Of a DNA stretch of 64,000 bases, positions 1 through 64,000 are shown in pieces. The translations under genes were made by a program, and so were the position numbers. The stretch's first letter is position 1; the number at the start of each line of letters is the position of its first letter. The notes under the pieces are model-generated. The model was not told where the DNA came from and did no database searches. It saw only the letters and a list, made by a program, of their open reading frames with translations. The stretch lies in NCBI RefSeq assembly GCF_000143415.4, contig NW_003314344.1:70336-134335 (forward strand). Reading direction: 5' to 3'. The stretch is from Selaginella moellendorffii (Eukaryota > Plantae > Lycopodiophyta).

Positions 1-402
1 GCCCCCCCCCCCCCCGCCCCCCCCCTGGGAGATGCACGCTTTGGGCTTTCACCCCTTGACCCGTATTAGTACTTGGACTTAGTCTCTAGCTCGATCTCAG
101 ACTCGATCTCAGATCCGACTTCGAATTCGGTCTCGGACTCGATCTCGGACCCGACCTCGGACTCGGTCTTGGACCCGATTTCGGATCTCGGACTCCGTCT
201 CGAACTCGGTCTCGAACTCAGTCTCGAACTCGGTCTCCGAGTTGACCTCGAACTCGATTCCGGACTCTATCTTGAACTTGGTCTCCGAGCCGGTCTTGGA
301 CTCGATCTCGGACTCGGTCCCATCCGATAAACTCTTTATCATTTTGGTCATGCTTTCGGGGATCCTTTAGCTTACGACACCTCGGGGAGTTGGTTCCTTA
401 CA
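1..402 (-). mobile_element. Partial LTR of Ty3/gypsy family A (5' or solo LTR running off the window edge)
   Basis: Reverse complement of the first ~400 bp of the LTR at 46429. Begins TGTAAGGAACC on the minus strand at 402. No PPT next to it; the flank is MULE relic sequence. Confidence 0.9.
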
Positions 403-1410
403 CCTAACATCACTCCTTCCAACTTTCACTATCCAGAGTTTGACTACCATTATATTCCATAATATTGGAGAAGAACTAAGGAACATGGAGTGGAGGAGGT
501 GTTAGTTGTTATGCAAATAAATCTAGTGCCAGAGGTTGAGAAGATTATTACTTATAAGCTAGTTTCTCATATCAATTGGGCAATTTGAAGAGTCAATATT
601 AAGAGCAATGCAATGATTGGGAGTTGAGGTTAATATTTTACATTTGTGTGCTTAAATTCAAGTTTTTTAGCAGTATCATGTTTTTGGGGCTGTCAAGATC
701 TAGGGGTAAAGGGTTGTCAATCAAGCTAGATTTACTATTGTGGGACTAATATTACTCATACAAGCTGGATCCACAATTCAATCATCTTGAAGCCATATTC
801 TGTGCTAGAAGAATGGCTAGTTGAGTGAAGCTATAATCTTTTGAAAGAAGAGACTTAAAGTCTTGAGAGAGTAGATTTCAAGCTAAAGACTTCCTCAAAT
901 ATTGTTGTTAATACTACTATGCCACCAATGTCAACATTAGACCAGCATACATGACTAGCTAGAAATAGGAAGGCTATACAATATAAATCTTTCATTTCAA
1001 AAGGTGCACAAAAGAAAGTCAAGTTGGTGGAGTTGAAGTGCACAATCACAAGGATAAACTACATCAATGCTATGGCTAAAGAGTTTGTAGTTATGACTAA
1101 ATTGTCAAAGGGTACCCGCCAGTAATGCCTAACTACACTGTTAGAATCTATTAAAATCCATCTTGTACTTATTTAAATTTTACACAGAGGGAGAACATAT
1201 TTAGCCTACAAGCACATTTATTACATTTTTATGCAAGAATCAAACCAAGATCCTAAGATTGACCATCACATCTACTAGGCAAGCTTTACAATTGTGGAGC
1301 TTGAAAAGTTTTTATTGTTAGGACTATATTTATATTTGTATTTTATTGGTCAAATTTACTTTGAAAATATAGATTAAATCAAAATTTGAAAGATAAAAAA
1401 ATGTTGGTTC
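403..1410 (+). pseudogene. Degraded 3' part of a MULE-like transposase gene with SWIM zinc finger
   Basis: 403-500 and 1080-1410 align by eye with the reverse complement of 24040-24480, which encodes the SWIM motif CTCPDF...CKH. Many stops and frameshifts. Confidence 0.65.
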
Positions 1411-1502
1411 AATATCATCCTGGTGTATATCTAGAATTGGCCAAGCAATGGAGTTGCTGTTAAGTAGTATATAAACTACTGGGTTAGATTGGCATTGCAA
1501 AA

Positions 1503-2110
1503 TTGCCCCCCGAGGCACAATGGCAATTAGAATGGGTACATAAACATTTATATATCAGTGGAGTTGATAAAGTAGACAATATGCCTATTTTCTTTTGCAA
1601 AGAGTTAGCCCGGGGAGAAGCACTTGCACGGATGGATAGTGAAGACTTCTCACTTGCAGTTTCAAAATAATAATATCTCTAAAACACCTGAAACAATTGT
1701 GAAACAATTGTTCGAAGACCACTTCTACAAGAATTCCCACCTCAATGATCAAAACTCCCATACCTTATAGGAATCTACAAAGTGCATAAGAACCAAATGT
1801 GATGGTTAACGAACGTGGATAAATGTGTGTTTTCGAAAATAACAATTTACATAATAGCTATCCTAAAAGGGATATAAGAGGCACTAAAAACCATAGTTGA
1901 TGATTTCTATGCATGGGCCAAGTTCTTTGAAGAGAAGACAAATGCATGTTGGATCCTCGAATTTACACAAGAATTTACAATAAATCTTCCCGATAGAATC
2001 ACAACAATCTATACTGGGGATATAACTAAATGCTATGAAACAATTCCCTTTGAGGGAGACTAAGGCCTCATGACAGCTATAACACATTTTGTCAACTTAG
2101 CCTTTGTGCA
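1503..2110 (+). pseudogene. Penelope-like element reverse transcriptase relic (Naiad/Chlamys-like)
   Basis: One frame, with stops, reads LEWVHKHLYISGVDKVDNMPIFFCK...LPYLIGIYKVHKNQM*WLTN...CWILE...IYTGDITKCYETIP. This matches the PLE N-terminal DK motif, the K.HK..R motif and RT motif A. Confidence 0.65.
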
Positions 2111-2204
2111 ATAAAACCACCTCCAAAAGAACCTTTTCCTAATTCAAAAAAAGATTGGCAAATTTTAGGGCAAGTGGAAACCTCTATGCTACTTATTGGT
2201 AGAA

Positions 2205-3440
2205 GGGGTTGAGTAGTTTTTGAGTTGAGCTCAAGTCAATAGAAGTCAAATAAAGTTAAAGGAAGTCAATACAATCCCTTAATTAGCTAATGTTTAATAG
2301 CACTATCTTGGTTTGTCCCGAACCAAGGCCTTTAGCTCAAAATTTTGGTCTTTAAGGTATTCCATAAACTTACATAGATTCTTTGTTTGGCAATCTTTTT
2401 GTCTACAAAGAAAGAAAATAATCTATAATTAATATTAAAATCAGAACATATTTAGTCTTCTTCTGCTTCTATGTCTAGAAAAGAAAGAATGGGTATAGTA
2501 GAATGCTACCTCACCATAGGCTCATGTTGTATGTAATGTTGTGCCATGTGTCTAGCATAAACAGGTAAATTGAATTGACTTTAGTCCATATTATCATCAA
2601 TATCATCATGATCAAGCATGTGGACTAAAACACTTCGTATGACAAATGTGAACCTCAGGATATAGAACTATTTGAGAATAAATATTATACATTACTTCAA
2701 ACACTAACATCACTTATGGCAAAATCTCCCAAGAATATCTTCAAAAGTACACTCTGCCGTAGCATCAAGCACAATCCCTTTTAGAGGACAGAATAACTCT
2801 AGCAAGATTTACATAACCATGACCAAATAATGTTGAGAGCCAAGGAACACTCAATGAAAAACCTTCAAGTAAATCACATTCAGGATCATATTTATAGAGT
2901 TGTTGTATCTTAGTAAAGCAAGAATAGCACACTTATCAGCTTGTATGGCCTTACAACAGTTCTAAAATATGATATAGAGCATGGTAATTCCAAAAATAAA
3001 CTTGGAAAACAAATAGAAAGGAGTTAATTTATAAATAAAGAAATCACACACTTTATGCTTCTACCCACTAGAGCCTTTTGTGTCCATTGCTATACTCAAA
3101 ACAAGGCAGCCAAATGAAAACTCCACAAATTCATCATCATTGTTAGCCAAGTGTGCAAGAAAGCCTTCCCACATTAGACAGAGGGGAAGGATTATGACAA
3201 CCATGCCTTCATATGTCATAAAGCTACTCACAACCTGTAAGGTTTAGGAAATGTGTTGGGCTTGGAACACATTCTATGAGGGAGTATCCTTATGCATTAG
3301 TGGCATCCCATTGGGAAGATTAAAGAAGATGAAATCAATTTTCCCATAAAAAATAAGTTAACCAAACCATGGATCTACCGATCACGTATGCAGAGCTCCT
3401 AACTAGTTGCATTTAGAAGCTGTATGTAATCCTTAATAAG
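2205..3440 (+). mobile_element. Possible 5' terminus and decayed body of another MULE-like copy
   Basis: GAGTTGAGCTCAAGTCAAT at ~2222 resembles the reverse complement of the terminus at 60085-60125. The interior is AT-rich and only vaguely coding. Confidence 0.35.
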
Positions 3441-3914
3441 ATCCTTTTCTTTATAGTGATACATCCTATTATCTAATGTAATTAGCTGCATATATGGCTT
3501 TTACATTTTATTGCTTGTTTTATTTTTTTAAAGTTCTTTCTTTTTTCCAGATTAGTTACTAAACTTTTCTTTCCATTGAGATATTGTTTATCGTTTCTTC
3601 ATTATTTCCAAGTCTCTCATGGTAGTTATAAGAGGTATAAGAGGATGCAATGTTGTTTATTCCATTTTGGAGGTCCATCCCATGGACAATGCATAGAAGT
3701 ACAAAACAAGGAACGGAAACTGACTGATGTTGAATAGTCTGAAATGTTTTACTTAGTATCGTCCAGCAGTAGACAAAGTATGCAAGTGGATTTTGTTACA
3801 TGCCCTGTCACAGGAGTTGATAGGAACTCGGAGTTCAGAGACCTGAAGCAGTTACCCAAAAGCTGACGTCCAGCAAACAGTTAAATCAGGTCAGCTATTT
3901 GATGGTGAAACTTG

Positions 3915-5876
3915 TCACTCGAACGAAATTCTACCATCCCAATTCCTGACAGCTGCATGGAAGACCTGCTTGCGTCCTCCAAAGTCTATGAAACATACCA
4001 CCACAGTCTCACTCTTGGTGTCGAAAGTAACTCCAACGAACATCACTCCTCCATTGTCTGGCGTCAGTTCCTCAGCTTGCTTGTCTATGGAGAAATTTAT
4101 CATAAAGACTTGAGCCGAGTGCTGCTTGTTGTAAGTCTTTGCCCTTTCATGGTGGTCTGACAGACTCTTTTTGTCACCATTCACCTGAAATTCAAACCCA
4201 AACTTTGCACCACCATTCGTTACAAGCGTGTCAAGGCACCTCTGAGATTTCCGTCTCTTCGCCCCAAGTTTCTCCCTTACCTCTGGAAGGACGACCAAGT
4301 GACGTTGTGGGTATGCTTGCCGCAACACTGCTTTGAGCCTACACATAAAGGCAAATTGGTAAACATACTCGGATGGCCCATCCGAGTTCTTGCTCTCCAG
4401 CCTTTGCAACGCTTTCATGTCCATTGTCTGGACAACCTGGACGATCAACCACTTGTGATCCAACTTCCTCTGGCTGGGCGGTCCCTGCACCTTGTCACTC
4501 CTGATTTCACACTCCCTCAACATGGCCATCAGCAACAATGGGGAAGAGATCCCCACATAGTAATCACCAGCTGCATTTACCCGCTTCACAGCCAAAACAC
4601 CCTCTGCAAGCAAGTCACGGACTTTATGAAGGTTACAACGCCTTTCCACCTTCTCCAGGAAGCCAAGTAGAAGTTTGTAGCCATCAGGAGTACGAGCACG
4701 GATCTTGAACCTGTCTACAATCCTGCTGTAGGTGTCCTGCTCAAAGACGTAAGTCCCCAGCTCATAAGAATCCACGCGTTCCAACCACTTTACGTAGCTG
4801 AACAACTCCAATCGCAGGACGAACGCCAAGCACGTGCCAACAAGTCCCTTGTGGCCGCAAGTAAGCTCCAGTATTGAGGCTGCAATCTGCTCCACATCTT
4901 GAACCGCACCGTTGTAATCCATGTTCACCTGTTCCAGCAAGTCGACAATGTCGTGCAGCTCAAAGCCCGTCGTCATCACGGAATAATCCTGCGGAAACGG
5001 ACGGGGCCCTTGTCCTGTTGCTGCTGCTTTCTGGAGGGAGCCCTCCAACAAGCTTCTTGCGTCAATCAGGTCCTTCACTGTCTCAACTCCGATCAAGAGG
5101 AACGATCGAAGGTTGAAGCTCTGCTTTAGCTCACGAACCGTTGACAAGAAAGAGTCCAGGCACTCCGAAGATAAGTTGAGGAGTGCATCGGCTTCGTCCA
5201 GAAGTAGGCAAATTGGAGTCGTCAACCTTGCATTGTGGAACAGCGACATGAAAGCCAATGAATCTGAACCGGCAGCGTCCTGGAAGTGCTGAGGACAAGC
5301 CAGCTTCAGGTAGCGAATGAGTGTACTCCACAGGTCTGACGTTGTCCAGTTGATGTTTGCATCTGCTAGTCCACCCAGATAAACTGGCCACACAACGCCT
5401 GCACTCTTGAGCTGCCGCATGATAGCCCGGGCTACAGTCGATTTACCGCTCTGCCTCGGACCCAGCAGCACACAGTACCTCCCTACTTCCAGATCGGCTA
5501 CAATCTTGTCAACGTCAGGCTGCACGAAGTAATGATTTGCAGGAGTCACGGCGTGCCCAACACCAAATACTCTACGATGGGTGTATGATGATAGGGCCTG
5601 GTCGCCATCTCCTGCGAACACGAAGAGTTTGAACTAAAGCTTGCAAAGATTCATTCGCTTACGTGATGTTTCAGCTTTGAAAGCACGAACAATGAAAGCC
5701 TGAAGCGCATAACGTCCTGGGAGGGTGCGTTCCAGGAACGAAGGAATTTCAGCCGCCACCTTCAACGCGTGGACTGTAACAAAACCAGCCCTTGCCATCC
5801 TTGAGAGGTCATCTTCAGTAAACATGGATAACTCCGCTTCCTCGAGCACATGCTGCAGCACGATCCTGACGGCATC
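3915..5876 (-). CDS. Crinkler-type header + NTPase + restriction-endonuclease-fold portion of the gene
   Basis: Walker A GPRQSGKST, Walker B ICLLLDEAD, a sensor-like strand FLLIGV and TCGHKGLV (GxP-equivalent). C-terminal SEYVYQ...LPEV...LDTLV...FGFEF...HHERAKTY resembles an REase motif set. The 51-nt intron 5662-5612 (GTAAGC...TTCGCAG) removes the TAG between two same-frame ORFs. Confidence 0.85.
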
Positions 5877-6469
5877 CTGGTATGGACGATTTTTAGAATT
5901 CGCAAGACAGATATTCACCTACATTGGATGGGAAGAGTTCCGCTGACTCGTATCCGGGCGTAACCTTCAGGCAAATGCTGTCAGTCGGTGTAGGAAAGCC
6001 TTCGCCGTTGAAGACGTGGCCGAGGTGCCGACCACAGGCTGCACATGTTATTTCGATCCTGTGTCCTTCAGCGTCCACCTGAATTGGCTCACAAACATGT
6101 TCAAGCTCAAAATGAGGCCCTGGTATTACCGTTCTGTTAATGGCACCAGGAAGCCCCTCGTAGATGCAATCGGAGTCAGTGGTGGACTTGTATAACGGTG
6201 TTCCGCAGCCAGCACAGTTGTGCACTCCATCCTCATTGTGCTTTCCTGTTCCTGTTCTCCTGCGCAGGACACAGGCAGGAATTGGAGCCGGAAAGAGCTG
6301 AGGGAAAGACTTACTTGATTCGCAGAGTCTGTTCAGGGTTGAGAACTGCCCTCCACTCCTCTTCTCTCCGCTGCTGTCCCAAAGATATGGCCCTACATTG
6401 CAAAGAATGCCGAAGCAAAGCTGGCTGAGCTGCAGGATGCAACACGAAAACAGCGCTTAACGCCGCCAT
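3915..6469 (-). CDS. Predicted 5-exon chimeric gene (~783 aa): leader + MsrB-derived Zn domain + SAM-like header + P-loop NTPase + PD-(D/E)xK-like nuclease (Crinkler/RHS-type)
   Basis: Exons 6469-6315, 6259-6130, 6078-5923, 5876-5663 and 5611-3915. GT-AG introns of 55, 51, 46 and 51 nt. The spliced length is 2352 nt (784 codons) with no internal stop. The intron joining MsrB to the header (5922-5877) is the least certain. Confidence 0.65.
5923..6469 (-). CDS. msrB: Methionine sulfoxide reductase B-derived domain, catalytically defective
   Basis: EEEWRAVLNPEQ, NCAGCGTPLYKSTT, YEGLPGAINRT and IEITCAACGRHLGHVFNGEGFPTPTD are close to plant MsrB. The GWP and RxCxN motifs are absent. Confidence 0.88.
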
Positions 6470-6600
6470 GACTTAGAAAATTAGGGTAAACCCTTTTGCC
6501 CTAGAACACTCATGTACGGAAACAAACTCTTCCGTACTGTATATGGCACGGAAAAGACAAAGTAGCTTGATTGGCTCAACGCGGGTGGTATGATGGCCAC
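6470..6600 (-). promoter_or_regulatory. Candidate proximal promoter of the chimeric gene
   Basis: Telo-box-like AGGGTTTACCCTAA ~12-25 bp upstream of the ATG and AGCCAATCA ~100 bp upstream. Motif evidence only. Confidence 0.3.
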
Positions 6601-7379
6601 GACTGCTACAGTTTGGTTTCCAAGACTGAAGAGGCCACTCAAAGTAGAGACTCTGCACTGTGTGGATTATTCCACATATGGATACTGCAGTATACATGGT
6701 ATACATGGTCACCATCTCCACAATGGGCATATAAACAGCACCATCAACCAGGCACTTGAAACCTGGTTTGCTCCAAGGCAGAGCTGGGATACATAGACTG
6801 TGATATGCATCTCTCAAGTATGGGGATCCCTGGAAATGAAGAACTCTACAAGCTTGATGAGATGAAACCATCAATTGATCTAAGGCCAAACTCTCTGGCT
6901 GGTGACAGAAGATCAGCACATTACTTTTCCATCCACATTCTTCTTCATGAAGGCAAAATCCCTATGCTTGGATCTTCAATGCCTTTTGTTGAGCTGATGA
7001 GGAACCTACTGGAACTTGCTTGAATCTAGGTAGGCTACAATGTCCTATAAAGTTGTTGGGACCACAAAGGAGGTAACTTTAGCAACCAAGAATTTGCTCG
7101 GATCCATTACATGCTTTCACCGCGTGTGAAAAACTCTTGGATTGCCACATTCCAAAATAGGATATTCCAGTGGGGGACTCAAGAAGCTTCATGCAAGACA
7201 AGCAATCCAAAAAAAGATTTCCATATTTGCATATGTATACTACAAGGACACAAACACCTACTTTGCTTGATTCATCTTTGCAATCCCCAAGTTCTCGGAG
7301 CTCACTCCTCTGAGTGGTGGACAAAGTGATCTAGCATGGCCTTCTTAGAACTGGTCACTGTAAAAGAAAGGTTAACACA

Positions 7380-9369
7380 TTAAAATAGACATTAAAATGG
7401 ATATAAGCTCCATTAAGAAAGTGACAAAATCACTCCCAAGGTGTAAACAATAGCTATTGCTTCTTTTTCCGCATCCATCCACATAGTTATTCTCAATCTT
7501 CTTGAACGAATGTGAGGCAAGTATGTTGCATGTGGTGGCTTGCTAGGGTCTAAATGCTGGCAAAGGCATACTCCAAAAACCTGTGCTCCAGTCATGATGT
7601 AAATCTCAAAAGGAAGTGTTCACTCTAGTGACTAGAGAACTAGGGCCGTGTGTAGTGACTACTTCAGCAAATCAAAGATTTATTGATGGCTCTCACCGCA
7701 TACAAATGTAATGTTGTGTTGTAGCAGAGCTATCAAAGGCTGTGAATATGTAGCATATTTGTGGAGGAAATGGCAAAAGAAACCCATTTTCTTGATCAAG
7801 CCACAAAGCTGCTTTAAGTTGGTTGGCAGGAGCTAATCCAAAATCTCATAAGCCTTGGCTGTCTAGGGCTTGATCCCATCTTGTGAGACATTAAAGCCTA
7901 GCAACTGGCTTTCAGTCATCCCAAATTTACACTTTGCTAGGTCCAAATAAAACTTGTATTGTCAACAAGTGAAAATTTGTTCCAAGTGCAATGCAAATGG
8001 TGGCTATTGAAAGAGTTAGAGGCCATGCACAAATCATCCATGTACACCCTGAAGGCCTCTCCAATCAAGTCAAGAAAGGCATGAGTCATAAAGTGCTGAA
8101 AAGTAACTCTAGCATTACATAACCCAAATGGTAGAACAAAATACCCTAAGGTGTCCGAAAGGTTATAAGATCTTGATGGTGAGGATGAATGAAGGTCTGG
8201 TTATACCTTGAAAAACTATCCATGAAAGAGTAGTAACGGTGTTTAGCCATCTCATCCACAATCGCATTGATAAATGACATTAGAAGTGATCTTTTATAGT
8301 TGCCTTGTTCAAATCTCAAAAGTCAATATAGAGGTAGAGTTTTCCATTTGCCTTGCTTGTAGGGATGAGGTTGGCCACCCACTTGGATTTCTCCAAAGGG
8401 TAAATAAAGTTGGCTGCAAGAAGTCTTTTAATCTCTGACTTCATTTCCAAATGAGCTGCTAGGCTGAAATGTTGCATCTTTTGACAAATTGGTTTGGCTG
8501 ACTTAGAAAGCGCAATGCTATGCATAATTGTGTTCATAGGGACTCCTGGAAGTTGGCTGTAGTCCCAAGCAAACAAGTCCTTGAAACAGTGAAGGAGATC
8601 CAAGATCTTTGCTGCATTTATTAAAGTAAGTGATGTGGTGATGAAGACTTGATTTTTGTCATCACTGAGGAAAATAGCACAAACCTTGGAGTTTGGAGTA
8701 ACCTTGGGTTTAAAGGGCTCATCTCTCTCAGCCTCGTAAATCTGTCTACCCAAAAGTTTTTGTCATGAGGAACACTTCAAACAGAAATATGAGAGACTTA
8801 TTCTTTATATTAATTGCATGCTGCTATAGCTCTTTTGTTAGGATCCTATCCCTTACATCCTAACCCAACTAGTTAAAGGGGTAATCATTTGATTGTAGGG
8901 CCCTTTCTTTATGCTATTATCCTGATTTAGTGCCTAACAATCCTCCCCTTGTTAAGGAATGATTGTCTGTGATCATACTTAAGCCACCCTTCGGTCATTA
9001 TGGTCTTTCTTTTAGAGTCTACTAAACCTTAGTTCTCCCTCTAAATCCATGTTGAATATTCCTTTAGAATATTCTTGCCCCACTCATCAGTCACGAAAAT
9101 CAAATTAGGCTTTGATACCAATGTTAGGATCCTATCCCTTACACCCTAAGCTAACTAGTTAAAGTGGTGATCACTTGATTGTAGGGCCCTTTCTTTATCC
9201 TATTATCCTGACTTGGTGCCTAACATTTTTTAGGTTCTTTTTGTGGATCTGGTATTCTCCAGTAAGTTAGTGTATGATGAGTTGCACATCTCTAACAAAA
9301 GTGGCTGGCCTAAACTTGAGATCTACTACCAACTTCACAGTGTTGATAGTTGCCAAGTACTCCACTTTA
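7380..9369 (-). mobile_element. Decayed Tat-like Ty3/gypsy pol (aRNase H remnant, RT, RNase H), left arm
   Basis: EKSKWVANLIPTSKANGKLYLYIDF*DLNKA, VYMDD near 8035-8046 and AEKEAIAIVY. Mirror of 33626-35590. Confidence 0.85.
8836..9225 (-). mobile_element. TRIM (terminal-repeat retrotransposon in miniature), 390 bp
   Basis: 104-bp TG...CA repeats at 8836-8939 and 9122-9225. On the minus strand, PBS TGGTATCAAAGCC (9120-9108) and PPT AAGGGGAGGAT (8950-8940). Flanks TCTTT/TTTTT. Confidence 0.9.
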
Positions 9370-12300
9370 AATGATTTACGTGTTTGATCCTTCGTCCCCG
9401 ACGACTCTCTTTTCGTTCTCAACTTTGACTAAACCTCAAGCTTGCGTTCGCACTGCCTTCAGTCCAATCCAAGAAAAGTTTATGAGAGAGCATGGCAACA
9501 ATTACTTGAATCAATAGACTCATCCCTACAGTCTTGGTTGACTCACTTGTAATCATGCCTAGGAAAGATCCATTAGTGCTGTGCTAAATAGCTACGGACC
9601 AGCCTATTTGCCACTCATAGCAAACTCAGGGAAGGTTTGCTTTTACCCACGGTACATGGAACAACTTATAGAACCATTGGAACAACTCATGGAACCAATT
9701 GCGAAGCTTTTTGCACCCAAACGTGTACCCACTCGGATCATCGTTTTCATCTCTGCGTATGCAATGAGACTAATTCCCCAATCTCATTGGATAGTACTCG
9801 CCGAGACTCATCCTCTGATACCAAATGTAGCGCACGTGGTTTTAACCCTTTATCTTATGGTGATTTACCATAGGATAACACCACGAAGCGGAACCTAAAC
9901 CCTCTATGTGCCACGTGACAGATGCCACATGTCCATAGGAACCCGAGGTTCAAAGCCTTGGGCCACTGAACGAAGGAACGGTGCCAAACTCCCAAGCATG
10001 GAGCCAAGGAGTGATGGAACCGAACCACGAAGCAACTCCCGAGCATAAAGCCCAAGGAGCGAAGGAACAGGAGCCTGGAGCGACTTGGAACAGTCCTAGA
10101 GTAACTAGCATCCCAATGCCAGGACCAGCACGCAAAACGAAGCCAAGCGGAGTCTGGCGCTATCTCAGCATACCGGTGGCCTAACGCGAGGACATGGGTA
10201 CTCCACCAGCTAGCATGGAATGGAACTTAGGTTTAGACCCAAGCCGGACGTAGAACAAGGACAGGCATGCAAGTGGGAGCTAGACTATGCCTCAGGTTGG
10301 TCGGCCATGCCCGACTTACCCACTATCCCCATTATACATTTGGAACCCCCCACAGCCCCCCCCGCTTGAGGAACATACGCTTTGGGCTTTCACCCCAAGC
10401 CTCCCTTAGTATCAGGAGTTAGTCTTTAGGACAAGCTCGAAACTTACTAAATATGGAATGTCCCTAGATTGCGAATTTGGACACGGGACGAACACCATTG
10501 TGTTCAGGACGATCTCTACATTCTGTAGATATGCCAAATGAGCAAATTTGGACACTTTCCATAAATAGCATTTGGGACCGAAATGAGACCAACACAAAAG
10601 GTATGATAGCGAGGGTGTTTGGTAGACACGGTAAGCTATCATCTAGTGATATTGAGGGACCAATATCAATATCACGGGGGTTCTTGATATTAACAAGTGC
10701 AAGCCAATGACTCAAGTTTCTCAAACCAGGCCAAGTATGCTCAACAAGAAAAACACATAGGGTTCCTACCTTATGTTTATTCAATCTAAGTTAATGGTCA
10801 TTGACCAGTTTCTCAACTAGCTCAAGTGGGAAACTGATAATAGGTCCAGCAATACCGACCTTCTGCCATCGTGGCAGTAAGGTAAGAGTGTCCATAAGGA
10901 CTAGCCGACAGGTAACTTTCGATACCTGAAGTCACATTCGCGACACTCTCCCCCCCTAGGGAAGATCGACGTCCTCGTCGATGCACACTCGAGTCTAGAA
11001 TACTGCCAAGGAAACAACTCCAGAAAAAGTTCACAGTACTCACACTATGTGAGAAATGCACCAACTTAAATGAGTTAAGAGGCAACCTCTTTGTCTAACG
11101 CAGATGTGCTACCAGCTCAGACACCTTCCGGCCGTCGCCGACAAGGAAATGACTAACGGAGTCAGCCACCCTTGCTGCTTTGGGAGTCACCCAGCTTACA
11201 AAAGTGTGATACACCCCTGCCCGCAGGGACATAGAGAGAGAAGCTAGAGGCCCTAACCCTCATGAGCAAAGAAACCAAACCCGTTAGTAAGGTTTAGATA
11301 GACTACTGTAAATAGGTAGGTAGAGTTGTTTACACGGTCACGCCCTTTTAACGGAATAAGGAACATCAACAGAGAGGTGGGTTATGTGACCAGTCGACAG
11401 TAGCTACCCCATGACTAGAGATTTCAACATGCACACAAAGTGCCAAAGCCAGTCTGCCTATATTAGCCCAAATTCAAAGATCAATAGATGGACAATATCA
11501 AAGTCATAAACAATGATATCTTAGAGTTGTAATTATCAGTGATTATATTTTAGAGTAGAACACAAAAGTATTCTAAGCAAGTTATCATCCGATAAACTAG
11601 TATAATAGTGCAGGAACCACCAAGATCATCATAAGTGGTAAATATAGGAATCACCATCTAACAAAATTCAATAGCAAATATATCATCAAGGAAACCTAAT
11701 GATGAAACTTAACTACCGAAGATTGCAGATAGAATGCCAAACAACTTACCAAAGATAACTCAAAGAACACAAAGTATCATTGACTGGCAAGCAAGATGCC
11801 CGCGAATGTATCACCCAAAGGAAACAACATTCTAATCTATCAAAATTAACTTGAGCAATAATCAACAGAACAGAATGAATGTGGCAAGACCAACAAACAT
11901 TCATTCATGCCAACTATCACACTAGCCAATCCGAATAGATCCCAGCCAACAACACTAAGGAACTCAAGTTGCCTAAACAAGTGTTAGCAACATCTTACAG
12001 ATGTCTCAAACCCAAGAGATCAATCCAGAGGAAACCACAAAGAACATGTGGTATTGCGAAAAGCCAAAAGCCATCAAAGAGAATAACTAACCATCATGAA
12101 AGATCATCAATCATCCCACCAATAAAGAGATGCATAATCATTATTGAAGAAACAATCTACCATCCCGAAGAACGGCAAATCATTCTATACCAACAATAAT
12201 CACAAAACTTTTGATAAGGATAATCAACTACCCTAGATGATAGTCAATTATCACCAATGATTGCTAAACGCAAAAGCCAACTTTATCATTGAAGCTAATA

Positions 12301-15300
12301 AGCTAAAATGCCTTCCCCAACAACTTCTAACAAATGAACCACAAGCATGAAAGCTCAAGGAACCAAAAGCTCGAAGAAGCCTATAGCTAAGTCTTTGCGT
12401 AATAGTGATCATGAGTCTGGCATAAACTAACTTCAATGCGAAAGAAGAAATCATGGTACAACACACAATATCCTTCTTAACACATCCAGAAGCTAAACTT
12501 CATAATGCCAAAGTTAATGAAGAGCATGCCTGCATCAATCAAAAAGCTAAGCATAACAAAACTATGCTCGACAAGTGATCACCAAACGATCCTCCATGAA
12601 TCTATCTATAGCAAGATGTAACTCACTTTATAACAAACACAAGAAGAATCATCAATGATTGATATATCTCAATTCAAATCCAATTAAGGATTTAAACATT
12701 CCAATATCAATCACTAAATCTTCTACTTGTAGAGTTAGCATAGTCCATGACTGAATCACTTTTCAAGGAAAAGCTAAAGCTCAACCCCTACTAAACAATT
12801 TCATCAAGAACACAACTAACTCAAACTTGCCACTCAATTTATTTGAACGTCAATATAATTGCTAATTAACAATTGCACAAATGTTAATAACACAAAGCTA
12901 CAACCAAATCATCAACACGATCTCTATCGAGACTAATGAAACTCGACATCAATCTTGTAGAGAGACATCTCATCCCACTTGAATCTCAATATGAACAATG
13001 TCAACGACAAGGCATCACTTCAATGCCATCAACACTAAAACAAAGCTAGAAGAAAGCACAAGTGTATCACCACTCAAGACTTTCTAGCAACCAAACTAAC
13101 CAAAGTTGAAGATACCTTAGTTAGTATTCGAGACCAATCTTTCAGTTACAGATAACACTTCCTCAAGGAGTGAATCACCACATCCAAGACTCTATAAAAT
13201 CTAACACCACGAACTAAATGCAACCAAATGATATCGACAGAGGTAGAGTCAACATACCAACATGGACAAACCATGTAAGTCTAACAACACGATCCTCCAC
13301 AATACCATCCGGTAAAGCAAGCCCATCACTGCTAAATCATCATTGAGTGAAGCAAGTGTCAAAAGCCCTTGACAAAGTCTACAAGCAATCATTAGTTGCA
13401 AAACAACCAATAATCACTTGTCTTGCCTTTCACAAGACCCAAACACTAACTCATGCCATTGAGTTACACACTTGTCCAACATGAACGTAATACCCCAAAT
13501 ATGAGATACAAGTTTATGGACAAGCACAAACTAAATGACCACTCAAATCCAACTCAACCGCGATAAGCTCACTAACACGTTTAGCCAATAGCTCTAAGCA
13601 TGCCTTGAAAAGGCTAGTTATGCATGATCAACACTCAGTCGAAACTAAAGTGAAGACCATGAGATGGATCTATATTGGTACACAACCTCCTTATAGACAA
13701 AGCTATAATATGGGTACTAACATCTAAAACTCAAACAATTAAGTTAGACATCACCATCCTTAGCCAAGGAGCAGGGCTACCAAGTCTAAATCAAGATCAG
13801 TGAGAGCTCACTACTCTTATAAAGTTTAACGAAATGCAAGATGCAACCTACCACCAAGCACAACGCTACAAAAAAAAGGCACAAGGGTCACCTTTCTTAG
13901 AAAAGTGCAACGCCCACTTTTCTACACCAACTTTAGACTCTATCCAACTCAATTGCTTTAGCCCTAAAAGTCAACATCCCTTTTGGGCCGCATTATACAA
14001 ACTACCTATTAAGATCTAAGCCAACCGAAGCTAACTCCAACCCCTTCACTAGTTTGTATTGGCTTACGAAAACGGAATGGTTTTCGAGCAAAATGATCAA
14101 CAGATCAGCCATTGGAAATGTCTAAGAAAATTTGTGGAAAATTTCCATCCTAGAGAAAGAATGACTCTCAGTCCAGGAATGCAAACTTTCAAGACTCAAC
14201 TAACTTTCTCCTACCAACAACTTCACATAGATTCACCTCAACACCAATTCTCATGACCCATAGTATGTTTAAGCATCGAACATCTTTTTGCCCATACTTC
14301 CGACATCCAACACCGACATTCGCAAAATGCAAAGTGAACATCCAAGGCTTGATCACGAAGACCACATTTTCGGATATTCACATTGCACTAACACTCTTTT
14401 TCAACCATTTTCAAGATCCAATGTGAAGCCAAAACACTAACAAAAAAAATGACATGGAAAATCAAGCTCTAAGGAAAATTCTTCATCACTCGAAATAATA
14501 ATGCCACTTCAACTAACACAAGTGTTAGTGATGTTAATGCCTCAACTACATATTTTCTCTATCCAATAATCTACTCCAAGTATTAACAGATAAACCAACA
14601 AGCTATAGCAAGTGAATGCTACTTCCAACACCTTATGGGCAAACCCTCACGGAAACAAAGTACCAACTCAAGCTTAGCATAATGGACCACCATCGAGAAT
14701 CCAGTCAAAGCTACTTCAATGTTACTACTTGCAAGTAGACTAGCTTCTCCATCAACCACTTTAGGGTTGATCATCGTTTAACCAAGCAACTTCGTAAACA
14801 CATTGCTCATTATCACATGGATATGATATGGAAATCACAATGACTTGATCATCAATTGAGAAACACCACGAGCAATACCCATGTCATTACTTCAAAGATT
14901 TATATGACTATTAAGTGCCAACTCGATTCGACAAAATGCAACATAAATGCTACACTCCATCAATAGAAACTTACAACACCCAACACCACTAACTTTTTTT
15001 CACAATACAGACAAGCTTATGCCACTCTCTTTCCGACCAAACTCAAAACTAATCCAACACCAAGCTACTCAAGGAGCAGTAGAAAAGATCTTCGGAAAAG
15101 AATTGAGCATTGCAACCTAAGTCTTCCAATATCAAGCTTAAACAAAATGGTATTGCGCTTCACCACTATCCATCCCACAACTCACCATTTGTAAAACCAT
15201 CATAATTAACATGCATCAAGATAGGGACCCTTGATTGCATAATGTGAATATGAGCAATGAGTCAACACCTCATTGCGAATCATTTCTTCAAGAGGAGAAA

Positions 15301-16910
15301 ATGATTTACGTGTTTGATCCTTCGTCCCCGACGACTCTCTTTTCGTTCTCAACTTTGACTAAACCTTAAGCTTGCGTTCGCACTGCCTTCAGTCCAATCC
15401 AAGAAAAGTTTATGAGAGAGCATGGCAACAATTACTTGAATCAATAGACTCATCCCTACAGTCTTGGTTGACTCACTTGTAATCATGCCTAGGAAAAATC
15501 CATTAGTGCTGTGCTAAATAGCTATGGACTAGCCTATTTGCCACTCATAGCAAACTCAGGGAAGGTTTGCTTTTACCCACGGTACATGGAACAACTTATA
15601 AAACCATTGGAACAACTCATGGAACCAATTGCGAAGCTTTTTGCACCCAAACATGTACCCACGTGGATCATCGTTTTCATCTCTGCATATGCAATGAGAC
15701 TAATTCCCCAATCTCATTGGATAGTACTCACTGAGACTCATCCTCTGATACCAAATGTAGCGCACGTGCTTTTGACCCTTTATCCTATGGTGATTTACCA
15801 TAGGATAACACCACGAAGCGGAAACTAAACCCTCTATGTGCCACGTGACAGATGCCATGTGTCACATGCCATGTGTCCATGCCATGTGTCCATAGGAACC
15901 CGAGGTTCAAGGCCTTAGGCCACTAAACGAAGGAACAGTGCCAAACTCCCAAGCATGGAGCCAAGGAGTGACGGAACCGAACCACGGAGCAACTCCCAAG
16001 CATAAAGCCCAAGGAGCGAAGGAACAGAAGCCCGGAGCGACTTGGAACAGTCCTAGAGTAACTAGCATCCCAATGCCAGGACCAGCACGCAAAATGGAGG
16101 CAAACGGAGTCTGGCACTATTTCGGCATACCGGTGGCCTAACGCGAGGACATGGGTACTCCACCAACTAGTATGGAATGGAACTTGGGCTTAGACCCAAG
16201 CCGGATGCAGAACAAGGACAAGCACGCAAGCGGGAGCTACACTATGCCTCAGGTTGGTTGGCCATGCCCGACCTACCCACTATCCCTACTATACATTTGG
16301 AACCCCCTACAACCCCCCCCCCCCCCCCCTTTGAGGAACATACGTTTTGGGCTTTCACCCCAAGCTTCCCTTAGTATCAGGAGTTAGTCTCTAGAACAAG
16401 CTCGAAACTTATTAAATATGGAATGTCCCTAGATTGCGAATTTAGACACGGGACGAACACCATTGTGTTCAGGACGATATCTACATTCTGTAGATATGCC
16501 AAATGAGCAAATTTGGACACTTTCCATAAATAGCATTTGGGACTGAAATGAGACTAACACAAAGGGTATGATAGCGAGGGTGTTTGGCAGACACGGTAAG
16601 CTATCATCTAGTGATATTGAGGGACCAATCTCAATATCATGGGGGTTCTTGATACTAACAAGTGCAAGCCAATGACTCAAGTTTCTCAAACCAGGCCGAG
16701 TATGCTCAGCAAGAAAAACACATAGGGTTCCTACCTTATGTTTATCCAATCTAAGTTAATGGTCATTGACCAGTTTCTCAACTAGCTCAAGTGGGAAACT
16801 GATAACAGGTCCAACAATACCGACCTTCTGCCATTGTGGTAGTAAGGTAAGAGTGTCCGTAAGGACTAGCTGACAGGTAACTTTCGATACCCGAAGTCAC
16901 ATTCGCGACA
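9370..16910 (-). mobile_element. Non-coding LTR retrotransposon family B, tandem LTR-int-LTR-int(truncated)
   Basis: LTRs at 15756-16910 and 9826-10945 (TGTCGCG...GCTACA on minus). tRNA-iMet PBS TGGTATCAGAG follows both LTRs. PPT at 10946-10961. The 4.8-kb interior has no long ORF. Confidence 0.9.
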
Positions 16911-17300
16911 ATTGGAAATTGCATGCTCAAAGCATCAAAAGTAGAGAGAGTAAGGGATAAAGGCCTTGAATTTGACAATAGCATTCTTTCTTGACTTGCA
17001 AGAACTAAAGCTAAGTATTCTACTAGTGAAGGAACATTCTCCACTAAAGTTGAGTTTGGAGTGACTTTGTCATCAAGTTCCATAAGAGAGAGTTGGTCTC
17101 TAGCAAGAAACAAGTCTAGAAGCCCATCCTCAATCAAAAAACACTCCAAAATGCTAGCTATGGAAGTTGATGCCATATAAGCCCTACTGTCAAATAACGA
17201 GGGCCTTGCTAGAGGCTCAGCCTTACTCTCAAATAAAGAAAGTGAGGTTGAGAGATGGCCGAAGCTGTCTAACTTGTCTCCAAGAATGTCAATCGCATTG

Positions 17301-18700
17301 CCAAGAATGCACATGACAGGATTGGGCACCAGACAAACAATGGATGTTCTCAAATGCCAAACTCAAAATGCTAGGCACCAACACTTTCATGAGGAAGCTT
17401 TTCAAGGTCTAGTACCAACTCAAGTCCAAGTTATAATGCAAACAGCCGCAGACCAAGAAACAATTGGACCAACAACCAATCTTCCTTAGCAAGTGTTTCC
17501 AGGTCGAGGGAAAAATGCTCAGTGAAATGGAAGATCAAGGCTTGGACCAAACCTGTAGGGACCTACACAAAGCAAATATGCACACATGATCCAAGAGCAT
17601 TAGATGGCCAATAACTGCAATTGGATCAAAGCCTTCTATGGCTTGGACGTATCAAAACATAGGATGCAAAAATTCCAAACTGCCTTCCACAAAGCCTAAT
17701 AGGCGTTCCTTGAGACATTACAGATAATTGACATATTAGCTCATCAATGGTGGAAGCTAAACAACATTATCATCTGTACACTCCCAGGCAGGACCTTTGG
17801 CCTGATCTTTGAGGTGGAACATGTGGGATGACTCCTTCCCATCATCACCTCAGAATATGAGGATCTCCCAGACGTGACTGCTGCCCAGCCTATCCTTGTC
17901 ATCTAGATGGAGAAGAAACAGCATGCACAGACCCAGTTATTCCAAAATGATAGTACGTCAGACTCTATTGGTTCTACCACTAAACCCTGAGTGAACTACA
18001 ATAGGACCCAGTAGAGTGGGAATGGAAGGACACGTGCAAGGGGTTCTTTCAATATGAGACCAAGCTTGGCTGACAAATGATTCGCTACTTGGTTCATTCC
18101 ACTTTTATCCAAAAAGCAAAAGCCTAGCAGGTCCTCCTCTGGAACCACTCACAGTATGTGAACAAGATTTGGAGAGGCTATTGGTCTGCCAAAAATCACT
18201 ATTTTATGTGGCTAGCCCAACAAGAATGACTCCCCTCTCTCAGGGCAATCCACCTCCTGAACACAGCATGCAATGTCTGTGGAGCAAAAGAGACTCAGTG
18301 ATATATACTATGAGAATGCTTGGCAACAGAAAAAGTCTGGGAGGGAGCCATGGCAATCCTCAAGAAAACCTTGCAAGGAGGTGCAAATGTCACCTATGAA
18401 TCTACACTTTGGGGTGGCTTCCTCCATGGGAAGACATAATGTCCAAACACTTGGAAATGGAAGCACAACGAACACCCCCACTTTGACCAACTCAATTGAA
18501 CATGCACTCACCTCACACATCTCCATCAAGAACACTTTGGGATGTACTCTAGTAGAGATTTGAAAGGCCCACTACACCAAGATGTTCAACAATAAGAACC
18601 CCTTAGCTCGGGCAACAATCTTAAAGGTCTAGTCATGACTGATTGTCACACTAGCATCTAGAGTGGACACACTGGTAAAAAAAGAAAACAAAGGGAAAGT
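17301..18700 (+). mobile_element. L1-like LINE 3' fragment
   Basis: From 18161: NKIWRGYWSAKNHYFMWLAQQE*LP...CNVCGAKETQ*YIL*ECLATEKVW (zf-RVT-like). A-rich tract near 18680. The left junction is defined by comparison with the uninterrupted Tat copy at 62580. Confidence 0.65.
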
Positions 18701-19605
18701 TGCTCAAAAACATGCTCTCTGGCGGTTCTTTAGATTTGGAAGTGAGGTTGGTAAAGATGAATGGTCTTAAGAATGATGGAGGAGCTTTTAGTGATCTGTA
18801 GCTTTACTGAGAGAGCAGCTTTGAGAGAGATGATGTTGCTCCTTGAACTAGAGTCAACCAAAGCATCCATCTTGCAAGAGGAAATACCAATTTGCACCAG
18901 GATAAAGAATGGACTGGGATCTCCACCATATTTCATCATATCAACAATGTGCACCTCTTGAGGGGCTATGCTAAGAGTGCTCTATGGTGTTCCTGACCAT
19001 GCAAATTCCTCTAAACACTAGTCAAAGCTAGGGGTGAGGCACAATATTTCATAGAGCAAAAAGGTGACAAGAGTGTCAACAAACTATTTACGAAACATGA
19101 ATATGCTGTATCACTAGATTTGGTGTAAATAGAGATTCACTCGCAACCAATGTTGGGGGATCCACCAAAATCATGTTGACTGATGAGCCTGGTGGTTTGC
19201 CTTTGCTTGATGAAGGGGCTACTTCAATCACTTGTTACTCCAATTGCTCCTAATATGTCTTTGGACCATGGAATGGTGTGGAGTTTTCACCAAAGGGATG
19301 CTATTGGACACATTGAGAAAGTGGATGAAGCTTGAAGTAACACTGTGTGTTGTGTGTGTACATCTCATAGTGAGTGCACTAATAAGACTTGAATTGGCAT
19401 TCCCGAGTTGTTGCAACCTCTTTCCTAGAGTCCACAAGCTCCCAAAGTTCTTTGTCATGGTGTGACTACTATTGAAGAGTGATCTCTTTTAGCTGCCATA
19501 TCTTATTGGCAAAGTTTTCGATAGCCAGAGGTATGTGCTCAATTGCAACGAGCTTTGGTGGCAACAAGTGAATAGTTGCATAAGGTGACTCCAATGGGGT
19601 GATAA

Positions 19606-19799
19606 TGTAAGCAACCAAAGGGAACGACTCGAGAGACAATCCATGGGGTTCAAATATAAAGGGAAAGGGCCCATTAACAAAAATGCACCTTTTTTTCCAA
19701 TTGGTTAAGGGTTTTGGGATATTTGGGGTTAAGTGTCCTTAGGTTTGAATAGTATTAGGTTGGGTGACGTTTTGGGAGCTCCAAATTCAAGAGCTTACA
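19606..19799 (+). mobile_element. Short LTR of family C (194 bp), 3' LTR of a truncated element; mirror copy at 30543-30736
   Basis: TGTAAGC...GCTTACA inverted ends, preceded by PPT-like TGGGGTGATAA. Homologous to the solo LTR at 27642. Confidence 0.75.
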
Positions 19800-20059
19800 A
19801 ATGGCTTGGTCAAAATCAATTTTGGAAATCCCTAGGTCGACAAACAACTCACTTTCTAGCTTCCTAGCAAATAAAAATACCTCATGGCAAGACTTGAATG
19901 TCTTCTTGAGAATTTTCTACTGCAATTTCCCACATATACCTACTGCAAATAACATGATCCCTTGCTGCTCATCTTGGACTACTCTATAATCCCAACACTG
20001 CTTCTACTATGCTTGAAACCTAGTGATGTAGTCGGGGATAGACTCTTGTGCACCCTACC

Positions 20060-22749
20060 TGTCGCGAATGTGACTTCGGGTATAGAAAGTTACCTGTCGG
20101 CCAATCCTTACAGACACTCTTACCTTACTGCCACGATGGAAGGTCAGTATTGCTGGACCCTTTATTAGCCCCTCTTGTGCTAGTGGAGTTAACTGGGAAT
20201 TTCGAGTGTACTTAGACCGGACGAGCATAAGGACGGAATTCCTACGTGCTATTAGCTAAGCATATTTAGCCCGGTAAGGAGTTCCAGTCTCGTTATGTCT
20301 TGCACTGGCTAGTGACAAAAACCCTCACGTATTGAGATTAGTCCCTCAATATCGTTGGATGATAGCTTACCGTGTCTGCCAAACACCCTCGCTATCATGC
20401 CCTTTGTGTTAGTCTCATTTCGGTCCCAAATGCTATTTATGGAAAGTGTCCAGACTTGCTCATTTGGCATATCTACGGAATGTAGAGATCCGTCTGAACA
20501 CAATGGTGTTCGTCCCATGTCTAAATTCGCAATCTAAGGACATTCCATATTTAGTAAGTTTTAAGCTTGTCCTAGAGACTAACTCCTAGTACTATGGGAG
20601 GCTTGGGGTGAAAGCCCAAAGCGTGTGTTCCTCAAGGGGGGGGATGTGGGTAGGTCGGGCATGGCCGACTAACCTGAGGCATAGTCTAGCTCCTGCTTGC
20701 ATGCCTGTTCTTGTTCTGCATCCGGCTTGGGTCTAAGCCCAAGTTCCATACCATGTTAGTTGGTGGGGTACCCATATCCTCGTGTTAGGCCACTCGTATG
20801 CCGAAATAGCGCCAAACTCCGTTTGGCTCCGTTTTGTGTGTTGGTCCTGGCATTGGGATGCTGGTTGCTCTAGGATTGTTCCAAGTCGCTCTGGGCTCCT
20901 GTCCCTTCGCTCCTTGGGCTGTATGGTCGGGAGTTGCTCCGTGGTCTGGTTCTGTCACTCCTTGGCTCCATGCTTGGGAGTTTGACACCGTTCCTTTGTT
21001 CAGTGGCCCAAGGCCCTAAACCTTGGGTTCCACACCACTGTTTTATGGACACGTGGCATGTGACACGTGGCATCTACCACATGGCACAAAGAGGTTTAGG
21101 TTTCGCTTCGTGGTGTTATCCTATAGTAAAGCACCATAGAATATAAGGTAAAAACCACGTGCATTACATTTGGTATCAGAGACTATGTCTCAGCGAGTAC
21201 TATCCAATGAGATTGGGCAACTAGTCTCGTTGCATACACAGAGATGAAAACAATGATCCGAGTGGGTACACGTTTGGGTGCAAAGGTTTCGCATTAGTTC
21301 CTTGGTTATAGAGTTTAGTTACCTTTTTATATTGTATGAGCTTGCTCTTGGGCTCATAAGATGGATGTAAGGGATTCAGTTGTACCATTTTGCATGAGTT
21401 TACGCTTGGGCTCATGAGTGTGGCATATTAACAACTCGAGGTTACACTTTGAGTTGGCAGGATAAATGTTGCCTATTGGTGGTTCCATGAGTTATTCAAA
21501 TAGTTCTATGAGTTGTTCCTTGTACCATGGGTAAAAGTAAATCTTCCCTGAGTTTGCAAAGAGTGGCGAATAGGCTGGTCCGTAGTTGTTTAGCATAGCA
21601 CTAGTGGATCCTTCTTAGGCATGATTACAAGTGAATCAACCAAGACTGTAGGGATTAGTCTATTGGTTCAGGTAGTCATTGCCATGCTTTTTCATAAACT
21701 TTTCTTGGATTGGACTGAAGGTATTGCGAATGCAAGCTCGAGGTTTAGTCAAAGATGAGACCGAAAAGAGAGTCATCAGGGACAAAGGATCAAACACGTA
21801 AATCATATTCTCTTTTTGGAGAGATGATTTGCAACGAGGTGTGACTCATTGCTCGTGTTCACAATATGCAATCAAGAGTCCTTACTTTGATGCATGTTGG
21901 AAATGATGGTCTTACAAGTGGTGAGTTATAGGATGGATAGCGGTGGAGCGCTAAACCATTTTGTCTATGCTTGTTATTGGAAGACTTGAGTTACAATGCT
22001 TAATTCTTTTCCAGAAAACCTTGCAATTGCTCCTTGAGTAGCTTGGTGTTGGATTAGTTTTGAGTTTGGTCGAAAAGAGAGTGGCATGAGCTTGTCCGTG
22101 TTGTGAACAAAAGTTAAATGGTGTTAGGTGTTGTAAATCTCTATCGGTGGAGTGTGGCATTTATGTTGCATTTTGTCGAGTGGAGTTGACACTTGATACT
22201 CACATGAACCTTTGAAGTAATAACATGGGTGTTGCTCGTAGTGTTGCTCAATTGATGATCAAGTCATTGTGATTTCCATATCATATCTATGTGACCGTGA
22301 GCAATGTGTTTACGAAGTTGCTTGGTTAAAAGATGATCAACCCTAAAGTGGTTGATGGAGAAACTAATCTACTTGCAAATAATAGCATTGAAGTAGCTTT
22401 GACTAAAGTTCTCAATAGTGATCCATTATGCTAAGCATAAGTTGGTACCTTGGTTTTTGACGAGTTGCCCATAAGGTGTTGGAAAAAAGTTGTAGCATTC
22501 ATTTGCTATAGCTCGTCAGTAAATCCATAGCACTTGGAGTAGATTGTTGGATGGAGAAGGTGTGAGGTTTGAGGCATTGATATTGCTAGCACTTGTGTTA
22601 GTGGAAGTGGCATTGTTATTTCCAATGATGAGGAGTTCTCCTTAGACCTTGATTTTCCATGTCATTTTTTATTTTTTAGTGTTTTGGCTTCACATTGGAT
22701 CTTGAAAGTGATTGAAAAAGAGTGTTAGTGCAATATGGATATCCAAAGA
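20060..22749 (+). mobile_element. Family B 5' LTR (20060-21168), PBS and truncated interior
   Basis: TGTCGCGAAT start, CA end, PBS TGGTATCAGAG at 21171. Interior homologous to 14365-15755. Confidence 0.9.
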
Positions 22750-23580
22750 GAGAAACTTGGGGCGAAGAGACGGAAATCTCAGAGGCGCCTTGACACGCTT
22801 GTAACGAATGGTGGTGCAAAGTTTGGGTTTGAATTTCAGGTGAATGGTGACAAAAAGAGTCTGTCAGACCACCATGAAAGGGCAAAGACTTACAACAAGC
22901 AGCACTCGGCTCAAGTCTTTATGATAAATTTCTCCATAGACAAGCAAGCTGAGGAACTGACGCCAGACAATGGAGGAGTGATGTTCGTTGGAGTTACTTT
23001 CGACACCAAGAGTGAGACTGTGGTGGTATGTTTCATAGACTTTGGAGGACGCAAGCAGGTCTTCCATGCAGCTGTCAGGAATTGGGATGGTAGAATTTCG
23101 TTCGAGTGACAAGTTTCACCATCAAATAGCTGACCTGATTTAACTGTTTGCTGGACGTCAGCTTTTGGGTAACTGCTTCAGGTCTCTGAACTCCGAGTTC
23201 CTATCAACTCCTGTGACAGGGCATGTAACAAAATCCACTTGCATACTTTGTCTACTGCTGGACGATACTAAGTAAAACATTTCAGACTATTCAACATCAG
23301 TCAGTTTCCGTTCCTTGTTTTGTACTTCTATGCATTGTCCATGGGATGGACCTCCAAAATGGAATAAACAACATTGCATCCTCTTATACCTCTTATAACT
23401 ACCATGAGAGACTTGGAAATAATGAAGAAACGATAAACAATATCTCAATGGAAAGAAAAGTTTAGTAACTAATCTGGAAAAAAGAAAGAACTTTAAAAAA
23501 ATAAAACAAGCAATAAAATGTAAAAGCCATATATGCAGCTAATTACATTAGATAATAGGATGTATCACTATAAAGAAAAG
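22750..23580 (+). pseudogene. Duplicated 3' fragment (nuclease C-terminus + 3' flank) of the chimeric gene
   Basis: Near-identical reverse complement of 3444-4274. The ORF start at 22735 comes from TE sequence. Confidence 0.92.
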
Positions 23581-23944
23581 ACCCAAGAAATGAATGCCAG
23601 ATTAATAGTTTCTGGTGCCAGAGGAGCACAATGCAAGCTTGCCTCAGCAGGAGCAGCCTCAAAAATCTCCTGCACCAGCATTAATAACGAAAGGTTGTCC
23701 AACATCTCCTCCACAAGCAGTGACGCCACCAGTTCCAGCTCTTGACACTAGACGCTAATGGCTTGTTGCATCACTGTGATCACCATAGCCGGAGACAATG
23801 TTTGGCTGCAAGAGGTGTGCAGTAGCATCCTATCTCTATTCATCCAGTGTTAAAGTCTCCCAAGCTCTTGTGTTAATCTGCTGCTCCCCATTGAGTTGAA
23901 GATTTGCTACGTGTTGTAAAGAAAGTTGTAATGATGGAGCCTAG

Positions 23945-37152: not shown

Positions 37153-40100
37153 CAGCCACTTTTCTACACTAACTCCAGACTTTATCCAACTCAATTGCTT
37201 TAGCCCCAAAAGTTAGCATCCCTTTCGGGTCACATCATACAAACCACCTACTAAAGTCTAAGTTAACCAAAGTCAACTCCAACCCCTTCACTAGTTTGCA
37301 TTGGCTTACGAAAATGGAATGGTTTTCGAACAAAGTAATCAACAAATCAGCCATTGGATAAGTCTAAGAAAATTTGTGGAAAATTTTCCATCCTAGAGAA
37401 AGAATGACTCTCAGTCCAGGAATGCAAACTTCAAGACTCAACCAAATTCCTTATATTAATAAATTCACATAAGTTCACCTCAACACAAATTCTCATGACC
37501 CATAGTATGCTTAAGCCTCAAATATCTTTTTGCAAATACTTCCGACATCCAACTTTGACATCCGCAAAAATGCAAAGTGAACATCCAAGGCTTGATCACG
37601 AAGACCACATCTTCAGATATCCACATTGCACTAACACTCTTCTTCAACCACCTTCAAGATTCAATGTGAATTTAAAACACTAACAATAAAAATGACATGG
37701 AAAATCAAGTTCTAAGGAAAATTCCTCATCACTTGAACAACAATACCACTTCCACTAACACAAGTGCTAGTGATGTTAATGCCTTAACTACACACCTTTT
37801 CCATCCAACAATCTACTCTAAGTGTTAACAGAACAACCAACAAGCCATAGCAAGTGAATGCTACAACCCTATTCCTAACACCCCATAGGCAAACCCTCAA
37901 GGAAACAAGGCACTAACTCAAGCTTAACATAATGGACCACCATTGAAAATTTAGTCAAAGCTATTACAATGCTACTACGTGCAAGTAGATTAGCTTCTCC
38001 ATCAACCACTTTGGGGTTGATCATCGTTTAACCAAGCAACTTTGTAAACACATTGCTCATTATCACATGGATATGATATAAAAATCACAATGACTTGATC
38101 ACCAATTGAGCAACACCCATGTCATTACTTCAAAAATTTATGTGAGTATCAAATATTAACTCGACTTGACAAAATGCAACATAAATGCCACACTCCACTG
38201 ATAGAGATTTAGAACACCTAACACCACTAACTTTTGTTCACAACACGGACAAGCTCATGCCACTCTCTTTCCGACTAAACTCAAAACTAATATAACACCA
38301 AACTACTTAAGGAGCAATAGCAAAGTTCCCCAGAAAAGAATTGAGCATTACAACCCAAGCCTTCTAATACCAAGCCTAAACAAAATGGTTTAGCACTTCA
38401 CTGCTATCCATCTCATAACTCACCATTTATAAGACCACCATAACCAACATGCATCAAGGTAGGGACTCTTGATTGCATAATGTAAACACGAGCAATGAGT
38501 CACACCTCATTGCAAATTATCTCTCCAAGAAGAGAAGATGATTTACGTGTTTGATCCTTCGTCCCCGATGACTCTCTTTTTGGTCTCATATTTGACTACA
38601 CCTCAAGCTTGCTTTCACACTGCCTTTAGTCCAATCCAAGAAAAGTTTATAAGAGAGCATAACAATGAGTATTTGAATCAATAGACTAATCCTCATAGTC
38701 TTGATTGATCCACTTATAATCACGCCTAGGAAGGATCCACTAGTGCCGTGCTAAACAACTACGAACCAGCCTATTTGCCACTCATAGCAAACCCAGGGAG
38801 GTTTGCTTTCACCCATGGTACATGGAACAACTCATGGAACAACTAGAACAACTCATGGAACCACTGATAGGCTAATATTAATCCTGCCAACTCAAAGTGC
38901 AACCTTGAGTTGCTAATGTGCCTCACTCATGAGCCCAAGCACAAACTCATACAAATAGAACAACTCAATCCCTCTTATGAGCCCAAGAGCAAGCTCACAT
39001 CATAAGGTACAACAAGGTAACCAAATCCATACCGAAGGTACCAATGCAAAGCCTTTTGCACCCAAACGTGTACCCACTCGGATCATTGTTTTCATCTCTG
39101 CGTATGCAACAAGACTAGTTGCACAATCTCATTGGATAGTACTCACCGAGACACATTTTTTGATACCAAATGTAGCGCACGTGGTTTTGACCCTTTATCC
39201 TATGGTGATTTACCATAGGATAACACCACAAAGCAGAACCTAAACCCTCTTTGTGCCACGTGACAGATGCCATGTGTCACATGCCACGTGTCCATAGAAA
39301 CCCGAGGTTCAGGGCCTTGGGCCACTAAACAAAGGAACGGTGCCAAACTCCCGAGCATGGAGCCAAGGAATGATGGAACCGAACCACGGAGCAACTCCCG
39401 AGCATAAAGCCTAAGGAGCGAAGGGACAGGAGCCCGGAGTGACTTGGAACAATCCTAGAGTAACCAGCATCCCAATGCCAAGACCAGCATGCAAAACGGA
39501 GCTAAACGGAGTTTGGCACTATTTCAGCATACCAGTGGACTAACGTGAGGACATGGGTACTCCATCAGCTAGCATGGAATAGAACTTGGGCTTAGACCCA
39601 AGCCGGACGCAGAACAAGGACAAGCACACAAGCAAGAGCTAGACTATGCCTTAGGTTGGTCGGCCATGCCTAATCTACCCACTATCCCTATTATACATTT
39701 GGAACCCCCCACAGCCCCCCTCCCTTTGAGGAACACACGCTTTGGGCTTTCACCCTAAGCCTCCCTTAGTATCAGGAGTTAGTCTCTGGGACAAGCTCAA
39801 AACTTACTAAATATGGAATATCCCTAGATTGCGAATTTGGACACGAGACGAACACCATTGTGTTTAGGCCAATCTCTACATTCCATAGATATGCCAAATG
39901 AGCAAATCTGGACACTTTCCATAAATAGCATTTGGGACCGAAATGAGACTAACACAAAGGGCATGATAGCGAGGGTGTTTGGCAGACACGGTAAGCTATC
40001 ATGTAGCGATATTGAGGGATTAGTCTCAATACGCAAGGGTTCTTGTCAAACCAGTGCAAGACAGAGCAAAAGAGAACTAAAAAGCCAGGCCAAATATGTT

Positions 40101-40305
40101 TGGCTGAATAGACACTTAGGAATTCCATCCTTATACTCATCTAGCTAAGTACAGATGCAAAGTCCAGTTTACTAATACTTGAACAAGAGGGGTTGATAAA
40201 GGAAATCAGCAATACCGACTTCCTGCCATCGTGGCAGTAAGGTAAGAGTGTCCGTAAGGACTGGCCGACATGTAACTTTTGATACCCGAAGTCACATTTG
40301 CGACA
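37153..40305 (-). mobile_element. Family B element, 5' half (LTR 39171-40305), inverted
   Basis: PBS at ~39158-39168. The flank CATAG (40306-40310) is the reverse complement of CTATG (46027-46031). Confidence 0.88.
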
Positions 40306-41949
40306 CATAGACAATGATATCTTAGAGTCCTAATTATCAGTGATTAAATCTTAAATTAGAACACAAAAGTATTCCAAGTAAGTTATCATCTGATAAACCA
40401 GTATTAGAGTATAAGAACCACCAAGATCACTAAAGTTGGAAAACATAGGATTTACCATCTAACAAAATTCAATAGTCAGTGTATCATCAAGAAATTTCAA
40501 TGATAAAACATAACTATCAAAGATTGTAGATGGCATGCGAAACAACTTACAAAAGACAACTAAAAGAACACAAAGTATTATCAACTTGGCAAGTAAAATG
40601 CTCACGAATGTATCACCTAAATGTAATAACATCCCAACTTATTAGAACTAACGTGAGTAATAATCAACAGAACAGAATGAATATTGCAAAACAAACAAAC
40701 ACTTGTTCATGCCAACTATCACACTAGTCAATCTGAATAGATCCTAGTTAACAATACCAAGGAACGAGAGTTTTTTAAACAAGTGTTAGCAACATCTTAC
40801 CAATGTTTCGAACCCAAGAGACCAATCCAAAGCAAACCATAAGGAATATGTGATAATGCAAAAAAGCCATAAACTATCAAAGAGAATAACTAACCATCAT
40901 GAAAGATTATCAATCATTCTATCAATAGTGAAATATGCATAATCATTGTCAAAAAAGGAATCCACCATCCCGAAGAATAGCAAATCATTCTATATCAATA
41001 ACAATCAAGCAAAACCTTTTGACAAAGACAATCAACTATCCTAGATGATAGTCAATCATCATCAATGATTGTTAGATGCAAAAACCAACTTTAACATGGA
41101 AGCTAACAAGTGAAAATGCCTTCCCCCAACAACTTCTAACAAATGGAATAATGAGTATAAAACTCAGAGAACCAAAAGCTCGAAGAAGCTTATAGCCAAG
41201 TCTTGTTTAATAATGATCATGAGTTTCACACGAACTAACTTCAATGCTAAAGAAGAAATCATGGTATAACCCATAATATCCCCCTCAACACATCCATAAG
41301 CTAAACTTCATAATGCAAAGCTAATGAAGAGCATATCTGCATCAATTCAAAAGCCAAGCACAATAAAGCTATGCTCAACAAGTGAACACTAAACAATCCT
41401 CCATGAATCCATCTATAGCAAGATATAACTCGCTTCATAACAAGCATAAGAAGAATCATCAATGATCAATATATCTCAACTGAAATCCAACAAGAATTCA
41501 ATCACTTCAATACCAATCATTAACTCTTCTGCTTATAGAGTTAGCATAATCCATGACTAAATCACTTTTTCAAGGAAAAGCTCAAAGCTCAACCCTGACT
41601 AAGCAATCTTATCTAGAACACAACTAACTCAAATTTGCCATTTAGTTCATTTGAACGTCAATATAATTGCTAACTAGCAAATGCATGAATGTCAATAACA
41701 TAAAGCTATAACCAAACCATTAACATTATCTCCATTGAGACTAATGAAACTCAATATCAATCCTAAAGAAAGACATCTCATCTCACTTGAATCTCAATAT
41801 CAATAATGTCAATGACAAAACATCACTTCAATGCTATCAACACCAAAACAAAGCTAGAAGAAAGCAAGAGTGAATCACCACTCAAAACTCCCTAGCAACT
41901 AAGCTAATCAAAGTCGAAGATACCTTAGTCAGTATCCAAGACTAATCCT
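40306..41949 (-). mobile_element. Family B host element interior, inverted piece
   Basis: Homologous to 11503-13140. Joins 46027 onward across the TSD. Confidence 0.85.
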
Positions 41950-44900
41950 TGTGCTTTTCTAGAAAAGTGACCCTTGTGCCTTTTTTCTGTAGCATTGTGC
42001 TTGGTGGCAAGTTGCACCTTACATTTCATTGACTCTATGAGAGTAGTGAGCTCTCATTGATCTTGACTTGGTCTTGGTGGTTCTGCACCTTGGCTGAGGA
42101 TGGTGATGTCCAACTTAGTTGTTTAAGGTTGAGATGTTAGTACCTGTACTATAGCTTTGTCTATGAGGAGGTTGTATACCAATATGTGTCCATCTCATGG
42201 TCTTCACTATAGTTTCAGCTGAGTGTTGATCATGCATAGCTAGCCTCTTCAAGGCATGCTCAGAGCTATTGGCTAGACAAATTAGTGAGCTTATTGCGGT
42301 TAAGTTGGATTTGAGTGGTTATTTAGTTCACGCTTGTCCATGAATCTTTATCTCGTGTCTGAGGTATTACGTTCATGTTGGACAGGTATATGATTCGATG
42401 GCATGAGTTTAGTGTTGGGTCTGGTGAAGGCAAGTTGAAGAGTGATTGTTAGTTGCTTTGAGACTAGTGATTATTTGTAGACTTTGTCAAAGGCTTTTGA
42501 CATTTGCTTCGTTCGATGATAATTTAGCAGTGATAGGCTTGCTTTACCGGATGGTGTTGTGGAGGATCGTATGGTTAGATTTACATGGTTTCTTTTCCAT
42601 GTTGGCATGTCGATTCCTTTATTGATATCATTTGGTTGCATTTAGTTCATAGTGTTGGATTTCATGGAGTCTTGGATGTGGTGAATCACTCTTTGATGAA
42701 GTATTATATGTAGCTGAGTATTATTGAAGAATTGGTTTTGGATACTAACTAGGGTATCTTCGACTTGGGTTAGCTTGGTTGCTAAAAAGCTTTAGGTGGT
42801 GATTCACTCTTGTTTTCTTCTAGCTTTATTATGGTGTTAATGGCATTGAAGTGATGCCTTGTCGTCGATATTGTTGATGTTGAGATTCAAGTGAAATGAG
42901 ATGTCTCTTCTTAAAATTGATATTGAGTTTCATTAGTCTCAATAGAGATAATGTTGATGATTTGGTTGTAGCTTTGTGTTATTAGCATTCACGCATTTGT
43001 TAGTTAACAATTATGTTGACATTCAAATGAACTGAGTGGCAAGTTTGAGTTAATTGTGTGCTAGATGAAATTATTTAGTAGAGGTTGAGCTTTTGCTTTT
43101 CCTTGAAAAGTGATTTAGTCGTGAACAATGCTAACTCTACGAGAGGAAGAATTAGTGATTGATATTGGAATGATTGAATCCTTGTTAGATTTGAGTTGGA
43201 ATATATCAATCATTGATGATTTTTCTTGTGCTTGTTATGCAGGGAGTTATGTCTTGTTATAGATGGATTCATGGAAGATCGATTAAATGATCACTTGTTG
43301 AGCTTAGCTTCATTATGCTTAGCTTTTGGAAAGATGCAAACATGCTCTTCATTAGCTTTGGCATTATGAAGTTTCTTATGGATGTGTTGAGGAAGATGTT
43401 ATGGGTTGTACCATGATTTCTTCTTTAGCATTGAAATTAGTTCATACATAGCTTATAATCATTGTTAGGCAAGACTTGGCTATAGGCTTCTTCGAGCTTT
43501 TGGTTCCTTGAGTTTTCATGCTTGATCTATTTGTTAAAAGTTGTTGGGGAAGGCATTTTAGCTCATTAGCTCTTGCATTTAGCAATCATTAGTGATGATT
43601 GACTATCATCTAGGATTGTTGGTTATCTTTGTCAAAAGGTTTTGCTTGATTGTTGTTGATATAGAATGATTCGCTGTTCTTCGGGATGGTAGATTCTTTC
43701 TTCAATGATGATTATGCATATCTTCATTGATGGGATGATTGATAATCTTTCATGATGGTTAGTTGTTCTCTTTGATAGTTTATTTCTTTTCGCAATACCA
43801 CAAGTTGTTTGTGGTTTGCTCTGGATTGGTCTCCTGCTGAGTTTGAGACATTGATAGGATGTTGTTGACACTTGTTTAGGCAACTTGAGTTCCTTGGTGT
43901 TGTTGACCAGGATCTATTCGGATTAGCTCGTGTGATAGTTGGCATAACGAGTGTTTGTTGGCCATGCAACATTCATTCTATTCTGTTGATTATTGCTCAA
44001 GTTCACTTTGATAGATTCGGATGTTATTCCTTCGGGTGATACATTCGCGAGCATTTTGCTTGCCAGTCGATGATACTTTGTGTTCTTTAAGTTATCTTTA
44101 GTAAGTTGTTGGCTTACTGTCTGCTATCTTCGGTAGTTAAGTTCCATCATTGAGTTTACTTGATGATATACTTGCCATTGAATTTTGTTGGATGGTGAAT
44201 CCTGTGTTTACCAATTTTGTTGATCTTGGTGGTTCCTATCTATTATAATACTGGTTTATCGGATGATAACTTAATTGGAATACTTTTGTGTTCTAATCTA
44301 AGATATAGTCACTGATAATTAAGTTTCTACGATATCATTGTCTCTGACTTTGATATTGTCCATCTATTAATTTTTGAGTTTGGGCCAGTAATGGGCAAAC
44401 TGGCTTCAGCACTTCGTGTGCATGGTGAAATCTCTAGTCATGGGGTAACTACTGTCGACTGGTCACATAACCTACCTCTCTGTCGATGTTCCTTATTCCG
44501 TTAAAAGGGTGTGACTGTGTAAACAACTCTAACTGCCTGTTTACAGTAGTCTATCTAAACCTTACCGACGGGTTTTGTTTCTTTGCTCAGGAGGGTTGGG
44601 GCCTCTGGCTTCTCTCTCTATGTCCTTGCTGGCAGGGGCATATCACACTTTTGTAAGCTGTGTGACTTCCAGAGCAGCAAGGGTGGCTGATTCCGTTGGT
44701 CATTTCCTTGTCGACGACGGCCGGAAGGTGTCTGAGCTGGTAGCGCATCCGCGTTAAACAAAGAGGTTACCTCTAACTCATTTAAGTTGGTGCATTTCTC
44801 ACATAGTGTGAGTACCGTGAGCTTTTTCTAGAGTTGTTTCCTTGGCGGTATTCTAAACTTGAGTATGCATCGACAAGGACGTCAATCTTCCCTAGGGGGG

Positions 44901-46026
44901 GAGAGTCTCGCAAATGTGACTTCGGGTATTGAAAGTTATTTGTCGGCCAGTCCTTACAGACACTCTTACCTTACTGCCACAATGGCAGGAGGTCGGTATT
45001 GCTGGTTCCCTTTATCGGCCCCTCTTGTTCAAGTATTAGTAAACTGGACTTTGCATCTGTACTTAGCCGGATGAGCATAAGGACGGAATTCCTAAGTGTC
45101 TATTCAGCCAAGCATACTTGGCCTAGCTTTTTAGTTCTCTTTTGCTCTGTCTTGCACTAGCTTGACAAGAACCCTCGCGTATTGAGACTAATCCCTCAAT
45201 ATCGCTACATGATAGCTTACCATGTCTGCCAAACACCCTCGCTATCATGCCCTTTGTGTTAGTCTCATTTCGGTCCCAAATGTTATTTATGGAAAGTGTC
45301 CAGATTTGCTCATTTGGCATATCTATGGAATGTAGAGATTGGCCTAAACACAATGGTGTTCGTCCTGTGTCCAAATTCGCAATCTAGCACCATTCCATAT
45401 TTAATAAGTTTCGAGCTTGTCCCAGAGACTAACTCCTGATACTAAGGGAGGCTTAGGGTGAAAGCCCAAAGCGTGTGTTCCTCAAGGGGAGGGGGGCTGT
45501 AGGGGGTTCCAATGGTATAGTAGGGATAGTGGGTAGGTCGAGCATGGTCAACCAAGTTGAGGCATAGTCTAGCTTTCGCTTGCGTGCTTTTCTTTGTTCT
45601 GCGTTCGGCTTGGGTCTAAGCCCAAGTTCCATTCCATGCTAGCTGGTGGAGTACTCATGTCCTCACGTTAGACCACCGGTATGCTGAAATAGCACTAGAC
45701 TCCGTTTGGCTCTGTTTTGCATGCTGGTCCTAGCATTGGGATGCTAGTTCCTCTAGGATTGTTCCAAGTCGTTCTGGGCTCCTGTCCCTTCGCTCCTTGG
45801 GCTATATGCTCAGGAGTTGCTCCGTGGTTTGGTTCCATCACTCCTTGGCTCCATGTTTGGGAGTTTGGCACCGTTCCTTTGTTCAGTGGCCCAAGGCCCT
45901 GAACCTTAGGTTTCTATGGACATGTGGCATGTGACACGTGGCACAAAGAGGGTTTAGGTTCCGTTTTGTGGTGTTATCCTATGGTAAATCACCATAGGAT
46001 AAAGGGTCAAAACCACATGCGCTACA
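41950..46026 (+). mobile_element. Family B element, 3' half (PPT ~44890-44905, LTR 44906-46026)
   Basis: The interior resumes where the 37153 piece stops. The LTR shares diagnostic variants with 39171-40305. Confidence 0.88.
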
Positions 46027-46511
46027 CTATGAATTTGATATTGTCTATTTATTAATCTTTGAATTTGGGCCAGTATAGGCAGACTGGCTTCGGCACTTCG
46101 TGTGCATGCTGAATGCTCTAGTCATGGGGTAGTACTATTGACTGGTCATATCACCTACCTCCCTGTCGATGTTCCTTTTGTCGTTTGTAAAGGGCGTGAC
46201 CGTGTAAACAACTCTAACTGCCTGTTTACAGTAGTTTATCTAAACCTTACCGACAGGTTTGGTTTCTTTGCTCAGAAGGGTTGGGGCCTCTGGCTTCCCT
46301 CTCTATGTCCCTGTGGGCAGGGGCGTATCACACTTTTGTAAGCTGGGTGACACCTAGAGCAGCAAGGGTGGCTAACTCCGTTGGTCATTTCCTTGTCGGT
46401 GACGGTCGGAAGGTGTCTAAGTTGGCAGTGTAAGGAACCAACTCCCCGAGATGTCGTAGGCTAGAGGATCCCCGAAAGCATGACTAAAATGATAAAGAGT
46501 TCATCGGATGG

Positions 46512-46797
46512 GACCGAGTCTGAGATCGATTCCAAGACCGACTCGGAGACCGAGTTCGAGATAGAGTCCGGAATCGAGTCCGAGGCCGACTCGGAGACCG
46601 AGTTCGAGACCGAGTTTGAGACCGAGTTCAAAACGGAGTCCGAGATCCAAAATCGGGTCCAAGACCGAGTCCAAGGTCGAGTCCGAGGTCGGGTCCGAGA
46701 TCGGGTCCGAGATCGAGTCCGAGATTGAGTCCGAGACCGAATACGAAGTCGGATCCGAGATCGAGTCCGAGATCAAGCCAAAGACTGAGTCCGAGTA
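46512..46797 (+). repeat. Degenerate 6-bp-period repeat (GAGTCC/GAGACC/GAGATC) in family A LTR; also 52776-53073 and 77-320
   Basis: Directly visible CCGAGT/CCGAGA/TCGAGT periodicity. Unit number varies between the three LTR copies. Confidence 0.85.
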
Positions 46798-47649
46798 CTA
46801 ATACGGGTCAAGGGGTGAAAGCCCAAAGCATGCGTCTCCCAGGGGGGGGGGGGCATTGCAGGGGGTTCCAAAAGTATAGTAGGGATAGTGAGGTTCATAA
46901 ACCAGTTTTGAAGGAACTCTCCAATGGGGCTTCCAAACTGACTTGAGGTTGGGACTGGGACCAAGGGGCCTTGGGTGGGAGTGAGCATGGACGTGGTTGG
47001 TGCCGGAGGGGCCATCCAAGGAAGTGCTCAAGAGTAGCTCCCACTCCCGAAAGGGAAACCGATTGTGGTGCTCCCAGCTCATGTGGAGTGGTGCCCCACT
47101 TGAGTACCATGCGGCTCATTGGTCCTCACCCTTCTTAGGGGCTTGGACCTTCTCTTCGGGATGGAAGTGGGGGGGTAGAAGTACCCATACCGGGCCGTTA
47201 GGCCATGGTGTTTCGCCCCAGCATCCCGAAGCAAGTGTTGCACCCAAGACTTGGGATTTAGAGGGTCCCATGATCAAGTCTTGTGGTAGCAAGGGATGTT
47301 AGGAACTTGGAAGTTTGGTGTGCTTGGTTGCTTGTGCTTGTGGGGAGTGTAGCCGAACCTTAAGTCCAGTCTAACCCGGGGAGGGGGATTGGGAGAGATT
47401 TGGGAATCCGTGGATGGATGGCTAACACACCGTTGCTTGTGCAGTGAGTAGCTGAAACCAAGTAGGACCAAGTAGGAGCTGGTACCATAGGCGGGAACCT
47501 TGGCGAGGGAACTTAGCAAAAACCAAGGCAGTGTTGGACGGATAGACGAGGTAAGCTAGCAAATCGGAAAGGAAAATTTTGTGGCTTACAATTTGGTATC
47601 AGAGCCATTTCCTCAGTTCTAGCGAAGGATAGAGGCGGATTGCTGAGAG

Positions 47650-50600
47650 ATGGCAAAGGTAGGGCGGAAGCAAACGAATGCGGGGACGGAACCTCCTCCA
47701 GAGCTGGAGCCTCCGGTCGAACAAGAGGCTATGGATGAGGAATCCTTGCATGAGGAGGACTCCAATGAGGAAACTTCTAAATAGGAGTCCGGTGGTGAGG
47801 TTCGGTCGTCCAAGGCTCGATTGGATGTTCTAGAAGGACAATTGGCACAGACCAATGCCCTGCTGGAGACTCTCATGTGCAAGCTAAAGCGTGACAAGAA
47901 GCGGAAGAAAAGGCAAAAGACTGCGGATGTTGGCAGCACAGAAGGTGCAGACCCTTCGGCAGGGATTGAGGCAAAACCAGACAAGGTTGAATAGACCGAA
48001 GTGGAATTAGTCCCACAAGCAGTGCCCAAGTACAAACCAAAGCCCCCACCGGTCTTCAAGGGAGTGAACAACTATAAAGTGGTGGAGGATTGATTTTACG
48101 ATATGGAGGACTACTTCCAAGCGTTGTTGTTACCGAGCTCGGAGAAGGTCCCATGTGCAAAACCATACTTGGCAGATAATGCCAAGTCTTGGTGGAGAAC
48201 GACAGAGGCCAACGAAGGACCGGTGGCCACTTAAGACATGATGAAGGCGAGGATCTGCGCAACATATGTTCCTCCGAATGCCACTCTGCATCTAAGAGAT
48301 GAGCTGAGTAGGCTAAAGTAGACTGGAACCATCCAGGAGTATGTGAATGGGTTCATGGCAAAGAGGATACTTGTCACGGACATGGGGGATATGGATGTGT
48401 TCCATGCCTTCATATCAGGTTTGCAAACCTGGGCTCGCGGTGAGGTGATGCACTGGAACCCGACCAACTACAAGGAAGCATTGGATGCGGCCATCAAGGT
48501 GCATTTCAATGATAACCTGTGAAAGGGGAACGCGACGGGGTTGGGATCCACGTTTAGCAAAGGGGCCAAAGCAAGGGGAACTTATAGCAAAGGGAAATTC
48601 AAGAAGAGTTTCTCTAAGAATGAGTCCTCGGGGTTCCAGAAGGGCAAATCCGGTGGCCAGCGAGCAAGTATGTGAGGGAGTCAAGCAAAAAGAGACAAAC
48701 CCACGGATAAGAAGGTCAAGTTGTTTAGCAGCGTGGGAAATAACGTATGTTACAACTGCAGTGAAGTGGGACACTTTACAAGGGAATGTCCCTACCCAAA
48801 GAAGGCCAGAGCCAATATGGCCATTAAGTCGAGTGAAGTCTAAACTAAGGTATGTGATCCAGTCCCTAGCTCAAAGTTACTCACTACACGAGCAACTTTG
48901 GTAGAGAGTCGTTTGCGACATCTACTAGCCCTCCGAAGGAAGCTCAAGGGTAACTTTGTTAAGATCTTTATTGACACGGGTGCTTTGAATAATTTTGTGG
49001 CTATAGACATAGTCCGGCAAGCCGGACTAACGGTGCAGCGGCTGAGCGAACCAAGGACTATAGAGTTTGTTCAAGGTAGCCGAAGCACTGATGAGGTACT
49101 TCGACAAGCGAGAGTCAAAGTAGGGACTTGGAAAGTAGACATGGACTTCACCGTGTTGGACATGGCAGGATTTGATATGATCTTCAGGATGGATTGATTC
49201 AATCGGTTTGTGGTAGCCCTACATGGACAAGGTAGGAACTTTGTGGTACTAGCGAATGCCCAAGGAAGAAGATCTAGGGTGGAGGCTCAAGATCTAAAGG
49301 TAGGGCAATGCAAGGCTAAAGATTCGTGCCTAAACCTGGTGTCCACGAGAGGACAACTCACTAAAGGGACCAAGGCTGCATTTTTGTGCTTACTCTCGGT
49401 GAGAAGTGATAAAAAGACTGGAACGAAAGAAGTACCTTTAGTGATCTAGCGGGTGTTGGACCAATTCCAGGATACCATGCCAGAGGAGCTACTGGCGGGA
49501 TTGCCCCCCGCACTACCGATAGAACATAAGATTGAGCTGGTCGAGGGTGCTGAGGCGGTGGTTCGTCCCCCCTATCGTTTGAATGAAAAAAAACTTGTGG
49601 AGCTCAAGCGCCAACTAGAGGAGTTGGTGGACAAAAGGTATGTTAGGTTGAGCAAGTCGCCGTATGGGGTGCCGGTGCTATTTGTGAAAAAGAAAGATGG
49701 ATCTATGCGCATGTGTATAGACTATCGGTTGCTCAACAAATATACAAAGAAGAACAAGTACCCTTTGCCAAGGATTGAGGACCTGTTCGATAGGTTGGGA
49801 AAGGCAAAATATTTCTCGAGGATTGACCTAAGGTCAGGATACTACCAGATTAGGGTAGCAGAGGAAGATGTCGAGAAGACAACCTGTCGAACGAGGTATG
49901 GGAGCTTCGAGTTTCTGGTGATGCCCTTCGGGTTATGCAATGCGCCAGCAATGTTTTTGGCGTTGATGAACCATATCTTTGTACTCTATTTGGATCACTT
50001 TGTGGTCGTCTATATTGACGACATCCTGATCTATAGCGAAACACTAGAGGAGCATGCCAAACACTTGACAAAAGTGTTTGAGAAATTAAAGGAACACCAG
50101 CTGTATGCTAAAGAGAGCAAATGTGACTTTGCTCAACAAAAGGTAAAGTTTCTCGAGCATGTGGTGGGCAAGGATGGGCTCAAGGTGGACCTTGAGAAGG
50201 TCCAAGCGATCCAGGATTGGGAGCGACCATCGAATGTACACGAGTTAAGGGCATTCATGGGGCTATGCAACTACTATCGAAAGTTTATCAAACACTATTT
50301 GAGAGTAGTCCTGCCCTTAACGGACCAAATGAGAAAAGGGAAGATGGTATGGACAGCGAAATGCGAGGCGGCATTCGTCCACCTCAAGGGGAAGTTGAGG
50401 AAGGCTCCCGTGTTGGCGTTACCAGACTTTGGTAAGGACTTTGAGGTAGAAACGGACGCTTCAGACTTTGCGTCGGGTGCAATTTTGAAGCAAGACAACC
50501 ATCCAGTAACATTCTTCTCGAAGAAGTTGGACAAGGCTCAACGAAAGTCGCTTGCCCATGAGAAGAAATTGTTTGCAGTGGTCAAGGCACTCAAGGAGTG

Positions 50601-52348
50601 GCGACAGTACCTTGGGAGACACTTCAAGGTTTACACGGACAATGTGGCAACGAAACACTTCTTGTCACAGCCCGACCTGAGGGGAAAACAAGGTCGGTGG
50701 GCCAATGCTTTGGCCGAGTTTGATTGCGAGATTCTGTACAAGCTTGGGAAGAGCAACATTGTGGCAGATGCGCTAAGTCAAAAAGCGAGCTTGAAGTTGG
50801 CGATATCTAGCGCGACAGCAACCTTTTGGGATGATGTGCGGACCACATACGAGAACGATGGTCTAGCACAAGAAGTGTTGCTGAGGAATCTAGAGGCACG
50901 GGAAGCTCACCAAAGAGGTGAGCTGCCAACAGAAGAGAAAACAGGCTATGCATAACGCAACGAACTCATATATTACAAGCAAATAAGGGTGTATGTTCCA
51001 GAAGGGGAACTAAGGAAGGTAGCCTTAGAAGAGTGTCATGACGAACCTCTTGCGGGACATGGCGGAGTGTCCAAGACAATGGGCTTACTCAAAAGGAAGT
51101 ACCACTGGCCAGATATGGCCAAGGATGTCCAAGACTATGTAAAGATATGTCCAACATGTCAGCAGGTCAAAGCCGTGACTAAGGCTAGTGGGGGCTTGTT
51201 ACAAAGCATCCCAATTCCAGATCGTCTGTGGAAATGTCTTACAATGGACTTCATCATGGGACTTCCCCCAAGCGAGGGGTTCGATGCGATATTCATGGTG
51301 GTGGATCGATTTTCGAAGATGGCACATTTCATACCCACCACAACGAAGGTGGATGCGGAAGGTGTGGCGAAACTGTTCTTCGAACAAGTGGTTCGAGTGC
51401 GGGGAAGGCCGAAAGAGATTATCTCAGATCGAGATAAAATCTTCACCAGTAGGTTCTGAAGGACACTCCTAGAACAGTATCGCACCAAGTTGAAATTCAG
51501 CACAGCATATCACCCGCAAATAGGTAATGGGTATTAAGTCAAGATTGATGGCACTAACACTTCTTGACAGACGGACAAACAGAAAGGGTGAATAGGCAGC
51601 TGGAGGATTATTTGCGATGCTATGTCTCGAGAGACCAGACTGATTGGGTAAGTCATTTGGGACTTGCGAAAATGTGTTATAACAACTCACCACATTCGAG
51701 CATCGGGGTGAGTCCATGGGAAGTCATCAATGGGCAAGCTATTGAAGGTCCTATGGAACTCGGCGTGGCCGAGTATCATGGAGAGTTACTCGCAGTGGAG
51801 GCATTCACGGCAGAAAGACTCAACATTTGGAATCTAGTGAGGGATTCTTTGGAACGGGCTCAACAAAGGTAAACTAAGTACGCAAACCAGAAGCACCGGG
51901 ATGTAGAGTTCCAAGCTGGGGAGAAAGTGTGGCTGAACACCAAGAACCTCAGGCTACCAAGTGGGATTAGCCGGAAGTTAACCCAAAGGTAAAAATGCGT
52001 GTATTCCTGTAAATGAATTGATCTTGAGTTCCTTAAGCAAGTTCGTGGGGCCTTACGAGATTGAAGCTCGAATCGGTAAAATGGCTTACCGTCTCCAACT
52101 TCCTCAAGAGATGGGGAAGATGCATCCCATATTCCACGTGAACTTACTCAAGCCATATTTTGAGGATCCGCTTCACAAGGACCAAGTAAGACCTTTACCT
52201 GAGGTCATCCAAGGGGAAGAGGAATATGAAGTCAAGGCCATCCTCAATGCAAGAGCAAGCGACAAGGACACGAGGTGAGAGAGTTCCATGTGAAGTGGAA
52301 AAGATTTCCACACTGTGAAGCGACATGGGAACCTAACGCGCGCCTAAG
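47650..52348 (+). pseudogene. gag-pol polyprotein (gag, zinc knuckle, PR, RT, RH, INT, GPY/F, chromodomain) with point nonsense mutations
   Basis: AKSWW, CYNCSEVGHFTREC, IFIDTGA, YIDD, ETDAS, HDEPLAGH...CPTC, MDFI, FVGPY, EYEVKAIL...VKWKRFPHCEATWE. One frame from 47650 to 51523. Several stops sit at expected W/Q/R codons. Confidence 0.93.
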
Positions 52349-52353
52349 GTAAG

Positions 52354-52599
52354 CTAATTAGCATGGGTTAATTAGGTCGACCAGGCGTAGGGAACTACGC
52401 CCGACTCCCTACAGGGATGTCGAATCCGTAGACGTATTCTACAGAGGTTGGGTTCGAGTCCCAACCCCCTAGTAAAGCAAGGCTGGGTTCAAGTCCCAAC
52501 CCCATACTAGGGTGTGGTGAGGTGAGGAGTATAGGGACACCTATATTCTATTGTCATGGGCTCTTGGCCAGGGAGGCTAACTTAGGCACACCGCTAAGT
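52354..52599 (+). other. Candidate structured RNA element between chromodomain and PPT
   Basis: At least six adjacent hairpins, including two with tRNA T-loop-like 7-nt loops (TTCGAGT, TTCAAGT) and one GGAA tetraloop. Folded by eye. Confidence 0.6.
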
Positions 52600-53974
52600 G
52601 AGGGGATGCCCCCGGAGACATGGTCAACAAGTCGTAGGAAAAAAAAGAGACGTTCGATGTGGGCATTGAACTTCTTCTATGGGTGGTGGAGTTGTAAGGA
52701 ACCAACTCCCCAAGGTGTCGTAGGTTAGAGGATCCCCGAAAGCATGACCAAAATGATAAAGAGTTCATCGGATGGGACCAAGTCTGAGATTGAGTCCAAG
52801 ACCGACTCGGAGACCGAGTTCGAGATAGAGTCCGGAATCGAGTCCGAGGCCGACTCGGAGACCGAGTTCGAGACCGAGTTTGAGACCGGGTTCGAGACGG
52901 AGTCCGAGATCCAAAATCGGGTCTGATACTGAGGCCAAGGTCGAGTCCGAGCTCGGGTCCGAGATCGGGTCCGAGATCGGGTCCGAGATCGAGTCCGAGA
53001 TTGAGTCCGAGACCGAATACAAAGTCGGATCCGAGATCGAGTTCGAGATCAAGCCAAAGACTGAGTCCGAGTACTAATACGGGTCAAGGGGTGAAAGCCC
53101 AAAGCGTGCGTCTCCCGGGGGGGGGGGGGCTGCAGGGGGTTCCAAAAGTATAGTAGGGATAGTGAGGTCCAGGAACCAGTTTTGAAGGAACTCTCCAGTG
53201 GGGCTTCCAAACTGACTTGAGGTTGGGACTGGGACCAAGGGGCCTTGGGTGGGAGTGAGCATGGACGTGGTTGGTGCCAAAGGGGCCATCCAAGGAAGTG
53301 CTCAAGAGTAGCTCCCACTCCCGAAAAGGAAACTGATTGCGGTGCTCCGGGCTCATGTGGAGTGGTGCCCCACTTGAGTACTATGCGGCTCATTGGTCCT
53401 CGCTCTTCTTAGGGGCTTGGACCTTCCCTTCAGGATGGAAGTGGGGGGGTAGAAGTACCCATACCGGGCTGTTAAGCCACGGTGTTTCGCCCCAGCGTCC
53501 CGAAGCAAGTGTTGCACCCAAGACTTGGGATTTAGAGGGTCCCATGATCAAGTCTTGTGGTACCAAGGGATGTTAGGAACCTGGAAGCTTGGTGTGCTTA
53601 GCTGCTTGTGCTTGTGGGGAGTGTAGCCGAACCTTAAGTCCAGTCTAACCCAGAGAGGGGGATTGGGAGAGATTTGGGAATCCATGAATGGATGGTTAAC
53701 ACTCCGTTGCTCGTGCAGTGAGTAGCTGAAACCAAGTAGGACCAAATAGGAGCTGGTACCATAGGCGGGAACCTTGGCGAGGGAACTTAGCAAAAGCCAA
53801 GGTAGTGTTGGATGGATAGACGAGGTAAGCTGGCAAATCGGAAAGGAAAAATTTGTGGCTTACAGGTAGCACATCCACATTAGACAAAGAGGTTACCCCT
53901 AACTCATTTAAGTTGGTGCATTTCCCACATAGTGTGAATACCGTAAACTTTTTCTGGAGTTGTTTCCTTGGCGG

Positions 53975-56900
53975 GAGTGCGGACCACTCTTGAGCTCATG
54001 AGCTTGTGAGTTGAGCTTGTGAGTTGAGCTCAATTTTCAATTACAGTTTAATACAAATATTATAAAATTTAAAAAATTAAGGTTATAGAAAACCTAACTT
54101 TATACTATATTTTCATAACTCTGTACATTTTATATGGATAAAACTATTTTAGAGGAGGCTTCTTATCCAAGAATATAAATATTTACTATATGTTATTTTA
54201 TTTAAGTTCGCCAAAACATAAAATAAAATGGTTCTAATGTTGGTAGTTTCAACTCTTGAAATCTTTCTTCTCAGGGTAGTAATTCAAGGACTAAGAGCTG
54301 CAATATTCATCCTATTGCATAACACATCCAAACCATATAAAAGATAGAAAAAGAGGATAATGAAAATAATGATCATATATTAGAGATAAATGCAATAATA
54401 AAGGGTGCAACAATTTAGGTGAAAAAAATGCCCTCCTATTTATTTTAAAAAATTATAATTTCGTGATTTTCAAGAAATGCCCTATCTATTTTCTAACTTT
54501 TGGTGGAAACAGTGGCAACAATCAATACAAGTTGCAATATATTGCAATATCATGGCCTCAAACTACTATGAAATATGTTTTGAGATTGTAAAGTCAAAAA
54601 CAAAGACACACTAGTATTACAGATAGTATTGTAAAAAGAAAACTTGGAAGTATATGAAATGAAATGAATGTTTTATTATTAATTATATAAAGTGTAAAAA
54701 GTGTATCTTACCGATAGAGAATAAATATCGATAGTATTATTAGCTCTAAAAGTCTTACAACTTAGCAGTAGTAAATCTTGCTTGGTGTATATAAATGTCC
54801 ACTTTAGGATCTTAGTGTAAAGTGTTGATGAAAATGTAATATATATATGCTTCCTATGCCTTCCTATATTTCTTGTGCTTAATAAAGTTTGGTTATGTGC
54901 AAGGAAAGTATTGAATAACAATTGTGTACTCTCTATTTTTTATTTTGACAATGTGCAATATCTTGGAGCAAAATGGTACTTAATATCAAGCCTGTGAAAG
55001 CTTTTCGCTCTAAGATTTATACCAGTATCTTCACCAATAAAAAAAAAACAACACTTTGAGTGAACAGTTTTCATATCACTAATAGAAGTTTGAGAATTGT
55101 ACTTCATAAATGTGCTACGAACCACTTTCTTAACTATAGTTACCACTTCGTGAGCTTGTGGAGTCACCTTCCTCTTTATCCTATTGTGTAACATTTCAAC
55201 AAAAGGCCTTGTTCTTAGTATCTTCCTTCTTCGAATGCTAATGCTTTTGAAAACTACTCTATAACATATATCAAATCCAATAAATATGTTTTATACAAAT
55301 TTATCTTCCCTTTCCCTACTTCAAAATAATATTAACTCCAGTGCTTACTCTTGGAGAGATTCATAATTGGGGTGTATATGAGGTCCTCAAGTGGTTGGTT
55401 CTAATAAAAAAGATAACATTAAAATGCAACAAAAATAAAGAAGAAATAAAAGACTTCATCTTTTCCAACCACTCTATCCCACAAAAGGAAGTAGTATATC
55501 TTGGCTTTGTAAATGGTACAACATAAAGGAAAATTCTTGCAAAACCAACACTTAAATTCAATAATAACGGTATCATGGGCAAGAGGATTGATTGTAGACT
55601 CTTCAAAAAATATAAAATTTCTATAGCCATTTTGATTACATGTTTTATCCATACAATCTAAATGACTACTATAGTGAACTATAAACATTGTTCAAAATGT
55701 TGGAAGTGTGTGGTCTTGATCTTACACTAGTTTTAGACATCTTACTTAGTCTCCATCCCTTTTTGTTTAGAACTAATATTGTTGATAAGAGGCTTTAGAT
55801 CAAAGAAGATATTGTTGTTGTAGTAGGATGGAAGCTCACTCATGGGTCTATATAGAAATAAGTGTATATTGACTGAGAAGTGGGAAAAGTGGAAAGAATT
55901 ACTAATAACTTTGAATATTATTGAAGATGAAGCTCATGAATTTGGGGCTAACACTAGCATAACTTTTCCACTTGAATTGGAAGAAGAGGAAAGGATGATG
56001 ACTAACTCTTTCTTCACATTCACTTTGGCTTAAACACTTTGATTTAAAATCCAAAAATGAATTTCCTTGAACTTTGAATTCTGCAAATTTTATTATTATC
56101 CACCCTTGCCCACACTAGAAAGAAAAAACATTGAGTAGCAACCATACTAGTGTTGTTGTGGATCACAACCTCTAACAAAATAGAGTCAAGATAAAAATAA
56201 AAATGGCGACATATAAACTTTTAAAAACATGACTTTGAGAGAACAAAAGTGGTGGATGATCTCAAAAATGTAGAAGAACCTTTTCATCCTTCTTTATAGG
56301 TTTTGGAGTTCTCTATCTCCCTTATGCTACTTATAAAAATCTATAGTGAAACATAAATTGAGATTTAAGAAGAGCAATAAGAAGAATAATAACAATGTAC
56401 AATAATTTAAATACTATAGCATATCTAATATGTGTAAGTGTGATAGTATTATCATGTGTTCTCCTGTCTATTGCATGCACACAAATCCAAGAAAAAGTTT
56501 TCAGCATGTGAAGTTTGATTGTTAGTGATGATAGTAATGACATTTTGCTTTGGCATGGAGATCCAAAATATCCGATCACATGTAAAATATCAGTTGTTTG
56601 TCAAATCTTTAGTGTTAGGTGATGTCAGTAATGATAATTCTTCAATGACATAGGTTTGATTCTCAATATGAGTTGAATTTTAGCCATATATGCAAATACT
56701 ACTCAATGACATTTAGAGCATGTGCCTATAATTTATTTTCATACACAATATAAAAAAAATTTATGGATGAGGATTCATCCATTCATAGATTAAAATAGTA
56801 AAATATATTTAATATAATAATGCAACACACCAGATTTATACTATTTAAAGATCTGTAACAAATCCAAAATATGTATGAAATCTTGTTGAGAATGCATCCT

Positions 56901-59900
56901 TTCTATATAATTGGAAAACTAATATTAATATTAATATTAATATATATACATATAATATATATACCATCATTTATAAATTTTTAAAAAATTCACATATAAT
57001 ATGAATGTATCTTATGTTATTGATAAAATAAAATAGGGTATAGGTCAAATAGTTTTTGGCCTCGAGGGCCCGAGGTTATTCAAATAACCTTCAGGCCCTT
57101 GGAACCCAAAAGTGCCCGAGGTCCAGCTCAAGCTCCCCACCTCGGGCAGTTTCTGGCCTTGAGAGCCCAAGGTTATTCAAATAACCTCGGGCCCCCAGAC
57201 CCAGAAAGTGCCTGAGGTCCAGCTTGGGCTCCCCACCTCAGGCAGTTTCTGGCCTCGAGGGCCCGAGGTTATTCAAATAACCTCGGGCCCCCAGACCCAG
57301 AAAGTACCCAAGGTCCAGCTCCGGCTCCCCACCTCAGGCAGTTTCTGGCCTTGAGGGCCCAAGGTTATTCAAATAACCTCAAGTCCCCCCGACACCGAAA
57401 CTGCCCCAATTCCAGCTCGGGCTCACCATCTTGCACAGTTTTTGGCCTTGAGGGCCCGAGGTTATTCAAATAACCTCAGGCCCCTGGACCCCCAAACTGC
57501 CCAAGGTCCAACTCAAGCTCGCCACCTCGGGTGGTTTTTGGCCTTGGGTGAGCTCAATAGTGCCACTAATATCATATCGAATCTTGTGGTTGAGTAGATC
57601 TGCAATACATTCCTAGGTATTGATTTGAAACTCCATTAGCAATACGTTTTTCTTGAGCTCTATTACCCACTAGATAGTATTGTGATTGATTGCACAATAA
57701 GTAATGGTTCTATAGTGGAGGTAACATATGATTCTAGTAGATTGGTGTTTACTATTAAAGAACATCATTTATTCAAACATTGGCTTAGAGCTACCTCTAA
57801 CTTCAAAGAGGTAAATTATATTTATTAAGATTTTAATACATGTTTAGTTTTGTTTTATAGATCATAGTCACCTAAAGTTAGAGGTTTTAGAAGTCTCCCA
57901 AAATATGCAAAATCTATAGCTTAAAAATGCAAAATAAGCACAATCCCAATATAAAAGAAGGCATAGAAGGAAATGATATATTGATGATGAGATAGAAGAA
58001 AGTTAAATGAATCCTTATTTGAGAAGAAAATCCTGTCATATATCAAAATGTCAGTAATAATGTCAGTAATAGTTGTCAATGTTAATATCATATTCCATAA
58101 TTACAAATTGGTATTCTCACATGCAACTGTCAGTTTGTAATGCTTATGTGTTGCTATCTCATCCTTCAATATGTTGTCAACAATTATATATGAAGTGATA
58201 ACACCCTTTATATAGTAGTTGCAGTAGTGCTTAAGAAAACTATAAAAGCCCGTAAAAATATCCTGACCCAAGAAAAAAAAGGCATATTAGGCATCTTAGT
58301 ATCAAACTCTCAATTTGTTCATTAATTCCCACTAAATCAAGAGTAAGTTCTTCTATGGATTGGGTGTAGTAGATTTCAACTTGAGGAAACTCCCCATCAT
58401 TAACTTTGTTAATAGCTTAAAAAAACCCATATTTTACACTAGCCAATGCATTATTTCCCAAGGGGATATTATTCCTCACCATGAAGCAATAGTGGGTATG
58501 TGTTCATAATTTATTCTTGAATTTATTGTACATCCACACTTTTAGACCTATTGTTAGGCAATTGCTATAGTGCTTAAGGAAATTTTGTAATGAAGACATT
58601 TTTCTTGTCCAAAAAAACAGTAACATACTAGACATTGAATATAATAGCATTTTGTGATTTTAAAGTAGTCTTATCATATTAAGAGTATGATCTTGCAAAA
58701 ACATGTGGCACTACTCTTGAAGTGTTAGAGGTATCCATCTCTAGTAACAATATTCAAAATTTTGTTTATAGGGAGCTCTAATTCAACTTCATAAAAACCC
58801 CAATAGAAAAAAGATTGTAATGTGGTTATAGTGGAGGTGAATGTGGAATGTTGGTAAACTTTAGGGATGAAGGTGGAGACTAATATGAGGTGTTAGGGAC
58901 TCACATATGAGTAGCAATGACTTTCCTTTGAGCCATTTCTATATTAAATTTTTAGGAGCGTAAGAATAATAAAAATACTATAATAACTAACTTTTCTTGG
59001 CATTTATATATTAATTTTTAGTCATGGGAATGAGGTTTTATTTATTATGACATTAATAATACTCAGATTCTTGAAATGTCAATCTAAAAAATGAGATTTC
59101 ATAATCATAGCCTACTTATGAATAGAAGAGCTTCTAGAATTCTAGATACACATGCTAGAATATTTATCATTCTAATGACCATCTATATATATTCTTTTCT
59201 ACACTTGTGCCAACTTTCTAGAAAAATACACAATAGGGAAATATAAATTATATTATAGTAGTAGAGTATGCAAGCACGTAAACCCATATGCATTCTCTTA
59301 TATGAGATTATCTTTCAATCTTGGAAATGTAAATAAACTTGATTCTTTGATGTGATATCACTTTTGAGTCTTTTAAAAGATTTTGATTTCTATTATTATT
59401 ATTCACAAATGACTCTCGAAAAATGCTAGTGAGGATTCATCCCAAAAATATACCTTGGTCTTCTCATATAGGAGGATCGCACTATAGAAAGGCAAGTAGA
59501 GTTTTTTTATATGAATTAATATATAAATTACTCTATAGAAAGCTTTATAGAGTAGATTTGTTAGTTTTTTTTTTTTTTTTTTTTTGCTATGTTCATTTCT
59601 TCATTTCTTTTGTTCTAGACTATTTTTTTAAAGGTAATATGAGCATTTTTATCAAAAGTGATAATAGTCTTTACATTCTCGGATGGGTAATAAGGACTAA
59701 GAGTGTAATATGAAGATTATGATAGTGAAAGGAAATTAATATTCTCACATTGATTTGCCCTATTTATAGATTTTTTATTTTACTTAAGAACTCTAGAATG
59801 AATGAATAGTACCAATATACACTATTAATGGCTACCCTTTAAAAATTTTATCTTGATTAATATTTAGGTTTTTTTAACAAATTGCAAGAAAATCAAAATA

Positions 59901-60153
59901 TGATAGTTGTAAAGATAGTCTTTAGTAAGAAAATAGATAGGTTCTCATGAACTTTATCTTTTCTAAATAACTCAATTTAGTAGAAACTTTTGACCTAGGT
60001 ATTTATATATTTTAACATTTTAAAGTTTGTCAGAACTTTAATTTTTTTAACATAGATTTTCTTTATAAGAGTTATAGTTGACTACATTGACTTACATTGA
60101 CTTGCACTGAATTGAGCTCAACTCATGAGCTCAACTCAACTTTGGACCATCCC
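53975..60153 (-). mobile_element. Decayed MULE-like DNA transposon (6.2 kb) with GAGCTC-rich imperfect TIRs
   Basis: Interrupts family B at GTTTCCTTGGCGGTATTC. Duplicated target CCTTGGCGG/CCTTGGTGG (8-9 bp). Minus-strand relic at 54750-55380 (NLSKSKHWS, VGKGKINLY, YHFAP, KHIY...DPKVDIYIHQA) is homologous to 24176-24830. Confidence 0.75.
57058..57545. repeat. GC-rich tandem array, five ~96-97 bp units, each with two inverted repeats
   Basis: Units start at about 57058, 57155, 57251, 57347 and 57444. Core GGGCCCGAGGTTAT-TCAA-ATAACCTCGGGCCC. Confidence 0.92.
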
Positions 60154-61069
60154 CCTTGGTGGTATTCTAGACTCAAGTATGCATCAAAAAGGACGTTGAT
60201 CTTCCCTAGGGGGGGAGAGTGTCGCGAATGTGACTTTGGGTATCAAAAGTTACCTGTCGACTAATCCTTACAGACACTCTTACCTTACTGCCACGATGGA
60301 AGGAGGTCGGTATTGCTAGACCCTTTATCAGCCCCTCTTGTGCTAGTGGAGTTAACTGGGCATTTCAAGTGTATTTAGACCGGACGAGCATAAGGACGGA
60401 ATTCCTACGTGCTATTAGCTAAACATACTTAGCCCGGTAAGGAGTTCCCGTCACGTTTTGTCTTGCACTTGTTAGTGACAAGAACCTTCATATATTGAGA
60501 CTAGTCCCTCAATAACGCTGGATGATAGCTTACCATGTTTGCCAAACACCCTTGCTATCATGCCCTTTGTGTTAGTCTTATAGTCTCATATAGGGGGTTC
60601 CAAATGTATAGTAGGGATAGTGGGTAGGTCAAGCATGGCTGACCAACCTGAGGCATAGTCTAGCTCCCGCTTGCATGCCTGTCCTTGTTCTGCATCTAGC
60701 TTGGGTCTAAGCCCAAGTTTCGTACCATGCTAGTTGGTGGGGTACCAATATCCTTGCGTTAGACCACCGGTATACCGAAATAGTGCCAGACTCCGTTTGG
60801 CTCCGTTTTGTGTGCTGGTCCTGGCATTGGGATGCTGGTTGCTCCAAGACTGTTCCAAGTTGCTCTGGGCTCCTGTCCCTTCACTCCTTGGGCTGTATGC
60901 TCGGGAGTCTAGTGTCAATGCTCCTTGGCTCCATGTTTGGGAGTTTGGTATTGTTCTTTCGTTCAGTGGCCCAAGGCCCTGAACTTTGGGTTCCACACCA
61001 CTGTCCTTTGGACACGTGGCATATGACACATGGCATGTGTCACGTGGCATAAAGAGGGTTTAGGTTCCA

Positions 61070-62290
61070 TAAGGGAGGAGTGAACAGAGTAGGAGAACTT
61101 AGCAAGGGGAAGTATATCGAACTAGTCATCCTGATGATAGTTGATGAAGCACCTTAGGAATTGTTCCAACATCTGAATCGTTCACTTGGATTGTCCATCA
61201 ATTTGAGAATGATATGCCGAAGGTTGGCCTTCACTCCAAGCAGCTGCAAGAACTGTTGCTAGAAATGAGAGATGAACTGAGATCCCTGATCCGAAACCAC
61301 ATCTGCAGGAATCCCATGAAGTCAGAAAATTTCCTTGAATACCAATTTTGCCATGTCCATACCCGAAAAATCCTTGGTACACAGCAGGAAGTGGGCCATC
61401 TTTGTGAAGCGATCCACCACAACTAAAATACTGTTGAAGCCTCCAGAACTTGGAAGATCACTCAAGAAAATCATGGAGATGGATTCCCAAGGATCTGAAG
61501 GGATTAGGAGGGAACGAAGCAAACCTGAAGGAAGGTAGCGAGGTACTTTATTCCGAGCGCAAGTGTCAAAGGAGGTAACAAAAGCTTTGATGTAGTTGTC
61601 TATGTGAGGCCACCAAAAGTCTTGTGCAACCAGCTCATAGGTTTTCGCAATGCCAAAGTGACCAGCAGTCGGGCTATCGTGGAACACCATCAGGACCAAC
61701 CTTTGAGCATCACCTTCAGGAATGTAAAGCTGCTCCCCACGGTACAACAAGCCATCTAGGAACTTGAACTCGTCAAATCACCGAAAGTCGGGAGTCAATG
61801 GGTGTCTAGCCTGAAGATCGGGGAAAATGTTGCTGGCGAGGTTGTCGGATTGAAGATCATTTCTGATCACATCCATCAAGGAGGAGTCCTGAGGAGCCAA
61901 GGAAATTGCCATAGCTTGAAGCTGATCAGGACTGAGGATAACCTGATCTTGTTGATCGAAGGCAGGATTACTAGGCCTGAGACTTAGATAGGAGTGCCTT
62001 GAAAGAGCATCAGGAAGGCCTTGAAGCTTTCCAAGTTTGTACTTGATAACAAAGTCAAATTGACTCAGGAATTATGCCCACCTTGCCTAACAACGGCTCA
62101 AAACTTGGGAAGTGACAAAGTACTCGAGATTTTTGTGATCCATCCAAACCGTTGTTTGATGGCTCACCAACTCCAAGAAACTATGCCACTCTCCAAAGGA
62201 ATCCATGATGGCAAGGAGCTCTTTGTTGTAGATTTCGTAATTGATCTCTGCAGGCTAGAATTTCCGAAAACTGATAGTTGTGGTTATGAT
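61070..62290 (-). mobile_element. Ty3/gypsy RNase H-integrase fragment (chromovirus, possibly Tcn1-like)
   Basis: HDSPTAGHFGIAKTYELV...FWWP, PWESISM, VVVDRFTKMAHF, AYHSQIDGQ. RH remnant AEINYEIYNKELLAI. Confidence 0.85.
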
Positions 62291-62299
62291 AGTTGTATT

Positions 62300-62900
62300 T
62301 TACTAATGAAGGAAGATCCTCCACTAAAGTTGAGTCTAGAGTGACTTTGTCATCAAGCTCCATGAGAGAGAGTTGGTCCCTAACAAGAAACAAGTCTAGA
62401 AGCCCATCCTCAATTAGGAACCACTCTAAAATGCTAAATGTAAAAGTTGATACAATATAAGCCCTATTTTCAAATAAAGAGGGCCTTGCTAGAGGCTCGG
62501 CGTTACTCTCAAATAAAGAGACTGAGGTTGAGAAATGTCCAGAGCTGTCTGACTTGTCTCCAAGAATGTCAATCGCATTGTATGAGAAAGCATCCATTGC
62601 ATAAATGATTGACTCCATTGCCAACTTCAGGAAAATCTCTGTAAACTCAAGAGGAAAATGTAATGTGGAGACCATCTCAGTCCAAGCCTTTTGATTGTGC
62701 TGAGAAAGAGCATTACCATGGTTGTTAAAAAAGGTGGCACTATAGATTCCATCACTAATTTCCATCATCCCTAATATATTGTCAATGGTGCAATGAGCTA
62801 GGAGTTGCCATGAGCAACCAAGGATTATAGAGTCCTTCAAGGAGGATGTTCCAAGACACTAGTAGTCAACCACAAGGAAATCTACCTCAAATATAATGCC
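62300..62900 (-). mobile_element. Third fragment of the Tat-like family (protease C-terminus + spacer)
   Basis: IILGCSWQLLAHCTID, then NAIDILGDK...DKVTLDSTLVE, matching 33043-33310. Confidence 0.8.
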
Positions 62901-62919
62901 TTACACCATTCTTACTCAA

Positions 62920-64000
62920 ATGAAATCCCAATTCCACCATTGTTCAGGGATGCCTTTCAAACATGGCAAAATAAGGACTTAATTTAGTTCCATTGTATTG
63001 GCTATTATTGTAAGTAAATTGCACTAATGAAAGATATAGATCCCACTGTCCTTACTTTTGACCAATGCTATGTAGCATATCTTCCACCACTTGATTCACA
63101 CGCTCGGTTTGTCTATCTATCTGAGAATGATTTCCACTTGAGAATTTCAAAGTCACTTGCATAGCCTTTGCAAAACTCATCTAAAATCCACTTGTGAACT
63201 TTGAATCTCAATCACTAATGATGTCCTTTGGCAAACCAAAATTAGGAAAAACCTTCTCCAAGTAAACTGCAAGTAAGTCTGAGGTAATGACAATCTTCCA
63301 AAGAGCCAACAACCATACATACTTCATCAACTGATCCACTATGACCCATATTTGCTCCTTTTGCCTCTATAATCGTGGTGAATAAATGATGAAGTCTAAA
63401 AAGATACTACACAAAAGGCTTTGAGGAATAGGTAAAAGTTGCAAAATTCCCCATAGCTTCTCTTATGGCACCTTAACCTGCTAACAGAGCTCATATGATT
63501 TACAATACTTGAGGATATTAGCCTTCATATTCCTCCAATAAAAATTACATTTAATCAACTTATATGCCTTCTTCCCCTCAAAATAATTGGCCTCTGGACA
63601 ATCATGATAATGGGATAAAACTTGAGTAATTAACACATCCAGCTATGGCAAATATATATGGCCATTGTAATAAAGAATCCCACCCACCAATGAGAAAGGT
63701 GTTTCCATCTGGTCTTGCAAAGATGCCACCTTAGCATCTTGAGCTTGAGCATGTTTAAACTACCCAAATTTGTTGACCACCTTACTCAAATGATGACAAA
63801 ACTGTGTTTGTAATGCCGTCACATAACAAATATAAGATAAAGTATCCACCACCACATTTGATTTTTTTGGACAATGCTCAATAAGAAACTCCCCAAACTC
63901 CATAAGTTTTACCATGCAACAAGCTTGCCTAGTGTTCAACTCCTTCTGTGTGAAAAGATACACAAATGGTTTGTGATCTGTCAATACCATAAACACTACA
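62920..64000 (-). mobile_element. Older Ty3/gypsy RNase H-integrase fragment
   Basis: FMVLTDHKPF...LNTRQA...KSNVVVDTLS, followed by eroded integrase zinc-binding and core motifs. Confidence 0.75.

Follow-up and report, generated by a model that had tools for sequence, protein, structure and literature searches.

A probable five-exon chimeric gene of Selaginella moellendorffii that carries an eroding MsrB leader on a Crinkler/RHS-like ATPase-nuclease

Crinkler/RHS-type (CR) proteins, in the summaries that PMC5289972 and PMC6131194 give of Zhang et al. (2016), consist of a variable header followed by an NTPase, an HTH and an REase domain, and both alpha-helical and HhH headers are reported among them (PMC5289972). 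The gene analyzed here is a lineage-specific variant of this known class of modules. Its family comprises many Selaginella paralogues as well as proteins from Adiantum, Paraglomus, Rhizophagus, a chytrid, a dictyostelid and a green alga, a range that agrees with the reported spread of CRN homologues (PMC5289972, PMC12957317). A family profile reaches chytrid (Obelidium), Glomeromycota and dictyostelid proteins at E values of 1e-20 to 1e-115, with no annotated CRN among the named matches. The Crinkler header itself (PF20147, with LxLFLAK and HVLxxP) has no match in this gene or in the Selaginella paralogues, and appears only as sub-threshold matches in one Rhizophagus protein (P0140, E 0.018) and one Paraglomus protein (P0141, E 0.0098). 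A literature search for Crinkler in Selaginella found no relevant report.

The gene lies in a 64,000-nt stretch of DNA (the window, to which all coordinates refer) that derives from S. moellendorffii scaffold GL377648.1. Its parts, in the order of transcription, are as follows.

6469-6314, minus strand: exon 1, with the ATG at 6469 and an in-frame TAA two codons 5' of it; the product is a basic, acid-poor leader (about 35 aa) and the first MsrB-derived residues, EEEWRAVLNPEQ
6313-6259, minus strand: intron 1, 55 nt, GT..AG, phase 2, at a position in common with SmMSRB5
6258-6128, minus strand: exon 2, MsrB remnant with the first CxxC (NCAGCG); GCGWPA lost by an 18-nt in-frame deletion
6127-6077, minus strand: intron 2, 51 nt, GT..AG, at a position in common with SmMSRB5
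6076-5923, minus strand: exon 3, MsrB remnant with the second CxxC (TCAACG) and HLGHVF; ERHCVN not intact; the exon ends in a new tail, VTPGYESAELFPSN
5922-5877, minus strand: intron 3, 46 nt, GT..AG, the fusion junction, with a TAA at 5893 inside it
5876-5663, minus strand: exon 4, alpha-helical header, 71 aa
5662-5612, minus strand: intron 4, 51 nt, GT..AG, placed from the sequence and from a paralogue's spliced reads
5611-4470, minus strand: first part of exon 5, AAA+ ATPase of the ORC/Cdc6/STAND type with helical lid and winged helix
5462-5436, minus strand: Walker A, GPRQSGKST
5207-5187, minus strand: Walker B, LLLDEAD
4469-3915, minus strand: last part of exon 5, PD-(D/E)xK (restriction-endonuclease fold) domain with residues E633, E662, D679 (4232-4230), E692-x-Q694, H705, R708 and Y712; stop at 3917-3915

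The spliced coding sequence is 2352 nt long, that is, 783 codons and the terminal stop, and has no internal stop. A preliminary description of this DNA had proposed a single frame running through four short GT-AG introns, and this is what we find (55, 51, 46 and 51 nt). The in-frame join of listed open reading frames is likewise real, and it takes in four of them rather than three; exon 4 has its first in-frame ATG at 5825, one nucleotide away from the 5826 given before. The same description took this for the only intact gene in a background of transposable-element debris, a picture to which three further features have to be added.

33626-37152, plus strand: copy B, an inverted duplicate of 9367-5815 (98.3% identity overall, 100% over 6700-5815)
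22746-23580, plus strand: fragment C, 835 nt, 99.8% identical to 4278-3444
49453-51459: a long pair of open reading frames for a Ty3-type RT/RNase H/integrase

Copy B runs through the MsrB exons and introns 1-3 into exon 4, of which it retains the first 62 nt before a repeat family cuts in, and it corresponds to the annotated partial protein SELMODRAFT_18637 (98 aa). Fragment C, made up of the final 364 coding nt and the 3' flank, adjoins the same repeat family. A search within 12 kb of the gene gave neither terminal inverted repeats nor long direct ones.

A second full copy lies about 65 kb away on the same scaffold and is annotated in GenBank as a single hypothetical protein of 766 aa, SELMODRAFT_447043 (P0001). 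It has the same order of leader, MsrB remnant, helical header, AAA+ ATPase and nuclease; the 568-aa open reading frame is 88% identical at the amino acid level, exon 4 is 96% identical at the nucleotide level, and intron 4 has the same position and 96% identity. Ordinary genes surround the paralogue, whereas repeats surround the copy in the window. We considered P0001 as an orthologue from another species and rejected this, the window being 100% identical to P0001's own GenBank scaffold. The architecture had been thought undescribed; the fused model was in fact already in GenBank under SELMODRAFT_447043, although its MsrB origin seems to have been named by nobody before. The preliminary description had suggested looking for paralogues with and without the MsrB part, and ones that carry a related helical header without it are present too (P0007, P0009).

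Splicing of introns 1-3 is documented by a 463-nt contig from RNA run X1, which matches the gene with zero mismatches, covers exon 1 from 6461 to 6314, and joins 6314 to 6258, 6128 to 6076 and 5923 to 5876. The last of these is the very junction that had been predicted and recommended for an RNA check. Just 29-30 nt of the contig fall on the exon 4 side of it, as would be expected of a 31-mer graph at a point where the path merges with transcripts that share exon 4. The contig is not assignable to the full copy because copy B is identical across the whole spliced stretch. The sole exon 5 contig of this copy, also from X1 (4410-4704), lacks one A at 4576, a deletion that, if real, would end the protein at residue 578, ahead of the nuclease. 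The spliced 5' contig and the exon 5 contig have depths of 11 and 10.

Two deep stranded RNA-seq runs (X23 and X24), sampled at about 12%, gave reads of which nearly all that could be placed belong to the paralogue, so that the copy in the window appears silent or weak in those runs. At 40 of 40 fixed read variants the bases are the paralogue's, and for that reason we rejected an assignment of these reads to the present copy. SELMODRAFT_447043 is thus expressed; its reads are spliced at the site homologous to intron 4 and run in frame through the former intron 3. A loose read end at 5611 equals the 18 nt that close exon 4 in the paralogue, and no read across the exon 4-exon 5 joint of the window copy was found in the RNA data. 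First mates map to the plus strand only, as expected for minus-strand RNA in most stranded libraries.

The first three exons derive from MsrB. Pfam SelR matches the 110-aa open reading frame at 6225-5893 (E 3.8e-10; 40.2 bits, cut-off 24.9), and MsrB proteins of the PDB match this part with E values down to 2.7e-9. Plant MSRB (SmMSRB5, P0026/P0023; Pfam SelR PF01641) has intron positions in common with exons 1-3, and the likeness extends through EEEWRAVLN, CGTPLYKST, GLPGAINRTVDA and CAACGxHLGHVFxGEGFPTPT. In contrast to plant MSRB, the fusion lacks GCGWPA, an intact RHCVN and the EYN, KF and GTE segments, and its normal C-terminus is replaced by the splice into the header exon. Against canonical SmMSRB we count at least 14 in-frame deletions and zero frameshifts. 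The GCGWPA substrate-binding segment and an intact RHCVN catalytic motif (R-x-C-x-N) are absent from both copies, ERHCVN in the present copy being either deleted or cut down to a single Cys that lacks its Arg and His; judged by these losses, the remnant is catalytically dead. The sequence of this copy keeps both CxxC pairs (CAGC, CAAC), predicted to hold the structural zinc. An msrB paralogue had been proposed as the donor, and the common intron positions and similar leader bear this out, pointing to a DNA-level copy of an MSRB5-like gene. That the donor also supplied its promoter is not supported: similarity of the two copies begins about 10 nt before the ATG, and the DNA upstream gave no alignment to the paralogue or to MSRB5.

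Comparison of the two copies separates frame from fold. In the paralogue the MsrB part is much more eroded: the first CxxC is broken (YASC), GLPG and IEIT are deleted, and a Pfam scan found no SelR match. A 16-nt deletion there turned intron 3 into an in-frame coding insert of 30 nt (10 codons). Exon lengths differ between the copies by -30, -36 and -36 nt through about ten gaps, all multiples of 3, as against intron gaps of 1, 5, 1, 1 and 16 nt. For dN/dS we obtain 0.52 over the MsrB exons and 0.32 over exon 4; exon 5 (564 codons) has a ratio of 0.43 and three indels, each again a multiple of 3. Near 4577 the paralogue carries three additional bases. The reading frame of the MsrB part has thus been conserved while its fold has not, which argues against a conserved sensor. 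A ratio of about 0.5, together with the two CxxC pairs of the present copy, leaves room for some constraint on the remnant.

Downstream of the fusion junction, the modules that the preliminary description had called as an NTPase and an REase-fold domain were called correctly. The helical header that precedes them gives no Pfam match and no feature match in the Atlas; it may be helix-hairpin-helix-like, with structural matches to HhH domains that are weak (TM 0.54-0.58 over about 70 residues). AAA_22 of Pfam matches the 568-aa open reading frame at 32.4 bits (cut-off 27), and the model of the ATPase region (pLDDT 82) is an ORC/Cdc6/CED-4-like AAA+ domain with helical lid and winged helix, for which the best Foldseek matches are ORC1, Cdc6, archaeal ATPases, CED-4 and NRC4 (E 8e-9 to 1e-6). 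The Walker A and Walker B motifs are intact.

The C-terminal 184 aa are modeled with high confidence (pLDDT 92) as an alpha-beta-beta-beta-alpha-beta core (H34-52, E59-65, E78-85, E88-96, H100-117, E120-128), with D679 on strand 2 and E692-F-Q694 on strand 3. The model matches BamHI (Z 8.3), OkrAI, BstYI, BglII, Can2, NucC and McrC, and restriction-type nucleases make up nearly all of its top structural matches. Taken alone, Z values of 7-8 would be modest; the weight comes from the near uniformity of the match list. By sequence, a profile search of the PDB with this domain found nothing, Pfam gave no significant match to the DUF8371/PDDEXK_3 families, and across 42 nuclease-domain sequences of the family Pfam returned scattered single weak matches to PDDEXK_3, CoiA_nuc, DpnII-MboI and PDDEXK_4. 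E633, E662, D679 and E692 are kept in 35-39 of the 42 family members. The paralogue has N at the metal-binding position of D679, and nuclease activity may therefore not be what selection keeps.

We can present a proposal for the origin of this gene that, taken whole, we regard as reasonably probable. An MSRB5-like gene would have been copied at the DNA level (leader and three exons) and joined, through a new intron of 46 nt, to a Crinkler/RHS-like family member that already carried an alpha-helical header on the family plan of header, AAA+ ATPase, winged helix and PD-(D/E)xK nuclease. The fusion would be older than the local duplication that left two full copies about 65 kb apart. Translation would begin at the MsrB ATG, and selection would therefore have kept the frame open while the catalytic motifs and parts of the fold were lost. 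The role left to the MsrB remnant would be that of a leader or spacer at the N-terminus, perhaps of a targeting presequence, rather than that of an enzyme or a conserved zinc-bound sensor, and the C-terminal module would be the working part. By analogy with other ATPase-coupled restriction-type nucleases, we infer an ATP-gated switch controlling a DNA endonuclease in the plant's own cells, perhaps for genome conflict or defence.

The preliminary description had instead read the MsrB part as a zinc-bound fold donated as a sensor or targeting module. As an integrated sensor or decoy, this domain would detect oxidative stress, or methionine sulfoxide, or else a pathogen factor aimed at MsrB, and would gate the ATPase-nuclease. 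The retention of both CxxC pairs and the HLGHVF core in the present copy, its remaining SelR score, the dN/dS below 1 over the alignable MsrB codons and the free swapping of N-terminal modules in the family all speak for such a sensor; however, the clearly expressed sister copy has lost a zinc cysteine (the first, C to Y), the GLPG and IEIT core segments and the SelR match, and both copies lack the substrate-binding and catalytic motifs. Moreover, residues 1-200 of P0001, searched against the proteins of 421-1340 aa in a set of 5.8 billion, retrieved only P0001 itself, so that the MsrB-bearing N-terminus has no wider conservation in that size range. We consider the sensor improbable.

The leader invites a different thought, namely that a captured MsrB presequence sends the ATPase-nuclease to plastids or mitochondria and that the MsrB body is an eroding spacer, which would account for a frame kept despite the decay of the fold. 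Its first 35 residues, with 4 Arg/Lys, 1 acidic residue and 13 Ala/Leu, are similar to the extension found in the long isoform of SmMSRB5, and neither copy has lost the LQCRA...GQQRRE stretch. Against this, the leader has several indels between the two copies, a DNA target in the nucleus would fit the helical header and the winged helix just as well, and the functionally characterised CRN effectors are all nuclear in planta (PMC6131194); we think organelle targeting unlikely, if slightly less so than the sensor. A similarly low probability attaches to the locus being a young pseudogene or null allele in a repeat-rich cluster, with the contig derived from copy B and only the paralogue functional. 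The identity of copy B over the spliced region, the frameshift at 4576 in the X1 exon 5 contig, the lack of clear reads of this copy in the roughly 12% sample of X23 and X24, and the ongoing breakage that fragments B and C display beside one repeat family would all fit such decay. Yet the reference keeps 783 open codons with every ATPase and nuclease motif, including the D679 that the paralogue is missing; exon 5 shows the constraint and in-frame indels given above, and X1 holds both spliced 5' and exon 5 contigs of this copy type. We continue to favor an eroding MsrB leader on an ATPase-nuclease.

In that account, a conflict-type ATPase-nuclease took its start codon, its leader and three exons from a housekeeping enzyme gene. 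This would be a clean and datable case, in an early-diverging vascular plant, of exon capture giving rise to a gene. The two copies show selection keeping the reading frame while dropping the enzyme fold, and such erosion is rarely so clear. The gene also adds a plant example to the free swapping of N-terminal parts by Crinkler-like ATPase-nuclease modules in non-pathogens, and header swapping of this kind bears on the role of these modules in free-living eukaryotes. The sensor reading, if true, would make it a lycophyte receptor for immunity or conflict that is of the 'integrated decoy' kind but not an NLR. It is doubtful, though, that the remnant is a bait or redox sensor gating an AAA+-controlled nuclease, or that the leader sends a Crinkler-type nuclease into an organelle. 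The fusion seems limited to one locus pair in one species, and alone it opens no long-standing question.

Among known systems, the plant NLRs, whose captured decoy domains had been drawn on as a parallel, offer an analogy only: Pfam found no NB-ARC or LRR match in this gene, and its ATPase resembles ORC/Cdc6 as closely as CED-4 or NRC. The CR proteins, as summarized in PMC5289972 and PMC6131194, have the same order of P-loop NTPase, helix-turn-helix and restriction-endonuclease fold and the same patchy spread (Glomeromycota, chytrids, amoebozoans, green algae and land plants), whereas our gene lacks the ubiquitin-like LxLFLAK header and bears no sign of secretion or delivery into another organism. 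The nearest protein-language-feature clusters (score 0.98) are bacterial AAA_35/AAA-ATPase_like proteins of about 520 aa with a C-terminal PD-(D/E)xK domain (DUF8371, PDDEXK_3); these have the same size and two-module layout, and AAA_35 also matches eukaryotic family members, but they have neither the eukaryotic headers nor the introns. Finally, McrBC likewise places a PD-(D/E)xK nuclease under an AAA+ motor or switch, and among the Foldseek matches to the nuclease domain McrC ranks first (E 7e-4). This likeness is one of fold and logic only, since McrBC consists of two polypeptides with a GTP-specific McrB, whereas here a single chain unites the nuclease with an ORC/Cdc6-like ATPase.

The window matches S. 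moellendorffii scaffold GL377648.1 (GCA_000143415.2) at 100% identity, with record coordinates equal to window coordinates plus 70335. On its minus strand, in an island of GC 0.51 amid repeats (about 0.35-0.45 in the adjacent 2-kb bins), four listed ORFs (6469-6311, 6225-5893, 5918-5634 and 5621-3915) unite through GT..AG introns of 55, 51, 46 and 51 nt into a spliced CDS of 2352 nt, or 783 codons plus stop; introns are short throughout this genome. The exons of this gene, called copy A here, are:

6469-6314, minus strand, exon 1
6258-6128, minus strand, exon 2
6076-5923, minus strand, exon 3
5876-5663, minus strand, exon 4
5611-3915, minus strand, exon 5

The preliminary description was correct in joining an MsrB piece in frame to an ATPase-nuclease, as both the spliced 783-codon frame and junctions in RNA indicate. 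It also took the rest of the 64 kb to be transposon debris, which is too sweeping, because long open frames are present:

49453-51459, plus strand, Ty3-type pol ORF pair with reverse transcriptase, RNase H, and integrase zinc finger and core

A pair of 51-nt C-rich direct repeats (5-55 and 10346-10396; 76% identity, 10.3 kb apart) flanks the gene region and possibly represents pieces of some repeat element.

The best database match of the gene's 568-aa ORF is SELMODRAFT_447043 (766 aa, 88% identity), whose annotated model has its parts in the identical order and which lies about 65 kb away on the same scaffold, with ordinary genes around it. Similarity between copy A (3915-6469) and this sister locus (L001:10001-12454) runs from about 10 nt before the ATG to the stop codon, and the flanks fall to random-level identity (43-44%) although the introns are conserved.

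Nucleotide identity between copy A and the sister gene
MsrB exons 1-3: 74-86%
Introns 1 and 2: 86-88%
Exon 4: 96%
Intron 4: 96%
Exon 5: 93.5%

Synonymous divergence is likewise a mosaic, with dS of 0.37 in the MsrB exons and 0.12 in exon 5, where it is itself uneven (0.03-0.11 over the first half and about 0.2 over the second), a pattern suggestive of subsequent gene conversion in the 3' part.

The differences between the two copies bear directly on what the MsrB remnant does. Exon lengths differ by -30, -36 and -36 nt, and the roughly ten exonic gaps (3, 27 as three adjacent gaps summed, 6, 21, 3, 12, 12, 9, 6 and 9 nt) are all multiples of three, for which we estimate a chance of about (1/3)^10 under neutral indel lengths; intron gaps are 1, 5, 1, 1 and 16 nt. 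The 16-nt deletion turned the 46-nt intron 3 of the paralogue into 30 coding bases, in frame and stop-free (AYWFKNRPHQ), which are present in its transcripts. The dN/dS ratio is 0.52 for the 104 MsrB codons that can be aligned, while exons 4 and 5 give 0.32 and 0.43, respectively. Relative to canonical S. moellendorffii MsrB proteins, GCGWPA, EYN, KF and the ERHCVN region are gone from both copies, GTE is lost in copy A only, and the sister protein alone has lost KHNEDGV, GLPG, IEIT and others; its first zinc cysteine is a tyrosine, and it no longer has a SelR match in Pfam. Gaps confined to whole codons, beside lost fold elements, argue that translation through the remnant matters and that, judging from these sequences, the MsrB fold does not, at least not in both copies. 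A frame kept while the fold is lost argues against a conserved zinc-bound sensor or decoy, which had been proposed and is left unsupported.

Transcripts place the fusion in RNA. A 463-nt contig from run X1 matches the window with zero mismatches and omits exactly 6313-6259, 6127-6077 and 5922-5877, so that the 5923/5876 junction singled out for checking does exist. Its exon-4 side is just 29-30 nt long, as we would expect of a 31-mer assembly graph where the path joins other transcripts sharing exon 4. The contig fits copy A and a truncated duplicate, copy B, equally:

33626-37152, plus strand, copy B, inverted 3.5-kb duplicate of 9367-5815 by sequence comparison, 98.3% identity

Copy B, annotated as the partial protein SELMODRAFT_18637 (98 aa), is 100% identical to 6700-5815, a stretch that takes in the MsrB exons with introns 1-3 and 62 nt at the start of exon 4, after which it breaks off into a repeat. 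Reads of the stranded RNA-seq runs X23 and X24 align to copy A at 95-99% identity, with first mates all on the plus strand, and derive from the sister gene, as 40/40 fixed differences equal the base in its locus. Their unaligned ends show that in the sister gene intron 4 is spliced at the homologous site and the former intron 3 is read through. No reads joining exons 4 and 5 of copy A were found. X1 also contains a single exon-5 contig of copy-A type (4410-4704; depth 10, against 11 for the 5' contig), which is one A short in the AAA run at 4576-4578; if real, this deletion would shift the frame and end the protein at residue 578, ahead of the nuclease. This AAA stretch is also the site of a 3-nt indel between copy A and the paralogue.

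Fragments of the gene recur elsewhere in the window, together with a repeat family:

22746-23580, plus strand, fragment C, 835-nt duplicate of the last 364 coding bases and 3' flank, 99.8% identity
13914-15627, 20641-22743, 26903-28652, 37156-38700 and 9371-9697, both orientations, repeat family members, 85-95% identity

At least five members of this family occur in the window, and each breakpoint of the duplicated pieces has one: the family adjoins fragment C, cuts off copy B and borders the duplicated segment at 9367/9371.

Exons 1-3 have the same intron positions as SmMSRB5, which places the capture at the DNA level, and the leader, basic and acid-poor, is similar to the N-terminal extension that the long SmMSRB5 isoform carries. 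Upstream of copy A the DNA is alignable neither to MSRB5 nor to the paralogue, which leaves the idea of a donated msrB promoter without support. The helical header encoded by exon 4, with weak structural likeness to helix-hairpin-helix domains and nothing else, also occurs in paralogues P0007 and P0009 without any MsrB, and was therefore already part of the ATPase-nuclease gene when the fusion arose.

The reading of the module as an NTPase with an REase-fold nuclease is borne out by motifs, predicted folds and structural matches. The model of the 568-aa ORF (pLDDT 82) resembles, to about residue 380, ORC1, Cdc6, archaeal ATPases, CED-4, NRC resistosome subunits and TnsC. Both Walker motifs, A (GPRQSGKST) and B (LLLDEAD), are intact, and a helical lid and a winged helix come after them. 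The C-terminal 184 residues, modelled with 42 relatives (pLDDT 92), form an alpha-beta-beta-beta-alpha-beta core, for which Foldseek placed McrC, Bax1, BsaXI and Hjc at the top of its list and an exhaustive aligner ranked BamHI first (Z 8.3 over 131 residues, rmsd 4.0), with restriction-type nucleases making up nearly all of the matches after it. E633, E662, D679 and E692 are conserved in 35-39 of the 42 relatives. In copy A the residue that follows E692-x is Gln, and BglII has Gln at the equivalent position after Glu-x. At D679, the conserved metal-binding Asp (window codon 4232-4230), the expressed sister copy has Asn (HLNMLV vs CLDTLV), as does P0013, and P0004 has His.

Taken together, the likeliest reading is a young, lineage-specific fusion produced by exon capture, whose MsrB piece would serve as start and leader, eroding in frame, and is attached to a predicted ATP-gated DNA nuclease of a conflict-type family. 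A search with residues 1-200 of the sister protein, among proteins of 421-1340 aa in a 5.8-billion set, recovered the same N-terminus from the sister gene only. The architecture, presented earlier as undescribed, is already in GenBank as the fused sister model; its MsrB origin seems to have gone unremarked.

A profile search gathered 445 clusters with E values of at most 1e-10. Named members of the family are many Selaginella paralogues, others of which have N-termini of different kinds, and proteins from Adiantum, Paraglomus, Rhizophagus, the chytrid Obelidium, the dictyostelid Tieghemostelium and the green alga Enallax. The annotation of one paralogue, SELMODRAFT_427665 (988 aa), gives it the N-terminus of a DEAD-box helicase, a fusion that may reflect either the merging of gene models or a further swap of header. 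Ranked by features, the closest clusters consist of bacterial AAA_35 proteins that have PD-(D/E)xK tails, and two Glomeromycota members gave sub-threshold matches to Crinkler headers. The Selaginella gene lacks the ubiquitin-like header that defines Crinkler proteins, and membership in that family is unproven. The module is classed here as Crinkler/RHS-like in architecture. The commonest Crinkler C-terminus is an NTPase with HTH and REase, alpha-helical and HhH headers are mentioned for these proteins, and CRN homologues are known from algae, land plants and amoebozoans (reviewed in PMC5289972, PMC6131194, PMC12957317).
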